Virus record (IMG/VR): IMGVR_UViG_3300042691_032560
Direction: 5' to 3' (one strand)
DNA: 64,000 nucleotides
From: an uncultured virus (IMG/VR IMGVR_UViG_3300042691_032560)
Taxonomy: Duplodnaviria; Heunggongvirae; Uroviricota; Caudoviricetes
Of the stretch, positions 1 through 64,000 are shown piece after piece (within the stretch, counting starts at the first letter, position 1; every line of letters starts with the position of its first letter). A program made the position numbers and the translations under genes. The notes under the pieces were generated by a model, which saw only the letters and a program-made list of their open reading frames with translations, was not told the DNA's origin and searched no databases.

Positions 1-26
1 CCAAAAAATATCCTTACCTACAAGCA

Positions 27-410
27 ATGGTACAGTCCAAACTTGGTGGTTATCTTTATTGTTCAGCGGCAGATGAGGATGAAATTATGATTCCGTTTGA
101 ATTACCATTTATTATAACTGAACTTCAAGTACTTGATGAAGAAATGCCAGACCATTATGATGCAACTGTTAATGTTATAATACCTGAATTAACAGAGAGT
201 AGAGAAAAACAAATTTTATTGTCTTGGTTATTTGATTATCTTACTGATATGGGGTCTGAGGTTGGAAGTTTTAATGACAGTAAATTAAATATGAAAGAAA
301 TTTGGATTCACGTAGACCAAATAAATGGTCAGATATTTCAATTATTGGGGGGTGGAGTAAGTGATAGAGAAGTTTTAGAGGTTATACCAGATAACTATAT
401 AAGAGATTAA
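27..410 (+). CDS. hypothetical protein
   Basis: 127 aa acidic ORF, co-oriented with downstream genes. Confidence 0.6.
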   Translation: MVQSKLGGYLYCSAADEDEIMIPFELPFIITELQVLDEEMPDHYDATVNVIIPELTESREKQILLSWLFDYLTDMGSEVGSFNDSKLNMKEIWIHVDQINGQIFQLLGGGVSDREVLEVIPDNYIRD

Positions 411-414
411 TACT

Positions 415-747
415 ATGACACAATTAGAAATTAACAGAATCAAAAAAGTATTCCACGATAACTATTTCGATTTAGGAATCTACAGATGGTTAAACAGAAT
501 GAAGAATTGGCTTAAACCATTTTTTGCATTAACGTTTGTTGCCGTATTATCAATGGCTTTAATTTGGTCTCCATGGCCAATTACTTATTGGGCTTTTGCC
601 TTTATTGGAACAATAACTGTTGGTGGTATTGACCACTTTATTATTGGTTTAAGTCTAAAAAGAATCCTTAACAAGTTGGAATCTGAGAATATCAAAATCA
701 GTCTTGAATCTTTGTTAGATATTTGTTCAGATATCACACCAAATTAA
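415..747 (+). CDS. hypothetical membrane protein
   Basis: two hydrophobic segments (FFALTFVAVLSMALIW, WAFAFIGTITVGG). Confidence 0.65.
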   Translation: MTQLEINRIKKVFHDNYFDLGIYRWLNRMKNWLKPFFALTFVAVLSMALIWSPWPITYWAFAFIGTITVGGIDHFIIGLSLKRILNKLESENIKISLESLLDICSDITPN

Positions 748-748
748 A

Positions 749-780
749 TTTGTCTGTTTAGGTTTTTGTTCTTACATTTG
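749..780 (+). promoter_or_regulatory. Bacteroidota-type housekeeping promoter
   Basis: TTTG (749-752), 20 nt spacer, TACATTTG (773-780), matching TTTG/TAnnTTTG. Confidence 0.65.
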
Positions 781-795
781 TAGAAAATTAAACAA

Positions 796-885
796 GTGGT
801 AGGAGTAATATTAGCAATTATATCGTTTTACGTATACTTGTTCTTAATTTGTGTAATAACAATTAAAACCGAAAAAGATAAATAA
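796..885 (+). CDS. small membrane peptide (not in ORF track)
   Basis: GTG-start 29 aa MVGVILAIISFYVYLFLICVITIKTEKDK directly after the promoter, ending 1 nt before the next ATG. Confidence 0.4.
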   Translation: MVGVILAIISFYVYLFLICVITIKTEKDK

Positions 886-886
886 C

Positions 887-1156
887 ATGGGAACCATTTA
901 CACTACAGTCGACGTTGATGTTGACATTGAAATTGATGAATTTGTTGATTCTTGTACTGACAGAGAAATTCAACTATTAATTAACTATCTTGGAGAAGTG
1001 GGTCATTTGAGTCGTCACAAAGTTAAGGATGACACAAAAATGACCGCAAATGAAATTGAGTTCAGTGATAAAATGCTATTGTTATCTGACAAATATTATC
1101 AGATGACAACTGAGGAAATTGAGGTTTTAGAAAACCTTTATAACAAATACCGATGA
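887..1156 (+). CDS. hypothetical protein
   Basis: 89 aa ORF, ATGA overlap with next gene. Confidence 0.7.
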   Translation: MGTIYTTVDVDVDIEIDEFVDSCTDREIQLLINYLGEVGHLSRHKVKDDTKMTANEIEFSDKMLLLSDKYYQMTTEEIEVLENLYNKYR

Positions 1157-1614
1157 TAGAAAGGGAACGTAAATTCAAACTCAAGTATCTACCTGAAGGT
1201 CTAACCCCGATTCATATCAAACAAGCCTATCTTATGTTTGATAAGAAGAAACAATTCAGGGTTAGAATCATTGATGATAAGGAAGCATGGGTTGCCTACA
1301 AAGTTAAGATTGATAAGACGACAAAGTCTGAGTATGAATATGAAATTCCTATACAGGATGCAAATCACCTGTATCAATCTACCGATATTAAACTTGAAAA
1401 AACAAGATATAAAACAACGTTTGAAGGTAACAAAGTTGATATAGATGTATACCCTGATGGTAAAACATCGGCAGAAATAGAATATGAGATTAATCTTGTT
1501 AATATTCCTGATTATTGTGGTGAAGAAATCACGGGTAATAAGGATTGGTCAAACTTGAATATAGCAAAGAAGAATAGGGTTGTAGGTGGTAAGTTAAAAA
1601 AGGGGGTCAAGTAA
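1153..1614 (+). CDS. CYTH-domain triphosphatase / class IV adenylate cyclase-like protein
   Basis: N-terminal ExExK (ERERKF), RVR, KTRY and AEIE motifs. Confidence 0.85.
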   Translation: MIERERKFKLKYLPEGLTPIHIKQAYLMFDKKKQFRVRIIDDKEAWVAYKVKIDKTTKSEYEYEIPIQDANHLYQSTDIKLEKTRYKTTFEGNKVDIDVYPDGKTSAEIEYEINLVNIPDYCGEEITGNKDWSNLNIAKKNRVVGGKLKKGVK

Positions 1615-1622
1615 CCCCTTTT
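1598..1622 (+). terminator. intrinsic terminator
   Basis: AAAAGGGGGT..ACCCCTTTT hairpin at end of CYTH gene. Confidence 0.55.
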
Positions 1623-1648
1623 AGTTTATTGTATATTTATTCAATACA

Positions 1649-2101
1649 ATGGCAATTTCAGAAAAACAAATTAAAGGTATTGATTTATCGGTTAGAGCAA
1701 CTAAAAAGGTATTTCCTTTTGTTAAAGGTTGGGAATTTACACCTGATTGGGAAAAATATTCCACTGTGATTTACGTCAATCTTTATATTGATTTTATTGA
1801 GCTTGGTAAATTTTTGAATATGGAAGTTAGAGAATATTGGTTAGAAAGTATTAAAAGTGGTGAAAAGTTTGTAACTGGAGCTTTACTAACTCCGTTTGAT
1901 TGGGGTGATTATGGTACTGATAATTGGGAGAAAATTTCAGACATATCTCATAATTTGAGGCTAAAAATTAATGATACTTTGTCAAAGGCCTACCAATTTA
2001 TTCCAGATGATATGAGTATTTTTTATAGTTTTGGTACAGGTAGTTTAAGGTCTGAAAATAAGCCAAGTATATCTGCAGACAACTTCATTTATAAATCTTA
2101 A
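1649..2101 (+). CDS. hypothetical protein with ISE leader
   Basis: TATTTAT at 1634-1640; starts MAISEKQ. Confidence 0.7.
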   Translation: MAISEKQIKGIDLSVRATKKVFPFVKGWEFTPDWEKYSTVIYVNLYIDFIELGKFLNMEVREYWLESIKSGEKFVTGALLTPFDWGDYGTDNWEKISDISHNLRLKINDTLSKAYQFIPDDMSIFYSFGTGSLRSENKPSISADNFIYKS

Positions 2102-2460
2102 TGCTCATGTAACCATTTAATGGTTATTTTACCAATTCCATTATCATCACCAATCAATTTCATCATACTTCTTATTTCTTCATCGATAATAACTCTTAAC
2201 CCCGCATTAGCGGTTTTTTTACCTCTCCTAAATCCTTTTACAGGTTCGAACCAATAACCCGCCAATGCCCACCACTGACATTTGTTTAAATTAACGGTTA
2301 AATCATATTCGGTATCATATTCACCGTAAGCTGTATGTACAAAATAGTTTAATTTACGTTCTTTCACTCTAACTAACGTAAATTTACCCTTGAATATCAT
2401 TGTTTGAAAGTTAAACTCTTTTCCAACAACATATTTTTTGAACCTTTCTAAACTATTCAT
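2098..2460 (-). CDS. hypothetical protein (start revised to 2460)
   Basis: ATG at 2460 preceded by TATATTTG (2472-2465); removes the overlap with the divergent gene. Confidence 0.65.
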   Translation of the reverse strand: MNSLERFKKYVVGKEFNFQTMIFKGKFTLVRVKERKLNYFVHTAYGEYDTEYDLTVNLNKCQWWALAGYWFEPVKGFRRGKKTANAGLRVIIDEEIRSMMKLIGDDNGIGKITIKWLHEH

Positions 2461-2494
2461 TAGACAAATATATAACTTTTTATATTTATTAGTA

Positions 2495-3172
2495 ATGAAA
2501 ATAAGTAAATTTTTCAAATTATTACCCGATTTTGTTAAGAATATTGATGTAAACGGGATTATTATTAAAACTCATGAAGATGAGTATTTAGAAACCGTTT
2601 ATCGTGTTACAGGTGAAAGATTTGAGGTACCTGTTTTTACCATAGATAATCCACAAGATTTACCGTATACAAAAGAAGCCATTTTAGAGTTTTTATTAGA
2701 CGAAGTAACTAAATTCAGCCAATTTGTTTCTGCCGACTTTATAGGTGTAAAAAATCTAATTCAATTTGATGACTCTGTATTGGATATCTACATACCCGAA
2801 AGAATTAGAAAAGAACTTTCAGCGTGTTTGCAATCAGTAAATTTTAATAAAGTTATTTATACAACAAATGCGAATTATACGGTTGAGGGGCAATTCACTG
2901 GTAATTATTGGTTTGAACATGAAAGTGATGGCCTTATATGGTGGGTGGACTTTAAGCCAATTAAAATTGACGTTGTGGGTGAAGATAGGTACAATGTTAT
3001 AAAAAGCATTCCCGATAATGAAATGGAGAATATAATTAACTATATTAAATGGGATTACAGCGAAAGATTTGAGGACCCAATTTGGCGTTGTTCAAGAAAT
3101 ACCCTATCTTCGCTGCAATCATTTTATGACCCCGATTGGATGGTTTGGTCAACTTATATTAATGTAGTATAA
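2495..3172 (+). CDS. hypothetical protein (start revised to 2495)
   Basis: TATTTAT 2483-2489 then ATG MKISKFF. Confidence 0.7.
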   Translation: MKISKFFKLLPDFVKNIDVNGIIIKTHEDEYLETVYRVTGERFEVPVFTIDNPQDLPYTKEAILEFLLDEVTKFSQFVSADFIGVKNLIQFDDSVLDIYIPERIRKELSACLQSVNFNKVIYTTNANYTVEGQFTGNYWFEHESDGLIWWVDFKPIKIDVVGEDRYNVIKSIPDNEMENIINYIKWDYSERFEDPIWRCSRNTLSSLQSFYDPDWMVWSTYINVV

Positions 3173-3188
3173 TTGTAAAAAATATCTT

Positions 3189-3572
3189 ATGAAAACCTTA
3201 ATTATCTCAGTAATCTTTTTACTTAACGCAACATGTCTATTTTCACAATTTAACGGGATAACCGAACAATTTAAGTTTGGTACAAAGAATATTAATACGG
3301 GTAAATTTGAGTGGAATGAATGGGTGAGAATCGAACCAATATCGATACATATATCTTCCGATAGTATTATCATCAATTCTTTAACTAAACAGATTTATTA
3401 CGTTGATAAAATCAATGATAATTTGAAGTCAGGGGAAGCAATGGTTCTTGACGTTCACAATACAAAAAATGAAAAATTGAAAGTGTATCTTTTTACAGAG
3501 GATGACTTTGATAGAAAATATTTGATGGTCAATTCAAAAAATGAATCTTGGATGTATGAATTAGAAAATTAA
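3189..3572 (+). CDS. secreted hypothetical protein
   Basis: signal peptide MKTLIISVIFLLNATCLFS|Q. Confidence 0.65.
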   Translation: MKTLIISVIFLLNATCLFSQFNGITEQFKFGTKNINTGKFEWNEWVRIEPISIHISSDSIIINSLTKQIYYVDKINDNLKSGEAMVLDVHNTKNEKLKVYLFTEDDFDRKYLMVNSKNESWMYELEN

Positions 3573-4678
3573 AAATAACTTGTTACGTTGTCATTTATAC
3601 AGTTATAAATTTTTCTATAATCAGGATATTCACTCAAACTGATTCTTATTTCCTCAACGTCTCCGTCATTTATTAAATCCTTCATGAGATAATAAAACGA
3701 ACCTAAACTTTCAATCGTGTCGTCATAACTATTATTATGATTATGATTATTTTCTAACCATATAACCATATTATTATAAATAGCTCTTGTTGCTTTGTAT
3801 CTTTTACCATACAAAGTTCTACTAACCCTGTTACCCTCTTTATCCCAACCTGATTTTTGATATTTGTATTCTTCTGTTTTTGTGTCATCAATAACAAATC
3901 CAACGAGTCCATTCATAATATCATCATACCAATCATCAGTCAAAGTATCGTTATAACACATACTATATATGTTATAAAGATTACCCCTAACATCATCTAG
4001 TTCTTGGTTAATAAGATACTTTAAAGAATCTTTATCCTGAATTAACTGTGTAATAATTTCATCATCGAGCTCAACGTATTCTTCGTGTCCTTGCTCATTA
4101 GCCAAAGTATTGATTACTTTGGGTGACTTATACCCATTATTGATTTGGGTCATACTTTTTAATTCTTTAATGATTTCTTGGTCAACAAGTTCTTTATTTT
4201 CAGGAGTTAAAACAGAATACACATCACCATATTCATCATCTGTTAAATCACCATACCAACTACCGTCATAATCAAAATTCAAAATTGTTCTGATGATATT
4301 ATTACTTACACCCCCTCTACCTTCGTAAAAATATTCACTTAATTCCTCTGAATTTGTATCATAATAATAATCATTACCAATTTTGGTAACATCTGATAAA
4401 TAATTATCAACTATTTTCCAAACAAAGTTCTTGTCATTTTTATAGAATGAATAAAATAAAGAATTTTGTAAATCTTTTGCCCCGTCAGCAAATGGATTAA
4501 TTAAATGTAACCAACCTTTTTTTGATAAAATATTAATGAAACTATCCAAACCTCCAACAAATGATTCCAAAAACTCTAAATCTATTTCGTTGTTATTAAA
4601 TTTATCAACTAAATCCAATATAGTCTCATCCCTTGATGATTTTTTTGGTTCCTCTTGAATGTTCATTTTCAAACTCAT
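3569..4678 (-). CDS. acidic hypothetical protein (start revised)
   Basis: long D/E/Y-rich ORF; TATTTAT on minus strand at 4689-4683. Confidence 0.75.
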   Translation of the reverse strand: MSLKMNIQEEPKKSSRDETILDLVDKFNNNEIDLEFLESFVGGLDSFINILSKKGWLHLINPFADGAKDLQNSLFYSFYKNDKNFVWKIVDNYLSDVTKIGNDYYYDTNSEELSEYFYEGRGGVSNNIIRTILNFDYDGSWYGDLTDDEYGDVYSVLTPENKELVDQEIIKELKSMTQINNGYKSPKVINTLANEQGHEEYVELDDEIITQLIQDKDSLKYLINQELDDVRGNLYNIYSMCYNDTLTDDWYDDIMNGLVGFVIDDTKTEEYKYQKSGWDKEGNRVSRTLYGKRYKATRAIYNNMVIWLENNHNHNNSYDDTIESLGSFYYLMKDLINDGDVEEIRISLSEYPDYRKIYNCINDNVTSYF

Positions 4679-4724
4679 ATTCATAAATATTGACAATATT
4701 GATATTGTTGTGTATAATTCATTT

Positions 4725-5084
4725 ATGAAAAAATATCTTACACTTAAAAATTTAGGATGGCTTATCACCGCAGTTGTGGTGTTTATGCTAGGAATGGGAG
4801 CAATTTCAAAAGTTACTCATTCAGAGGAAATGGTTCAGAATTTTACATTCTTCGGAATGCTTCCTCAAATGACATGGATTGGTGTTTTTGAACTAGCTTC
4901 ATTAGCACTGTTGGTTTATCCAAGAACTTCAGTATTGGGAGCTCTCGGAGTATCATCTGCTATGTCAGGAGCTGTTGCAGTTCACTTTGCAATATTAGGT
5001 GGAGTTGGTATCTTTATGCCAATCCTACTTGGTAGTTTGGCATGGTCAGCTCACTGTCTAAGAACTTACACTGTTAAGCCTTAA
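4725..5084 (+). CDS. DoxX-family membrane protein
   Basis: four TM segments; GVFEL..LLVYPRT..LGA..M.GAVAVH pattern. Confidence 0.75.
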   Translation: MKKYLTLKNLGWLITAVVVFMLGMGAISKVTHSEEMVQNFTFFGMLPQMTWIGVFELASLALLVYPRTSVLGALGVSSAMSGAVAVHFAILGGVGIFMPILLGSLAWSAHCLRTYTVKP

Positions 5085-5102
5085 ACTGATAATCAGTAAG
5101 TT

Positions 5103-5131
5103 AAACCCCTCCAATAAAGAGGGGTTTTTTT
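5103..5131 (+). terminator. intrinsic terminator
   Basis: AAACCCCTC-N7-GAGGGGTTT followed by T run. Confidence 0.75.
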
Positions 5132-5152
5132 ATTTTAAAACTATTTATTAAC

Positions 5153-5545
5153 ATGGAATATGAAATTAATCAAAATAGATTAGATGAAGTAGTTATAAAG
5201 TTCTTAGAGAACTACTTTAAAAATGAAGAAATAAATTATTTTCATCCCTATGACTATTTTGTAGATGAAGAAGGTAATCATTTTGAGGGTCTAGACCCAA
5301 ATAAAGTTATATTCTACATGGGTAAGTACGATGAGGATGACGTTTTATTTTATTGGTATGGTGTAGGTTATTGGACAAGTAATAATCCAACAGGGGATAT
5401 AAGGAGGTCAAATTCCCCAATGTTATCGGTAGAAGTGCCAATAGAAAATTTATTGGATGAGATGTTCGGGAAAAAGATATGGCACAGTGGTATAAAAACT
5501 TGGTTTGAAAGTAAATTCCCCTATAAAGTTAAAACGGTTAGATAA
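5153..5545 (+). CDS. hypothetical protein
   Basis: TATTTAT 5142-5148; 130 aa ORF. Confidence 0.7.
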   Translation: MEYEINQNRLDEVVIKFLENYFKNEEINYFHPYDYFVDEEGNHFEGLDPNKVIFYMGKYDEDDVLFYWYGVGYWTSNNPTGDIRRSNSPMLSVEVPIENLLDEMFGKKIWHSGIKTWFESKFPYKVKTVR

Positions 5546-5557
5546 TCAAAAATTAGA

Positions 5558-5965
5558 CTATTCGTAATCAACGTCCATACAGATATTATCAAATACACTT
5601 AATTCGTTTTGAATCAAATCTTTAAACTCATCTTCAACCCAAGAAGGTAAATATTGTATTCTTCTAACTTCTTCCCAATCATTTGTACCTTCAAACCCAA
5701 CCATTATTTTATCTATTTTAACATAAACGACACCTTCGTACTGACAATGTTTTCCATTTGATTTCCAAAGACTAACTTTGGTTACATGGTAATTAATTAT
5801 AAAATCAACATAGTCATCCTTATCAGTATAAGGCATGAGGTATTTACCTTTAAATTCCCTATCACCCTTTAATGTGTGTTTGATAATCTCTAAGTATTTT
5901 TCGGTTGCTGTCTCAACCAAAATTTTACCAATCCTATCTCTTAATGTTTCTTTAATTTTAGACAT
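5558..5965 (-). CDS. hypothetical protein
   Basis: 135 aa; leader ending KILVE; TATTTAT upstream. Confidence 0.7.
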   Translation of the reverse strand: MSKIKETLRDRIGKILVETATEKYLEIIKHTLKGDREFKGKYLMPYTDKDDYVDFIINYHVTKVSLWKSNGKHCQYEGVVYVKIDKIMVGFEGTNDWEEVRRIQYLPSWVEDEFKDLIQNELSVFDNICMDVDYE

Positions 5966-5981
5966 AACATTTTATATGATA

Positions 5982-5993
5982 ATAAATATTTAT
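5982..5993. promoter_or_regulatory. putative bidirectional phage late promoter
   Basis: perfect palindrome ATAAATATTTAT placing TATTTAT on both strands between divergent genes. Confidence 0.55.
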
Positions 5994-6020
5994 GATTAAA
6001 TAAAACAAAAAAAATAAGTT

Positions 6021-6629
6021 ATGTGCTACACAAGAGAACAAATTGAAAAAACAGTCAAATCAAAAGGTTACACTTGGTTTGAGGATGCAAGTAATAAAAC
6101 TTACGATGTTAACATTGTTGGTGTGAGAAACAATCACCCATCAATTGCAGACAAAGTTACAAATCTTTTTGATGATTGTCTTACTATCACCTATAAGGAT
6201 GAAACAGGAAATTGGAAGTTCCACTGCTGGAGCGCCACAACAGACCCAGGTAAAAAAGGTGTTATGGAATTTCACAATAAAAAGGGCGTTGCTAGATTGG
6301 TACCAAACCAATACAGAGGTGTTTGGAAAATTGACAAACATCAGGGTAAATACGACGCTTTGTGTCAGAGATTAGGTAACGTTACTGTTTGGAGAGATGC
6401 TAACAAAGATTTAATTTTTGAAGAAAAAGTAACAGATACTGGTATCTTTGGTATCAATATTCACAAAGCCGGTCAAGATTCTCAATGGGTGGAAAATTGG
6501 AGCGAGGGATGTCAGGTATTTAAAAGAGTTAAAGATTTTGACGTATTTATGTCAATATGTAAGAAAGCCGCCAAAATTCATGGTAATAAGTTTTCTTATA
6601 CTTTGGTTGAATCTACGGATATTGTTTAA
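6021..6629 (+). CDS. YkuD/L,D-transpeptidase-like cysteine peptidase, putative cell-wall enzyme
   Basis: GINIH...WSEGCQV resembles the H..SxGC catalytic motif. Confidence 0.55.
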   Translation: MCYTREQIEKTVKSKGYTWFEDASNKTYDVNIVGVRNNHPSIADKVTNLFDDCLTITYKDETGNWKFHCWSATTDPGKKGVMEFHNKKGVARLVPNQYRGVWKIDKHQGKYDALCQRLGNVTVWRDANKDLIFEEKVTDTGIFGINIHKAGQDSQWVENWSEGCQVFKRVKDFDVFMSICKKAAKIHGNKFSYTLVESTDIV

Positions 6630-7177
6630 TCTAAAATTAATCTATCGATACTAATTAAAAAGCCGGTTGTTTCTGTGATTTTTTTAATCAATAATTCATA
6701 GATGCAATCGGCTATTTCTCCTTCTATTTCAAACCCATAATCAGGATTGTTTATTGCATCACCCAAATTTTCTTCCTCACCTCCAATCATTAATAAAGTA
6801 ACTGTTCCATTTTCTACATCAGGTTTTACTATAACATATATTTCACCAATATCATTATCAATTTTATAATGAACAACTTCAAAATCAAAGTTATATCCTC
6901 CACAAGAATTAACCGTATAGTTTTTTTGTTTCAATAAGTCAATTGCCTTAGATTTTGCGTTATCACCACCATACCACTTTCTTAACATTCTATAAACGTC
7001 GTTTCTACTTATCATAAATCCTCCGAACTCTAAACCAATATTAGTAAATCCAAAAAGTTTGAAGAACAAGTCATCAGCCTTTGGCCCGTTTTTGTCCCAA
7101 AATTTAAAAAACATTCTTTGAGCCTTGTCATAAACACTCAATCTTTCTTGTTGATGTTCAGAGATAATAAACTTCAT
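6626..7177 (-). CDS. hypothetical protein with ISE leader (start revised)
   Basis: MKFIISEHQ preceded by TATTTAT (7188-7182). Confidence 0.7.
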   Translation of the reverse strand: MKFIISEHQQERLSVYDKAQRMFFKFWDKNGPKADDLFFKLFGFTNIGLEFGGFMISRNDVYRMLRKWYGGDNAKSKAIDLLKQKNYTVNSCGGYNFDFEVVHYKIDNDIGEIYVIVKPDVENGTVTLLMIGGEEENLGDAINNPDYGFEIEGEIADCIYELLIKKITETTGFLISIDRLILD

Positions 7178-7212
7178 ATTGATAAATATAATCAAAATTA
7201 CTATTTTTGAGT

Positions 7213-7563
7213 ATGGCTCATCCTTTACAACATTCAAAATCATCCGTTAAAAAGTGGGGTGGTAAAGTTGAAGATTATATTGAGATTCACAATTGGTTTG
7301 ATGAAACCAAGTCATGGATTGGTAGTTCTTATCACAGAATGATGAGACATCACTCTGAGGGTATTTTTGAATGTGAGAAGAAGTTCGGTATGTCATTTGA
7401 AAATAGTGATGGTAAAACTGTCTATACTCGTTATGTAGGAGAACAACATGTCAAGGAGGATTGTTACAATTATATACCATCGGCTCGTGAATGGATACAA
7501 GCCATTGAGTCCAAAGAAAAACCAATGTGGATGATTAGGACTTTGGACTTAAATCTAGATTAG
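7213..7563 (+). CDS. DUF6915-like His-rich protein
   Basis: MAHP..HS.SSVKKWGG..EDY..IH.WFDE.K, HR.MRHH.EGIF and GEQHV.ED motifs. Confidence 0.7.
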   Translation: MAHPLQHSKSSVKKWGGKVEDYIEIHNWFDETKSWIGSSYHRMMRHHSEGIFECEKKFGMSFENSDGKTVYTRYVGEQHVKEDCYNYIPSAREWIQAIESKEKPMWMIRTLDLNLD

Positions 7564-7576
7564 AATATTTATTGGT

Positions 7577-8269
7577 ATGACAAAAAATCTTAAATTATCA
7601 GAAGAACAATTAAAAACTTTAAAATTGTTTTCATACTACTGCGGTAGTTATGGTGCTAAAACGGCAACATTAACAGTATATCTTAATGAAGGTGGTAGTA
7701 TAGATTGGGTAGATAGTTATTGGTATTCTGAAACAAATACACTAATTGATACTTATGATAAAATTAATGAATTAATTGATTATATTTTAAGGGAAACCGA
7801 ATTATTGAATTATTATGACTACGATGGCTCCGGTACATTACACTTTGAAATTGATGTTAAAGAGCGCAAAATGAATATTGAAGGTTATCATAGAGAATAT
7901 TCAACCGATGATTCTTATAAAGAATGGAATAGTGAGGATGATGATTTTGGTGATTTAAAAGAGGATTTTGATAGATTCTTTGAACAAATGGGTGACGAGC
8001 CCGGTAAACTAAGTTTTGATGGTAGTGGTGACTCAGGTCAAATACATGACAATATTGAATTATCTAGCGGTCAATCAATGGACATACCATCATTTATTGA
8101 AGAATGGTGTTACGATATGTTACAATATCATTTTGGTGGTTGGGAGATTAATGAAGGGTCTCAGGGTTCGTTTTATATTTACCCATCAAGAAAATTGATA
8201 GAACTTCAATTTGAACAAAACATTGAGGAAGATGAAGGTGACGGTACTGTTGGTTATGTAGAATTCTAA
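7577..8269 (+). CDS. DUF6878-like acidic protein
   Basis: FDGSGDSG and GWEINEGSQG motifs; TATTTAT 7566-7572; LSEEQ leader. Confidence 0.6.
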   Translation: MTKNLKLSEEQLKTLKLFSYYCGSYGAKTATLTVYLNEGGSIDWVDSYWYSETNTLIDTYDKINELIDYILRETELLNYYDYDGSGTLHFEIDVKERKMNIEGYHREYSTDDSYKEWNSEDDDFGDLKEDFDRFFEQMGDEPGKLSFDGSGDSGQIHDNIELSSGQSMDIPSFIEEWCYDMLQYHFGGWEINEGSQGSFYIYPSRKLIELQFEQNIEEDEGDGTVGYVEF

Positions 8270-8841
8270 TCAGCGGTTTTCTTACTACTTGAAATTCTCC
8301 ATTGATAATGTCTGAGTGATATATTATCACCTACTTTTTTTTCTATGTCCTCTAAGAAATTTTCACCGCCAAGACCATATTTTGCTCTATAAAATTGATT
8401 GTAGTTTTTATGACCACCAAGATATATTGTTAATACAGGTTTTGGGTAATCGGAGTCCCACGAAATTCCAGCGTCAAACTCAGGACTTATTTCTTTAACC
8501 GCTTCTTGAACTTTTTTCTCAATATCATCTAAAAATTCATGATTTTTTGGTAAAAAAGCCGTCTTATATTCTAATTCACCAAAAAATTTTCCCGCTTCTA
8601 CTAATCTTTTTTCCAAAGCATTCATAGGGGTGATGAAAGCCGGTTGATTTGGTCTTCTTTTTCTGATTAATTTTTCCGCATAAGATTGGTCATACTTTGG
8701 ACTATTTTCGTCAATCTTTTCAACATCAACTCGAGCAATCAAATACTTACTACCGTGATGTTCCTCCACACTTATATCAATATCTGCAAAATCAGTAGTT
8801 GTACTGATATAAGATATTAATGTTTTATCGAACTTTGTCAT
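8266..8841 (-). CDS. hypothetical protein
   Basis: 191 aa ORF; TATTTAT 8853-8847. Confidence 0.7.
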   Translation of the reverse strand: MTKFDKTLISYISTTTDFADIDISVEEHHGSKYLIARVDVEKIDENSPKYDQSYAEKLIRKRRPNQPAFITPMNALEKRLVEAGKFFGELEYKTAFLPKNHEFLDDIEKKVQEAVKEISPEFDAGISWDSDYPKPVLTIYLGGHKNYNQFYRAKYGLGGENFLEDIEKKVGDNISLRHYQWRISSSKKTAD

Positions 8842-8865
8842 ATTGTATAAATATCTTTAAATTTA

Positions 8866-8890
8866 AAAACCCCCACCATTGGTGAGGGTT
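8866..8890 (-). terminator. probable intrinsic terminator
   Basis: AACCCCCACC..GGTGAGGGTT imperfect hairpin with A run on + strand, downstream of the ferritin-like gene. Confidence 0.5.
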
Positions 8891-8910
8891 CAAAGATAAG
8901 ACAATTTAAG

Positions 8911-9360
8911 TTATTTTAAAAACTTCATTTTATATAAAGTCGAATAGAGTAAGGTTTGAACCTCATCAATTTGGTTTTGTATGTATGATTCTTTAACTGA
9001 CTTTCTATTTTTTTCAATAACTGAATCAATTTTTTCAAGATATGTTATAACTTGTTCTCCACTTTTGTAGTCTTCAATTTTACCAGTACCATATCCTTTA
9101 ATAATTCCGTGTTTACCTTGGTGACTTTCAACAATACCATCAATTAAATCACCAATCCCTTCATAGAAATCACCCAAAGCCTTATGTTCGGCGTATGATT
9201 CAGTTTGTAAGTGAAATACATGAATTTGATTTCTTGAATGAAGTAGTATTGATAACATTTCTGTTAGACTTCCTGATTTTTTTTCGGTTTCTTCTTGTTC
9301 CGATAACAATCCTCTTTTTTTAACTTCTTCAAAGAGTTTGTTTTTAAATTTGTTGTCCAT
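8911..9360 (-). CDS. ferritin/Dps-like protein (DUF5856-like)
   Basis: HVFHLQT.SYAEHKAL..FYE....IDGIVE and QNQIDEV helical metal-ligand pattern. Confidence 0.75.
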   Translation of the reverse strand: MDNKFKNKLFEEVKKRGLLSEQEETEKKSGSLTEMLSILLHSRNQIHVFHLQTESYAEHKALGDFYEGIGDLIDGIVESHQGKHGIIKGYGTGKIEDYKSGEQVITYLEKIDSVIEKNRKSVKESYIQNQIDEVQTLLYSTLYKMKFLK

Positions 9361-9388
9361 TTTTTATTTATAAATATAAATTTTTTAT

Positions 9389-9829
9389 TTATTCCTCTTG
9401 TTTACCACCATATTTTTCCAAATAAAAATTTTCAAAAACATTTAAGTTTTTTATTCCAACTTCATTAATTCTATCTAATATATAATCTATGGAATAATTG
9501 GTCTCTAAAAAACGTCTAATTTTATTTTGAAGGATGGAATCAGCAATACCTTCGTTTTTACAGTATTCTTCGGATAAATCTATCTTATGAAACGACAATC
9601 CAATCTCTTTTATAAATTTTTCGATTTGTTTTAACATGTCTTCGTCAGCCAAGAACACATCCCATGCCTTTCCAGAATCCTCACTTGAACTATCGCTTGG
9701 TACAGTTTCAGAAACTTTCTGAGCCCATTCTCTCTGTTTCTTGGTCATATTAGTAGCCAAAAAGTCATCAACTTCATCAGGATTAAGTAAATATTGAAAC
9801 TTAACTAATTTTAGTTCAGAGAGGTTCAT
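9389..9829 (-). CDS. hypothetical protein with DUF6576-like C-terminus
   Basis: IDYILDRINEVGIKNL motif. Confidence 0.6.
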   Translation of the reverse strand: MNLSELKLVKFQYLLNPDEVDDFLATNMTKKQREWAQKVSETVPSDSSSEDSGKAWDVFLADEDMLKQIEKFIKEIGLSFHKIDLSEEYCKNEGIADSILQNKIRRFLETNYSIDYILDRINEVGIKNLNVFENFYLEKYGGKQEE

Positions 9830-9849
9830 TTCAATTTTTTTTTTAAAGG

Positions 9850-10164
9850 TTATTTACCTATAACTAATTCGTCAAAATTTAATTTACCCATACCTGAATT
9901 CTCGTCTTCTACGAATTCATCATACATGTAAGCTTTAACAACTGACAAAATACTTTGTTCGGATTGAGCAATTTTACTCTCCATCCAATCCTCAAGTTGT
10001 TCTCCGTCTTCCATTTTTTCCCACATGGTATAAGCCATGGTCGCCAACATAAAAAGTTGTTGTTTTGCCATGTATGAACCAGGTTCATTAGACTCACTAA
10101 CATTATTTTTAACTTTACCGACCAAGTCGGCAAGTTGTTTTTCAGATATAAGAATGTTTTTCAT
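9850..10164 (-). CDS. hypothetical protein with ISE leader (start revised)
   Basis: MKNILISEKQ; TATTTAT 10184-10178. Confidence 0.7.
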   Translation of the reverse strand: MKNILISEKQLADLVGKVKNNVSESNEPGSYMAKQQLFMLATMAYTMWEKMEDGEQLEDWMESKIAQSEQSILSVVKAYMYDEFVEDENSGMGKLNFDELVIGK

Positions 10165-10194
10165 ATGGTCTTTTATTATAAATATCAAAAAACA

Positions 10195-10221
10195 AAAAAA
10201 AGGAGATTTCTCTCCTTTTTT
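10195..10221 (-). terminator. intrinsic terminator (could act bidirectionally)
   Basis: AAAAAAGGAGA-TTTC-TCTCCTTTTTT. Confidence 0.8.
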
Positions 10222-10268
10222 GAGCCCGTTTTACCGGTCCACCACTTGGTTTTAATATACCAAGAAAA

Positions 10269-10625
10269 TCACTCATTCAGAACCTCAATATCCTCAATTT
10301 CAATCTTTTTGGTTAAGGTATCATACTTGGCATGAACCATAACCTTTGATTGTTTTTCTGATGATTTTGTTTTTACAGTATCTTTTTTTGGAATCTTAAC
10401 TTTGGTGTCATCCTCAATTTTAATATCAACCTTTTCAGTTTTATTTACTTTATCGGGAAGAATGACAGAATCGTAAAATGACTTAATTTGAACAACCATT
10501 AATACAAATAAAGCAGCAACCGCAATCAAAATAAATTTGATGGTTCGTTTCCAAAACTTTACTAATATCAACACGGCAATAGCCGCTGACAATAACCAAC
10601 CGAATGTATTTGAATCTATAATCAT
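10269..10625 (-). CDS. membrane protein
   Basis: two N-terminal TM helices, Lys-rich tail. Confidence 0.7.
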   Translation of the reverse strand: MIIDSNTFGWLLSAAIAVLILVKFWKRTIKFILIAVAALFVLMVVQIKSFYDSVILPDKVNKTEKVDIKIEDDTKVKIPKKDTVKTKSSEKQSKVMVHAKYDTLTKKIEIEDIEVLNE

Positions 10626-10897
10626 TTTGTTACTAGTGCTTCGATTTTACTTTTTACAATTTCTGACATCTCGATTGAACTAAGAGATGTAGTAATAATA
10701 GAATCAGAGAGGAACCGATGCGGTACGTGAACTAAAAATTCAACCCCGTTGAAGAATGATAGGTCATTCTTAAGTTCAATACAAGCTTGTATCATTTTAA
10801 GAAACAACTTAAACTGGATAGGGTCAATAAAAGTCTCATTAAGGATAACTCCGAACTTTTCGTTTTCTATTTTGATTGTGTGGGTAATTGTGGTCAT
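10622..10897 (-). CDS. hypothetical protein
   Basis: 91 aa ORF downstream of a host-type promoter. Confidence 0.7.
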   Translation of the reverse strand: MTTITHTIKIENEKFGVILNETFIDPIQFKLFLKMIQACIELKNDLSFFNGVEFLVHVPHRFLSDSIITTSLSSIEMSEIVKSKIEALVTK

Positions 10898-10912
10898 GAG
10901 TTATAATTTTTA

Positions 10913-10943
10913 CAAATATACGAATAATTTACAATCATACAAA
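10913..10943 (-). promoter_or_regulatory. Bacteroidota-type promoter
   Basis: TTTG (10943-10940), 19 nt, TATATTTG (10920-10913). Confidence 0.65.
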
Positions 10944-11366
10944 TTTTTTGTCCCTATTTAGTTCTCTTTCCTTAATTGTATTACGTTTATCGTACAGTTT
11001 TTTACCTTTTGCAAGAGAAATTTCAACTTTTATCAACCCTTTATCATTTTCAAACACTTTATTAACAATTATTGTTAGTCCTTTAATCATATCTCTTTTC
11101 AATCCATTTAGTTCGGACTTTTTTAACAACAATTTTTTATCTCGTTTAACATCAGGTGAAAACTCATTAACTTTCTCAGTCAAAACCATATTTTTAATAA
11201 AAAGTTCATTTTCTTTAAAAATACAGAAGGCGTCATTTATTGAAAGTTTACCCTTTTTTATTGTCTTTACCTCACTTCCAATCAATTGGATACCTGCAGT
11301 GAACGTAGAAATAAACTCATATTCATAACGAGCTTTCTTATTAACTATGGATAGTTTATTTTTCAT
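10935..11366 (-). CDS. smpB: SsrA-binding protein SmpB homolog
   Basis: NKKARYEY..AGIQL.GSEVK, R.KKLLL.K.E and LAKGKKLYDKR motifs. Confidence 0.92.
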   Translation of the reverse strand: MKNKLSIVNKKARYEYEFISTFTAGIQLIGSEVKTIKKGKLSINDAFCIFKENELFIKNMVLTEKVNEFSPDVKRDKKLLLKKSELNGLKRDMIKGLTIIVNKVFENDKGLIKVEISLAKGKKLYDKRNTIKERELNRDKKFV

Positions 11367-11384
11367 AATGGGTACAAATATACG

Positions 11385-11472
11385 AAAAAAACAAAAACCC
11401 TAAAAATCTTTGGGGGAATTTTAGGGTTTAGTTTTAACCAACTATTTAGAAAGGGGTGTTGGGCTTATTTTT
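11385..11472 (-). ncRNA. candidate ~85 nt small RNA with a 16S 3'-tail-like segment
   Basis: ORF-free; TATTTATA at 11482-11475 upstream; CCAAC/GTTGG stem; terminator AAACCCTAAAA/TTTTAGGGTTT followed by U run. Confidence 0.5.
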
Positions 11473-11573
11473 CGTATAAATATGTATAAATTATTAAAAA
11501 GTTAAATTTTAAACAAAAAAACTTAATTATTTTATAAAATAAATCATTTTCATATCATAAAGTATTTATCATT

Positions 11574-11915
11574 ATGATGTTAAGTATAAATAACACTAAA
11601 TTCAAAGTTAAAGTTTTAGTGTCGGAAAAAGAAACCCAAAAAGGTATGATGGGTAAAAAATTCGACAAAGACTTTAACGGTATGTTATTCATGATGGGTA
11701 GTGATGAACATTGTTTTTGGATGAATAACTGTATTATAAATTTGGATATCATTTTTATTAAAGATGACATCATAACAAAAATACATCACAATTGTCTTCC
11801 ATGTAAAGACGATGAATGTAGGAATTATTGTGGTGAAGGTGATATGGTTTTAGAAGTAAAGGGTGGAACCTGTAAACAAAAAGGTATATTAGAGGGTGAT
11901 GAATTAGTCTATTAA
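11574..11915 (+). CDS. DUF192 family protein
   Basis: GMM, GMLF, FWM.N....LDIIFI and VLEV.GG motifs; TATTTAT 11563-11569. Confidence 0.85.
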   Translation: MMLSINNTKFKVKVLVSEKETQKGMMGKKFDKDFNGMLFMMGSDEHCFWMNNCIINLDIIFIKDDIITKIHHNCLPCKDDECRNYCGEGDMVLEVKGGTCKQKGILEGDELVY

Positions 11916-13312
11916 GACTGACCAATCTTTTCCTGTAATACTCTAACAAATTCTCTTTGTAACATCTTAAGAAATTTAACGTATGGGGAATCCTCTCTCT
12001 CGGGGTCATACTTGTATTTTCCTTGTGGTGGTCTATTGGACCTTCCCATATACATTAAACCTGAAATGTTTGTAATACATTTGTGCCCCCCTGAATTGGA
12101 TTGAATGACATCCCAAGCACTAACCGTAACATCATCTAATATTTGTCTCTCTTCATCGGTCAACTGTTCAAATGGTTTTTCCATCAAATTACCTATGTTA
12201 ATCAACTCTTCTTTTCCATTTTGCATTGACTTATAGTTCTTACCATATAAAGCCACAAAATCTTTGAAGGTAAATCCAACTGACTCAGGTCCAAAACCTT
12301 TAACGTCTTCAGATATCCATTTGATAGTTGATAGTGGTATTTGTCTGTCCTTTAATTGTCCTTCCCATTTAGATAATACCTCTTGGGCAATATCACCTAA
12401 GTTAACACCTTTCAATTCTCTATCTTTTTTAAATGGATTACAAGAAGCCTGTAACAGTCCCATTGGCCAGGCAATAACTAAAAAGTCCGCCTCAGGGTTA
12501 TTTCTAAATGGTGTATATCTATCATATGAACCTGGTTTCATCATACTACCACCACCGTATTGAACTATTATATTATTAGATACTTCAGGATAACTCTTCA
12601 TTTTTTGAACATAATCCTCCTTATGTTTTTCAAGTTCGGGAATATCAGCATATCCCTTTTCCTTCATAATTTGTCTTATATTAACAAGAATATTAGTTAA
12701 AGATGGAGTTGATTCCATAACTAATCTTTCTAAGAATCCAGGTTTGTTCTTAAACGCCAATAATAATTTATTAGCAACCATACCCATCGCCATTTTATTC
12801 TTTAATAATGACGAGTCTTTATCAAACTTAAACAAATAATTCATTACTTGTTCAGGAGTAATATCATATTTTGCGAAGTTGGCAGAATCAACTGTTGAAA
12901 TTAATAAAATATCTTTTTCTGGAAATATTTCTTTAGGTGAAACAATCTGTGATATTGTCTCTACATTTGAACGAGATTGTCTGAAAGATGTTGATTTGGT
13001 ATCTTCGGCGCCAGCTTGTCTATCGTGGTGGTCAGTATGAATAACGAACATTGGTTTACCGTGGGCAAAATCAACAAGAACCGGCATCACATCACCTGTT
13101 GCGTCGTTTTTCTTTATTGAAAACTCTTTGTCACCATATTGAATTACGTGAGCGTCAATTACCTCAATACCATGTTGTTCAAGATATGATTTCATGGCTA
13201 TGGCCGTAGTGACCCCATCAAGGTCTTGGTGAAAATATATTTCAGCCTTTGGATATCTTTGAGATAAAGCTTTGATATCTCTTATACCACTTTCTGAGAG
13301 TATTTTTTTCAT
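11912..13312 (-). CDS. DHH-superfamily phosphoesterase
   Basis: HQDLDG, LVD, TDHH, DSA and C-terminal GGH motifs. Confidence 0.75.
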   Translation of the reverse strand: MKKILSESGIRDIKALSQRYPKAEIYFHQDLDGVTTAIAMKSYLEQHGIEVIDAHVIQYGDKEFSIKKNDATGDVMPVLVDFAHGKPMFVIHTDHHDRQAGAEDTKSTSFRQSRSNVETISQIVSPKEIFPEKDILLISTVDSANFAKYDITPEQVMNYLFKFDKDSSLLKNKMAMGMVANKLLLAFKNKPGFLERLVMESTPSLTNILVNIRQIMKEKGYADIPELEKHKEDYVQKMKSYPEVSNNIIVQYGGGSMMKPGSYDRYTPFRNNPEADFLVIAWPMGLLQASCNPFKKDRELKGVNLGDIAQEVLSKWEGQLKDRQIPLSTIKWISEDVKGFGPESVGFTFKDFVALYGKNYKSMQNGKEELINIGNLMEKPFEQLTDEERQILDDVTVSAWDVIQSNSGGHKCITNISGLMYMGRSNRPPQGKYKYDPEREDSPYVKFLKMLQREFVRVLQEKIGQS

Positions 13313-13497
13313 TACTTTTTACCTCCAAAAATATTCTTCAATGTTATTAATGAATCTTGAACCTCTTCGTTAACGGAAGACTTTCTTTTTTCAACATACA
13401 TTTGAATTTTTTCTTTGACCAAAGAATGTTTCTCCTCATTATAAATTTGGATTAACTTATCTTTAAATTGTTCTTCAGATAGAATTTTACCTCTCAT
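13312..13497 (-). CDS. small hypothetical protein with LSE leader
   Basis: MRGKILSEEQ; TATTTAT 13517-13511; TAATG overlap with the DHH gene. Confidence 0.6.
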   Translation of the reverse strand: MRGKILSEEQFKDKLIQIYNEEKHSLVKEKIQMYVEKRKSSVNEEVQDSLITLKNIFGGKK

Positions 13498-13539
13498 AGA
13501 TTTTTTTTATATAAATATTCACAAAAACAAAAATGGAGG

Positions 13540-14406
13540 TTATTCACCCCCATTTTCAAACTCTAAAACTTGTTGCCTTTTTTGGTCAACGAAAGATTGT
13601 ATCCTTTCTGTAGCAATTTTAGTATAATTTTCAGAAAGTTCAATACCAATCCACCTTCTATCTAAAATTTCTGCAGCCACACAACTTGTTCCACTACCAT
13701 TGAAGGGGTCTAATATTATGTCATTCTTATATGACAATATCTTAATTGCCTTGGTTGGGATGTCCATTGAGAAAGTTGCCTTGGTTAGTGGTCTTGAGTC
13801 ATTAAGATACTTCCATTGCCCGAACACCAATTCCATAAATTCCTTTTTGTCCTGTTCGGTGTACAACATCTTTGTCTTACCTTCCTCGGTTGTTATTGGT
13901 TCGCCCTTCCATTGTGGTTGACCCTTAACTTTCTTAATGTGGTTTTTCTTATATGCAAGTATTACACACTCTTTTGGGTTATAGATATATGGACTTGACG
14001 GACTCATCCAACTACCCCAAGCCGTTGTCTTACTTCTGTGGGGACTATCCTCTTCAAGGTCAACAATTCCAAAGAATTTAAATCCAATTTGTTTCATAAT
14101 CTGATAAACCTCGGATACAAAAAATATACGACCACCCTTTTCTTGACGGTTAATCTCGTAGGGGATATTCAAGGCAATTCTTCCATCGTCTTTCAAAACT
14201 TTATAAGCCTCGGTTAGCCAGTTCTTACTGAACTCAAGATACTCATTAATTTCCATATCATCATCATGGGTGTCATATGCAATGTTCACTCCATAGGGTG
14301 GACTAGTAACAATCAAGTCAATAGAACCTTCGGGCATTTCACCCATAACTTTGATGCAATCTCCGTTAATTACTTTATTTATATAGTTTTCAATCATAAT
14401 TTTCAT
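13540..14406 (-). CDS. DNA methyltransferase (N4-C/N6-A, beta class)
   Basis: TSPPY before DPFNGSGT; true start may be 14397. Confidence 0.9.
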   Translation of the reverse strand: MKIMIENYINKVINGDCIKVMGEMPEGSIDLIVTSPPYGVNIAYDTHDDDMEINEYLEFSKNWLTEAYKVLKDDGRIALNIPYEINRQEKGGRIFFVSEVYQIMKQIGFKFFGIVDLEEDSPHRSKTTAWGSWMSPSSPYIYNPKECVILAYKKNHIKKVKGQPQWKGEPITTEEGKTKMLYTEQDKKEFMELVFGQWKYLNDSRPLTKATFSMDIPTKAIKILSYKNDIILDPFNGSGTSCVAAEILDRRWIGIELSENYTKIATERIQSFVDQKRQQVLEFENGGE

Positions 14407-14539
14407 TTTTATCTATAATGTGTTTTTTCCACCACTTCGAAAATCTATTGTTTGGATATTTGTTAGTATAAATTACCACAAATATAAACAATGGATAAAA
14501 AAATATTGAAAAAACAAACACCCACCAAATCAAATTCAT
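14390..14539 (-). CDS. small membrane protein (not in ORF track)
   Basis: 49 aa MNLIWWVFVFSIFFYPLFIFVVIYTNKYPNNRFSKWWKKHIIDKNENYD, filling the operon gap with an ATGA overlap. Confidence 0.6.
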   Translation of the reverse strand: MNLIWWVFVFSIFFYPLFIFVVIYTNKYPNNRFSKWWKKHIIDKNENYD

Positions 14540-14760
14540 TTTTTTTCAAGATTTTGAATTTTTCTATCTAAATACCAAAGGGCCTTCTTTAGGTCTTGGA
14601 GTTCCTTATCTGAATCTTTCTTGCCCGCTCTTGCCACGTATTTAACCACATTGAATAGATAAGCATCCATGTCAAGTCCCCAAGCCTCACATACTTTTAC
14701 TACTTCATATGTGTTTTCCTCACCACCGTAATGGTCAGGATGATTCACCATTTCTTTCAT
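14536..14760 (-). CDS. DUF3310 family protein
   Basis: VNHPDHY, NVVKYV.RAGKK and DLKKALWYL motifs. Confidence 0.85.
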   Translation of the reverse strand: MKEMVNHPDHYGGEENTYEVVKVCEAWGLDMDAYLFNVVKYVARAGKKDSDKELQDLKKALWYLDRKIQNLEKK

Positions 14761-14764
14761 AATT

Positions 14765-14950
14765 TTATATACTTTTTACAACATAATAACCTTTACCATA
14801 CTTACTTTCTTCTACCAACCCTTCATCCACCATTTCATTTATAACTTTTTCAGTTTCTTCCATAGAAAGTTTTAAAATGTGTTTAGAAATAAACGTAATG
14901 TGGACGGGTCTTCTTAACTTATCCAATAACTTTTTTTTGATTGTATTCAT
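14765..14950 (-). CDS. small winged-helix-like protein
   Basis: helical N-terminus then EGLVEE...GKGYYVV. Confidence 0.5.
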   Translation of the reverse strand: MNTIKKKLLDKLRRPVHITFISKHILKLSMEETEKVINEMVDEGLVEESKYGKGYYVVKSI

Positions 14951-15092
14951 TTTCAAAAAATTTAAATTTATTTCTTATTTCATTAGATTCAAATATCATG
15001 GCGTCGTACTTTTTATAAATTTCAATCAAATTTAAATCCGACTCAATTTCGTTTATTTTATTTTTTCCGACTACTATTTTATTGAACCCCAT
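14919..15092 (-). CDS. small hypothetical protein (not in ORF track)
   Basis: 57 aa MGFNKIVV...NQKKVIG filling the operon gap. Confidence 0.55.
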   Translation of the reverse strand: MGFNKIVVGKNKINEIESDLNLIEIYKKYDAMIFESNEIRNKFKFFENEYNQKKVIG

Positions 15093-15870
15093 TTTCAACA
15101 GTTTTATTTTCTTCTAATAACTTTTCAACTTTCATACTTTGGTGTATCAAAGATACTACTTTTCTTTTCATTATTGGTACCAATGTTTCATTTAATGGAA
15201 ACATTTCATGACAAACAACTTCCATCACAGGTAACTTACTTTCGTTGTTTTTTCGATATGTTGGTGATGTTTGTGAAATAATCTTAATAACAGTTGAATC
15301 AGGACTTCCACTAAACATCAACTTAGCATCGGTTCTAATTTGGTTGTTAAAACCCCTTATTTTTTTCATCGTATATCTCCAAACATAAAGATTATCTTTA
15401 TAAATTGTGTAATAAAATCCTGTCTTACTTGTTAAATTCTTTTTATTTCTTTTAGCATTTACAGTTACTGAGTCATAAGCTAAAGACCACAATGATTTGG
15501 CAATATTAAAATAATCAAATAACATTGGTTGACTTACTTTGATTATTTTTTGATACTCGGCAAATTCCTCATCAGTTAAATCAGGTATATCTTTAACCTT
15601 CAAATCTTTAATGAAGATTTCATCATTATCTGTAGTTAACTTTTTGTCAGTATATAATATTTTGTTTTGAGTTAACAATGTTTGAATATTACCCAAATGT
15701 ATTGAAAGTTCGGTAAACATAGGGTAAATTCTCATCTCCTCCAAATTTTTATTCATTTTTTGGAAATAACCTAAAAGTACATATTCTTTTTGTTCGGCGT
15801 CGATTGTCCCATTGAAGAGCCAATCGGTATCCATTACAAACGAATTATTATTTTTGGTTTTTTTAGACAT
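15079..15870 (-). CDS. hypothetical protein
   Basis: 263 aa; TATATTTG at 15885-15878 upstream. Confidence 0.75.
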   Translation of the reverse strand: MSKKTKNNNSFVMDTDWLFNGTIDAEQKEYVLLGYFQKMNKNLEEMRIYPMFTELSIHLGNIQTLLTQNKILYTDKKLTTDNDEIFIKDLKVKDIPDLTDEEFAEYQKIIKVSQPMLFDYFNIAKSLWSLAYDSVTVNAKRNKKNLTSKTGFYYTIYKDNLYVWRYTMKKIRGFNNQIRTDAKLMFSGSPDSTVIKIISQTSPTYRKNNESKLPVMEVVCHEMFPLNETLVPIMKRKVVSLIHQSMKVEKLLEENKTVENGVQ

Positions 15871-15911
15871 GTTATCACAAATATAGTTGATATTAGTGAT
15901 AAAAAAAAGAT

Positions 15912-17306
15912 TTAGTTAACTCTGATTACGTAGTAAAACTTGTTGTCAATGTATTCACCATCATAACTTCCATCATAAGATGCTAATACTTCATATCCAT
16001 CACTTTCAGCAAGCGCTTCAGCCAGTGAATCCATATCAACATATTCACTAATATCCATACCAAATTCAGATAAAGAACCCCTCGGGTCACTCATTTTATC
16101 TGATACCATATCCTCAATCTTTTCTTCAATCATCTCCTCAGTTATCTGTCCTGTGGATTCTATATTATCAATTTCCTCTTGTGAGTTATCAATATGATTT
16201 TGAATGATATCTATTTTTGATTGAATCTCGTTATACTGTTTAGTATATTCATCGGGGTCTTCAATTTTATTTTTAAGGTCTTCTTGTTTTTGTTCAAATT
16301 TTTTAACTACTCCTTCTGCTTTGTCAATGTATTCCTCTAATTCCTGTTTCCTTTCTTCTTGTTCTTCTGTGTTAGGTAGTTCACTTTCGTCAAAATAAAC
16401 CTCAAGATTATTCCTAACATCATCATCATAAAAATCTCTGAAATATTGTTCAATCGCATCGGTATCTAAATTGTCCTCAATAAAATAATCTCTTAAACCT
16501 TCAACACCGGCTTCATCAAGATAATTTTTAGCGTATTGAAGTGCCGCGGCATCCATTTCACTTTCATCACCAACCGCATATTCTTCCCCTACTAAATCAT
16601 CAACACCAATAACTTCAAACTGAGGTAAACCATAATAGTTATAATTCATTGGTACTATGTTATATACATCCACCACTCCTTGTTGGAGTTCGTTAATTCT
16701 CTCTTCTATATCACTTATCTTATTATATAATTCATCGTCTTCCCCTTCAGTTTCATTATACCTAATAGTTAATTCCTCCAAGTCGGCCTTTAAACCTTCT
16801 ATTTCTCCTACGTATTCTCCTGTTGGGGCGAAAATTTTTTCATCATTTATCAAATTTTTATATAACGCTTGGGCTCTTAAACCTATTTCGTCTCCTCCAT
16901 CTATACTCCATTCATCTCTTTGTCTTCTTTCATCGGCCTCTCTCATCTTTTCCTTTAAAATGGCCGCAAGTCTCTTTTTTTCAATAGGTGAACCTCCATC
17001 CCAAATATACCCTTTAACCTTAACACCTGACAAATCACTAATATTTGTTCTACTGATATCTAATCTACCCTCAACATATTTAACATTACCCAACGAGTCT
17101 GTTGGTGTATTTGACAAATCTAAATTACCAGTAATCCATATTGGTTTACCTCCGAACATTTTAAGTTTACTCACACCTTTACCATTATAACTTCCAAACT
17201 TCATTAGTTCTGTAAACTCTTCAGGTGAAATTTTGTAGAACTCTTCTTCATTCTGTTCTATCAATATATTTTTTACGGTATTTTTAAAACTAAGACTTTT
17301 TGTCAT
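15912..17306 (-). CDS. very acidic coiled-coil protein with a short LRR-like N-terminal segment
   Basis: GNLDLSNT..GRLDISRTNI repeats; leader ending ILIEQ; TATTTAT 17317-17311. Confidence 0.7.
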   Translation of the reverse strand: MTKSLSFKNTVKNILIEQNEEEFYKISPEEFTELMKFGSYNGKGVSKLKMFGGKPIWITGNLDLSNTPTDSLGNVKYVEGRLDISRTNISDLSGVKVKGYIWDGGSPIEKKRLAAILKEKMREADERRQRDEWSIDGGDEIGLRAQALYKNLINDEKIFAPTGEYVGEIEGLKADLEELTIRYNETEGEDDELYNKISDIEERINELQQGVVDVYNIVPMNYNYYGLPQFEVIGVDDLVGEEYAVGDESEMDAAALQYAKNYLDEAGVEGLRDYFIEDNLDTDAIEQYFRDFYDDDVRNNLEVYFDESELPNTEEQEERKQELEEYIDKAEGVVKKFEQKQEDLKNKIEDPDEYTKQYNEIQSKIDIIQNHIDNSQEEIDNIESTGQITEEMIEEKIEDMVSDKMSDPRGSLSEFGMDISEYVDMDSLAEALAESDGYEVLASYDGSYDGEYIDNKFYYVIRVN

Positions 17307-17398
17307 AATCATAAATATTTGTTAATTCAAATAAAATATTTACAATATATACCAAATTTAGATATTTATGATATATAAACGTTTAAAAATAAAAAGAT

Positions 17399-17560
17399 AT
17401 GGGATGCGGATGTAAAAACAAAGGTAATCAGGCTCAACCTCAACCGTTGGGTCAACAGGTTCCTCCACAACCTCAACCTCAACAGGCTCCACCACCGAGT
17501 AACAATCAAAATATTCAGGAGTCTATTAGGAAGACAGTGGAGAAATACTACAAAAAGTAA
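17399..17560 (+). CDS. MGCGCK Gln/Pro-rich microprotein (not in ORF track)
   Basis: 53 aa ORF with TATTTAT 17363-17369 upstream and a terminator downstream. Confidence 0.7.
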   Translation: MGCGCKNKGNQAQPQPLGQQVPPQPQPQQAPPPSNNQNIQESIRKTVEKYYKK

Positions 17561-17574
17561 TTTTTCGAAAAATT

Positions 17575-17600
17575 AAAAAAGGGGTTTTGACCCCTTTTTT
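17575..17600 (+). terminator. intrinsic terminator
   Basis: AAAAAAGGGGT-TTTG-ACCCCTTTTTT. Confidence 0.75.
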
Positions 17601-17657
17601 AATTTAAAGTATTTAGGATTTGAATTTTTTTGTTTATCTATTTCAAAAACATTTTAT

Positions 17658-18482
17658 ATGAGGTACATTAATCCAAAATCGAGAAGAGGTATTGTGAATA
17701 AGTTTGCGGATTTTATTCTTTGTGAGATTCAGAAAGAAAAAAAATATAAAACGATAATTGAAGTTTCTGATTTCAAAAATTTTTTGATTGTTGCGGGTAA
17801 AACTGAATCAAAAAACGTAATCGATTTAACTGAACTCAAAGAAAGATTTTACGAGGAGAATAAACAAACTATGGTGGATTTAAATTATGAAAGACTCAAT
17901 ACCATTGATTTGATAAAATATGATGAGAGTTATTGGAAAGAAACTTACGAATACTATTTTGAATTTCACAGTACTCCTCGTCCGATGTTTCATGATAGAG
18001 TACTGAATTATGTATATAATCACAAAGAATTAACCTTCAACAGTTTAGACTTTAAAAAAGAATTAACGTTTGATTTGGAATACAACGATTTACCTGAACC
18101 CAATTCTTTTTTCACTGAAAATTTCATATGTGTTACATCAGAATTCCCATATGGTTATGGTTTAGATACTGGGAGAGCCCATATGTATTATTCTGAATAT
18201 ATTTGTAACCAATTATTCTCATCAATCAAGACAGATAAGATTACATTTAAAATCAGTGATATTAAAGACGATAACAGTGATTTAGATATTCAGATTATCT
18301 CCTCATCTCCATACTTAACTGAACAAGTTCGTTCAATGGTTTTAGATGTATTTGACTTCAATATACAAAGATTCAGAAATACAACACTTAAGAAGTACGA
18401 CTTGTCCAAAGAAATTGATAGTCAATTAGAAACCAAACCTTGGCTGATTAAAGATAGAATTTCAGAGTTGTATATTATCTAA
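17658..18482 (+). CDS. degenerate S-adenosylmethionine synthetase (MetK)-like protein
   Basis: N- and C-terminal segments align by eye to MetK domains; GHPDK and GGGAFSGKD motifs absent. Confidence 0.5.
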   Translation: MRYINPKSRRGIVNKFADFILCEIQKEKKYKTIIEVSDFKNFLIVAGKTESKNVIDLTELKERFYEENKQTMVDLNYERLNTIDLIKYDESYWKETYEYYFEFHSTPRPMFHDRVLNYVYNHKELTFNSLDFKKELTFDLEYNDLPEPNSFFTENFICVTSEFPYGYGLDTGRAHMYYSEYICNQLFSSIKTDKITFKISDIKDDNSDLDIQIISSSPYLTEQVRSMVLDVFDFNIQRFRNTTLKKYDLSKEIDSQLETKPWLIKDRISELYII

Positions 18483-19003
18483 ACTCTTTTTGAGTAAGAT
18501 ACGACTTGATAGAAATCTTTTTTATTTTGACAATAATCACTCATGAGTTGGAGTAGATTTTTGAACATGAACGCGTTTGGCGTTTGTTTTTCACAACGTA
18601 TAAATAACTCAATAAGTGTAGAAACAAACTCGAGTGAAAATTCTCCCAAATTATCTAACGTAAAATGTTTTTCATTGAAGTAGTCTTTATATATCAATTG
18701 GTAGTTACCCCTCTCTTCAACCGTTTTGAACGGTTCAATAACATCATAGAGTTCAATCCATTCATTTACAAATAAACATAGTTCATCGGGAGCAAACTTA
18801 GATTTGATAATTAAATCAACAATCCAATGAGTATGGGATGGTGCTCTCAATCTTTTATTCGGAGCTTTATATTTGACAATAAAATCTAAATCAGGATTCG
18901 CACCACGCGAACCCTGATATATAACAACGGTATTACCATCATCCAACTCCCATGAGTTGACAGGTACGTGTAATACTCCTTTTTTTCTAAAAGAAAGGTT
19001 CAT
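18479..19003 (-). CDS. hypothetical protein
   Basis: 174 aa; RAPSHTHWIVD motif, function not recognised. Confidence 0.7.
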   Translation of the reverse strand: MNLSFRKKGVLHVPVNSWELDDGNTVVIYQGSRGANPDLDFIVKYKAPNKRLRAPSHTHWIVDLIIKSKFAPDELCLFVNEWIELYDVIEPFKTVEERGNYQLIYKDYFNEKHFTLDNLGEFSLEFVSTLIELFIRCEKQTPNAFMFKNLLQLMSDYCQNKKDFYQVVSYSKRV

Positions 19004-19005
19004 AA

Positions 19006-19287
19006 CTAACCTAAGTGTTCTTTGATAATACCTAAAGCTTTGTCCAAATCTTCGAAATCTTTTCCAGGTGCGTACAAATACGACTTTGGATTTTCATTCG
19101 GAGATTCTATAACCATAAAAGAAGGAACAAAATCATTTCCCGTGGCTTTCACGAAAGCGTCATATTCCTCTTTGTTTTCGTTAATATCTCTATTTACGAA
19201 CCCAATGTTATTCTCAGTCAATTTTGTTTTAAATTGTTCACAGAATCCACATGTTTTCATTGTGAACACAACTACAATCTTATCCAT
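19006..19287 (-). CDS. glutaredoxin-like protein
   Basis: CGFC active site; VPSF cis-Pro motif. Confidence 0.8.
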   Translation of the reverse strand: MDKIVVVFTMKTCGFCEQFKTKLTENNIGFVNRDINENKEEYDAFVKATGNDFVPSFMVIESPNENPKSYLYAPGKDFEDLDKALGIIKEHLG

Positions 19288-19603
19288 TTAATAAATTTTT
19301 TGCTAAATCTAATATCATATTTTCCTGTAACAATCCCACTTTAGTGTTCATTTCTTTACCATTCGCAAAACTTTTTACGGTTGGCACACTTCTAATACCT
19401 AATGACGCCGCCATTTCTCTATTTTTATCGACATCCATAGTGTAAAGTTTTACTTCAGATTTTTGATTTTCCAAATCTTTAGCAACTTTTTCATAAATTG
19501 GTTTTAAGATTTTACAGGGACCACACCAACTTCCATAAAAGTCGACAATTAATTTTTCCCCTTTTTGAATTTTTTCCTTTAGTTCTTGCGTTCCTATTTC
19601 CAT
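19280..19603 (-). CDS. trxA: thioredoxin
   Basis: WCGPCK; IRSVPT. Confidence 0.92.
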   Translation of the reverse strand: MEIGTQELKEKIQKGEKLIVDFYGSWCGPCKILKPIYEKVAKDLENQKSEVKLYTMDVDKNREMAASLGIRSVPTVKSFANGKEMNTKVGLLQENMILDLAKNLLNG

Positions 19604-19616
19604 ATTTTTTGTTTTT

Positions 19617-20276
19617 TTATATATCCGACCATCTTCTATTATTTTTCAAATCATAGAAAAAATTTTCGTAGACTTGGGGATATAATTTTTTAAGTTCTTT
19701 TATTTTGAACCCTTCATTTATTTTTTGTTTAATTTCTTTTACTAATTCAAAACTGTACTTTGATTTTTTTCTATTTCCAATTTTAATATTTTCTACTCTT
19801 TTTTTTCTTTCTTCTTCGGTCATTTCTTTCCATTCCGAATTTTCTCTCCTTTTTAATTTTTCCTCTTCGGCTCTATCACCATATAATTGTTCATAAGTCT
19901 TTCCTTTATGAGAATTTCCTTTTTTAGTATTTTCCGATATTTTTTTTCTTATATCATCAGAATGAACATATCCTAAACAACCTTCTCCTCCTAATGTTGA
20001 ATTTAAACCATTTTTAAAAGTATCATATTTTTCAATATATTTTTTTTCGGTTTCGTAAATAATATTCAAGTCACATTCTTCAATCAATTCTATAGTAAAA
20101 TTTTCTTTACCGTATTTTTTTATTGAATTGTATAACTTTGACTTATAATCAGTTTTGAGACATCTATACAAATGTTCTTCGAATCTGTGTTTGATTGGAT
20201 TCACAGTACACCCAATATAAATCAAACCATTAACTAAGTTTGTTATTTTGTATATTTTTCCTTTTTCTGTGCTCAT
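19617..20276 (-). CDS. GIY-YIG homing endonuclease, free-standing (start revised)
   Basis: GKIYKITN...IYIG, RFEEH, EKKYI and GLNST.GG motifs; basic C-terminal DNA-binding region. Confidence 0.85.
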   Translation of the reverse strand: MSTEKGKIYKITNLVNGLIYIGCTVNPIKHRFEEHLYRCLKTDYKSKLYNSIKKYGKENFTIELIEECDLNIIYETEKKYIEKYDTFKNGLNSTLGGEGCLGYVHSDDIRKKISENTKKGNSHKGKTYEQLYGDRAEEEKLKRRENSEWKEMTEEERKKRVENIKIGNRKKSKYSFELVKEIKQKINEGFKIKELKKLYPQVYENFFYDLKNNRRWSDI

Positions 20277-20315
20277 TGGTGTCTTTTGTATAAATATCAC
20301 CATTGTGCCTAAATT

Positions 20316-20633
20316 TTATTTTTTATTTAGATTGTGTATTGTGAATTCTGAAACACTTTGTCTATCAATAGTGGTCATGAATGTCACATCGGTTATAGGA
20401 GATTCGTCATCTCTTAAAATATAAATATAGATACCCATCGCATCATATTCAACTAATTTCTCTTTTATAAACACACCGTTATATCTAAAAACGGATGAAA
20501 ACCATATTGTTCTTGATTTAGAAGTTAGTTTTTCAATACGTTCATCGTTATCCATCTTTATTTGAATAAATGACGGTTCATAACCAAATGTGGTTTTAAA
20601 TTTGTCAACACAAAATTTAGGTATTTCAATCAT
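20316..20633 (-). CDS. hypothetical protein
   Basis: 105 aa ORF in operon. Confidence 0.65.
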   Translation of the reverse strand: MIEIPKFCVDKFKTTFGYEPSFIQIKMDNDERIEKLTSKSRTIWFSSVFRYNGVFIKEKLVEYDAMGIYIYILRDDESPITDVTFMTTIDRQSVSEFTIHNLNKK

Positions 20634-20634
20634 A

Positions 20635-22359
20635 TTAGAAATTTAAATCATCATCTAAAATAGTAACTAAATCATTACCACTATAATCAATATTTAAAAC
20701 CTTTTTATCCTCCCAAACTAAGATGTCAGTCGCATTTAATACATACATTTGATATCTTAAACCACTATAACTTTGTGGTTTTTCGAATATTGAGCCAGAA
20801 ATAAATTCTTTGTTTCCAACTTTACAAACAATCTTAGGTAACTCAAATAAATTGTATTCGGTGGATTCAAACATTCTCTTATCTAATATTTGAAGTGGTA
20901 TTTCCCAACTCTCCTCTAAATCTTTATTAAACCTTCCTCTGGTTTGTACCCTTTGGATTTCAATTTCTTTTTCTTTGAGGATTTTGTATTCAACCGTGGC
21001 TCTTTCCTTTGATTCAGGGTCATTCTTTCTGAAGGAAATAATTAAGGCCTCAGCTCTTTGAATATAACCTTTCACACAATTAGATTGAATGAAGGACTCT
21101 GTGTTATACTCTTTGGAGGTTTTAAGTATTACAGGGTAATATGTGTTATCCCCATCCTTAATCGGTTGAGTTAGATAATCCTCAAATCTATCTCCGTAAA
21201 TTCTACGGAAGGTTCCTTTGGTATAATATTGATTAAGTTCAGTTAAATTCAAATGTTCTTCCCTAAACTCATCATAAGTTGTTGAGTTCCATCTAACATC
21301 CTCAAATCGTCGAATGTTTTTAATGAAGGTTATGTGGTCGGAAAATGTGTGGAGGTCCACCTCATTTTTGGCAACCAATTTGAATATCTCAAAAATATTA
21401 TTACGTTCCTTTTTAGATGTTATAACTGAGAAATCCATACGTGGTTCAGAATTAACTGTACATTCAAATAAAATTTGAACCACGTCATCACTTTGACCCA
21501 AAATAAAATCATTCCCGAATAAATTTACGGCGGTTTTAAAAAAGTCCGCATTAAAATGTCTAACTCTGTGTAGTACCCGTTTAATTTTATCCCCACTTAA
21601 ACCGTTAAGTTTCATAATAGAGTCCAAATACTTTGGTCCATTCTTTTTGTAATCTATAGTTTTTGGTTGAGGCCACATGTTACCAAAGACTCCCCAATTG
21701 TTACAAAGTTTTATACCTTTGTTATTTAGAATGGTGCCATACAAAGTCTGTGTAGAGATTTTGTTTTCCTCATATCTTATTTTTGGTATGTGGGATAAAA
21801 ACTCTCTGAATGCATCGTGACCAATTGTTACGTTTACTTTTTTACCGGGATGGTCCTCAAATATGTGATTAAACAGTAAATTAATACTACTAATTTTATC
21901 TCTAACTATGTCAGTTGTGAAAGTAAAAATCCTTACTGACTTTGAGGTTTTTCTTTTCTTATGGAAGTTATTAATTGAACCTACGTACAAACAGTTCTTT
22001 TTAATGTTATAAGAAATATAAGAACAATTAGTTGTAATTTTGTAATACTTTTTACCAACTGCTTTTATTCTTGCATACAAAAACCATTTGAGGGTGATTT
22101 TGTTCTCATTTTTAACCACAAACACGCTAAGTCTCTTGTGTTCCAACCTACATAAAGTATTGGTTTTATTTACCTCAAAATCTTCATTACTTTCAGACCT
22201 CCTTTTTTCATTCCATACCGTTACAGGTGGGTTATAAAGAAAAGGATACAAACCGAAAACATCGATTTCTCCCTCAGGGACTGGTTCCTTAAGGGGATTG
22301 AAGTCATAATATTCTATGACCTTATGAGTTTCAAATTTTTTACCAAATACTTCTTCCAT
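20635..22359 (-). CDS. PcfJ-like domain protein
   Basis: C-terminal ES..QSNCVKGY, IISFR, TVEY and Q.RGRFN motifs. Confidence 0.7.
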   Translation of the reverse strand: MEEVFGKKFETHKVIEYYDFNPLKEPVPEGEIDVFGLYPFLYNPPVTVWNEKRRSESNEDFEVNKTNTLCRLEHKRLSVFVVKNENKITLKWFLYARIKAVGKKYYKITTNCSYISYNIKKNCLYVGSINNFHKKRKTSKSVRIFTFTTDIVRDKISSINLLFNHIFEDHPGKKVNVTIGHDAFREFLSHIPKIRYEENKISTQTLYGTILNNKGIKLCNNWGVFGNMWPQPKTIDYKKNGPKYLDSIMKLNGLSGDKIKRVLHRVRHFNADFFKTAVNLFGNDFILGQSDDVVQILFECTVNSEPRMDFSVITSKKERNNIFEIFKLVAKNEVDLHTFSDHITFIKNIRRFEDVRWNSTTYDEFREEHLNLTELNQYYTKGTFRRIYGDRFEDYLTQPIKDGDNTYYPVILKTSKEYNTESFIQSNCVKGYIQRAEALIISFRKNDPESKERATVEYKILKEKEIEIQRVQTRGRFNKDLEESWEIPLQILDKRMFESTEYNLFELPKIVCKVGNKEFISGSIFEKPQSYSGLRYQMYVLNATDILVWEDKKVLNIDYSGNDLVTILDDDLNF

Positions 22360-22375
22360 AAAATAAAGTTAAAAG

Positions 22376-22395
22376 TGGGGGAGTTTCCTCCCCCA
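22376..22395 (-). terminator. GC-rich hairpin, probable terminator
   Basis: TGGGGGAG-TTTC-CTCCCCCA with an A run to its left on + strand. Confidence 0.65.
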
Positions 22396-22402
22396 TGTTT
22401 AA

Positions 22403-23152
22403 TTAGATGTAGGACTCAGCGAGTTCCCACAATTTTTGGTTAATCATGGTGTCCATAGTCAGGGATGTGATTGGTTTCACCTGACGTGTTTTGTTACTCT
22501 GTTGTTTAACAAAACCACCACGAATTAGTTTCTCTTGAACTACATTGAATGTGTTCCAAAGTGTCGGGTCCATGTCATCACGACGGATTGGATTAAGAAT
22601 ACTATCGATGGTCATTGTTGAGATATCCTCGGTATTCTTCCATCGGATTCCCATCGCCTTGGTTGCAAAGTCAACCTGTTTGTCTGTATCCATCTTAACC
22701 TCAGTCATACGGTTAACAGAACGTTCTATCACAGGAGTTGACTTGATGAATGTCTCAGTAATCATCTCAACCTCGTCCATTGAGATTTTCATGTGACGTT
22801 GATTGAGTGAAATCAATTCTTGTTGTGAAATAACAAGCCCGTTGGAACATACGAGTCGGAATAGTCCTGCTCCGATTTCGAGTTTAGATGTACCATTGTG
22901 TGAGTTGGTAATAATAGCCTCAACCAAAGAATCACCGACTTTTGGTAGGACTGAGTTCCTCATACGAACTGAGTGTCGTCCAAACGGACCCGAACCTACT
23001 TGATTAGCTTTTGATATTTCCCAACCTGCGTCAATAAATTTATTTACGACATCAATGGTTGGGACCATCATATAACGGTCAGATAGTTTTGGGGATTTTT
23101 CTGTGGTGAATACTGATGGTGCTACTGATTGAAGTTCTTGGATTGTCATCAT
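22403..23152 (-). CDS. DUF932 family protein
   Basis: APSVF, SDRY..VPT, NSHNG, GLFRLVCSNG and LWN.FN.VQE motifs. Confidence 0.85.
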   Translation of the reverse strand: MMTIQELQSVAPSVFTTEKSPKLSDRYMMVPTIDVVNKFIDAGWEISKANQVGSGPFGRHSVRMRNSVLPKVGDSLVEAIITNSHNGTSKLEIGAGLFRLVCSNGLVISQQELISLNQRHMKISMDEVEMITETFIKSTPVIERSVNRMTEVKMDTDKQVDFATKAMGIRWKNTEDISTMTIDSILNPIRRDDMDPTLWNTFNVVQEKLIRGGFVKQQSNKTRQVKPITSLTMDTMINQKLWELAESYI

Positions 23153-23176
23153 GGGTTATTGTTTTTAATTGTGGTA

Positions 23177-23208
23177 CAAATATATGGCGGAAACTCTATC
23201 CCACCAAA
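23177..23208 (-). promoter_or_regulatory. Bacteroidota-type promoter
   Basis: TTTG (23208-23205), 20 nt, TATATTTG (23184-23177). Confidence 0.65.
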
Positions 23209-23499
23209 TTAATTTAAACAAAAAGTTCCGAACTTGTTTTTAACAAATATTTTGTTAATAACTTCCAATTCTTCTTTGGTACCTTTAACACCTTTGATAT
23301 CCAATACAATATTAATTAATTGTTGATTTGTTAGAGTTACTTCGTCTCCATTTTCAACATTTTCAGTACAGGCTTCCCTTACTTTATCAAAAAAGGTCTC
23401 TTTCATTGAAGTTCCAATAAGTTCGGTCAAATCGTTTGGGTTTTTCTCAAAAAATGAGATAAGTTGGTTTAGGTAAATTTCAACATCAATGTTCTTCAT
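23209..23499 (-). CDS. hypothetical protein
   Basis: 96 aa ORF. Confidence 0.65.
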   Translation of the reverse strand: MKNIDVEIYLNQLISFFEKNPNDLTELIGTSMKETFFDKVREACTENVENGDEVTLTNQQLINIVLDIKGVKGTKEELEVINKIFVKNKFGTFCLN

Positions 23500-23511
23500 A
23501 CAAAATATTTT

Positions 23512-24903
23512 TTAAGTAAGATAGTAAAATCCTTCTCCTTCGTCAGACAATACCTCTTTAAGTGCCGGTGGTATCTCAACATTTGGATTTGCTCCTTTAA
23601 GGTTGAGTAGGGCCAAATTAGGTATGTCCTTGATTGATTCTGGCAAAGATACTAAATCTTTGTTATTTGCCAAATTCAAAAACTTCAAATTTTTCAGGTC
23701 ACCCAAATTTTCAGGTAATGTTCTAACAATATTTGACATTAGTAACGCATCAAGGTTCTTAAATCTTGTGATACTTTCTGGAACATCCAAAGCAATATTT
23801 TCTTTTGATTTGTTTGTAACAATAAGATGTTCAATTGTATCAGGTAAACTTTCAAATAATTCTTCAAATCCGTATAGAGCAATAAACTTACCCGCCGAAC
23901 TATCAGGATAATTAACTTCAACTTTATTTCCACCTTTACTTACCAAACCTTTTGCAAATTCAGGTTTAAAGAACTCTTTAAGTTCAGACATTTTTCCATT
24001 TAACAATTCAACTAAACTTACAGTTCTATCGTGTCTATCCATAAATTGATTAGATGGGAAGTGAAACTGATATCTTTCAACTGGAAGTCCTGTTCTTTTA
24101 CCAACTTGTCCTTTATCATCGTTTGGTAAAACAACATACAAAGGTCCATCTTTAATGTATGTATTAAAGTAACTTAATCCAGGTGCGGATGTACACCATC
24201 TTGATTCACCATTATCTCCATCTTGGTAACCTCCGAAAAATATTGCGGCATTTTTTCCAATCTCACCTTTATCTTCAATCTTAATCAAAGTCCAATCAGA
24301 ACCTCTGTACATGATTTCACTACCAGGATATTGGTATGATGTTTTAGCTTGTTCTTTTTCCTCTTTGGATGCTTTGGTCTTTTCTAATTTAAAATCTTTA
24401 ACCAAATCATAAAGTTCACTAGCGGAGATTTTATTGATATCTCTTTTATCTTGAGGTAACTGATTCTTAAATCTCTCGTACTTTTTAAGGTCTTCGGTAA
24501 TTTTGTGTAAGTCTTCCAAGAACAAACTTTGATAATCTTTCATCATTCTTTTATACTCGGTAGTACCTTTTTCTATATTAGCTCTCTCATCTATGTCATC
24601 AAACGTAGGAGCCACAAAATTCTTCAACAACCATTGAGTATACTTACCAACTTTAACTTTCTCCATTTCTTCCTCTGTGGCAGTTAATATAAACTCCAAG
24701 CGACTTTCATTATCTGTAAATCTTGGGCCTACTGTGGTTGGGTCAGCAAAAATAATATGTTTTAATACTTCAAAGGGCATCAATCCTTTTGCCTTTTTAC
24801 CCTCCTCGTCAGAACCTTTTGCGGGTTTAACCATTTTGTCATACAGAACTTGGAAACGTGATTGTTCCAAAATCAAATTTGTTAGAAGTTGTGTAAATCT
24901 CAT
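23512..24903 (-). CDS. leucine-rich-repeat protein with a central WCT-motif domain
   Basis: C-terminal LPENLGDLKNLKFLNLANN-type LRRs; leader ending LILEQ; TATTTAT 24927-24921. Confidence 0.75.
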   Translation of the reverse strand: MRFTQLLTNLILEQSRFQVLYDKMVKPAKGSDEEGKKAKGLMPFEVLKHIIFADPTTVGPRFTDNESRLEFILTATEEEMEKVKVGKYTQWLLKNFVAPTFDDIDERANIEKGTTEYKRMMKDYQSLFLEDLHKITEDLKKYERFKNQLPQDKRDINKISASELYDLVKDFKLEKTKASKEEKEQAKTSYQYPGSEIMYRGSDWTLIKIEDKGEIGKNAAIFFGGYQDGDNGESRWCTSAPGLSYFNTYIKDGPLYVVLPNDDKGQVGKRTGLPVERYQFHFPSNQFMDRHDRTVSLVELLNGKMSELKEFFKPEFAKGLVSKGGNKVEVNYPDSSAGKFIALYGFEELFESLPDTIEHLIVTNKSKENIALDVPESITRFKNLDALLMSNIVRTLPENLGDLKNLKFLNLANNKDLVSLPESIKDIPNLALLNLKGANPNVEIPPALKEVLSDEGEGFYYLT

Positions 24904-24936
24904 TTGAATGTTTTTACTTAATAAATATCAAATAAA

Positions 24937-25779
24937 TTAAAAATAATTCATAATAAGTAGTTCCTCTCCCATATTTTGGGTCTGTCCTTTTTTGGCGGCC
25001 GCGGCCTTAGCAAATTCTTTCTTTTCCCATCTATATTGGTCTTCAGGAAACCACTCGTGCAAAAGTACGAAATCATAGTAAGATAACGAAAACTTTCCTT
25101 CAATAGTTTTCAACACATTTGCCAGTCTCTCGTGGTCGTCACGGTCAAAGTCGTGATTTGAATAATAATTCTCGGTCTTCCAATACGGGGGGTCCAAATA
25201 GAAATAAGTTGTTGGGCTATCGAACTCCTTAATGACATTCTCAAAATCCCCCAATCTAAAATGACTTATCCTGTTAAAGTGTTCCACCCAATCAGGCTTT
25301 GATAACTTGTCTCTGAACGTAAGATACTTTGATTTATACTTACCCTTCAAATCAATAAACGAACTTGTTTCAGGTTTTGACCCACTGAACACTTGTGTAA
25401 GAACATACGCATACTTAGCGGCGACATCATAATCTGGATAGTTTATTGTAAATCCATCTCCAAATATTTCTTTTTGGAATGTGTTAAACTGTTCTCGATA
25501 GATTGACGGTGTCTCCTCAACTCCTTGTTGTTGGCAAGGTATATTATTTATTGCGTTTAACAAGACTGTTGGGTTCTGTAAACACATAAACAGATTGTAA
25601 TTTAGCGGATTGAAGTCATTATAAACAACCCTTTTTAGGTTGGGATATTGTTTCAAATCCATATTAAAGAAACACCAAAACATTCCTCCGAATGTTTCCA
25701 CGTATGTTTCCATGTCAGTTGGGTAATATGGAACTATCCACTTACCTATTTTTGATTTTCCTCCTATATAGCTTAACAT
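24937..25779 (-). CDS. DNA adenine methyltransferase (Dam/D12 class)
   Basis: YIGGKS, YVETFGG, YND, LDPPY and ELLIMNY motifs. Confidence 0.9.
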   Translation of the reverse strand: MLSYIGGKSKIGKWIVPYYPTDMETYVETFGGMFWCFFNMDLKQYPNLKRVVYNDFNPLNYNLFMCLQNPTVLLNAINNIPCQQQGVEETPSIYREQFNTFQKEIFGDGFTINYPDYDVAAKYAYVLTQVFSGSKPETSSFIDLKGKYKSKYLTFRDKLSKPDWVEHFNRISHFRLGDFENVIKEFDSPTTYFYLDPPYWKTENYYSNHDFDRDDHERLANVLKTIEGKFSLSYYDFVLLHEWFPEDQYRWEKKEFAKAAAAKKGQTQNMGEELLIMNYF

Positions 25780-25869
25780 GAGTTAATAATAAACAATAAA
25801 TTTTAAAAAGGCAAATAAAATATTTATAGATTTGAAAATAACCCTTATATTTTATTTAAAATTAATAAT

Positions 25870-26043
25870 ATGTCAAACAATATAATAGATGTCACCCCTG
25901 AAAAAAAATCATGTAGTAAGTGTAGCGCACAAAAAAAGTTGGAGACTCTTCCAACTTCTTTGATTGTTTTTACAGTTTATTTTTTAATATCCGCAGTTTA
26001 TGGGACCGTTAAAATTATCGAGAATATAATCAACCTCTTTTAA
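25870..26043 (+). CDS. small CxxC membrane protein (not in ORF track)
   Basis: 57 aa MSNN...CSKC...LIVFTVYFLISAVYGTV. Confidence 0.55.
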   Translation: MSNNIIDVTPEKKSCSKCSAQKKLETLPTSLIVFTVYFLISAVYGTVKIIENIINLF

Positions 26044-26962
26044 ACTTAACGAACAATTTTACATAAAGGTCTCCTTGACCTCCATTTTTGAACCCTTTAG
26101 ATTTTACTCTAAGGGGTTTTGATGTATCAAACTCTAAAGGAAAGTTAACTCTCATTTCACCGTCAGGATGAGGAACACCAACAGAATTTTTATTTAAATC
26201 ATCTAAATTGAGGTAAGAGTTATAAATTAAATCATTACCCATTTTTTCAAAGTTATCGGAATTAACCAAGTTGACTTTAATAACTAAGTTTCCGTAAAAA
26301 CCATTGTGATAATCACCTAAGTCATTCATTCTATAGAATTGACCGTTGTCTGAGCCGTGCGGTAATTTGAATGTCACACTTTCCATTTCAGACCTTGTAC
26401 CTTGTCCGTTACAAGTACCGCATCTCCTTGTCAATACAGAACCTTGTCCTCCACATAAATCACACATCTGTTGCATCATTTGAATGAACATTCCATTACC
26501 CATTCTAACTGTAACGAAACCTTGTCCATTACATTTACTACAGGTATTCCTATCACCCCCACTACCGCTACAAGTATTACAAGCGTGTTTACGACTATAA
26601 TTAATAGTTTTATCAACACCCAAATAAGATTCAATAACCGTAACATCAAGATTTACAACCTTATCAGGTACTTGAGGTCTTTGTTGACGTTGTTGTCTTC
26701 CTCCAAATTGAGAGAAAAAGTCTTCAAAAGGATTGAACCCTCCTCCAAACGGATTATTTTTCTGAGCGTCATACTGTCTGCGTTTATTCTCATCACCTAC
26801 CGTATCATACGCCTCTGATATTTTTTTAAATACTTGTTCATCCCCACCTTTGTCAGGGTGATGTTCTACCGCCTTCTTTCTATACGCCTTTTTAATTTCA
26901 TCTTGTGTTGCGGTTTCTGAAACACCTAAAATGTCATAATAACTTTCAGTACTCATAATCAA
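26030..26962 (-). CDS. dnaJ: DnaJ chaperone
   Basis: J-domain HPD, G/F region, four CxxCxGxG repeats and C-terminal domain. Confidence 0.93.
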   Translation of the reverse strand: MIMSTESYYDILGVSETATQDEIKKAYRKKAVEHHPDKGGDEQVFKKISEAYDTVGDENKRRQYDAQKNNPFGGGFNPFEDFFSQFGGRQQRQQRPQVPDKVVNLDVTVIESYLGVDKTINYSRKHACNTCSGSGGDRNTCSKCNGQGFVTVRMGNGMFIQMMQQMCDLCGGQGSVLTRRCGTCNGQGTRSEMESVTFKLPHGSDNGQFYRMNDLGDYHNGFYGNLVIKVNLVNSDNFEKMGNDLIYNSYLNLDDLNKNSVGVPHPDGEMRVNFPLEFDTSKPLRVKSKGFKNGGQGDLYVKLFVKFKRG

Positions 26963-26997
26963 TATTTAATATTATTTAATGATTCTTATTATTTAGT

Positions 26998-27639
26998 ATG
27001 GACTATAATTTCCAAATTGTTTTATTCAAAAATAAAGTAAAAAAGAAAATAATCAATAAGTTTAAAACTTATAAAAAAACAAATACTAAGTTCAAAAGTC
27101 TTATTGATGAATCTAATAATGTTATTTTCCCAGTTAAATATGAAAACGGTAATCCCTCATTTTATGAACTTGCAATATTAGAAAGAAAAAGTTCAAAGAA
27201 TGATAAAATATTCATCAAAGATGAGCTCGGCAGGCAAATCAAAGTTGATTTAGATGATGATGAATTTACTATCAGTAAAATAATTTCATTTGAAATTGAG
27301 GAAGAATTTTTAGACTATCAAACTAAAAAGAAAATAAACTCTAAAGATTTTGTTAGAAAATATCTTTCGGTGGTCGGTATCAAGATGATATCTAAATTAA
27401 ATAATAAGATTGTGGTTCAAATAGATGAGAGTTACAATTTATTCACTTTTAAGAATAACTCAGATGCTGATAGGTTTTTGGACGATTTAGGTCAATACTT
27501 AAGAAAAACAAACAAAAACGATTGTATATTAGTAAAAGATTACTCAACAATCCATAGGAAATACTTATATGATATTTTGGTTACCCAAGGGTTTCCTCGG
27601 ACTTATCTTCAGAGACATTCAACAACTCATCCAAAATAA
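26998..27639 (+). CDS. hypothetical basic protein
   Basis: 213 aa ORF. Confidence 0.7.
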   Translation: MDYNFQIVLFKNKVKKKIINKFKTYKKTNTKFKSLIDESNNVIFPVKYENGNPSFYELAILERKSSKNDKIFIKDELGRQIKVDLDDDEFTISKIISFEIEEEFLDYQTKKKINSKDFVRKYLSVVGIKMISKLNNKIVVQIDESYNLFTFKNNSDADRFLDDLGQYLRKTNKNDCILVKDYSTIHRKYLYDILVTQGFPRTYLQRHSTTHPK

Positions 27640-27847
27640 AGATAAATTCAACTCCTGATATATCAATTTTGAACTGGTTTAAATCAGGACTTACATTCTT
27701 AAATTGTTTTTTGGTTTCCTCAAAATCAATCTTATTAAGCTCAATAACAATAACTTTTCTACCGTTAATAAATAAGTTATCAATAGCGTCAGAAATTAAC
27801 GCCATTCTTTCTATCATCCCATAAATAATCTCAGGATTCTTTTCCAT
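27581..27847 (-). CDS. hypothetical protein
   Basis: 88 aa ORF. Confidence 0.6.
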   Translation of the reverse strand: MEKNPEIIYGMIERMALISDAIDNLFINGRKVIVIELNKIDFEETKKQFKNVSPDLNQFKIDISGVEFIFILDELLNVSEDKSEETLG

Positions 27848-27990
27848 AGACTCAGTTTTTTAGGAACTACATCCTCTTTTTTTATTTTTTTAATTTGTTG
27901 GATAAACTTAAGTTTTTCATTTTCAATGTCTCGTTTATCCTTCTCAATTTCACTTTGTAGCCACTGCAGTTGTTTTGAGCTCGTCTTCAT
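27814..27990 (-). CDS. small hypothetical protein (not in ORF track)
   Basis: 58 aa MKTSSKQLQWLQSEIEKDK...SLWKRILRLFMG filling the operon gap. Confidence 0.55.
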   Translation of the reverse strand: MKTSSKQLQWLQSEIEKDKRDIENEKLKFIQQIKKIKKEDVVPKKLSLWKRILRLFMG

Positions 27991-28381
27991 TGTCTTCTAA
28001 TTCTAAAGTTTGTGTTGACTTAATATCAAATTTGAGATTTTTTAAATTTGTTAGACTTTGTTTTTCAAATACATTTTTTAACTCGTCAACTTTGGATTGG
28101 AATAATCTTTCTTTTTCTTCTCTTTCCAAATTATAATTGATAATATTTTTAACATTTCCGGATACTCTCTCTACTTCTTCTTCATTAAACTCAGAAACAA
28201 ATGAGAATAGTTTTTCACCCGGTGTTTGTGATTCTTGTTGTAGGATTTTATCCTCTTCAACATACTTTTTGGGTAACTTCCATGATTCAGGAAAACTTAC
28301 ATCAAAACTTAAATAGTTTTTTAACTTCCTAACCGATTGTAAATAAGGAAATAAACTTGAAAATTCTTTATATAGACTCAT
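27950..28381 (-). CDS. hypothetical protein
   Basis: 143 aa ORF. Confidence 0.7.
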   Translation of the reverse strand: MSLYKEFSSLFPYLQSVRKLKNYLSFDVSFPESWKLPKKYVEEDKILQQESQTPGEKLFSFVSEFNEEEVERVSGNVKNIINYNLEREEKERLFQSKVDELKNVFEKQSLTNLKNLKFDIKSTQTLELEDNEDELKTTAVATK

Positions 28382-28385
28382 ATGA

Positions 28386-28571
28386 TTATCGAAATAAGTA
28401 AGTTATGATGTATGATATTGTTAATCCGAGGATAACAAGCTCCCTATCACTTTTAATAACTCTTGTTTCAGAGTTTTGTGACAGGGCGCCTATTAACCTA
28501 ACTGTTGTTCTTAAAACAACTAAAACTGAAAAAATGAAAATGAAAAAAAATAAATTATCTATATTAAGCAT
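28386..28571 (-). CDS. small two-TM membrane protein (start revised)
   Basis: MLNIDNLFFFIFIFSVLVVL...LVILGLTISYIITY. Confidence 0.6.
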   Translation of the reverse strand: MLNIDNLFFFIFIFSVLVVLRTTVRLIGALSQNSETRVIKSDRELVILGLTISYIITYLFR

Positions 28572-28746
28572 TATCAGTTTTTTTTCTTTCTTCCAAAATT
28601 TCACCTCTCAAGGTTTGTAACAAAGCCTTAAGTTCTTGAGCAGATTTTCTAGCTCTTGTCCCAGCACTTTTATTACCTTTGAAGAATTTGGTCGCATCCA
28701 TTGACAGTTCTTCTGTCAGTGATTTGATTTTTTCTAAAGTTTCCAT
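28564..28746 (-). CDS. histone H1-like Hc1 family protein
   Basis: DATKF.KGNKSAGTRARK..QELK motif typical of Bacteroidota Hc1-like proteins. Confidence 0.85.
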   Translation of the reverse strand: METLEKIKSLTEELSMDATKFFKGNKSAGTRARKSAQELKALLQTLRGEILEERKKTDNA

Positions 28747-28824
28747 CGTAATTATTTTTACAAATTTATTATAATAATTAATATTAATTTTTCCTTGATA
28801 GTAGTAAAGAGAAAAACAATTTTT

Positions 28825-29292
28825 TTATTTATTCATATTTTTATCGAGACTTTTATAGACAGTACTTATCATGTCCAAATCAGATTTGGTGAACGGTGTT
28901 TTCAAATCAAAAAGGTCTTCAAAAAAATCAGTAACTGAATCTCTTACTTTTTTATTTTCTTGTTTGTAGAATATTTCTTCGAAAAATGAAACCATGTAAT
29001 CGAAGTGTTCTCCTTTTTTGCTGAACTTGATGTTTTCTTTTAAAAAGTTATCTATGACTTTATTCCAGCACCAAATAAAGTGATTAATCTTATCCTCTTC
29101 AGACATATTAACTTTTGTTTCATTCGGTGAATCCGTTTCTCCTAAATAAGTCTCGATTATTAACTCATTTAATGACCTACAAAAATCAGAGAACAATTCC
29201 AATTTTTCAGGAATTATGTTGTTACTTTTGAACCATAAATCAACTTCTTCAGGGCTAACCTGTTTTGTAACGTAATTAAAAAAATTATCCAT
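28825..29292 (-). CDS. hypothetical protein
   Basis: 155 aa ORF; start codon lies inside a 12 bp inverted repeat. Confidence 0.7.
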   Translation of the reverse strand: MDNFFNYVTKQVSPEEVDLWFKSNNIIPEKLELFSDFCRSLNELIIETYLGETDSPNETKVNMSEEDKINHFIWCWNKVIDNFLKENIKFSKKGEHFDYMVSFFEEIFYKQENKKVRDSVTDFFEDLFDLKTPFTKSDLDMISTVYKSLDKNMNK

Positions 29293-29339
29293 AAGAAACT
29301 CTTATGGATAAAATATAGTTAAGATATTTTTAATGTATA

Positions 29340-30557
29340 TTATTGAGTCTTTTGATTATAACCAATTAAATTTTTCATTCTTTCAAACTCTTCATTTATT
29401 TGTTTTGTGGTTTTTTCATCAACTGACTCCAATTTCATCAAAATCTTATTAGCCTTTTCTCCATCTTGAGTGTCTTGAACGACTGGTTGTGGTGACTTAT
29501 TGTAAGCTTTTCTTTTAACCTTCGCTAACATGTTGTCTTTTCTAATTTTATTTCTTTTTTTGTTAACATCAGATTTACCTGTATTTACCCATTCAGGATT
29601 GTTTCCAGTTCTTGAAGAACCCTCAACATTGTCATCAACCCAATCCTCATTAGGATGAATTTCATCATAATCAAGATTTTCTAATCCCGCAGCTATAAAA
29701 TTATCTGTATAATCTTTAACCGCATCTGAAGGTGTGTAAGCCTTTTTATCCATCTTAGCTAACTCTCCGTTTCCCTTTGGAAATATTTCAGGATTCATAT
29801 CATATTCTCCTTTAGAACCATCTTTCAAATAATCCTTCATTTTTTTAACGACAGATTGTAAGTATTCTTTATTTTCCTTTCCTGAAGCGGTGTGGGCCTT
29901 TTGATAAACATTAAGACCTTTAGTTTTACCCATAGACTTTAATTTTTCCTCCTCCTGCAAAACAATTTTTTCAATGAAATCAATCATTTCACTTTCTGTC
30001 ATTCTAATAGATTCTTTAACATTATACTTTTTACCATCAACTTCAAAAGTTTCATATCCTTCTTCTTTAGCATTAGCCAAAGCGCCTGTAAAAGCATTAC
30101 CTTCTTCAACTTCTTCATCAGTTTCTTTTTTCATGCTTCTTAATTTTTTGAAGTCAGCACCTGTAATTTTACCTTTAGGTTCTGCAACATCAATTTTTTT
30201 CTGCCCACCGTGTAATTTTTCACTTACTTCACCACCCATAAATCTTTCTTCATGATATTTACAAGCAGCTTTATTATATTCATCACTACTTGTATCACAG
30301 AATTTATCAATCATACCTGCCGGGTCTGAACCAAATTCCTCTTCTTCAGCAACATAGTCAAAATTATCAGTTTCATTCATAGAACCAGATGAACACTGTT
30401 CACAAATTCCCTCTCTCGTTTCTCCACCACATTGTTCACAAACCATTTTATCACCTTCGGTTAATTTTGTAACTAATTCGTCAGCTCTTTCTTCAATAGT
30501 TTCGTTAATAATTTTATTTACTAACGAATTAATATAGTTGTTTAAAGACTTTTTCAT
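29340..30557 (-). CDS. charged multi-module protein, possible internal head protein
   Basis: TATTTAT 30579-30573; many [ILVM]-x-E sites; CEQC pair. Confidence 0.6.
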   Translation of the reverse strand: MKKSLNNYINSLVNKIINETIEERADELVTKLTEGDKMVCEQCGGETREGICEQCSSGSMNETDNFDYVAEEEEFGSDPAGMIDKFCDTSSDEYNKAACKYHEERFMGGEVSEKLHGGQKKIDVAEPKGKITGADFKKLRSMKKETDEEVEEGNAFTGALANAKEEGYETFEVDGKKYNVKESIRMTESEMIDFIEKIVLQEEEKLKSMGKTKGLNVYQKAHTASGKENKEYLQSVVKKMKDYLKDGSKGEYDMNPEIFPKGNGELAKMDKKAYTPSDAVKDYTDNFIAAGLENLDYDEIHPNEDWVDDNVEGSSRTGNNPEWVNTGKSDVNKKRNKIRKDNMLAKVKRKAYNKSPQPVVQDTQDGEKANKILMKLESVDEKTTKQINEEFERMKNLIGYNQKTQ

Positions 30558-30592
30558 GCGATTTTTTTATTTATAAATATCTAATTTTTACG

Positions 30593-31528
30593 TTATAGTT
30601 TATCTTTTATCAAATTATATTCGTACTCTATAATATTTTTAACGACCTGTTCACTGATGTTATACTTTTTACTAACATCTTTAATAACCTTGTTGAGAGT
30701 GTTATTTTCAAATATGTTTAAAGCTTTAATATCTCCTTGATTACAATAAGGAAACTTTTTACATTTCTTTTTTACTTGAACGAACTTTCCTTGGGGTATC
30801 TGTGTTTTTTTGAACGACTTACCTGAACCACGTTCATGATTACCTTTCATATTAACATCTTCAAATCCAGGAGCGTCATATGCGCCAGCTGAGGAAGCGC
30901 CCGTGGCTTCATTTGATTCAATTTTTTTAGGAGTCTCTTTAAAGCTTTTCTTAACAAAATCACTATCAGGATTAAATCCTACAGGTCCAACAAAACCTCC
31001 GGCCACCCCTGCACCAGTCGCTTCCTTATTCTCTATCTTCTCTAGTTTATCATAATATTTTGGGTCTTCCTTAAGGTGGTCCATTGCAATTTTCTTAGCC
31101 TTTTTAAGACCCATCTCATGTTCCATTTCAACTTTCATCCCTTTTTTAAGTTGTCTCTTGAGAATATTATATATTTTGGAAATTTTTTCAGTAGAATCAC
31201 TTTTAGAATGTTGTTTTGCCAAGTCATACAGTTTTATGTCTTTAACTTCAGATTCTTCAATCTCTTCCTTTACTTTCTTTTTTCTTCCTTGGCAATGGGC
31301 TTTTTGGCTAAATCCTTTGGGATTGTTACAATCTATACTTTTTTTGTATTTTTCAGACCATTTTTCTTCAATTTCCTCATTACTCTCTATCTTTTTTTGT
31401 AAAACATTAATGTCTTTCATTCCTTCGATAGGATTTGTTGACATAATATTAGAATTAGACAAAATATTGTCTGAAATTTTTGAAGAAAGTTGCTTGAGAA
31501 TATTCTCGGTTAATTTAATTTTACGCAT
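30593..31528 (-). CDS. DUF5661-like domain protein, possible internal head protein
   Basis: GMKVEMEH...AKKIAMDHLKEDPKYY; WSEKYKKSIDCNNPKGFSQKAHC module; LTE leader. Confidence 0.6.
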   Translation of the reverse strand: MRKIKLTENILKQLSSKISDNILSNSNIMSTNPIEGMKDINVLQKKIESNEEIEEKWSEKYKKSIDCNNPKGFSQKAHCQGRKKKVKEEIEESEVKDIKLYDLAKQHSKSDSTEKISKIYNILKRQLKKGMKVEMEHEMGLKKAKKIAMDHLKEDPKYYDKLEKIENKEATGAGVAGGFVGPVGFNPDSDFVKKSFKETPKKIESNEATGASSAGAYDAPGFEDVNMKGNHERGSGKSFKKTQIPQGKFVQVKKKCKKFPYCNQGDIKALNIFENNTLNKVIKDVSKKYNISEQVVKNIIEYEYNLIKDKL

Positions 31529-31766
31529 TTTTTAATCTTGGTTCCCAATATCCTCGTTGAGACCACATAAAATTGTAGAACTCTCTGAAGACTTTTATTA
31601 CTATTTCTTTAGTGTCACTTTCAAGTTTACCTCTACGGATTTCTTTAGACACTAATTCTAAAATCTTATCCTCATACTGTCTCATAGTGTTACTTCCGAT
31701 GAAATCCTTAATTTCCTTTCGAATCATAACTTCTATTTGTTTTTTATCTGAATCTGAAAGTGCCAT
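31521..31766 (-). CDS. hypothetical protein
   Basis: 81 aa ORF. Confidence 0.7.
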   Translation of the reverse strand: MALSDSDKKQIEVMIRKEIKDFIGSNTMRQYEDKILELVSKEIRRGKLESDTKEIVIKVFREFYNFMWSQRGYWEPRLKNA

Positions 31767-31768
31767 AG

Positions 31769-32173
31769 TTAAATTGCTAATAGTAATAGTATAAGAAATA
31801 CTCCTCCTGCGATAGTACCTCGTTTATACCATTTGAATTGTTTATTCTTAGAGTCCAATTCACTTTGGAGTTTTGTATTTACTTTACCGTACTCAACTAT
31901 TTGACCATCTTTTTGTTGAATAATAAATTGGTATGTTGAATCTTTCTTTTCCAAATAAGTTATCATGGTGTCTTTAAGAGATTCTCTTTCTTCAAGCTTT
32001 CCAATTTTTATATAAGCTTGAGTCAACTCGTCTTTACATCCATCATACTTAATTAAATCTTTTATAATCAGTCGTGCAGTCTGAGTACTAATTTCCAGCT
32101 GAGTTGTATCTTTTTGAGAAAAACTTTTTAAGCTCAGTATGAGTATACTTATCAACATTAATAACCTTACCAT
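31769..32173 (-). CDS. signal peptide + coiled-coil + C-terminal TM protein, spanin-like
   Basis: LISILILSLKSFS|Q; C-terminal GTIAGGVFLILLLLAI; overlaps the upstream gene. Confidence 0.5.
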   Translation of the reverse strand: MVRLLMLISILILSLKSFSQKDTTQLEISTQTARLIIKDLIKYDGCKDELTQAYIKIGKLEERESLKDTMITYLEKKDSTYQFIIQQKDGQIVEYGKVNTKLQSELDSKNKQFKWYKRGTIAGGVFLILLLLAI

Positions 32174-32435
32174 TTGTTTGAATTTTAATATCGTTTATTG
32201 TTTGGTCTACCGCCAAAATTTCGTTAGTCACATTGTTTATGTCGGCATCTAATTTTAGTAATTTTTCGTCTATCATTGAGTTTACAGCCGTTGCGGAATC
32301 TATAGATATTTGTAAACTATCAATCTTATCATAGTGCGATTGAACATCAGTTTTTATACCATTAGTCAAGAAAACTGAATATCCCACCAAAGCTACTATA
32401 ACAAATAACAATACTGTTTTTAAAATTTCGTTCAT
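32088..32435 (-). CDS. N-terminal TM coiled-coil protein, i-spanin-like
   Basis: TM helix followed by heptad-rich region. Confidence 0.5.
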   Translation of the reverse strand: MNEILKTVLLFVIVALVGYSVFLTNGIKTDVQSHYDKIDSLQISIDSATAVNSMIDEKLLKLDADINNVTNEILAVDQTINDIKIQTNGKVINVDKYTHTELKKFFSKRYNSAGN

Positions 32436-33040
32436 TTTTCTACCTTATTTGTTTTTTTACGTGAAGCCAAAACTTTAGCCCATTTTGACTTGAACTTATC
32501 ATAATAAGTTTTTAACTTATTAATCATCTCCACAAAATTTTCATCAGCCTTAATCATATCTCCATTAATGTACATTCCTCCGTCTTCACCTATTGAAAAG
32601 AAAAATTCAATATCAAAATCGATAATTTTTCCTGACCATTCAACATTGTTTGGATATACGTTTAATTTATTAAAATCTACCAAGTCTGATACCTCATTAA
32701 CAAACTCATCCATTGTTTCTTGGAACGCGATTTTATCGTCGGTTGTCAATTCTAAATCTGAGGAATCTTTTCCGTGTAAAACCATTATTCCCCCTGATAT
32801 TCTATAACCCTGACTTTTATCTCTGTCGGGTTCAGTATCGTCTTCGATTTTATCCTCAACAGACTTAGCAATATTCATTTTTTTAGTGATGTTATCTGAC
32901 GCTAAGTCCGAACCCTGTTCTGTAATAATACCATATCTATTCTTAATCTCACTTATCTGTTCGTTGATGGTATTATTCGAGAGCATACTCCTCGAAGCTT
33001 TTAATAATTTTTTAATTTCATCATGTGAATTGTTCATCAT
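32432..33040 (-). CDS. hypothetical protein
   Basis: 202 aa ORF with INEQ and ITEQ sites. Confidence 0.7.
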   Translation of the reverse strand: MMNNSHDEIKKLLKASRSMLSNNTINEQISEIKNRYGIITEQGSDLASDNITKKMNIAKSVEDKIEDDTEPDRDKSQGYRISGGIMVLHGKDSSDLELTTDDKIAFQETMDEFVNEVSDLVDFNKLNVYPNNVEWSGKIIDFDIEFFFSIGEDGGMYINGDMIKADENFVEMINKLKTYYDKFKSKWAKVLASRKKTNKVEK

Positions 33041-33626
33041 TCAAATATTTTAAAAATGTTTCAAAATTAAAGGCCGGACTCAAATCAGTAAAAACACTAT
33101 CGAAATTACTTTTTGAGGTTACCCCTCTAAATTTCTCAACTCCATTTATACGTGTGTTATGTTCCACAACCTCTCTTGGTATTCCTGTCTCATCTAAAAT
33201 TTTTCTACACAATTTAGCAGTGTATTCTATTTGAGTTTCGGTATAAGGTTGCCAAAAAAAATAGTCTCTCCATTTTTTTTCATAAGCGTCACCCTTATAA
33301 ATATCTCCAATCCAGTTAACATATTGATTATTTAATGGTTCTTTTTCTAACCATCCCAAATTTTCCAATGAAATAATTATGGAATTTCTGTTTATGTTTT
33401 CTTCAGAAAATATTTTAGAGTGAGATTCGTTTTCTAAAAGTTGTAATATCTTTCCATCTCGACTGACAACGTAGTTAGGTATTTTTTTATACCCACCGTT
33501 AAATCTATATTTCAAACTAAGGAGATATTCCTCAATATTTCTTGAGGTGTGTTGTAATATAATTTGTTGTTTTTTCTTCTGTTTACCTGTCGGCTTGAAA
33601 TCACCGTATTTGATAACTTCTATCAT
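33021..33626 (-). CDS. N-acetylmuramoyl-L-alanine amidase-like (Amidase_2)
   Basis: IILQHT, NYVVSRDG.I.QL, SIIISLEN, YTETQ and DLSP motifs; Zn ligands only partly canonical. Confidence 0.65.
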   Translation of the reverse strand: MIEVIKYGDFKPTGKQKKKQQIILQHTSRNIEEYLLSLKYRFNGGYKKIPNYVVSRDGKILQLLENESHSKIFSEENINRNSIIISLENLGWLEKEPLNNQYVNWIGDIYKGDAYEKKWRDYFFWQPYTETQIEYTAKLCRKILDETGIPREVVEHNTRINGVEKFRGVTSKSNFDSVFTDLSPAFNFETFLKYLNDEQFT

Positions 33627-33646
33627 AATATATCACAATTTGTGAT

Positions 33647-34387
33647 TTATTTTCTGTAGGTTAGTCTTTTTACCTGTGAATCAGTTTCTGTTGGTTCTTC
33701 AATCACTTCATCTAACTTATTTTCAACCGGAACTTCCACTATTCTTTCAACTATTTTTTCAACTTCGACAGGAACCTCTACAATTTTCTCAACCTCAACC
33801 GGTACTTCAATTACTTTTTCAACAATTTTTTCTACCTCAACCGGTACTTCTACAATCTTTTCGACTTCAACTATTTTTTCTATCTCAACAAACTTTTCTT
33901 CAACAACTACTTCAGACTTTTTACCACTATCATATTTTGTAAAGAAGTGTAATGATGTTAATGAAATTATCGGAAGTAACCCCCCTTCTAAAAACGCCAA
34001 CCATCTTTTTAGTGAGATAACATCATTCGTATCGGACCCTAAAGCCTCCCAAAGTGGTGAGGTTAACTCCACCCATGCTTTGAACAATTCACTATTAGCA
34101 TCGATTTCTTTATACGAATAAAAAATATTACCTATCATTTGTATTAAGGTGACCAATCCAAACATAAACCAAACTCCACCCTTTATTTTATTTGTTGCCG
34201 CAACAAGAGCTGTCATCGCACCTACCTCGATTGCGATTGAAAGATAAATTGCCCAATTAATTGGATTGGCGATATCGTACCATGCAACTACGTGAGAGAT
34301 TGATATTCCGGCTACCAATATAATTGGGACCAAGAACATTGTTCTGTTTGGATTATCCTTAATCCACTGTAAAGATTTCTTTATCAT
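33647..34387 (-). CDS. multi-TM membrane protein with EKIVEVPV repeat tail
   Basis: about four TM segments, then tandem VEKIVEVPVE repeats. Confidence 0.7.
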   Translation of the reverse strand: MIKKSLQWIKDNPNRTMFLVPIILVAGISISHVVAWYDIANPINWAIYLSIAIEVGAMTALVAATNKIKGGVWFMFGLVTLIQMIGNIFYSYKEIDANSELFKAWVELTSPLWEALGSDTNDVISLKRWLAFLEGGLLPIISLTSLHFFTKYDSGKKSEVVVEEKFVEIEKIVEVEKIVEVPVEVEKIVEKVIEVPVEVEKIVEVPVEVEKIVERIVEVPVENKLDEVIEEPTETDSQVKRLTYRK

Positions 34388-34677
34388 TGGGCTCTTAAAC
34401 TGTCGATTATCTCTCCAATTTTACCCTGTCTATTTACATCCATGATGTCTCTGTCAGTTGATTGAATCATTCTTCTTTCAGTTTCGAGACCTTCGATTCT
34501 GATTTCTTTTCTCAACTCAATGGTCAAAGAATCTATTTTTGCATTGTTTAATTGTACTTGTGTTTTAACCTTATCTACTCGAGAGTTTGTAGAACAAGTT
34601 TTCATAAAAATAATAAGAATTAATAGGGTCATTAATCTAACTCCCCACACATCCAAAATGTTTAAAAAATTTTTCAT
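34384..34677 (-). CDS. membrane-anchored coiled-coil protein
   Basis: N-terminal hydrophobic helix followed by Cys. Confidence 0.6.
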   Translation of the reverse strand: MKNFLNILDVWGVRLMTLLILIIFMKTCSTNSRVDKVKTQVQLNNAKIDSLTIELRKEIRIEGLETERRMIQSTDRDIMDVNRQGKIGEIIDSLRAQ

Positions 34678-34703
34678 ATCAAATTAGTTTTTAAATAAAA
34701 TAA

Positions 34704-34735
34704 AAAACCTTCTATCATAATAAATAGAAGGTTTT
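34704..34735 (-). terminator. terminator of the sigma operon containing a TATTTAT motif
   Basis: AAAACCTTCTA/TAGAAGGTTTT arms; ATAAATA at 34720-34726. Confidence 0.6.
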
Positions 34736-34742
34736 CTGTTTT

Positions 34743-35543
34743 TTACATGTAGTCGAACAAAACCGAACTTTCGTTCCTCAGTTTTCTTAGAGCCTTTTCT
34801 TTAATTTGTCGTACTCTCTCTTTCGTCAAATTAAAGTCAGACCCTATGTCTTCGAGTGTTCTTGGTGTACCTGATAGTCCGAAATAATCCAATATGATTA
34901 TTCGTTCTCTCTCATCCAAAACGTTTAACAATCCAACTAGTTCCATCTTAAGAACGTCTTTGTTATTAAACACCGCATCAGGCATATCCGCGTCTTCGTT
35001 CTTAATAACATCAACCAAAGTATCACCTTCTTCATTGATGTTCATATCCAAATCAATAATAGACGGTAACATTTCAAATCTCTCATCCAATTTACCACCC
35101 TTAGATTCCACCTCTTTCTTTGCTCGTTGTAGGTCCTGAACCACATTTACTGGAAGTCGAATAGTACGAGCGTTGTCGTTGAGGGACTGTAAGATAGATT
35201 GTTTAACCCACCAAACCGCATATGATATAAACCTCAAGTTTTTACTCCAATCAAAGTTTTGAATGGCTTTCAATAGTCCTAAGTTACCCTCGGCAATCAA
35301 GTCAGGAAAATCCAAACCTTGATTTTGATATTGTTTTGCCACCGTGATAACAAACCTGAGATTACCTTCCAAAATTTCTTGGTTGATTTCATCTCGTTGT
35401 TGTTTGGTTAGATTTTCAGATTGAATCATCTTAGCCAACTCACGTTCCCTCTCGGGGGTCATAACCTTAATTTTACGAATATCTTTTAGGTAATGTTGAA
35501 TTTCTTCTTGATTAATTGGAATACCGGTGTTTTTTTCTTTCAT
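34743..35543 (-). CDS. RNA polymerase sigma70-family factor (RpoD-like, no region 1.1)
   Basis: YLKDI, NLRFVITVAKQYQNQG, DLIAEGNLGL, RFISYAVWW and TLEDIG..FNLTKERVRQIKEKALRKL. Confidence 0.93.
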   Translation of the reverse strand: MKEKNTGIPINQEEIQHYLKDIRKIKVMTPERERELAKMIQSENLTKQQRDEINQEILEGNLRFVITVAKQYQNQGLDFPDLIAEGNLGLLKAIQNFDWSKNLRFISYAVWWVKQSILQSLNDNARTIRLPVNVVQDLQRAKKEVESKGGKLDERFEMLPSIIDLDMNINEEGDTLVDVIKNEDADMPDAVFNNKDVLKMELVGLLNVLDERERIIILDYFGLSGTPRTLEDIGSDFNLTKERVRQIKEKALRKLRNESSVLFDYM

Positions 35544-35544
35544 A

Positions 35545-36099
35545 TTATATGTTTGAGTATTTTTCTAAAAGTTGTTTGTCTTCTTCTGTGAGCGAATTTA
35601 ATCCATTTTCGTTAATCTGGTCCAAAATTTCATCAAGAGTTTTTATTGGTTTCTTCTTCTTCAATCTTGGTAATATGTCAATATCAATCTCATCATCATA
35701 ATCTTCTATATTATCTTTCATATTTGCCAGTGCCTCATCAAGTCTTGAGAAAAAAGTTTGTGGTTCAACCAAATCCATCTCATCCGAATCGGGTGTTTCT
35801 TCGTCTAACTCTTTACCAAACAAATGTTCAAGAGTCGCATCATCAATTCTCGCGTTAATTTCAAAATCACTATAAGGTAACAAGAAATAAGAAATATCAA
35901 TCTTTTCTAATATTTTAGTAACTTTTTTAGATACCTCTTCGAACTGTGTTTCACTTTTAAATGTAAACACACAAGAGGTATCTCCATAAAAAAACTTTAT
36001 ATAATCAACATTGATGTTCAAAATAATATTGTCACATAACAAATTAACAAATTTGTCTTGATTATCTGTCTCTCCGAATATAAAAATAATGTACTTCAT
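35545..36099 (-). CDS. hypothetical protein with DUF6576-like C-terminus (start revised)
   Basis: LDEILDQINENGLNSLTEEDKQLL. Confidence 0.65.
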   Translation of the reverse strand: MKYIIFIFGETDNQDKFVNLLCDNIILNINVDYIKFFYGDTSCVFTFKSETQFEEVSKKVTKILEKIDISYFLLPYSDFEINARIDDATLEHLFGKELDEETPDSDEMDLVEPQTFFSRLDEALANMKDNIEDYDDEIDIDILPRLKKKKPIKTLDEILDQINENGLNSLTEEDKQLLEKYSNI

Positions 36100-36125
36100 A
36101 TAATTTTTTACAAAAATAACCAAAA

Positions 36126-38498
36126 TTATTGATTCACAAAACTAATGTTATCAACTTTTTCTATTCTAACAACATTATCTGACCAATTTGTAACCAAAGG
36201 GTTGTGTGTTATTACAAATATTTTTTCAAAATATTCTTTAATTTTCTTAAAGAACTCTGAAACCATATCTAAGTTTTCATTTGAAATCTTTCCGAATACT
36301 TCATCAAAAACTATGATGTTTGGTTTTGGTAAAGAACATATTTTACTCAATACCGCTCTCAAAGCTAAGGAAGCGATAGTTCTTTCATATCCCGAACCCG
36401 ATGACATTAACTTTTCAATTTGAGTATTGTTATCAATCATCAAAAACTCAACCTCGTTTTTGTCATTGATTCTAATTTCCAATCTAAAATGACAACTATC
36501 TTCAAGCAACCTTTGTAATTCTGAATTAATTAAAGGCATCATTGTTTTCATAATTAGTTTGGAAATACCATTTTTTCCAAATGTTTCCAAATATACCTTA
36601 TAAACCCGTTCCTTTGACGATTCTTCCTTAATTTTTTCAATTAACTTTTTGTTTTTGTCAATTTTTTCATTAAGACTGTCAATTTCAAATTGATAACCTG
36701 TTATCTTTTTGTTGATATCGTCCTTTTCTCTCTCCAACTCACCAAGTCTAATGTCGGCCTTTATTAACAATTCGTCAATCTTATTGTTTGCTTGTATTTT
36801 TTCTTGAGCCTGTTCGTATTTTGTAAGCTTTTCATTAAGTTTTTCAATTTTCATATTGAAACTTTCTATGTTAAGTTCCAACTTCTCTTTGATTAACTTA
36901 TTTTTTTCATACTCATCAAACTCTTTCTTTAGGTTAACAAATCCCTTCTCTTTGTTTGATAAATCATTCATTAAGTCCTCAATTTCCTTTTTATTCGTGA
37001 GATATCCGTCAAGTTCTGAGATTCTTGACTGTGTTATGGCCGCGTTCATTAATTCAATACCACAGTGTTCACATTTAATACCACCACTAACAGAACTTTT
37101 TAACTTTTCGATTGATGAAATATTGGTTTCAACTTCAACCTTTTTCTTAAACGCTGTGTTGTATTCGTCCTTGACCTCATCATGTTTGTCTTCATGATAG
37201 TATTCGCTAGGTTCAACAACTTTAACTTCGGATAATTGTTTCTCAACTTGGGATTTTTGAGTTTCAAAACCTGAAATTTCAACTTTAACTTTATCAGGTT
37301 GTAATAAACCAATCTCCTTATCAATATCCATGTGTTTGTTCTTCAACAATCCATCACGATACTCTTGTCCTTTTATAATACGTCCTTGAACATCAATCAA
37401 GTTACCTTGTTCAGTTGTGATAAGTTTCTCATTGGTTTTAATAGTCTCCTCATAAGTCTCGATGTCATTCTTAAGTTGTTCACTATTGTAAACATTTGAT
37501 ATCATTGACTTAGAAAACTCAGAATAAATCTCCTTACCCGCTTCTTCCTTTCTCTTTAGAAAGTCTAATCCCATAAAACGAGACAATACTTGACCCCTTG
37601 CTGTTGGTTTAGAGTCAATCAATTCCTCAAGGTTTGTTGCCGTTGTTAGTATTGTCATCAAAAAGTCATCCTTAGAACCTATAGAAGTTTTGATAAAGGA
37701 CTCAGTCTCTCTACGTTGTTCACCAGTGAAGTTCTGTAAACTACCATCGGATAACTTTTTAAAAAAATCTAATTCAGTCTTAACATTCCATTCCCCCGAT
37801 TTCGCTTTCTTTCTTTCAATGTTACGAACAATAATGTATTCATCTCCATCAATAACAATTTCACCTTTAACCGATACTTTATTCTTATCGGTAAATCTAT
37901 TAAAGATTTCCTCAGCCTTTGTTGTTTTGGTTGTTTCATTAAAGAAAAGAAATAAAAGTAAATCAACCGTCAGAACCGTCTTACCACCAAAATTTGGCGG
38001 ATTAGACTCAACTACACTAATACCATTACACTTTTCAAAATCCAACTTTTGGTTTTCACCATAAGATAGAAAATTTGAGAACTCAATGTTTTTAATGTAC
38101 CATCTTTTGAATGGGGACGCTTCTGACTGGTCTAACACCAATTTGTTATCCACCACTGAATCCAATTTATAAACTTCTTCAAATAATTCCTCATTTGATT
38201 TGGATTTCAAATATGACTTTATTAGTTCATGTTGATAGTTCTTATCAAGAATATTAAAAGATATGTCAACAGTATGTGTCGTCTCTTCAGTTATGATTGT
38301 TTTGGTTATAACATTCACATTAGTTGAGAAGTATTTTTTTTGGAAATACTGTCTAACACTTTTAATCTTTTCCTGAGTGAAGTTCTCCGCATAATCCTCC
38401 CAAACGACTTGTATATAAGGGTTTTCTAAATTTTCTACTTCTAAATCGTGAGTCATATTTTTATAATTAAAATTGGGCGGTGGATTAAACAAATCCAT
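36126..38498 (-). CDS. SbcC/Rad50-like (gp46-like) recombination ATPase
   Basis: NFLSYG, Walker A variant NFGGKT, CEHC zinc hook in coiled coil, SGSGYE signature, FDEVFG and ITH motifs. Confidence 0.9.
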   Translation of the reverse strand: MDLFNPPPNFNYKNMTHDLEVENLENPYIQVVWEDYAENFTQEKIKSVRQYFQKKYFSTNVNVITKTIITEETTHTVDISFNILDKNYQHELIKSYLKSKSNEELFEEVYKLDSVVDNKLVLDQSEASPFKRWYIKNIEFSNFLSYGENQKLDFEKCNGISVVESNPPNFGGKTVLTVDLLLFLFFNETTKTTKAEEIFNRFTDKNKVSVKGEIVIDGDEYIIVRNIERKKAKSGEWNVKTELDFFKKLSDGSLQNFTGEQRRETESFIKTSIGSKDDFLMTILTTATNLEELIDSKPTARGQVLSRFMGLDFLKRKEEAGKEIYSEFSKSMISNVYNSEQLKNDIETYEETIKTNEKLITTEQGNLIDVQGRIIKGQEYRDGLLKNKHMDIDKEIGLLQPDKVKVEISGFETQKSQVEKQLSEVKVVEPSEYYHEDKHDEVKDEYNTAFKKKVEVETNISSIEKLKSSVSGGIKCEHCGIELMNAAITQSRISELDGYLTNKKEIEDLMNDLSNKEKGFVNLKKEFDEYEKNKLIKEKLELNIESFNMKIEKLNEKLTKYEQAQEKIQANNKIDELLIKADIRLGELEREKDDINKKITGYQFEIDSLNEKIDKNKKLIEKIKEESSKERVYKVYLETFGKNGISKLIMKTMMPLINSELQRLLEDSCHFRLEIRINDKNEVEFLMIDNNTQIEKLMSSGSGYERTIASLALRAVLSKICSLPKPNIIVFDEVFGKISNENLDMVSEFFKKIKEYFEKIFVITHNPLVTNWSDNVVRIEKVDNISFVNQ

Positions 38499-38501
38499 AT
38501 A

Positions 38502-38696
38502 TTAAATTGGGGTAACGTCAACTACTTCTGAGTTGTTCTCTTCTGTCATGGCTGACATTTGTTCTTGATATTGCTGAAGTTGTTTTTCCAACATTTCAGT
38601 ATATTCTTTTTCCATCTTACGACGAACACCCTTGAGTAGGTTGTTACGATTTTCAACCTTTTGTTTGTGATTTTTACGTTGTCTTGACTTTGGCAT
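38502..38696 (-). CDS. small basic protein (start revised)
   Basis: MPKSRQRKNHKQKV. Confidence 0.6.
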   Translation of the reverse strand: MPKSRQRKNHKQKVENRNNLLKGVRRKMEKEYTEMLEKQLQQYQEQMSAMTEENNSEVVDVTPI

Positions 38697-38706
38697 AATA
38701 TTAAAT

Positions 38707-39051
38707 TTATAAATGATTAGTTTTTGGTCTATTTTCTTCAAACCATTCAACGATGGAGTTAATCGCCCATACCGCTCCTGAAGCCATAAGTCCATCAAAG
38801 AACCAAGATATCCATTTTGGTGTTAGGAAAAGATGGTGAGAGGGGGAAATAAGGACAAGTCCCAAGAAAAATCCAACCCATGTAGACGTACACATCATAC
38901 ATGACAATAGGTCAGAAAAGAATTTAAATAGTGAGAATCTAATTCCCAATAAACTTATGGTATTTCTAAATCCTTCGAAAATACTACCATAAACCATAAT
39001 GTTGGAAAACCCGTAGGCCAACACGAACCACGCAATTAAAGTTGTCATCAT
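38707..39051 (-). CDS. membrane protein, DUF1360-like
   Basis: IFEGFR and LLSCMMCTSTWVG motifs; TM segments. Confidence 0.6.
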   Translation of the reverse strand: MMTTLIAWFVLAYGFSNIMVYGSIFEGFRNTISLLGIRFSLFKFFSDLLSCMMCTSTWVGFFLGLVLISPSHHLFLTPKWISWFFDGLMASGAVWAINSIVEWFEENRPKTNHL

Positions 39052-39061
39052 TTTATTTGTT

Positions 39062-39559
39062 TTATAATCTATCTTTTAAATTTGAACTTTTCATGTAGAA
39101 AGCATAAGAAGTTTTTGTGAGATTTTCAAGGTCATCAACCTTATTTCTTAATTCTTTTATAACCTCATTCTTTTCACCTAGTTGTCTGTTTAAGTTCATC
39201 AGAGTTTCCTGTAATTTACCACATTCAACTTCTTTTTGATTTTCAAGTTTACCTTTTAAAATATAAATCTCGTTTTGTAACTCTTCAATCTTTGTATTAT
39301 CAACTACAGGTTTTTCGATGAAAATTTCTTTCTCAACTATAACTTCTTTAATAACTTCTTTCTCTAATTCACGGTCAATAACTTCAGGTAATTGACCTTG
39401 GTTTAATAAACCATATTTCTCTATGTAATACCCTTTTCTAAAACAAAGTCTTACAAAATCGTCAACTAACTTAATTTCATTAAGGTTACAAAAAGTCATT
39501 AAGTCTTTATAGTCTTGAATACTTAAATCAATAGTTAAGGAGTTTTTCTGTTCCATCAA
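39062..39559 (-). CDS. coiled-coil hypothetical protein
   Basis: EKEVIKEVIVEKE repeat-like segment followed by coiled coil. Confidence 0.65.
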   Translation of the reverse strand: MMEQKNSLTIDLSIQDYKDLMTFCNLNEIKLVDDFVRLCFRKGYYIEKYGLLNQGQLPEVIDRELEKEVIKEVIVEKEIFIEKPVVDNTKIEELQNEIYILKGKLENQKEVECGKLQETLMNLNRQLGEKNEVIKELRNKVDDLENLTKTSYAFYMKSSNLKDRL

Positions 39560-40307
39560 TTATTTGGTCATAAGAATTTAATTTGAATGATAGGAAAGGT
39601 TTTGGGTTTACCAAATTAACAAACTCATATTTGTCATTTTCCACATCATATATACCATATCCATGTTTTTCAATTGTTTCACCAAAGTTTTGTTGAATTG
39701 TTGAGCCAATCATATAAGCCTTCTTGCCTCCAGGTATGTTAAAAACTTGTCTTTTATGAATATCACCACACAAAACAAGGTCACACCCATCAAACTTATC
39801 TGACTCAAATCCACTATCAAACTTGTATCCAACATCAGTTGTCAACCCTTGAACTGGTCCATGAAACAATCCGATTTTCTTTCTATTATTTTTTGTAATA
39901 TCGGGTGGGATATTGTGGTCCATAAGTGAATAAACACACCAGTCAATATTTGCATCTTGATAAACTCCTCTGTTTTTATAATAAACCACCATTTCATTTT
40001 GAAGTGAGTCTACTACAGGAGTAAGAGCGTCTAGTCTTTCCATATTATTTTCCAAGAAGTCGTGGTTTCCGGGTATCAAAATAGTCTTTGCAATTTTAGA
40101 ACACTCGTTTAATGTCCACGCTATGAACTCAACAAGTTCAGGAGTCATTTGGTTTTTACTATGAACTAAATCACCTGTAAAAACTATTCGGTCAGGATTA
40201 ATTTTTCTCCATTGACTAAAAGCTTCTTCCAATATACTTCGGTATAGGTTATGGTCCTTAAACAACCTAACATGTAGGTCACTAAAGTGTACTAGTTTTT
40301 TTATCAT
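39528..40307 (-). CDS. SbcD/Mre11-like (gp47-like) metallophosphoesterase nuclease
   Basis: SDLH, GDLVH, GNHD, FHG and GDIH motifs; near the SbcC homolog. Confidence 0.88.
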   Translation of the reverse strand: MIKKLVHFSDLHVRLFKDHNLYRSILEEAFSQWRKINPDRIVFTGDLVHSKNQMTPELVEFIAWTLNECSKIAKTILIPGNHDFLENNMERLDALTPVVDSLQNEMVVYYKNRGVYQDANIDWCVYSLMDHNIPPDITKNNRKKIGLFHGPVQGLTTDVGYKFDSGFESDKFDGCDLVLCGDIHKRQVFNIPGGKKAYMIGSTIQQNFGETIEKHGYGIYDVENDKYEFVNLVNPKPFLSFKLNSYDQIIDGTEKLLNY

Positions 40308-40528
40308 AGTTGAGTTCCTTTATCAAATAAAGCAAAATCTTTGTTAACGTGTCCACACTTTTCACACATGTATGTAGGAAAAGGAACAAGGGTGTCTTCA
40401 GAACTACCTGTGTAGAGTTTAGACACCCTTTTAATTAAAACGACTTCCTTAAAATATTCACTTCCACAGCTTTCACAAACCTCACTAGGTTGTTCTTTTA
40501 AATCAATTTTTGGTAATAAGTCTTCCAT
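40304..40528 (-). CDS. zinc-ribbon protein
   Basis: CESC...CEKCGH. Confidence 0.7.
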   Translation of the reverse strand: MEDLLPKIDLKEQPSEVCESCGSEYFKEVVLIKRVSKLYTGSSEDTLVPFPTYMCEKCGHVNKDFALFDKGTQL

Positions 40529-40574
40529 ATTTTTTTATGAAAACATACTAAACAAAAACCAAACAATCAAGTAC

Positions 40575-41111
40575 CTATCCTTTGATTGTTAAAAACTCAA
40601 TGGTATCTCTTTCAATAGGATTCGGTATCCAATATTTCAAATAATCCTTTTTGACACCTTGTTGAGCATACTTATTAATAATTGGTCTACCTGTGTTATA
40701 AGCACCTAATACTTTTTTCCAATCACCATACTTTTTAAAATGTTGGGCTAACAATTTCATCGATATATAAACATTTAAATCGATATTCTCTTTTAGCTCT
40801 TTTTTATTTACGGGAAATCCCGCAAAAAATGAGGCGTACTGTGGCATAATTTGCATTGGTCCAACCGCACCCGCTTTTGATACTTGTTTGTGATTATAAT
40901 TTTCATGGTTTGGGCCTAAATACCCTGTTTCCATTCGGGCAACATTAAAAGCAATATGAAGCGGTATGTTAAACGAATCCGCATGAATTAAAATTGATTC
41001 ATACATTTTTTCCGCATTTGTTTTAGGTTGGCAATCAGGATTTTTATGTGTTACTTGAGCATAAATAAAAATTGTTGTAATGAGTGAAAATAAAATTAAT
41101 AAGTTTTTCAT
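40575..41111 (-). CDS. secreted lytic transglycosylase (SLT domain)
   Basis: ETG, GAVGPMQIMP and AYNTG motifs; signal peptide ...IFIYA|Q. Confidence 0.85.
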   Translation of the reverse strand: MKNLLILFSLITTIFIYAQVTHKNPDCQPKTNAEKMYESILIHADSFNIPLHIAFNVARMETGYLGPNHENYNHKQVSKAGAVGPMQIMPQYASFFAGFPVNKKELKENIDLNVYISMKLLAQHFKKYGDWKKVLGAYNTGRPIINKYAQQGVKKDYLKYWIPNPIERDTIEFLTIKG

Positions 41112-41129
41112 AGCATTTATTTTTTAGTG

Positions 41130-41984
41130 TTAAGATAAATATTGTTTCATATTCATAGAAAATACCGTATCAATAACATCTTTTGGTACTCTAAACTCCT
41201 CGAAATCGGAATTTTCTTTCAGTAGCACAATGATACAACCAAAAAAATTAATATCCTCATATTTTGACCCTTTTAACATTTCCTTAAGTAATTTCCCATA
41301 AAATGGTAGTTGTAAAAAGTAGTGACCTAACGCATTGTCAGGGTGTTTTTGAAATGGAGGTTTCATTCTTTTAGTAAATTGATTCTCCTCAAAGTTCTTC
41401 GGTTTATTGGTTTTGTAGTCGGTCACTATTAACCCAACACTTTTTTTGTCTTTACTCTCAATAACCCAAACTTTATCGGGTTGGCCAACATATGATAAAT
41501 CAGGGTCACCTAAAACAATTTCAGTGTCAAGTAAAATAGCCCCTCTATCTTTCATCAGTTTAAGAAAGTTTGTTCCAGCGTTTATCATACTATCACCCTT
41601 TAAAATTTGAGTAAAGTCACAATCAAATTCAGGTTTTCTCACTTCCTTAACAATGTTAAAAATTTCATGCGATTTTTTTTCCAAAAAATAGTGAACCCTA
41701 CTTCCCATATTTGTCGAGTAATCACCCGCGGCTTTCCACTCCGCAAGTAATCTTTGTTGTTCTACAACATCTCCTTTCGCTTTTTTTAATGATATTTCTT
41801 CAGCCGGAAATTCTTCATAAAATTTTTTCAGGACTTTACTTACTGATATCCAATTCGATACAAGAACCCCTTGATTATTCATCATAGTGTAAGTGTGGGT
41901 CTCCTCCTCAAATGTTAATTGAATTTCTTCCTGTCTTTTTTTTATTATACCGTTAATTTCGTCTCTAATTTTGTTTAAATCCAT
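41130..41984 (-). CDS. PD-(D/E)XK exonuclease (RecB/Cas4-like)
   Basis: SVS, GSRVH, TE, GQPD, DYKT and LQL.FY motifs. Confidence 0.8.
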   Translation of the reverse strand: MDLNKIRDEINGIIKKRQEEIQLTFEEETHTYTMMNNQGVLVSNWISVSKVLKKFYEEFPAEEISLKKAKGDVVEQQRLLAEWKAAGDYSTNMGSRVHYFLEKKSHEIFNIVKEVRKPEFDCDFTQILKGDSMINAGTNFLKLMKDRGAILLDTEIVLGDPDLSYVGQPDKVWVIESKDKKSVGLIVTDYKTNKPKNFEENQFTKRMKPPFQKHPDNALGHYFLQLPFYGKLLKEMLKGSKYEDINFFGCIIVLLKENSDFEEFRVPKDVIDTVFSMNMKQYLS

Positions 41985-41985
41985 A

Positions 41986-42888
41986 TTAATCCTTTATTTG
42001 TACATAGTATTCATCTATCTGACCCCTCAAATCACATACGTCCTTATCTTTGGGTAGATGAATAATTTTTATTTTTCCGTATAATTTACCCCCATTTAAC
42101 TCACGATATAATTTAACAGCGTTGTCCCAAGCATCACCATCGAGGGCAATAATGATATTCTTTTTAACCTTATCGTATAGGGTATTAAACAACAACTCTG
42201 ACATATGTTTACCAAGCATCGGAATACTATTTGATAAAAAGAATCCGTCAAATACCCCCTCAACAAGATACACATCCTTTTTCCAGTCAATTAAGTGTTG
42301 GTTAAAGATTATCTTATCCTTTTCGGCTTGAGGGTTTTTATATTTGGCTCGTGACTTGGGGTCCCAACTCCTTGCAATATAATAATTCAATTCCCCCTCA
42401 ATATTATATGATGGTACAATAATTCTACCAGCGTGACTTCCGTTGTCACAAAATCCTATTGAATACCTTTCGATAATCTCATCGGTTATCCCTCTGTTTT
42501 TCAGGTAGTTGTATGCTTGTTTATATACCGGATAGATTGGGTTTGAATCTTTGAATAAAACAAAACTTTCAGGTAGCCTTAACTTTTGTTTTGGTTTTTC
42601 CTTTGGTTTTATGTCCTCAGGTTGAAAAAGTTTATAAACCTTTTTATGTTTTTTGTTTCCGTAGTTATCAATTAGTTTACCAAGAGGTCCGTGCATACCG
42701 TTTGTTTCCGAACAACTCCAACATTTGTATACGTGTTGTAGGTAGTTGACCTCTAAATTACCCTTGTTTCGGTCCTCGTCGCAGAGGGGACAGTTGAATG
42801 AGATTTGTCCTCTGTGTTCGTAGTGCATCTTTTCATCACCAAGAATTTCACGTAGTAACTCAACCAATATTTCTTTTTCATCGGACAT
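41986..42888 (-). CDS. DNA primase (Zn finger + TOPRIM)
   Basis: CPLC..CWSC, YLKNRG, RIIVP, VEGVFD and LDGDA motifs. Confidence 0.85.
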   Translation of the reverse strand: MSDEKEILVELLREILGDEKMHYEHRGQISFNCPLCDEDRNKGNLEVNYLQHVYKCWSCSETNGMHGPLGKLIDNYGNKKHKKVYKLFQPEDIKPKEKPKQKLRLPESFVLFKDSNPIYPVYKQAYNYLKNRGITDEIIERYSIGFCDNGSHAGRIIVPSYNIEGELNYYIARSWDPKSRAKYKNPQAEKDKIIFNQHLIDWKKDVYLVEGVFDGFFLSNSIPMLGKHMSELLFNTLYDKVKKNIIIALDGDAWDNAVKLYRELNGGKLYGKIKIIHLPKDKDVCDLRGQIDEYYVQIKD

Positions 42889-42972
42889 CAGGTAAAAATA
42901 AGGTACAAATTAGTTCATGTCAACTTCACAAGTTTTGGGTCAGTATTATATTTATTGAAATAAAATTTACTA

Positions 42973-43188
42973 ATGCCAACTGTAGTTACAATTAACGACC
43001 TTTCAGGAACAACACCATATGACATTTATATATGTGACAACCCTCAAACACAATGCATTTATATAGACAGAACTGACTCGGCACCATATACATTTGAGAT
43101 TCCCACAATAATGTTAAACTTTTCTGAATTTACTCTAAAAATTGTAGACTCAATAGGTTGTGAAGTTACAACAAATTTAACGTTATAA
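42973..43188 (+). CDS. small structural protein, paralog of the N-terminus of the 45739 gene
   Basis: SGTTPYDIYICD...CIYI vs [13 protein letters not shown]...CVFV; TATTTAT 42949-42955. Confidence 0.65.
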   Translation: MPTVVTINDLSGTTPYDIYICDNPQTQCIYIDRTDSAPYTFEIPTIMLNFSEFTLKIVDSIGCEVTTNLTL

Positions 43189-43189
43189 T

Positions 43190-45739
43190 ATGGCCGTATA
43201 TTGTGCAAATGATGATTATTGTGTAAGTGGTACTGGATTTCCGGCCTATGATGATGTATATACCCAATCAGGTGTATACAATTTAAGAGATTATTATGTT
43301 GGTTCAACTAACGGATATTATATATTTTACGACTCTGGTGGTTTTTGGTGTTTAGCAACGACTTTAGGTGGTAGTCCTTGTTTTTTACAGGGAAAATACC
43401 CATATAACGGAGTATGCCCTGATTTAACTTTTGAGTATGTAAACTCGTCAGTTTGTTTGACCCCTACTCCTACACCAACTGTTAATTGTGATGTCTTCAA
43501 TTTTGAGGCAACACTAATTGATATTCCACCAACTCCAACACCGTCTTATACCCCTTCTTACACTCCAACAATGACAAACACCCCTACGTCATCAAATTTC
43601 TGTCCCAATATTTATGTCGATGCTTATATAACAGGAATAACCCCTACTATGACTCCGACACCAACAATGACTCCAACAATAATGATTTATAGAAATAGGA
43701 GTAATCAAATTCAGTGTAATTTTTCAGGTGACGTTACTTTTGTCACCATAGATTCTGTTATAAATTGTCCTGTTAGTAAACAATTCCAAGATTGTAATAA
43801 CGGATTTATGTATTATACCACAAATGTGGTAAATAACCCTTCAGGTGGTGATTTATCCCAATTTATGATTTTCTTAGGAGTTGTGGATGGGAACGAAAGA
43901 TGTATAACATACATAGGTAATAATTCAACTTATATTGGTACTAATAACATTACATTATCGAGTGGGCCAATTGGTTATTCTAATTTAGGTCAATGTTCAT
44001 TGTGCGCAGTTCAACTTACCCCAACTCCAACACCTACAATGACAATGACACCTTCATCTCCGTCAATATTGAATTTATGTCCTACATTTATAATCGGAGA
44101 AGGAGGGGTGTATACATATGTTGTAGATACTAATACCACAACATCACTAACTATTCCAAATTTATCAAATTGGAATGATATTGGAAATACTCAAACAAAA
44201 TTATTCATATCAACAACAGATAAAATTAAAGAATGGGATATTGTTTTAAACCCATTCTCTGCAACATTTGTTAGGGAGTTAAATGACACAGAATCTAACG
44301 TTACATTTGGTGCCGGACTTTTTGCAATTAATAATAACAAGTTGTTAACATGTAATGTTCAAGTTGGTTTATCACCTCAAACAGTATTTGAAATATATTT
44401 ACCTTCAGCGGGTCAAACTTCATTAAGTAATTTAAATTATAATGAATTATTTAGTTTACCACCAGGAAGGCTGTTTGCGGGGGATTTATTGGCAACCACT
44501 AATAACAAAATTTTAATACTTTCAAGAGAAGGTGATAATACTTACTTATCACAATATTCTTATCCAGATGGAGACCCTGAGGTTGAAATTTTAATATCTC
44601 CAACAATATTAACGCCAACTTCTATTTTTGTAGAAAATGGTTTAATATATGTTACAGACAATAACGCTATAGTTTATAATATTGAAACATCTCCTCCGTA
44701 TACAGTAACGGTAATTACATCACCAAGTATTAATATTTACGGGGCTTCTAATAGTATAAGTTGTAATAACGTATCATTTGAATTTACCCCAACAACGTAT
44801 TACAAATACAGACTTTGTAATGATACTAATGGACCTCAAACAATAGTTTATCAAACCGAACCTTCGTTAACAACTATAGGTACTCAAACAATATTTAACT
44901 TAACTACTAATACTTGTTGGCAATACAACGGTTCTTCAACAACAATACCACAAAATACTACAGACGACATCATAGTTTACCAAGGAAATTACTTTACTGA
45001 AGTTTCTTCAACAATATACACAAATTGTGCTCAATGTATTTCAGAAACCGAATGTAACCCTCCATCAAACTTAACAAGTTATCCTTTCTCATTCGCATAT
45101 AAATTTAATAATGGACCCAATATTAATTGGCCTCAATCTGAAACTGAAATTTGTGATATTATATATTCTTTAGTTGAGGATTTAAGTAATAATGTTATTG
45201 ATAGTTGGGGTGTTTCTAGTCAACCGATTTATTTAGAATCATTAGAGGTCGGAAGTTACGCGTATCTTAACCAAGCAAATTGTAATTGTTATGGAGATGG
45301 TTTTTATTATATTAGGTCATTTATCCTTAATATATACACTATAGTCGAGCTTTCAAATTGTGTCATTGTCAATCTTTGGCCGTGTAATCCTGAAAATGGT
45401 ACTTCACCATCAAACCCTAATGGAACCGGTGGTTCTGGCGGGTCAGGTGGTAATAATGGCAATACTCCAGATGGAGGCCCAAACCCATCATCCATAACAT
45501 GTCAATGTACTGCAGTTAGGACTATATCAGGTTTTCAAGGAACTGCGTTTTATACTGATTGTGATGGAAATCCCGCACAAATTACCGTACCAGGTGGAGC
45601 AGGGATTGCTGGAGCCGCTTGCTTCTGTCGACAATCTAATACCCCTGTCACAGGTGCGGTAGTAATTGAGGCTTGTCAGTCATCATTCAGTCAAGGTACT
45701 ATAAATAATATTTGTAATTCAACAATTTTATGTAACTAA
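43190..45739 (+). CDS. Cys-rich putative virion fibre/appendage protein
   Basis: TPTPT linkers, Cys-rich modules, beta-propeller-like domain. Confidence 0.6.
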
Positions 45740-48700
45740 TGGCAACAGTTAAAATAACAGACATATCAGGTTTAACGGCACCTTATGACATTTATGTTTG
45801 TGAACCAAATGGTGAAAATTGTGTATTTGTTTCAAGAGTTATTACTTACACATCAAAACCAATAGATATCACAGTACCCTACCCTTATGAAAATTCTCCT
45901 GAAGTAGGGGTAAAATTAGTTGCTTCCGATTGTCAAAATTTTAAATCATTTATCCCTCAAGACGTTTTCGAGGTATACGATTGTTGTGCTGGTATTAATA
46001 GATATGTCACCTTAGGTACCAACACACAACCTTTTGATTTATGGCGTATTACAATATGTTTATCAAATTGTTTGGACCCTATTAATTTAGTTGAATACAC
46101 TTTTTGTGGTTTAGTTCAGGATATTTCTTTTAGTACCGAGGATTACCCTACAAATTTTACGGAATTTTTATTGCCTAATGCAGAATGTTCAACAACATCT
46201 TATTGTTGTCCAGGAGGAGCTCCAGGAGCCGTAACACAAACTCCGACCATAACTCAAACTCAAACAAAAACTCCAACAAAAACTCAGACTCAAACAAAAA
46301 CTCCTACAAAAACTCCAACTCCAACGAAAACTCCTACAAATACAACAACAAGGACTCAAACACCTACAAAGACTAGAACTCAAACAAAAACTCCTCAAAA
46401 TACCGTAACTCCAACTGTTACCACAACTAAAACTCAAACACCTACCAATAACGATTTACCAACACCAACTCCAACTCAAACATTTTGTGTTACAAAAACT
46501 CCAACAAGAACTCCAACAAGAACTAATACTCAAACCCCAACAACAACTCAAACCCCAACAAATACTCCCACAAATACAATAACACAAACACAAACACGAA
46601 CTGAAACTAGAACACAAACACCCACCAAAACTCCAACTAAAACATCGACTCAAACACAAACTCCGACTCCTGACGTAACTCAAACCCCAACACAAACTAA
46701 AACACAAACTCAAACCAGAACTCAAACTAAAACTCCAACTAAAACTCAGACTCCGACTCAAACTAATACCCCAACAAACACAATAAGTCCAACTCAAACT
46801 AAAACTCCAACTAAAACTTCGACGCCAACAGTAACCCCTACAAAAACTTCAACAAAAACTCCAACTAATACTAAAACTCCAACTCCAACTAAAACTGAAA
46901 CTCCAACATCAACAAGTACTCCAACCCCAACACCACAACCAACTGATAGCCCAACACCAACAAGAACATCAACTAAAACTCCAACAAATACGCCAACTAA
47001 TACATCCACAGAAACACCAACTCCAACCCCAACAAAAACATCAACAAAAACCCCTACACCAACAAAAACTCAAACTCCTACGTCAACTCAAACACCGACT
47101 GAAACACCTACGCAAACACCAACTCCAAATCCAACTCTGAGTAATACTCCGACTAAAACATCCACCCCAACTCAAACAAAAACATCTACTCAAACACAAA
47201 CTCCAACTAAGACTCAAACACCAACTAAGACACCAACAAAAACATCAACTCAAACACCAACTAATACCCAAACACAAACACCAACATCAACACAAACACC
47301 AACCAATACTCCAACTCAAACCCAAACTCAAACCCAAACTAAAACTCCTACACGAACACCTGAAGTATCAGAAACTCCAACTCCGACACCAACCAACACA
47401 CAAACTCAAACTCCGACAAATACCCCAACTCAGAGTCAGACTCCAACCAACACTCCAACTCAAACTAAAACACAAACACCAACAAAAACATCAACTAACA
47501 CACCTACAAATACCCAGACTCAAACTCCAACAAACAGTCAAACTCCTACAAAAAGTCAAACTCCTACATCAACCCAAACACCAACACAAACACAAACACC
47601 AACACAAACACAAACACCTTCATTAACACCAGAAAAGAGCCCTCCCCCAACCGAAACTCCTACGCCAACCCCGACTCCGACTCCGGACCCTGAATGTGAT
47701 ATTTTAGTTGTTGAGATTATAGATACAACTCTAACACCAACACCAACATTAACACCAACAATAACGCCTACTAATGGAGATAATTGTCAAAATTGTTTTG
47801 CTTGGACGGTAAATATATTAGAGGAATATATTTTAAGTGCATCTGGTAATACTAATCCAATTATTAATGGACTTATTTATGTAAGATGGGTAGGATGTGA
47901 TGGATTACAAAAAATTCAAAATTATACTAGTTCAGGAGTTTATAATAATTATCCTAATTTATCAGGTGTCCCTTTAGGTGGAACTCCGCAAGTTTATTAT
48001 ACTCAAAATAATTTTACAATTTATGTAAATTCTGCCTTTACACGTCAAAACTATTGTTATAATATCGCCCCAACTCCAACACCAACACAAACCCCAGTTG
48101 GTTGTGTAGGTAAATTACCTGTTATTGGTGGTTATGTAAATTATTACGGGATATTAATAACAGCCACTGGTAGTGGTTATGCGGAACAATTATGGACTCA
48201 CACTAGTTGTGTATACGAAAACTCAGATACTGTATGGATAGGTTGTAGAGAGAACCCTCCAGGTGGTCCAATTGAATGTACTCCAACATTATACACACTG
48301 AATTTTAGTGAACCAATGAATAATTTAGTTTTCAGAATAACTATGTCTGACTTTATTGGTTGGTCAAGTAGAGAAACTTTTGTAGTGACGAGTGATTCAG
48401 GTCCGGTTACAATAACTTTAGTTGGTCCATGGTGTTATCAAGAAATTTCAGGTAACACTATTGCAACATTACCAGAACCTGGTACTGGTGGTGGTGAATA
48501 TAAAATTTCCTCACCAAACCCTTATACTAGTTTAACATTTAATTATTCAGACGGTAGCCCTCTTGGGGGTTCTACGATGGAAATTGTTTGTTCTAGTTTT
48601 AACCCGATACCTGTTACACCAACTCCAACTTTAACACCAAATAATTGTAATAATGGTTGTTTTAATTGGCAAGTAACCATAACACAACAAATGTTAGACA

Positions 48701-49410
48701 ATGCAGTTGGAAATTCAGTACCTGTTTGGAATGGTAGGGTTTATTTACAATATTTAGGTTGTGATGGTAATATATATACTTCAGCCTTCTCATCGGCCGG
48801 AACATATACAAACTCCCCGAATTCTATAGGGGTTTCTATTAGTTCGTGGTCAAACTTATACTACTATAATAATGGTGTAAATGTTCCATTGTTAAACGCC
48901 GTGACCAAAATAAATTGTTATCAAGATTATTTGGTTAACTGCGGAAATCTAATTTCACCTACAAATAACATGGGAAGTAACCTATTTAAATACAATTTAG
49001 GCTCTCAAATAGGTCAAGTTTACTTTGAATTTAGCGCTAATACATACCCTGATAGGTTTATAGTATATTGGAATAACCAAATAGTTATAGATACTGGTTT
49101 TAGGTCTGATAACGCTCTATTATATGGTCCATGGGTAGAATACTTAAATGGTTCTCCAATTGCCGGAGGTTCTACAGGATTTTCAACTTTTATGAAGAAC
49201 ATTTCTTCCCCATCCGAAGTATATGTAAAAGTAATATCAACAATTTTGGGGTCCGGTTACACATCAACCGCAGATTACAATTTTAGGTTATACTGTGTAA
49301 ACATAAACCCTCCTTCACCAACTCCAACAATTACCCCAACTTTAACACCTACTAATATACCAACTAATATAAACACAATATTTACTAAATTTAATTCAAA
49401 ACCTTTTTAG
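45739..49410 (+). CDS. putative virion fibre protein with a very long Thr/Pro mucin-like stalk
   Basis: roughly 480 aa T-x repeat tract; duplicated C-terminal module. Confidence 0.6.
46231..47690 (+). repeat. degenerate ACN-CCN/ACN-CAA coding repeat (T-P, T-Q, T-K)
   Basis: A/C-rich, G-poor 6 nt periodicity. Confidence 0.85.
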
Positions 49411-49415
49411 AAAAA

Positions 49416-50684
49416 ATGTTAACAGAAAATTTAAAAAAAATTATAGAGGAGTTTAACCTAAAAACCCCAAATAATGTAGGTGTTGGTTATGGATTCAAAA
49501 TATCAAATGGTATTGATACTAGAAAAGAATCCATAATATTTTTTGTACCTGAGAAAAAAAAATTATCTAATTTATTTCCTGAGGAAATTTTACCAAATGA
49601 ACCAATTACTATCGATAATAAAACTTACTTTATGGATGTTGTTGAAGTTGGTGAAATTGAGGTATTAGCTTGTAATCCTCAATGTAATCTTTGGATAACT
49701 AATCCTCCTCCTAATAGATTATATATCAGGCCAGTTCAGGGTGGCATTTCTTTAACGTCTAAAAGTAAATTAGGGTTTGTTGGTACTTTGGGATTTGTTG
49801 CCGTAGATATTGCAACACAGAGTTTAGTGGGGGTTACAAATAATCATGTGGTAATAAAAGATGCTTTTTACACAACACAAAGAAATTTGGGTGGAGTTAT
49901 TTTTAATGAATATAATTTAAACGATAACGGCTCATTAGAAGTAGATTTAGCGTACCAACCCGGTGAAAGTCCTTTGGGCCCTCCTCAAAACATTATAGGT
50001 CAAGTAGTAAGATACGTACCAATTTACTTGGGGTTCACAACAAATAATAAAGTAGATGGTGCTCTAATATCATTAAGTGGGACTCCAATTTTAAGTTTAA
50101 CCGAATCTTATAAACAATACGGACTAACAGGAAACACAACTCCAATCCCATTTGCCAGTACCGCAGAAATTGATTTATTATTAAGTACAAATCCAATACT
50201 ATATAGTAGTGGAAGAACAACCGGCGTAAAACAAGCTCCAACGTGTCCTTTAAGAGTTTATTCTTTGGGCACCACTCAACCAATTAGTGGGTATAAAATG
50301 CAAGGTAATATTGTCACGGCTTATTTTTCAGATTTAATAGCATTTGTTAGACCCGAAAACGACCCAAGTTTATCATCTTTATGTCTAAACCCAATAGCTG
50401 GAGGTGATTCAGGTTCAGCTCTTATCGCCGACTTTAGTGGAATTTGGAAAATTGTTGGTTTAAATTTTGCGGGTGGAGGAAATTTTGGTTTTGCCTGTAG
50501 AATTGACCATGTGGCTAGTGAATTAGGTATTCAAGCTTGGGACGGTTCATTAAAAAATTTAGTTGACCCAACAACAATACAATTTGTAACGGTTACAGGT
50601 ACAACTAATTCATATATGGTGAATTGCAGTGGTCAAACTTATTATCAAATGGGACTTACAATAACATCAAATCAGTGTAATTAG
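49416..50684 (+). CDS. trypsin-like serine protease with a Nal1-like N-terminal domain
   Basis: GTLG, TNNH144V, VD214GAL and GDS332GS; N-terminal VGVGYGFK...DVVEVG. Confidence 0.8.
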   Translation: MLTENLKKIIEEFNLKTPNNVGVGYGFKISNGIDTRKESIIFFVPEKKKLSNLFPEEILPNEPITIDNKTYFMDVVEVGEIEVLACNPQCNLWITNPPPNRLYIRPVQGGISLTSKSKLGFVGTLGFVAVDIATQSLVGVTNNHVVIKDAFYTTQRNLGGVIFNEYNLNDNGSLEVDLAYQPGESPLGPPQNIIGQVVRYVPIYLGFTTNNKVDGALISLSGTPILSLTESYKQYGLTGNTTPIPFASTAEIDLLLSTNPILYSSGRTTGVKQAPTCPLRVYSLGTTQPISGYKMQGNIVTAYFSDLIAFVRPENDPSLSSLCLNPIAGGDSGSALIADFSGIWKIVGLNFAGGGNFGFACRIDHVASELGIQAWDGSLKNLVDPTTIQFVTVTGTTNSYMVNCSGQTYYQMGLTITSNQCN

Positions 50685-50717
50685 AAAAATAAAGTATTTA
50701 TAATACAAAACGTATAG

Positions 50718-53700
50718 ATGCCAACAGTTTTAATAAGTTCCAATAATTTTAATGGTCAAATAGGTGATATTATATTTTATCCTTATACAGGTGGCACTGT
50801 AAATATTGGACCTCAGTTAATACCGTATTACTATACTGCGGATTATATCTATGGTACATATGAAGTTTATTTTGAAGGTTATGGTTTAGGTTGTAACTTT
50901 ACTCTACTTCCCCCGACTCCAACTCCCACTCCAACAAAAACACAAACACCCACTCCAACAAAAACACAAACACCCACAAAAACATCAACACAAACACAAA
51001 CACAGACCCCTACTAATACTCAAACTAAAACACAAACTCCAACCAATACTCAAACACAAACTCAAACTAAAACCCCAACACAAACACAGACACCTACTAA
51101 CACCCAAACTAAAACCCAAACACAAACATCAACTCCAACTAATACTCAAACTAAAACCCCAACACAAACACAAACATCAACTCCAACCCCAACTCCTAAT
51201 AATTCACCTACTCCAACTCAAACTCAAACTCCAACTAAAACCAGTACACCAACTAATACACCGACCCAAACATCAACCCAAACATCAACACCAACTAAAA
51301 CTAATACTCCCACAAATACATCAACACAAACACCTACACAAACACCTACACAAACATCAACTCAAACATCAACTCAAACACCTACACAAACATCGACTCA
51401 AACTAAAACACCAACTCAAACTAAAACACCAACACCCACACCTACTAGTTATCCGCCTGAGAACGCATTTTTCTTAGATTGTTGCCCTCCAAATAATTCT
51501 TTTCAAATATTTAATTTACCAAATATAATATTTACAGGTTTGGTAAATAACAACGTTTATTACATAACCAATTCAAGTTATACTGGTTGTGCAACATTTA
51601 CAACATCAATTAGTACAGCATTAAACAATTATAATTACGGTATAACCGATACAATTACTCTACAAACAGATTGTCCTACCTGTCTGTTGAGTAACTCTAT
51701 TGTATGTTCAACACCAACTCCTACCCCAACCCCTACCCAAACACAAACACCAACACAAACATCAACTCAAACTAAAACACCAACTCAAACACCGACCCAA
51801 ACATCAACTCCAACTAAGAGTCAAACCCCTACTAACACCCAAACTCCTACACGGACACAAACTAGAACTCAAACTCCAACACAAACTCAAACACCTACTC
51901 CAACGGCATTTTGTCTTGGTGATTGTATTTCTATCTATAGAACAGGTATTTGGAATTCAACATTCCAACCTGACCCTAATTATTTTATTAGGATAATAGC
52001 CGTTGACGCACCTTCGTTAACCACAATAGAATTACCAATACCTGATAACTCATATGAATTTGGTTACCCAGCATTTGATATTGCAATGTCTAGTAATAAA
52101 ATATGGGTAATACAAAGAGTTTTGGATGTTTTACCAGCTAGAATAATAATAAATGAAATTAATTATACTCGTTGTCCATTTGTTGCAACATTTAGTAAGA
52201 GATTTTATTATGGTTCTATAGGTCACCAAAGAGGGTTCGCATCTTTTGATGAAGGAGGTTTAAGTAGGTTAGTTCTTGTTGGCAACAATGCGTTTTTCCC
52301 AAATCAAGTATTTGAGATAACTCCAAGTTCAATTCCTAATTTAGGGGACGCCACTTCTTCCGCGGTATTAAGATTTAGTTATACCGCCGGTTTTGGAAAT
52401 AATAATAATCCATATGGTACTTCAGATAATCCTTGTAACCCTAATAGAGGAATTTTTGTTTATGACTTTATAGTAACAGACACTACTCCAAGAAAATTCA
52501 TTGCCGTTTTAGGTTGCAGTACTATGGAACCAATTGAGGAACAAAAAAGAGTTTTAGTTCAGTATGATTATTATACAGGAGTTATTGAAACATTAGTCGA
52601 TATAACTTCTTTTTTCCCAATATCGGGTGTTAATCCTATAATGGAAACTGCCGAAGGTTTATTCTACGAGAACGGATTTTATTATGTAATTTCTTATACA
52701 GGTAGAATCGTACAAGTTGAAGCTTCAAATCCTTTAAATATATCTTATTTAGGAGATGTAAATACATATTACACAAATCCTTTACAGTATAATCCACCAG
52801 ACGCCGCAAGTGTTTATTCTTGTGTCACTGAAGTTTTTGCCGTATCTACTCCAACTCCGACCCCAACTCCAACACAGACTCAAACCCCTACGCAAACTAA
52901 AACTCCAACAAATACATCAACACAAACACCGACCCAAACCCAAACATCAACCCAAACATCAACAAAAACATCAACTCAAACACCGACCCAAACATCAACT
53001 CCAACTAAGAGTCAAACCCCTACTAAAACTCAAACTCAAACACCAACTCAAAGTCAAACCCCTACTAAAACTCAAACCCCTACAAATACGTCGACTCCAA
53101 CCCCAACTCCAACTAACCCATATCAACCACCAGTTATTTTAGATGATTGTTTTATTTTGGTCAACACCTCAACAAAAATATATTACTTTAACCCAATTGG
53201 TAATACACTATCTGAAATAATAATACCAGGATTTTTCAATTCCGAGGATATTGCCCATTACTGGGACCCAGGTTCTCAAACAGGTAAACTTTGGCTATAT
53301 GGTGGCCCTGGTTCTGGTAATATTTTTATTAGAGAATGGATAATAACTTCATTAACGCCATTTACGGTTGGTTCTTTCAGGGATATAAGTTTCCCTCCTG
53401 GTATTTCATTCTTAGGCAAAGGTTTAGTTGCGGTTAATTCAAATACTTTAATTGGTAGTGAAACTTTGGTTAATCCAAATAGAATTATTAAAATCACTCT
53501 AAACCCATTCCCTAATAATACTTCAAGTTTTGTGTCGATGTTTAATTTACCAGGAAGTTTACTCACCCCAAATACAGTTACTGGTGATATTTTATTGACC
53601 ACAAATAATAAAGTTATATTTACCCAAACAAATCCAGGTACTCCTACATTCTTCTATATTACTCAACATGACTATATAACTAATTTAAGAGACTTCCCTG

Positions 53701-55622
53701 AGATACAGATAGGATGCACAAATTGCCCAAACCCTCCAACACCAAATATTACAGACGCAAATGCTATTTATCAAATAAATAATGAATTTTACTTTATCGA
53801 CCAAAGTACTGGTGATGTTTTCAATGTAAATTCAGACCCACCATATACAGCAACAACAACTTTTAATATAGGTGTAACCGGAGTTAAAGGAGCCTCACAA
53901 TCACCACAATGTATTGGTAGAAGTTTCACAGGTTCAAGCCCATTTTGGCAAGTTCAAAATGTGGTCGGTTCAAATCCAATGGAGGTTAGACAAGATTTTG
54001 GAAGTGGAACTAAAAAGTTTTATGTTGATTTGGGTGATGGTCAAACTTTTGGTGTTAATTTACCAAATACTACCACTCACACAACAAGTAAAACTTATAA
54101 TTCGGCGTTATATACCGCAACATTTGCCGATTATCAATTAAACGGAATTTTTCAAACATCAGGAACAATTGGTGCAATAACTTTTAGAAGAATATCAAAA
54201 GTAATAGATAACCCAGGCACATTTGATAGTTGGTCATCAATATCTAATTTAAGATTTGAATTTTGTACTTTCTCTAATTTATCAGGTATTGATGTTGTAA
54301 ATAGTGTATTCACAAGAATAGGATTTTTTAACCACAACAATCCAAATTTAGAGTTAAATTCATTTAATTTATCTAGTAGAATTAGAATTAATAATTTCCA
54401 AATTTGGAATAGTAATTTTACAGACTTTAGTCATAATTTATCATCTTGGACTAGTGTTAATATACTTTTCGTTTTATTTGCGGACACTCAATTAGTTAAT
54501 TTCACATTAATACCTCCTCCAGGTCTTAGAGATTTTCAGGTTTATAACTCTTCAGGTCAAAATAATTTAAAGTTTTTTGATGCTCCAAATGGTTTATTAA
54601 GTTGTACAACCTTAGAGAATGTGAATTTTGATAGAAACAGATTAACCGGATGGACTTATAACTTCCCCGCTAGTGTTAAGACCATTAGTATGGTTCAAAA
54701 TAGAGATACAGGTAACCCATTACTATTTGGTTTATCATCATTCACAATAAACTTAACCTCAAATACTTTACTCCAAACACTTGATTTAAATAATAATAGA
54801 ATAAACACTTTTACTAACACAATAATATCTTGTACTTCATTAATAACTTTAAATTTATCTTATAACGTATTAACTACTATACCACCTCTACCGAATTCAA
54901 TACAAACTTTAAATTTAGAAGCTAACGCTTTAACTTCTCTACCTGTGACATTACCAACCAGTTTAATTTATTTTAACGCTAACACAGTTACTGGAAGTGT
55001 CGGAGGAGGCATAAACACTATCCCCACTTGGACTCAAACTTTAACGACTAGCCCTAATCTACAAACATTTTTATTAAACGGTGTTTCTTTATCATCGTGG
55101 ACTCAAAACTTTCCATCTAATGTTAAATTAGTTTCTTTAACTAATAATAATTTAACCACGTTTAATATGAGCTATTTGTCCACCGCATCTAACTTCACAT
55201 TAAATTTAAGTAATAATTTTATAACAACGATAACTAATTTTAGTTCATCAATACAAGTTGCGGATTTAAATATTTCATCAAATCAAATAAATAACCAATA
55301 TAACATTTTACCATTAGGAAATACTTTCCCAACATCATTAACTGCATTAACTATGTCGATAAATCCTATTGTAAATTGGTCAATTTCTTTTGCAAGTGCA
55401 ACTTCTTTAAAGAGAGTTATTGCCGGAAACTGCGCTTTGAATCAAAGTAGTGTTGATTTTATTTTATGTAACTTGGCAAATAGCACCAGTTTAACAAATG
55501 GTACATTAACATTATCTAATGCTGTTGGTACCGCTAATCCAAACTCAAGTCCATCACCCGCTGGAATAGCATGTAAAACAACTTTAACAAGTGCCGGTAG
55601 AAATTGGTCCGTAACACCATAA
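50718..55622 (+). CDS. giant putative virion fibre protein: Thr/Pro stalks, two propeller-like domains, C-terminal LRR
   Basis: three TPTQT tracts; LQTLDLNNNRI and LITLNLSYNVL LRRs; TATTTAT 50695-50701. Confidence 0.65.
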   Translation: MPTVLISSNNFNGQIGDIIFYPYTGGTVNIGPQLIPYYYTADYIYGTYEVYFEGYGLGCNFTLLPPTPTPTPTKTQTPTPTKTQTPTKTSTQTQTQTPTNTQTKTQTPTNTQTQTQTKTPTQTQTPTNTQTKTQTQTSTPTNTQTKTPTQTQTSTPTPTPNNSPTPTQTQTPTKTSTPTNTPTQTSTQTSTPTKTNTPTNTSTQTPTQTPTQTSTQTSTQTPTQTSTQTKTPTQTKTPTPTPTSYPPENAFFLDCCPPNNSFQIFNLPNIIFTGLVNNNVYYITNSSYTGCATFTTSISTALNNYNYGITDTITLQTDCPTCLLSNSIVCSTPTPTPTPTQTQTPTQTSTQTKTPTQTPTQTSTPTKSQTPTNTQTPTRTQTRTQTPTQTQTPTPTAFCLGDCISIYRTGIWNSTFQPDPNYFIRIIAVDAPSLTTIELPIPDNSYEFGYPAFDIAMSSNKIWVIQRVLDVLPARIIINEINYTRCPFVATFSKRFYYGSIGHQRGFASFDEGGLSRLVLVGNNAFFPNQVFEITPSSIPNLGDATSSAVLRFSYTAGFGNNNNPYGTSDNPCNPNRGIFVYDFIVTDTTPRKFIAVLGCSTMEPIEEQKRVLVQYDYYTGVIETLVDITSFFPISGVNPIMETAEGLFYENGFYYVISYTGRIVQVEASNPLNISYLGDVNTYYTNPLQYNPPDAASVYSCVTEVFAVSTPTPTPTPTQTQTPTQTKTPTNTSTQTPTQTQTSTQTSTKTSTQTPTQTSTPTKSQTPTKTQTQTPTQSQTPTKTQTPTNTSTPTPTPTNPYQPPVILDDCFILVNTSTKIYYFNPIGNTLSEIIIPGFFNSEDIAHYWDPGSQTGKLWLYGGPGSGNIFIREWIITSLTPFTVGSFRDISFPPGISFLGKGLVAVNSNTLIGSETLVNPNRIIKITLNPFPNNTSSFVSMFNLPGSLLTPNTVTGDILLTTNNKVIFTQTNPGTPTFFYITQHDYITNLRDFPEIQIGCTNCPNPPTPNITDANAIYQINNEFYFIDQSTGDVFNVNSDPPYTATTTFNIGVTGVKGASQSPQCIGRSFTGSSPFWQVQNVVGSNPMEVRQDFGSGTKKFYVDLGDGQTFGVNLPNTTTHTTSKTYNSALYTATFADYQLNGIFQTSGTIGAITFRRISKVIDNPGTFDSWSSISNLRFEFCTFSNLSGIDVVNSVFTRIGFFNHNNPNLELNSFNLSSRIRINNFQIWNSNFTDFSHNLSSWTSVNILFVLFADTQLVNFTLIPPPGLRDFQVYNSSGQNNLKFFDAPNGLLSCTTLENVNFDRNRLTGWTYNFPASVKTISMVQNRDTGNPLLFGLSSFTINLTSNTLLQTLDLNNNRINTFTNTIISCTSLITLNLSYNVLTTIPPLPNSIQTLNLEANALTSLPVTLPTSLIYFNANTVTGSVGGGINTIPTWTQTLTTSPNLQTFLLNGVSLSSWTQNFPSNVKLVSLTNNNLTTFNMSYLSTASNFTLNLSNNFITTITNFSSSIQVADLNISSNQINNQYNILPLGNTFPTSLTALTMSINPIVNWSISFASATSLKRVIAGNCALNQSSVDFILCNLANSTSLTNGTLTLSNAVGTANPNSSPSPAGIACKTTLTSAGRNWSVTP

Positions 55623-55627
55623 AAAAA

Positions 55628-55650
55628 AACCACGTACTTAATACGTGGTT
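55628..55650. terminator. hairpin between convergent genes
   Basis: AACCACGTA-CTTAA-TACGTGGTT with a flanking A run. Confidence 0.65.
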
Positions 55651-55674
55651 AAATTATTTAATATTTTATTTTGA

Positions 55675-56274
55675 TTACCAAACTTTTTCTTGATTCATAT
55701 AACCAAGAACACAACAATAAGCATCCGATTGGTCAAAATTCTCTTTTTTAAGAGTATTGTTTTTAGTATATTGCCATTGAATCTGAGGTTCTCGTTTAGC
55801 AACCAAATCCCATATAATTTGTTTTTTATCAATATCTTTAGGTAATCCTCCAAACAATACATGTTTACCTTTGTCGTTTTTTTGAACTAACTCAGGAAAC
55901 GCATTTTTTCTTGAATTATAAGTTGAAATAAATTCGGGTACTATTCCTAAAACATCGTATATTTCTTTAGTAATCAGAGTATTAAATCTCAATAATGTAC
56001 CTATGGTATAAACATTATTCGAATTAAGTAATGGCTCTTCGATTACCACATTAGTAATACCTAAATCTTTGTACTGTAATAACTTTGTTCTGAATATTTC
56101 AGCCTTAGATAATAGTTCATGTATCTTATTCTCAGTTTTAGGTTTTGGTCTAGGGGATATATGAGTTAACTCTAATAACTCTTTAGACATAATATCAAAT
56201 AACGCCCATCCTATTGTACTCGTAGATACATCAAGTCCAAGAATTTTTGGACTTTCCTTTAAAGATTTTTTCAT
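55675..56274 (-). CDS. RuvC-like Holliday junction resolvase
   Basis: ILGLDVS, VIEE and DQSDAY acidic catalytic motifs. Confidence 0.75.
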   Translation of the reverse strand: MKKSLKESPKILGLDVSTSTIGWALFDIMSKELLELTHISPRPKPKTENKIHELLSKAEIFRTKLLQYKDLGITNVVIEEPLLNSNNVYTIGTLLRFNTLITKEIYDVLGIVPEFISTYNSRKNAFPELVQKNDKGKHVLFGGLPKDIDKKQIIWDLVAKREPQIQWQYTKNNTLKKENFDQSDAYCCVLGYMNQEKVW

Positions 56275-56277
56275 AAA

Positions 56278-58683
56278 TTAAAAATCGAACTTTATCAAAA
56301 ACTGCTGTAGTCCTGTTCTTAAAACAGGTGATTGCATTTTTGATATAATCATAAGATTTTTATCTAAATCGTAAAGGCCAATGTCAGTTATGTACGAAGA
56401 CGTACCTGGTGTCCAAGTCGGGTTACTTGTATTTTGGAAATCCGCAGACCCCAAGTTAACCTTATATCTCATTTCATATATTGTTGCTTGTATATCTGTT
56501 TCTAATGAACCGTAGAAATAATATTCATCTCCAAAATTTAAAGTAATCCCTGTTGGATTAATTGGTACCAATGGTATATAATCATTTAAATCGTAATAAG
56601 CCGCCCCATTGTATTCATCATTTGTAATTGTAAATGTTACACTTGACATACCATTTGATGTTATATAATTATTTACCAAATAAGAGGATAAATCGGACGT
56701 TTTATCAATAATTCTCCATTCGGATGAATTTGGTCTAGTATCTCCTGTTACTTTTTGAACTAAAACATAAAATCCGTCGGCAATAAATCCATTAACATCC
56801 GCAGGACTTTCTTCAGGAGTATTCAAACAATTAAATTCATTACCAAATCTAATTGCTATGTTCTGAGAACCTGAAGTTGAACAATCTAAGTTTGGTCCTT
56901 GTATTCTCACATAGTAATTACAATGTAGGAAGTTAGTAAACGTACTACTATTAGTTAATAGATACGTCACATAAACATATTCCGTATTAGCACTTAACAA
57001 TCCGACATCTGATTCTCCTTCCGTATTACAAGTATTTGGTGTTATCAGTGTTACTCGAGGAGCCGGTAATGTCCAATTTCGATTAGATTTGTATGACATT
57101 GCAGCTATTATCTCTTCATCATCAATAATTATAATTTTGTCATCAGGAAACACTTTACCAATTCTACTTGGATAACCATCAGAATTAGGATTTTCATCCC
57201 AAAGATGGAAATATCTTAATCCAGGTGTGTTCATATCACTATTTTTAGTAGATTGTAAATATTGTACTTGGAAAAGGTCTAATCCATCGAAGTTAGGTGG
57301 GTCAACCCAAAAAGTTTGTCCACTACAACATTCGGGGGATTTGTGCCACATTAACCATGGTATATGTAATCTAAAATTTCGAGCCTCTCCAGTTGTATCT
57401 ACGGGATTAGTGTCATCATGAGGTCTCATTGCAAATTTTTCACCATAGAAGAAATCAATTGTATAGTTAGTATAATGTATGATAGCAATTGCCTTTTGGT
57501 CTTTTGGTAAAACAGTTTGTCTTTCATCAAATGAATTATAGAAAAATACATAACTACTATCTGTCTGACCCGAATCTGAAGCATACCCATAATATTCTTT
57601 CGACCCTAAGTACTGTTTTGAACCAAACCCCGTATAATCAACATATGTACTTGAGATTAAACCAGCCGGATTTTCTGACCAAGGAATATTCATATTCCAA
57701 ATTCTTACATCTTTTTGGTCAACATCACAAACCGATTCAAAATTAATAACATCGTCATTCCAATGAGGTCGTGGTGTTGTACTATCATACAACTGAGTCA
57801 TACCTGATGGGTAAATCATGATTCTACCATAACAACCATTTAGGAAGTAATCAAAGTTTGGTAGAGGTCTATCAAGTTCTATAGTGTTATTACAGAAAGA
57901 AATTATTCTATAAGTTAAAATCGGATAACAATTTGTCATAGACATGACACACTGTGTTGGTTGTGGTGGAGTACAAACTACTCTAGGTGGTGTTGGTAAA
58001 CACGGGGTACCCGATGGTGTGGGTGTTGGTTTTGGGGTTTCACATGGGTCACATGTATAGCAAGGTTCTGCGGCAGGTGTTGCCGATGGTGTTGGTGTTG
58101 GTGTAGGAACTATTTCACAACTACAATTTCCCTCACCAACTCCATTAAAATATATAGTAACAATATCACCGGCTTGTGGTAATCTACAAATACTCTCATT
58201 ACATGAATCATAGATTACTCCATAAGTTGTTCCTGTTCCACCTGTTAAAGTGGTCATATCGATAATGTAATTTGTATTAATAGATATATCAGAACTAGTT
58301 AAAGCGCTCCAAACTAATGGGTCTTGAGTTAAATCGGCGTAAAAAAATCCTCGTAAAGCCGCGGTATTAAAAACATCACTTATTTTAGAATCCATAAATG
58401 GAATTCCATATGTATTCCCTTGTGAACCACTAACATAGTAAGGGTATTTAACATATTGTTTATTAGATTCAGGAACCCCAGCCGAATTTTGGGAATTGAA
58501 CCCGGGTTCTAAAATCATTGTATCGAATTGATTATATGTGTCAGGTAAGGTATTATATGTTACCTCACTATCACCAATTTGGAAATAGGATATATTAAAA
58601 TTACCCTGTGATAATTTTTTCCTACCTGTATCAGTAAGTCTTGAATTTATTAAACCTGAAGTATTTTTAATTATGTATCCCAT
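56278..58683 (-). CDS. putative tail/baseplate structural protein
   Basis: N-terminal LTDTGRKKL..FQIGDSE and C-terminal ITDIGLYD...ISKM..P resemble tail-collar-type domains; TATTTAT 58695-58689. Confidence 0.45.
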   Translation of the reverse strand: MGYIIKNTSGLINSRLTDTGRKKLSQGNFNISYFQIGDSEVTYNTLPDTYNQFDTMILEPGFNSQNSAGVPESNKQYVKYPYYVSGSQGNTYGIPFMDSKISDVFNTAALRGFFYADLTQDPLVWSALTSSDISINTNYIIDMTTLTGGTGTTYGVIYDSCNESICRLPQAGDIVTIYFNGVGEGNCSCEIVPTPTPTPSATPAAEPCYTCDPCETPKPTPTPSGTPCLPTPPRVVCTPPQPTQCVMSMTNCYPILTYRIISFCNNTIELDRPLPNFDYFLNGCYGRIMIYPSGMTQLYDSTTPRPHWNDDVINFESVCDVDQKDVRIWNMNIPWSENPAGLISSTYVDYTGFGSKQYLGSKEYYGYASDSGQTDSSYVFFYNSFDERQTVLPKDQKAIAIIHYTNYTIDFFYGEKFAMRPHDDTNPVDTTGEARNFRLHIPWLMWHKSPECCSGQTFWVDPPNFDGLDLFQVQYLQSTKNSDMNTPGLRYFHLWDENPNSDGYPSRIGKVFPDDKIIIIDDEEIIAAMSYKSNRNWTLPAPRVTLITPNTCNTEGESDVGLLSANTEYVYVTYLLTNSSTFTNFLHCNYYVRIQGPNLDCSTSGSQNIAIRFGNEFNCLNTPEESPADVNGFIADGFYVLVQKVTGDTRPNSSEWRIIDKTSDLSSYLVNNYITSNGMSSVTFTITNDEYNGAAYYDLNDYIPLVPINPTGITLNFGDEYYFYGSLETDIQATIYEMRYKVNLGSADFQNTSNPTWTPGTSSYITDIGLYDLDKNLMIISKMQSPVLRTGLQQFLIKFDF

Positions 58684-58709
58684 TTCTTATAAATATACCA
58701 TTTGTTTTT

Positions 58710-61331
58710 TTATATACCTGGTGATGTAGTCGCTGGTTTAGATGGTGTAGGAGTTGGTGTTGGGGTTTTAGTTGGTGTTTGACTTATAGGTGGTGGAGAA
58801 TCCTGATTTGACGTTTTACAGTTACTACACCCATTAATTCTTAAGTTTGATAAAGAATATAATTCGTTATTTTCGGCAAGATAACAAGGGTATTTACCAT
58901 TCTTAACATTAGTAACCGTTGTGGTTATAATAATATTATCACCATATGTAACTGATAAATTATACCAATCATTAGTTGTTGCAGTAACATAAACTAAATT
59001 TGACTGACAAGATAAAAGTGTGTTAGAGTAAGTATAATTACCTGTTATAGTATCATCAATTGAAATTTCTTCATTATTTTTCAATAATATTGTTCCGAGG
59101 GTTAACGAAGACGCCGATTCTGAAGGAGATACTTTATAAACATCATTGTGAGTTAGATTAAAGTTTATTGTAACACCGCTAGGTAATGGCGGTGTGACTT
59201 TTAATGTTGTTGTATATTCCACAGTTGTCGTAGTGACGGTATTTACTGTTCGTCTAGATGTAGTGTTCAAAGAAACCTCATATGTTACTATCTGTGGTGG
59301 TTTTTGTAATATTATACTTTGTTTAATTATTAAACCATTAACATCCTTAACTGTAACGACATAAGTTCCAAATTTTAAATTTGAAAAAATTGGAAAATTT
59401 TGATACGTTGTTCCGTTATCTATGGAATATTGATATGGGGGATTACCTCCTTCGACTTCTAAAACTATACCCCCGTCACTATCTGAAATTGGGTCATTAT
59501 ATGTAACAACCATTTTTAGATTACCTTGTGAATTACAATTTCCATCGGTAACAAAAAGATTATAGTATCCATTAGTGTTGTAATAACCAAATGGTCCCAA
59601 ATAAACATTATTATAATTTATAGCGTCATTAGTTGCAACTGAATCCAACCCATCTGTAACCCATTGATTATTCACATTATCATAATATATAGACCATGTT
59701 CCGACATTACCACAAGGTAATTGTCCTGACCAACTTTGTTGTCCATTAATTAATTCACCTGACACTAATTCAATACTTTCAGTTTCACATAAATCAGAAA
59801 TAGTAGCACAAATAGTAGAACTAAAACAATTATCATATGTAATTATCGCCTCTCCATTTTTACCATTAACAAACCACTGATTTGTGGGGGGAATTGATGG
59901 GTTAGAATTAATTAAAGTAAATGTTGCGTACTCAGGTAATCCCTGTAAAATCCAAGATGAATTTTGTGAGTTCTCACTCCATGAGATTTGGTATTGGTCT
60001 AAATTGTCAATCCACATTGGTTTACCATTTGCTTCCCCATATTCATTAAAATAAATTTTATATGGCTGTGTTGCGAAAGAATCTACATTAATCGTCATAC
60101 AAAAATTACCGTTGTTTTGACAATCTCCAACAACACCATTTGCAATCCCGATACCAGGATTTAACCATTCCCAACCATTTAATGGTGGATAACTAGGGTC
60201 ATAGTTAACTAAGTCACCGGCAGTTATAGGACCGTCTAACATCCATCTTAAAGAATCGGTATAAAAAACTAAATCATATACCCATTCTCCATTTGCATCA
60301 TATCCCTTGTAAGCCGGTATTCCACCTGTATATGGTAAAAAAGGTTCAAATTGAATCTTAAATATCTGACCATCAATATTAACTGTTAAACAGAAATTAG
60401 ATGGATTTGGGACCGGTGTCGGCATTGGTAATTGTCCAACTGAACATGCATTTGAAACAGTAAAATCACCATAATAATCTGTAACCGTGTATCTATAGGA
60501 ACCTGAGATTAAATTATTGATAATTGGAGTTGAATACCCGTTATCCCAACTTATCGTATATGGAGGAGTTCCTCCACTTATTAATAATTCTATCGAACCG
60601 TCATTCCCACCATATGTTGACACATTAGTTACAGAACATAAAACCGACAATGGACTTACAGTTATAACTTGACATTCGTTAACTAAAACATAATTAACTC
60701 CACATCCTGTATCAGCGGTTAATGGACTTATCGGTGTTGGTGTTGTATAAATTGGTTGTGAATAACAGGGTTGTGTGCTTCCAGTACAAGTATTACATCT
60801 ATCGTATTGGGTTGTTAAATCAACTGAGTTATAAATAACTGAACTACTAGGTATTGGCCCTTCAATTACCGTTGCACATCCACTAAATTGTGGTGATTCT
60901 AAATAAAAAACACTATCAATGTAACCATAGTATTCAAAACTTTGTAATCCAATAAAATTTTCAGGTTGACTTTCTTTGGGGCAACAAAATTCAAAATAAG
61001 TTGGTGGACATTCTGAAAACCAATCAGTTTCAAATGATGTTGAATTAGTTAAACAACCATAACTTAATAGTGAAACATTTTCCCATTCCAAATAAGTTCC
61101 GTTTGGATGAACCCTATCGAATGGTAAATAACTTATATTTTGATTGGTAGATAAATCTTGGACAAACCAACTATTATCATCAGGACTCCAATAAATCCAA
61201 CCATTAATTAAATTACCATTGTAAGTTATTGAAAAGAAATACTGAGGTCTACCATTATACATCCCGTCTTGAGATGCTTGAATTTGACCAAAACATTCAG
61301 ATGTTATATATAGACCACAAAAAGCCGTCAT
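58710..61331 (-). CDS. putative virion surface protein with SprB-like repeats
   Basis: GSIELLISGGTPPYTISW and GGNPPYQYS repeats; Cys modules. Confidence 0.6.
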   Translation of the reverse strand: MTAFCGLYITSECFGQIQASQDGMYNGRPQYFFSITYNGNLINGWIYWSPDDNSWFVQDLSTNQNISYLPFDRVHPNGTYLEWENVSLLSYGCLTNSTSFETDWFSECPPTYFEFCCPKESQPENFIGLQSFEYYGYIDSVFYLESPQFSGCATVIEGPIPSSSVIYNSVDLTTQYDRCNTCTGSTQPCYSQPIYTTPTPISPLTADTGCGVNYVLVNECQVITVSPLSVLCSVTNVSTYGGNDGSIELLISGGTPPYTISWDNGYSTPIINNLISGSYRYTVTDYYGDFTVSNACSVGQLPMPTPVPNPSNFCLTVNIDGQIFKIQFEPFLPYTGGIPAYKGYDANGEWVYDLVFYTDSLRWMLDGPITAGDLVNYDPSYPPLNGWEWLNPGIGIANGVVGDCQNNGNFCMTINVDSFATQPYKIYFNEYGEANGKPMWIDNLDQYQISWSENSQNSSWILQGLPEYATFTLINSNPSIPPTNQWFVNGKNGEAIITYDNCFSSTICATISDLCETESIELVSGELINGQQSWSGQLPCGNVGTWSIYYDNVNNQWVTDGLDSVATNDAINYNNVYLGPFGYYNTNGYYNLFVTDGNCNSQGNLKMVVTYNDPISDSDGGIVLEVEGGNPPYQYSIDNGTTYQNFPIFSNLKFGTYVVTVKDVNGLIIKQSIILQKPPQIVTYEVSLNTTSRRTVNTVTTTTVEYTTTLKVTPPLPSGVTINFNLTHNDVYKVSPSESASSLTLGTILLKNNEEISIDDTITGNYTYSNTLLSCQSNLVYVTATTNDWYNLSVTYGDNIIITTTVTNVKNGKYPCYLAENNELYSLSNLRINGCSNCKTSNQDSPPPISQTPTKTPTPTPTPSKPATTSPGI

Positions 61332-61332
61332 T

Positions 61333-63999
61333 TTATGTGAAATTAGTTGTTACATAAGTGTTTATTTGTGACATGATAAATGTGTTAGTAGTTACAGGTG
61401 GTTCTATTATAAATTCAGGTGTTAATGTGTATGGTGAAGTTGTTAAAATAGAATAGACTTGATAATTACCCAAATCGACTAAATAAAATACCGAATCATA
61501 TTCATACATTGTGTACCCTATAGTTGCTGGAAGGTTAATTTCAACTAAAAGATTACTTACCGAATCATACTGTCTAATATACTGGAATCCATCAATATCA
61601 TGTGTCAATACTATTGTATTACCTGATAAATTAATAAGTAAAGTATTATCAACAACCGTAAATGGAACCGTACTCAAGAAAATACCATTGGCAACATTTC
61701 CGTTTATTAGGTCAATTGAAGAGATGTATTGTGATGAATCATTACCTCCATATAATGTGGTAGAATTCACATAAGTTAATGCTCGACTAATTGTTGAACT
61801 TAAATTAATTTCTCTGTTAAATGTAACTATATAAGGTATTAAGGATATTACATCATATTCGAAAATACTATTTCCAGTGTCATTTAAAACCCATAATTTA
61901 CTATTATCAGGACTTCTTGTTGCACCTAAAATAGACGTATATTTATCGCTCTCGGGCAATTCTAAGAAAATTCTGTTTTGAGGGTCAAATCCATAGATTC
62001 CATAATCCATGACAACATATGGGAAGAATGGTAATACTGAAGCACCATCACAACTTTCACACGTTATATCATAATCTATCTGTACTGAAACTTGTATTGG
62101 AAAATCAATTAGTGATACATTTTGGTCTCCACATCCTGTATTAATAACTACTTGATTTGTATTAGAATTAAAAATAACATTATCAATACCATCATATGTT
62201 AATAATATTTGTTCGACAACTGTATAAAAATCATTATCAAATGGAAAATCATTTAATGACTCAGTAGTATAGAATTGCGCGGTTGATGTTATCCCACTTA
62301 AGTTAACTATGGCAGTAAAAATAGCTTGATTAAGTACGCAATTATTATCACCATATGTTAAATCATAAAAACCTTCTAATAACATTTGTTGGAGTCCTTT
62401 CTTAAGAACTTCACCACTATTGGATAAATCACTGTCACAAACATTGTAAATTTGATATGACGAAATTAAGTTAGTTCCTCCAACATCAAGACTTCTTGTT
62501 TGGGCACATCCATTACCATCGGTAACCGTGACATCATATGTGCCTGCAGACAAATTAGTTAAAGTTTTACCGGTTTGACCTCCAACATTATCACTCCAAA
62601 CTATTTCAAAGGGAGGAGTCCCTTGAGTAATATACAAATCAATTTTACCGTCAACACCATCTTTAGTTTTTTTAGTTAAATAATTAAAATTGACTTTATT
62701 ACCGCTACCGACATAAACATTAGTAGTTTGTGTACATCCTGATGAATCGATAACTTGTACTAAATAGGAACCCTCATCCAAATACTCAAAAACCATTTCT
62801 TTTTGATTTTTAGTGACTGACGGTTTTCCTGTTATTTGATAAGTATACGGAGATACACCATCCCCAACTACTTCAATACCAACACTACCATATTCATTAC
62901 TACAAGTAATATCATAAACATTAGTATTAATTTGAAAACTATTTACACTTCCAATTGTAACCGTTTCTTCAAATGTACATGGGCCTAAGTCACTAATTGA
63001 TAAAGTATATTCACCCTCATATAAATTAGAAAATATTTGTGATTGATTTTGAGTAGTGTAGTTTGTAGTTTTTCCATTTTGGTTAGTCAATACATACGTA
63101 TAAGGTGGTGAACCACCAACTAATCTTATCGAAACTGTTCCATTGTTTAAATCACAAGTTGCGGTTGTGGTGTTTACCGATACAACATTAAGCCCTTTAG
63201 GGGATAAAAGTGAAAAATTAGTCGTCACAACGCATGTTCCAGCATCGGTAACCGTCATAGTATAATCTCCGGCGGAAAGATTAGGTATTGTTATACTGGT
63301 TAAAAAACTTACATTTGTTATACCATTAGAAAGTTGGTAGTTATATGGAGGAGTTCCTCCACTAATAATATATGTAAGTTGACCGTCACTACCATAGCAA
63401 GATGGCGCGGTTTGTAGATTAGTAACATAAGATAACCTAGGCACTTTGTTTACCGTAGTACCTTTTTTTAATTCGACTGAATCTTTATCGGTAACCGAAA
63501 CTGTATAACCACCAGCACTTAACCCACTAATTGATGATGTTGTTTGTCCATTATTCCATAGATAAGTATATGGACCGTTGCCTGTTAGTCCTGTTATAAA
63601 AATTTTACCATTATTTATGTTACATCCTGATTCATTAATAACATAAAAACCGTAATCAAATGTAGTTGAACTTTTAATAATTACAGTTTCAGATTGACCT
63701 GTACATCCTCCTCCGTCGTCAGCAATAACGTAATATGTTGACGCAGATAATGAATCAAATATAAAATAATCAAAAAATGAATTCCCTGAAGTTATATATC
63801 CATTATAATAATCATATAAATAAAAACTACTAACATTATAGAAATTTGATGTTTGGGCAGTTATCGAGCCATTATTCGTATCGTATGAAGTATTAGATAT
63901 ATCAATACAGGTAACAGTAGTTCCGCTTGAAATGTAGGCTGACCCTATATTTGGAGTTCCAGCGGTCAAACAAGAATCAATTACCTCAAATACATATGT
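61333..63999 (-). CDS. SprB-repeat protein with a C-terminal propeller-like domain (5' partial)
   Basis: tandem GG.PPY.Y...L.AG.Y.V.VTD..GC repeats; frame stays open to the window edge. Confidence 0.7.
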   Translation of the reverse strand, partial: TYVFEVIDSCLTAGTPNIGSAYISSGTTVTCIDISNTSYDTNNGSITAQTSNFYNVSSFYLYDYYNGYITSGNSFFDYFIFDSLSASTYYVIADDGGGCTGQSETVIIKSSTTFDYGFYVINESGCNINNGKIFITGLTGNGPYTYLWNNGQTTSSISGLSAGGYTVSVTDKDSVELKKGTTVNKVPRLSYVTNLQTAPSCYGSDGQLTYIISGGTPPYNYQLSNGITNVSFLTSITIPNLSAGDYTMTVTDAGTCVVTTNFSLLSPKGLNVVSVNTTTATCDLNNGTVSIRLVGGSPPYTYVLTNQNGKTTNYTTQNQSQIFSNLYEGEYTLSISDLGPCTFEETVTIGSVNSFQINTNVYDITCSNEYGSVGIEVVGDGVSPYTYQITGKPSVTKNQKEMVFEYLDEGSYLVQVIDSSGCTQTTNVYVGSGNKVNFNYLTKKTKDGVDGKIDLYITQGTPPFEIVWSDNVGGQTGKTLTNLSAGTYDVTVTDGNGCAQTRSLDVGGTNLISSYQIYNVCDSDLSNSGEVLKKGLQQMLLEGFYDLTYGDNNCVLNQAIFTAIVNLSGITSTAQFYTTESLNDFPFDNDFYTVVEQILLTYDGIDNVIFNSNTNQVVINTGCGDQNVSLIDFPIQVSVQIDYDITCESCDGASVLPFFPYVVMDYGIYGFDPQNRIFLELPESDKYTSILGATRSPDNSKLWVLNDTGNSIFEYDVISLIPYIVTFNREINLSSTISRALTYVNSTTLYGGNDSSQYISSIDLINGNVANGIFLSTVPFTVVDNTLLINLSGNTIVLTHDIDGFQYIRQYDSVSNLLVEINLPATIGYTMYEYDSVFYLVDLGNYQVYSILTTSPYTLTPEFIIEPPVTTNTFIMSQINTYVTTNFT

Positions 64000-64000
64000 T

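What the first reader, a model, noticed from the sequence alone, without database searches (positions are those of the whole stretch)
11385..11482. Candidate small RNA beside smpB resembling the Bacteroidota 16S rRNA 3' (anti-SD) tail
Seen: on the minus strand, TATTTATA (11482-11475) is followed by an ORF-free ~85 nt unit, CGAAAAAUAAGCCCAACACCCCUUUCUAAAUAGUUGGUU...AAACCCUAAAA-loop-UUUUAGGGUUUUUGUUUUUUU. It has its own promoter-like motif and terminator. The segment AACACCCCUUUCU (11460-11448) lies mostly in the loop of the CCAAC/GUUGG stem. Known (from recall): Bacteroidota 16S rRNA ends ...GAACACCUCCUUUCU; its anti-SD is sequestered by bS21/bS18/bS6; and rpsU is one of the few host genes using a strong SD. 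The phage segment differs by one missing U. Inference: an anti-SD decoy that either pairs with host SD-led mRNAs such as rpsU or titrates the sequestering pocket, forming a translation-control module with SmpB. A 13 nt match could arise by chance.
Basis: partly seen in the sequence, partly recalled or inferred. Interest (0 to 1): 0.85.

Follow-up and report, generated by a model that had tools for sequence, protein, structure and literature searches.

The report
Phage small RNA resembling 16S tail
A giant freshwater phage of Bacteroidota carries a conserved gene for a roughly 90-base RNA whose exposed loop nearly copies the end of the host's 16S ribosomal RNA, and a second phage RNA carries the matching sequence, so the two may tune ribosomes, although nothing has yet been shown at the bench.

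Summary
On the minus strand, window 11483-11385 holds a promoter-like box, a 5-bp stem with a 15-nt loop, an 11-bp terminator hairpin and a U run. The fold has z = -4.75.

It is a conserved, single-copy, phage-specific unit. I found 37 distinct sequences and none matches an Rfam family. It was not found in 401 Bacteroidota genomes or upstream of 80 bacterial smpB genes.

The unit is not tied to smpB: 17 of 41 loci have no smpB behind it. It sits in a syntenic slot for non-coding RNA genes. In a sister clade the same slot holds tRNA-Met genes and GOLLD RNA.

The loop core CCCUUUC is invariant. Its last seven bases, CCUUUCU, equal the last seven bases of Bacteroidota 16S rRNA. The anti-SD core CCUCC never occurs (0 of 37).

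The complete twin genome encodes bS21. It also encodes a second conserved small RNA ("RNA-1") whose loop, AGAAAGGGGGU, complements both the 16S tail and this unit's loop.

My best reading (about 0.45) is a trans-acting RNA that pairs with SD-like purine tracts. The first candidate partner is RNA-1 and the second is the host rpsU leader. Expression is untested.

The parts
11476..11483 (-). Promoter-like box ATATTTAT. It resembles the Bacteroidota -7 box TAnnTTTG (consensus recalled) with A in place of G.
   Evidence: TTTAT is invariant in 37 of 37 distinct homologues. The box lies 11-14 nt before the conserved RNA block. Its function as a promoter is inferred, not shown.
11458..11462 (-). 5' arm (CCAAC) of stem-loop 1
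   Evidence: Predicted by the fold. The helix is 98.9% paired across 37 distinct sequences. Two sequences have A changed to G, which keeps a G.U pair on this strand only. There are no double compensatory changes.
11443..11457 (-). 15-nt apical loop ACCCCUUUCUAAAUA. The core CCCCUUUCU is at 11456-11448. This is the 16S-tail-like seed.
   Evidence: CCCTTTC is present in 37 of 37 distinct sequences, and CCUCC in 0 of 37. CCUUUCU equals the last 7 nt of the 16S rRNA seen and of the ACCUCCUUUCU oligo in PMC7797042.
11438..11442 (-). 3' arm (GUUGG) of stem-loop 1
11385..11429 (-). Intrinsic terminator: an 11-bp hairpin (arms 11429-11419 and 11405-11395) followed by the run UUUUUGUUUUUUU
   Evidence: Fold. 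The arms co-vary between lineages (AAACCCUAAAA, AAACCCCAAAA, AACCCUAACAA and others).
11375..11382 (-). Separate -7-type promoter box TATATTTG for the downstream gene (here smpB). It is not part of the RNA.
   Evidence: A TAnnTTTG box is present after the U run in all lineages, whatever gene follows.
10935..11366 (-). smpB, a neighbour and not part of the unit
   Evidence: Pfam SmpB, E = 2e-40. It is missing behind the unit in 17 of 41 loci.

Best explanation
The unit is a stand-alone gene for a trans-acting phage small RNA of about 85-95 nt, called 'RNA-2' here.

A 5-bp stem presents a 13-15-nt loop. The invariant C-run plus UUUCU in that loop is a near copy of the last bases of Bacteroidota 16S rRNA. 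A strong terminator ends the transcript.

I infer that it works by base pairing through this loop with SD-like purine tracts of the form AGAAAGGG(G).

The best-fitting partner found is a second conserved phage small RNA ('RNA-1'). RNA-1 is present in the complete twin genome but lies outside the window. Its hairpin loop shows AAAGAAAGGGGGUAUUCC with no start codon behind it, and RNA-1 itself can pair with 15 of the 16 bases of the 16S 3' end that were tested.

RNA-2 would therefore compete with the 16S tail for RNA-1, as an antidote or a mutual sponge. The host rpsU (bS21) leader is a second possible target.

What is shown: the anatomy, conservation, single copy, phage restriction, independence from smpB, complementarity, and co-residence with bS21.

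What is inferred: transcription, strand, pairing in vivo, and any effect on ribosomes.
For: A real, conserved unit:
- The fold has z = -4.75.
- 41 viral loci match an exact pattern.
- 35 of 80 DHH-anchored loci give covariance-model hits of 55-92 bits, all on the same strand.
- There are 37 distinct sequences.
- There is one strong hit per genome in 5 of 5 records.

An independent gene:
- The downstream gene varies.
- In the window the upstream gene is divergent, while in relatives it is co-directional.
- In a sister clade the slot holds tRNA-Met(CAT) genes (11 of 22 loci) and GOLLD RNA (5 of 10 loci).

Phage-specific:
- 0 of 80 bacterial smpB upstream regions score above 19.8 bits.
- The pattern hit 9 of 401 Bacteroidota genomes, none scoring above 18.9 bits.
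- No Rfam family matches.

Strand:
- The change CCAAC to CCAGC keeps a G.U pair only on this strand.

The partner RNA-1:
- It occurs in 23 viral loci, always with GGGGG or GGGGGG and never GGAGG.
- Its structure has 7 pairs with changes on both sides.
- It is in G001 and G411 together with RNA-2, and also in G426.

Pairing energies:
- RNA-2 loop with RNA-1: -16.3 kcal/mol in G001 and -15.9 in G411. 0 of 1000 loop shuffles reach these values.
- An 11-nt stretch at the 16S 3' end with RNA-1: -15.6.
- A 17-nt stretch at the 16S 3' end with RNA-1: -23.6, 15 pairs.

bS21:
- It is present in G001, G002 and G411.
Against: - There is no expression evidence. Metatranscriptome contigs from three runs covered the neighbouring genes but not the unit. 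That is uninformative, not negative.
- The stem of stem-loop 1 has no double compensatory change. Its arms could be conserved for another reason.
- RNA-1 was found by searching for the complement of the loop, so the shuffle statistic is not an independent test.
- The two RNAs are not strictly co-inherited. G002 (91% complete) has RNA-2 but no RNA-1 hit. G421 (complete) has RNA-1 but no RNA-2.
- Cognate pairs bind hardly better than non-cognate pairs: -15.9 against -14.8 in G411, and equal in G001.
- The host is unknown, so host targets could not be ranked.
Confidence: 0.45

Rival explanations
1. Anti-SD decoy aimed at host mRNAs. The loop pairs with the extended SD of host rpsU, and perhaps rpsR, and blocks host bS21 synthesis. 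The phage's own bS21, mostly without an SD, then takes over the ribosomes.
For: - In F. johnsoniae, rpsU is the one gene with a strong SD, and its translation needs SD-ASD pairing (abstract of PMC13000453; passages of PMC7797042).
- The SD oligo AGAAAGGAGGU quoted in that paper would pair with ACCCCUUUCU over 7 contiguous bp, then a one-base bulge, then 3 bp. This is my reading of the sequences.
- All 37 variants keep CCUUUC.
- The phage bS21 leaders in G001 and G411 lack an SD.
Against: - An exact CCUCC would pair better with GGAGG, yet it occurs in 0 of 37 variants.
- No host anti-SD variant with C in place of U1537 was seen. All 150 listed 16S 3' ends, from 123 of 401 genomes, read CCTCC; 17 further matches were not listed.
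- G002's own bS21 leader carries an SD-like GUAGGAGGGAG. It would be hit too.
- The host is unknown.
Confidence: 0.2
2. A cis or DNA-level element only. The hairpin plus U run insulates the downstream promoter from upstream transcription, and the CCAAC...GTTGG inverted repeat with its spacer is a protein-binding operator. No functional RNA is involved.
For: - The arms of stem-loop 1 are conserved in sequence rather than by covariation.
- A TAnnTTTG promoter box always follows directly.
- No transcript has been shown.
Against: - The spacer (the loop core) is more conserved than an operator spacer needs to be.
- Spacer length varies from 13 to 16 nt between the arms, which is awkward for a dimeric DNA binder.
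- The A to G change keeps a pair only at the RNA level.
- The unit keeps its own upstream box even where no co-directional gene precedes it.
- The slot otherwise holds RNA genes.
Confidence: 0.12
3. A protein decoy. The loop imitates the 16S 3' tail and soaks up free bS21, bS18 or bS6, whether host or phage, rather than pairing with RNA.
For: - The ungapped alignment AACCCCUUUCU against ACCUCCUUUCU differs at positions 1535 and 1537. Position 1535 is reported to make no specific contact with the ribosome platform (passage of PMC7797042).
- The variants with five C's (for example L013 and L175) differ only at 1537.
- bS21 binding to an intramolecular SD/anti-SD mimic in OLE RNA is in print. I saw only the title and the start of the abstract of PMC12054373 (search listing).
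Against: - U1537 is among the bases reported to be hydrogen-bonded by bS18, and it is never present.
- In the ribosome the tail is a free 3' end with U1544 stacked, whereas here the motif is internal to a loop.
- No test was possible with the tools available.
Confidence: 0.07

Closest known systems
3' tail of Bacteroidia 16S rRNA (A1534-U1544, ACCUCCUUUCU), sequestered by bS21/bS18/bS6 (PMC7797042; passages read)
   Same: The terminal CCUUUCU is identical. In the window 14 of 15 positions match, including the first base after the mature end. The unit lies in phages that encode bS21.
   Different: The U of CCUCC is always missing or replaced by C. The motif lies inside a hairpin loop, not at a free 3' end. 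Helix 45 is not copied.
sRNA and sponge or antidote RNA pairs, for example GcvB with AgvB or SroC, and the phage P1 c4 and IsrK-type pairs (examples recalled; they are also named in earlier scan notes)
   Same: Two small, separately terminated RNAs in one genome with complementary exposed regions. One of them is complementary to a cellular target.
   Different: Here the presumed cellular target is the ribosome's own 16S tail, in a host whose ribosomes hide it. Neither RNA is related in sequence to those families, and neither matches Rfam.
Extended SD of rpsU and the bS21 autoregulatory loop in Flavobacteriales (PMC7797042, passages; PMC13000453, abstract; PMC9976891, start of the abstract in the listing)
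   Same: RNA-1 looks like an orphan copy of that SD, and RNA-2 looks like the rRNA side of that helix.
   Different: There is no ORF behind RNA-1. RNA-1 has GGGGG, not GGAGG. Both RNAs are phage-encoded.
bS21-encoding freshwater myophages of Bacteroidetes (Chen et al. 2022, PMC9723584; passages read)
   Same: Genome size of about 320 kb, lake-water habitat of the runs that hold parts of the stretch, bS21 gene, and Bacteroidota-like genes.
   Different: That paper does not contain the words SmpB, tmRNA or noncoding (0 occurrences each). I did not test whether this phage belongs to the paper's clades.

Membership tests
Exact mimic of the 16S anti-SD tail | Contains the anti-SD core CCUCC | tested here: not met
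   0 of 37 distinct homologues. The C run is CCC, CCCC or CCCCC, and once UCCC.
Exact mimic of the 16S anti-SD tail | Contains the terminal CCUUUCU of Bacteroidota 16S rRNA | tested here: met
   CCTTTC is in 37 of 37 distinct homologues. It is followed by T in all but the L029 type. The 16S end was read.
Trans-acting base-pairing small RNA | A discrete unit with an intrinsic terminator and no ORF, conserved independently of its neighbours | tested here: met
Trans-acting base-pairing small RNA | A conserved single-stranded seed with a complementary partner | tested here: met
   The loop core is invariant. It pairs over 9-11 bp with the RNA-1 loop at about -16 kcal/mol. The partner was found by a complement search, so this shows compatibility and is not proof.
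Trans-acting base-pairing small RNA | Transcribed as a discrete RNA | tested here: inconclusive
   Only contigs of 3 RNA runs were available. They cover neighbouring genes but not the unit.
cis leader or attenuator of smpB | Always precedes smpB | tested here: not met
   smpB lies within 900 nt downstream in 24 of 41 loci and not in 17. Other genes follow in 8 of the 10 loci inspected; the other two were cut short.
tRNA or tmRNA | Cloverleaf or tRNA-like domain | tested here: not met
   ARAGORN found 0 genes in the window.
Any Rfam 15 family, including GOLLD and the CRISPR direct-repeat families | Score at or above the gathering threshold | tested here: not met
   0 hits in the window. The best hit in 11300-11600 scored 19.5 bits against a gathering score of 63.
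RNA anti-CRISPR (solitary repeat mimic) | The sequence matches a CRISPR repeat arrayed in host genomes | tested here: inconclusive
   A loose pattern for stem-loop 1 gave only 9 single hits in 401 Bacteroidota genomes and no arrays. The host is unknown.

The most novel reading that the evidence does not exclude
These bS21-carrying giant phages run an all-RNA circuit on the hidden anti-SD of Bacteroidota ribosomes.

RNA-1, an orphan 'super-SD', grips the 16S 3' tail of ribosomes that lack bS21. RNA-2, the unit in this window, is an orthogonal copy of that tail (CCCC facing GGGGG). It releases or buffers RNA-1 without touching ordinary GGAGG sites.

Together with phage bS21, this would rewire the host's rpsU autoregulatory loop during infection.
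Probability: 0.2. Interest if true: 0.9.

Novelty: new variant of a known kind. Interest (0 to 1): 0.68.

Why it matters
Bacteroidota ribosomes keep an anti-SD sequence but hide it. The only settled use of it is autoregulation of bS21.

Phages of these hosts often carry bS21, and nobody knows why. A conserved phage RNA that copies the rRNA side of that helix, in genomes that also carry an RNA copying the mRNA side, gives two small, easily synthesised molecules. They can be tested directly on Flavobacterium johnsoniae ribosomes with published assays.

The work also adds two RNA families that are in neither Rfam nor the papers listed by my four searches (search listings only). It further shows a syntenic 'RNA gene slot' in these phages that can hold this RNA or tRNA-Met plus GOLLD RNA.

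Tried and rejected
1. Expression. Three metatranscriptome runs hold 5-7% of the words of window 10000-13500. Their contigs lie on DHH, DUF192 and the 3' end of smpB, not on the unit. No conclusion follows either way.

2. tmRNA, tRNA or an Rfam family: none found.

3. A host homologue upstream of bacterial smpB: 0 of 80 loci. A loose pattern in 401 Bacteroidota genomes gave 9 hits against 2 for the reversed control. None carried the terminator, and all scored 18.9 bits or less.

4. Phage bS21 leader as target. The loop-only duplex is -13.3 kcal/mol in G002 (77 of 1000 shuffles do as well), -7.1 in G001 (37 of 1000) and -3.0 in G411 (658 of 1000). This is not consistent across genomes.

5. The only other AGAAAGGGG site in the 126.8-kb record (G000:124585, minus strand). 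It sits in its own GGGG/CCCC hairpin, and the G411 homologue reads AGAAUGGGG without a matching change in RNA-2.

6. A host with a CCCCC anti-SD: not seen.

7. Similarity to GOLLD or to the sister clade's slot: only short chance matches.

8. Full-length RNA-RNA duplex folding. It is dominated by A-run/U-run pairing and is uninformative, with z between -2.7 and +0.3.

9. A shared promoter class. The CTTTT...nAnnTTTAT arrangement occurs only 6 times in G000.

10. Co-occurrence tests on fragments. 5 RNA-2-bearing fragments had no RNA-1, and 4 of 5 RNA-1-bearing fragments had no RNA-2. The two genes lie about 82 kb apart in G001, so these fragments are uninformative.

Full report
WHAT IS THERE

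Its parts are:
- the box ATATTTAT (11483-11476);
- the stem CCAAC/GUUGG (11462-11458 and 11442-11438);
- a 15-nt loop ACCCCUUUCUAAAUA (11457-11443);
- an 11-bp hairpin (11429-11419 and 11405-11395);
- a U run ending at 11385.

As RNA the stretch folds at -24.7 kcal/mol. Two hundred shuffles average -11.9 +/- 2.7, giving z = -4.75, and none folds as well. The simple terminator scan missed the hairpin because its loop is longer than that scan allows.

Directly after the U run comes TATATTTG (11382-11375). This matches the Bacteroidota -7 box TAnnTTTG (consensus recalled) and lies 8 nt before the smpB start codon. smpB therefore appears to have its own promoter. ARAGORN and Rfam find nothing in the window or in this stretch.

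WHERE THE WINDOW COMES FROM

The window is part of a 126.8-kb virus record estimated to be 43% complete. Its only phage-database relatives are uncultured phages of 630-640 kb, at about 70% identity over a short stretch.

A complete 321,403-bp record with terminal repeats (G001) is identical over every stretch I compared. I use it as the phage's full genome.

The nearest bacterial SmpB proteins (41-52% identical) are almost all from Bacteroidota.

CONSERVATION

The same unit stands upstream of smpB in 8 loci with SmpB at least 83% identical. It also stands there in 11 loci with SmpB only 49-54% identical. Ten of the first 29 loci examined lack it.

An exact pattern found 41 viral loci. In 24 of them smpB starts about 95-100 nt after the pattern start. 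In the other 17 no smpB lies within 900 nt. Some of these loci are cut short, but in 8 of the 10 inspected, other small genes follow.

In the loci without smpB the order is: DHH-like gene, reversed DUF192, a 154-aa gene that looks like a NUDIX hydrolase (my reading, no family search), the unit, variable small genes, and then a homologue of window ORF 10622-10897.

A covariance model (R1) was run on 80 loci anchored on the DHH-like gene. It gave 35 hits of 55-92 bits, all on the gene's strand.

The other 45 loci gave no strong hit. 25 of them have at least 1300 nt of sequence downstream of the DHH gene, yet none has a CCCTTTC motif there.

Each of five phage records has exactly one strong hit.

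Thirty-eight loci chosen as distinct gave 37 distinct sequences and 25 distinct versions of stem-loop 1.

Invariant or nearly invariant features:
- the TTTAT of the box;
- the arms CCAAC and GTTGG;
- the loop core CCCTTTC;
- the base of the terminator.

The spacer, the loop flanks and the terminator loop vary.

The stem is 98.9% paired. It shows only a one-sided change (A-U to G.U in 2 of 37 sequences) and no double change. The covariation score is 0.088 against 0.069 in shuffles, reached by 7 of 500 shuffles. Covariation therefore does not prove the stem. The G.U change is compatible with RNA only on this strand.

NOT A HOST ELEMENT AND NOT A LEADER

- None of 80 bacterial smpB upstream regions matches; the best scores 19.8 bits.
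- A loose pattern hit 9 of 401 Bacteroidota genomes, against 2 hits for the reversed control. None has the terminator, and all score 18.9 bits or less.
- Five more distant huge phages that carry smpB have no copy.

THE SLOT

In the sister clade that lacks the unit, the same position is an ORF-free stretch of about 1.7 kb.
- It holds tRNA-Met(CAT) genes in 11 of 22 loci. None of 9 unit-bearing loci has a tRNA there.
- It holds a GOLLD RNA in 5 of 10 loci scanned, at 277-323 bits.

This supports reading the unit as an RNA gene. G001 carries a GOLLD RNA elsewhere in its genome.

THE 16S RESEMBLANCE

A Maribacter 16S gene ends ...GGAACACCTCCTTTCT, followed by A. PMC7797042 gives ACCUCCUUUCU as the tail, A1534-U1544.

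The window loop and its 5' arm read AACACCCCTTTCTA. That is 14 of 15 positions with the T of CCTCC missing.

Across the family only C(3-5)UUUC(U) is conserved, the 'ACACC' part is not, and CCUCC never occurs. The unit is therefore tail-like but not a copy of the tail.

No Bacteroidota 16S with C in place of that U was seen. 123 of 401 genomes gave a match, and all 150 listed matches read CCTCC; 17 further matches were not listed.

bS21

The Pfam family Ribosomal_S21 is found in G001 (31.3 bits), G002 (29.5 bits) and G411 (32.7 bits). That is 3 of 3 unit-bearing records at least 90% complete. It was not found in 12 fragmentary records.

bS21 also occurs in three huge phages without the unit. 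The link is therefore one-way and confined to one clade.

A COMPLEMENTARY PHAGE RNA

Earlier notes of this scan describe orphan 'super-SD' RNAs in other bS21 phages, and in one case a second RNA resembling the tail. These are AI notes, and I used them only as leads.

Following them, I searched the complete genomes for the SD oligo motif with mismatches allowed. AGAAAGGGGGT turned up in a conserved intergenic unit between convergent genes in G001 (269,310) and in G411 (89,721).

This 'RNA-1' occurs in 23 viral loci with 12 distinct sequences. The variable position in the pattern is G in all 23.

RNAalifold gives three hairpins, with 7 pairs changed on both sides. The SD-like tract lies in the loop of the second hairpin. 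No start codon follows before the terminator.

Duplex energies:
- A 17-nt stretch at the 16S 3' end with RNA-1: 15 pairs, -23.6 kcal/mol.
- An 11-nt stretch at the 16S 3' end with RNA-1: -15.6 kcal/mol.
- RNA-2 loop with RNA-1: 9 bp, -16.3 kcal/mol in G001; 11 bp, -15.9 kcal/mol in G411.
- 0 of 1000 loop shuffles reach the RNA-2 values. RNA-1 was found through its complementarity, so this is not an independent test.

The GGGGG of RNA-1 offers a reason for the 'missing U'. CCCC pairs perfectly with RNA-1 but only with a bulge or a mismatch to a canonical GGAGG.

Against a strict pair:
- G002 has RNA-2 but no RNA-1.
- G421 has RNA-1 but no RNA-2.
- Cognate pairs are barely better than non-cognate ones.

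Both RNAs occur together in G001, G411 and the G411-like G426.

READING

I take the unit to be a trans-acting phage small RNA that pairs through its loop with SD-like purine tracts. RNA-1 is the first candidate partner and the host rpsU leader is the second (confidence 0.45).

A purely cis or DNA-level role is at 0.12 and a protein decoy at 0.07.

The proposed module with SmpB is not supported. No transcript has been shown. The metatranscriptome contigs I could lay cover the neighbouring genes only.

IN PRINT

Four full-text searches (listings only) showed no paper on such a phage RNA. The bS21-phage paper (PMC9723584; passages read) does not contain the words SmpB, tmRNA or noncoding. I did not open its supplementary tables.

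Noticed in passing
G001:C1 about 269,240-269,400 (+) = L314 about 440-600; G411:C1 about 89,650-89,810 = L315; 23 viral loci L316-L338: 'RNA-1' is a conserved non-coding unit of about 100 nt between convergent genes. It has three hairpins, and the loop AAAGAAAGGGGGUAUUCC is complementary to 15 of the 16 tested bases at the Bacteroidota 16S 3' end. No start codon follows. It is not in Rfam-scanned stretches of the window and lies outside the window and outside G000.
   Followed up: partly
L146 4320-6079, and also L135, L137, L140, L150 (sister-clade loci): The syntenic slot holds one or two tRNA-Met(CAT) genes, a GOLLD RNA (Rfam RF02032, 277-323 bits), and repeated promoter-like boxes GATTTGACAGTTCAAAAAAACTTTCnTATCTTTGT in front of short hairpin units. 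These units may be further small RNAs.
   Followed up: partly
G001:C1:282212-282605 (+): GOLLD RNA (298 bits) in the complete twin genome. None was found in G000, G002 or G003.
   Followed up: no
window 11375-11382 (-) and 11364-11366: The smpB -7-type box TATATTTG ends only 8 nt before the ATG (4-10 nt in relatives). The smpB mRNA would therefore be leaderless or nearly so.
   Followed up: no
G000:C1 about 124,100-124,800 (outside the window) = L307; G411:C1:34548-34938: An ORF-poor region that is 86% identical between two phages. It has repeated TTACCAC(C/A) motifs and GGGG/CCCC hairpins. It could be an origin-like or non-coding element. No Rfam family matches.
   Followed up: partly
L123 (G002 bS21 locus), 20-30 nt before the bS21 start: G002's phage bS21 gene has an SD-like GUAGGAGGGAG followed by an ATG-TAG mini-frame. 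The bS21 leaders of G001 and G411 have no SD.
   Followed up: partly
G411:C1:37201-38474 (-): AAAAAGGGGGT recurs four times at intervals of about 370-490 nt. I did not examine this.
   Followed up: no
window 11912-13312 (-), 11574-11915 (+): The DHH-like gene (Pfam DHH at 20.7 bits, below the cut-off) is highly conserved in this phage group. At least 599 viral stretches match it, and the 80 loci kept are 65-100% identical. The end of the reversed DUF192 gene overlaps its end by 4 nt.
   Followed up: no
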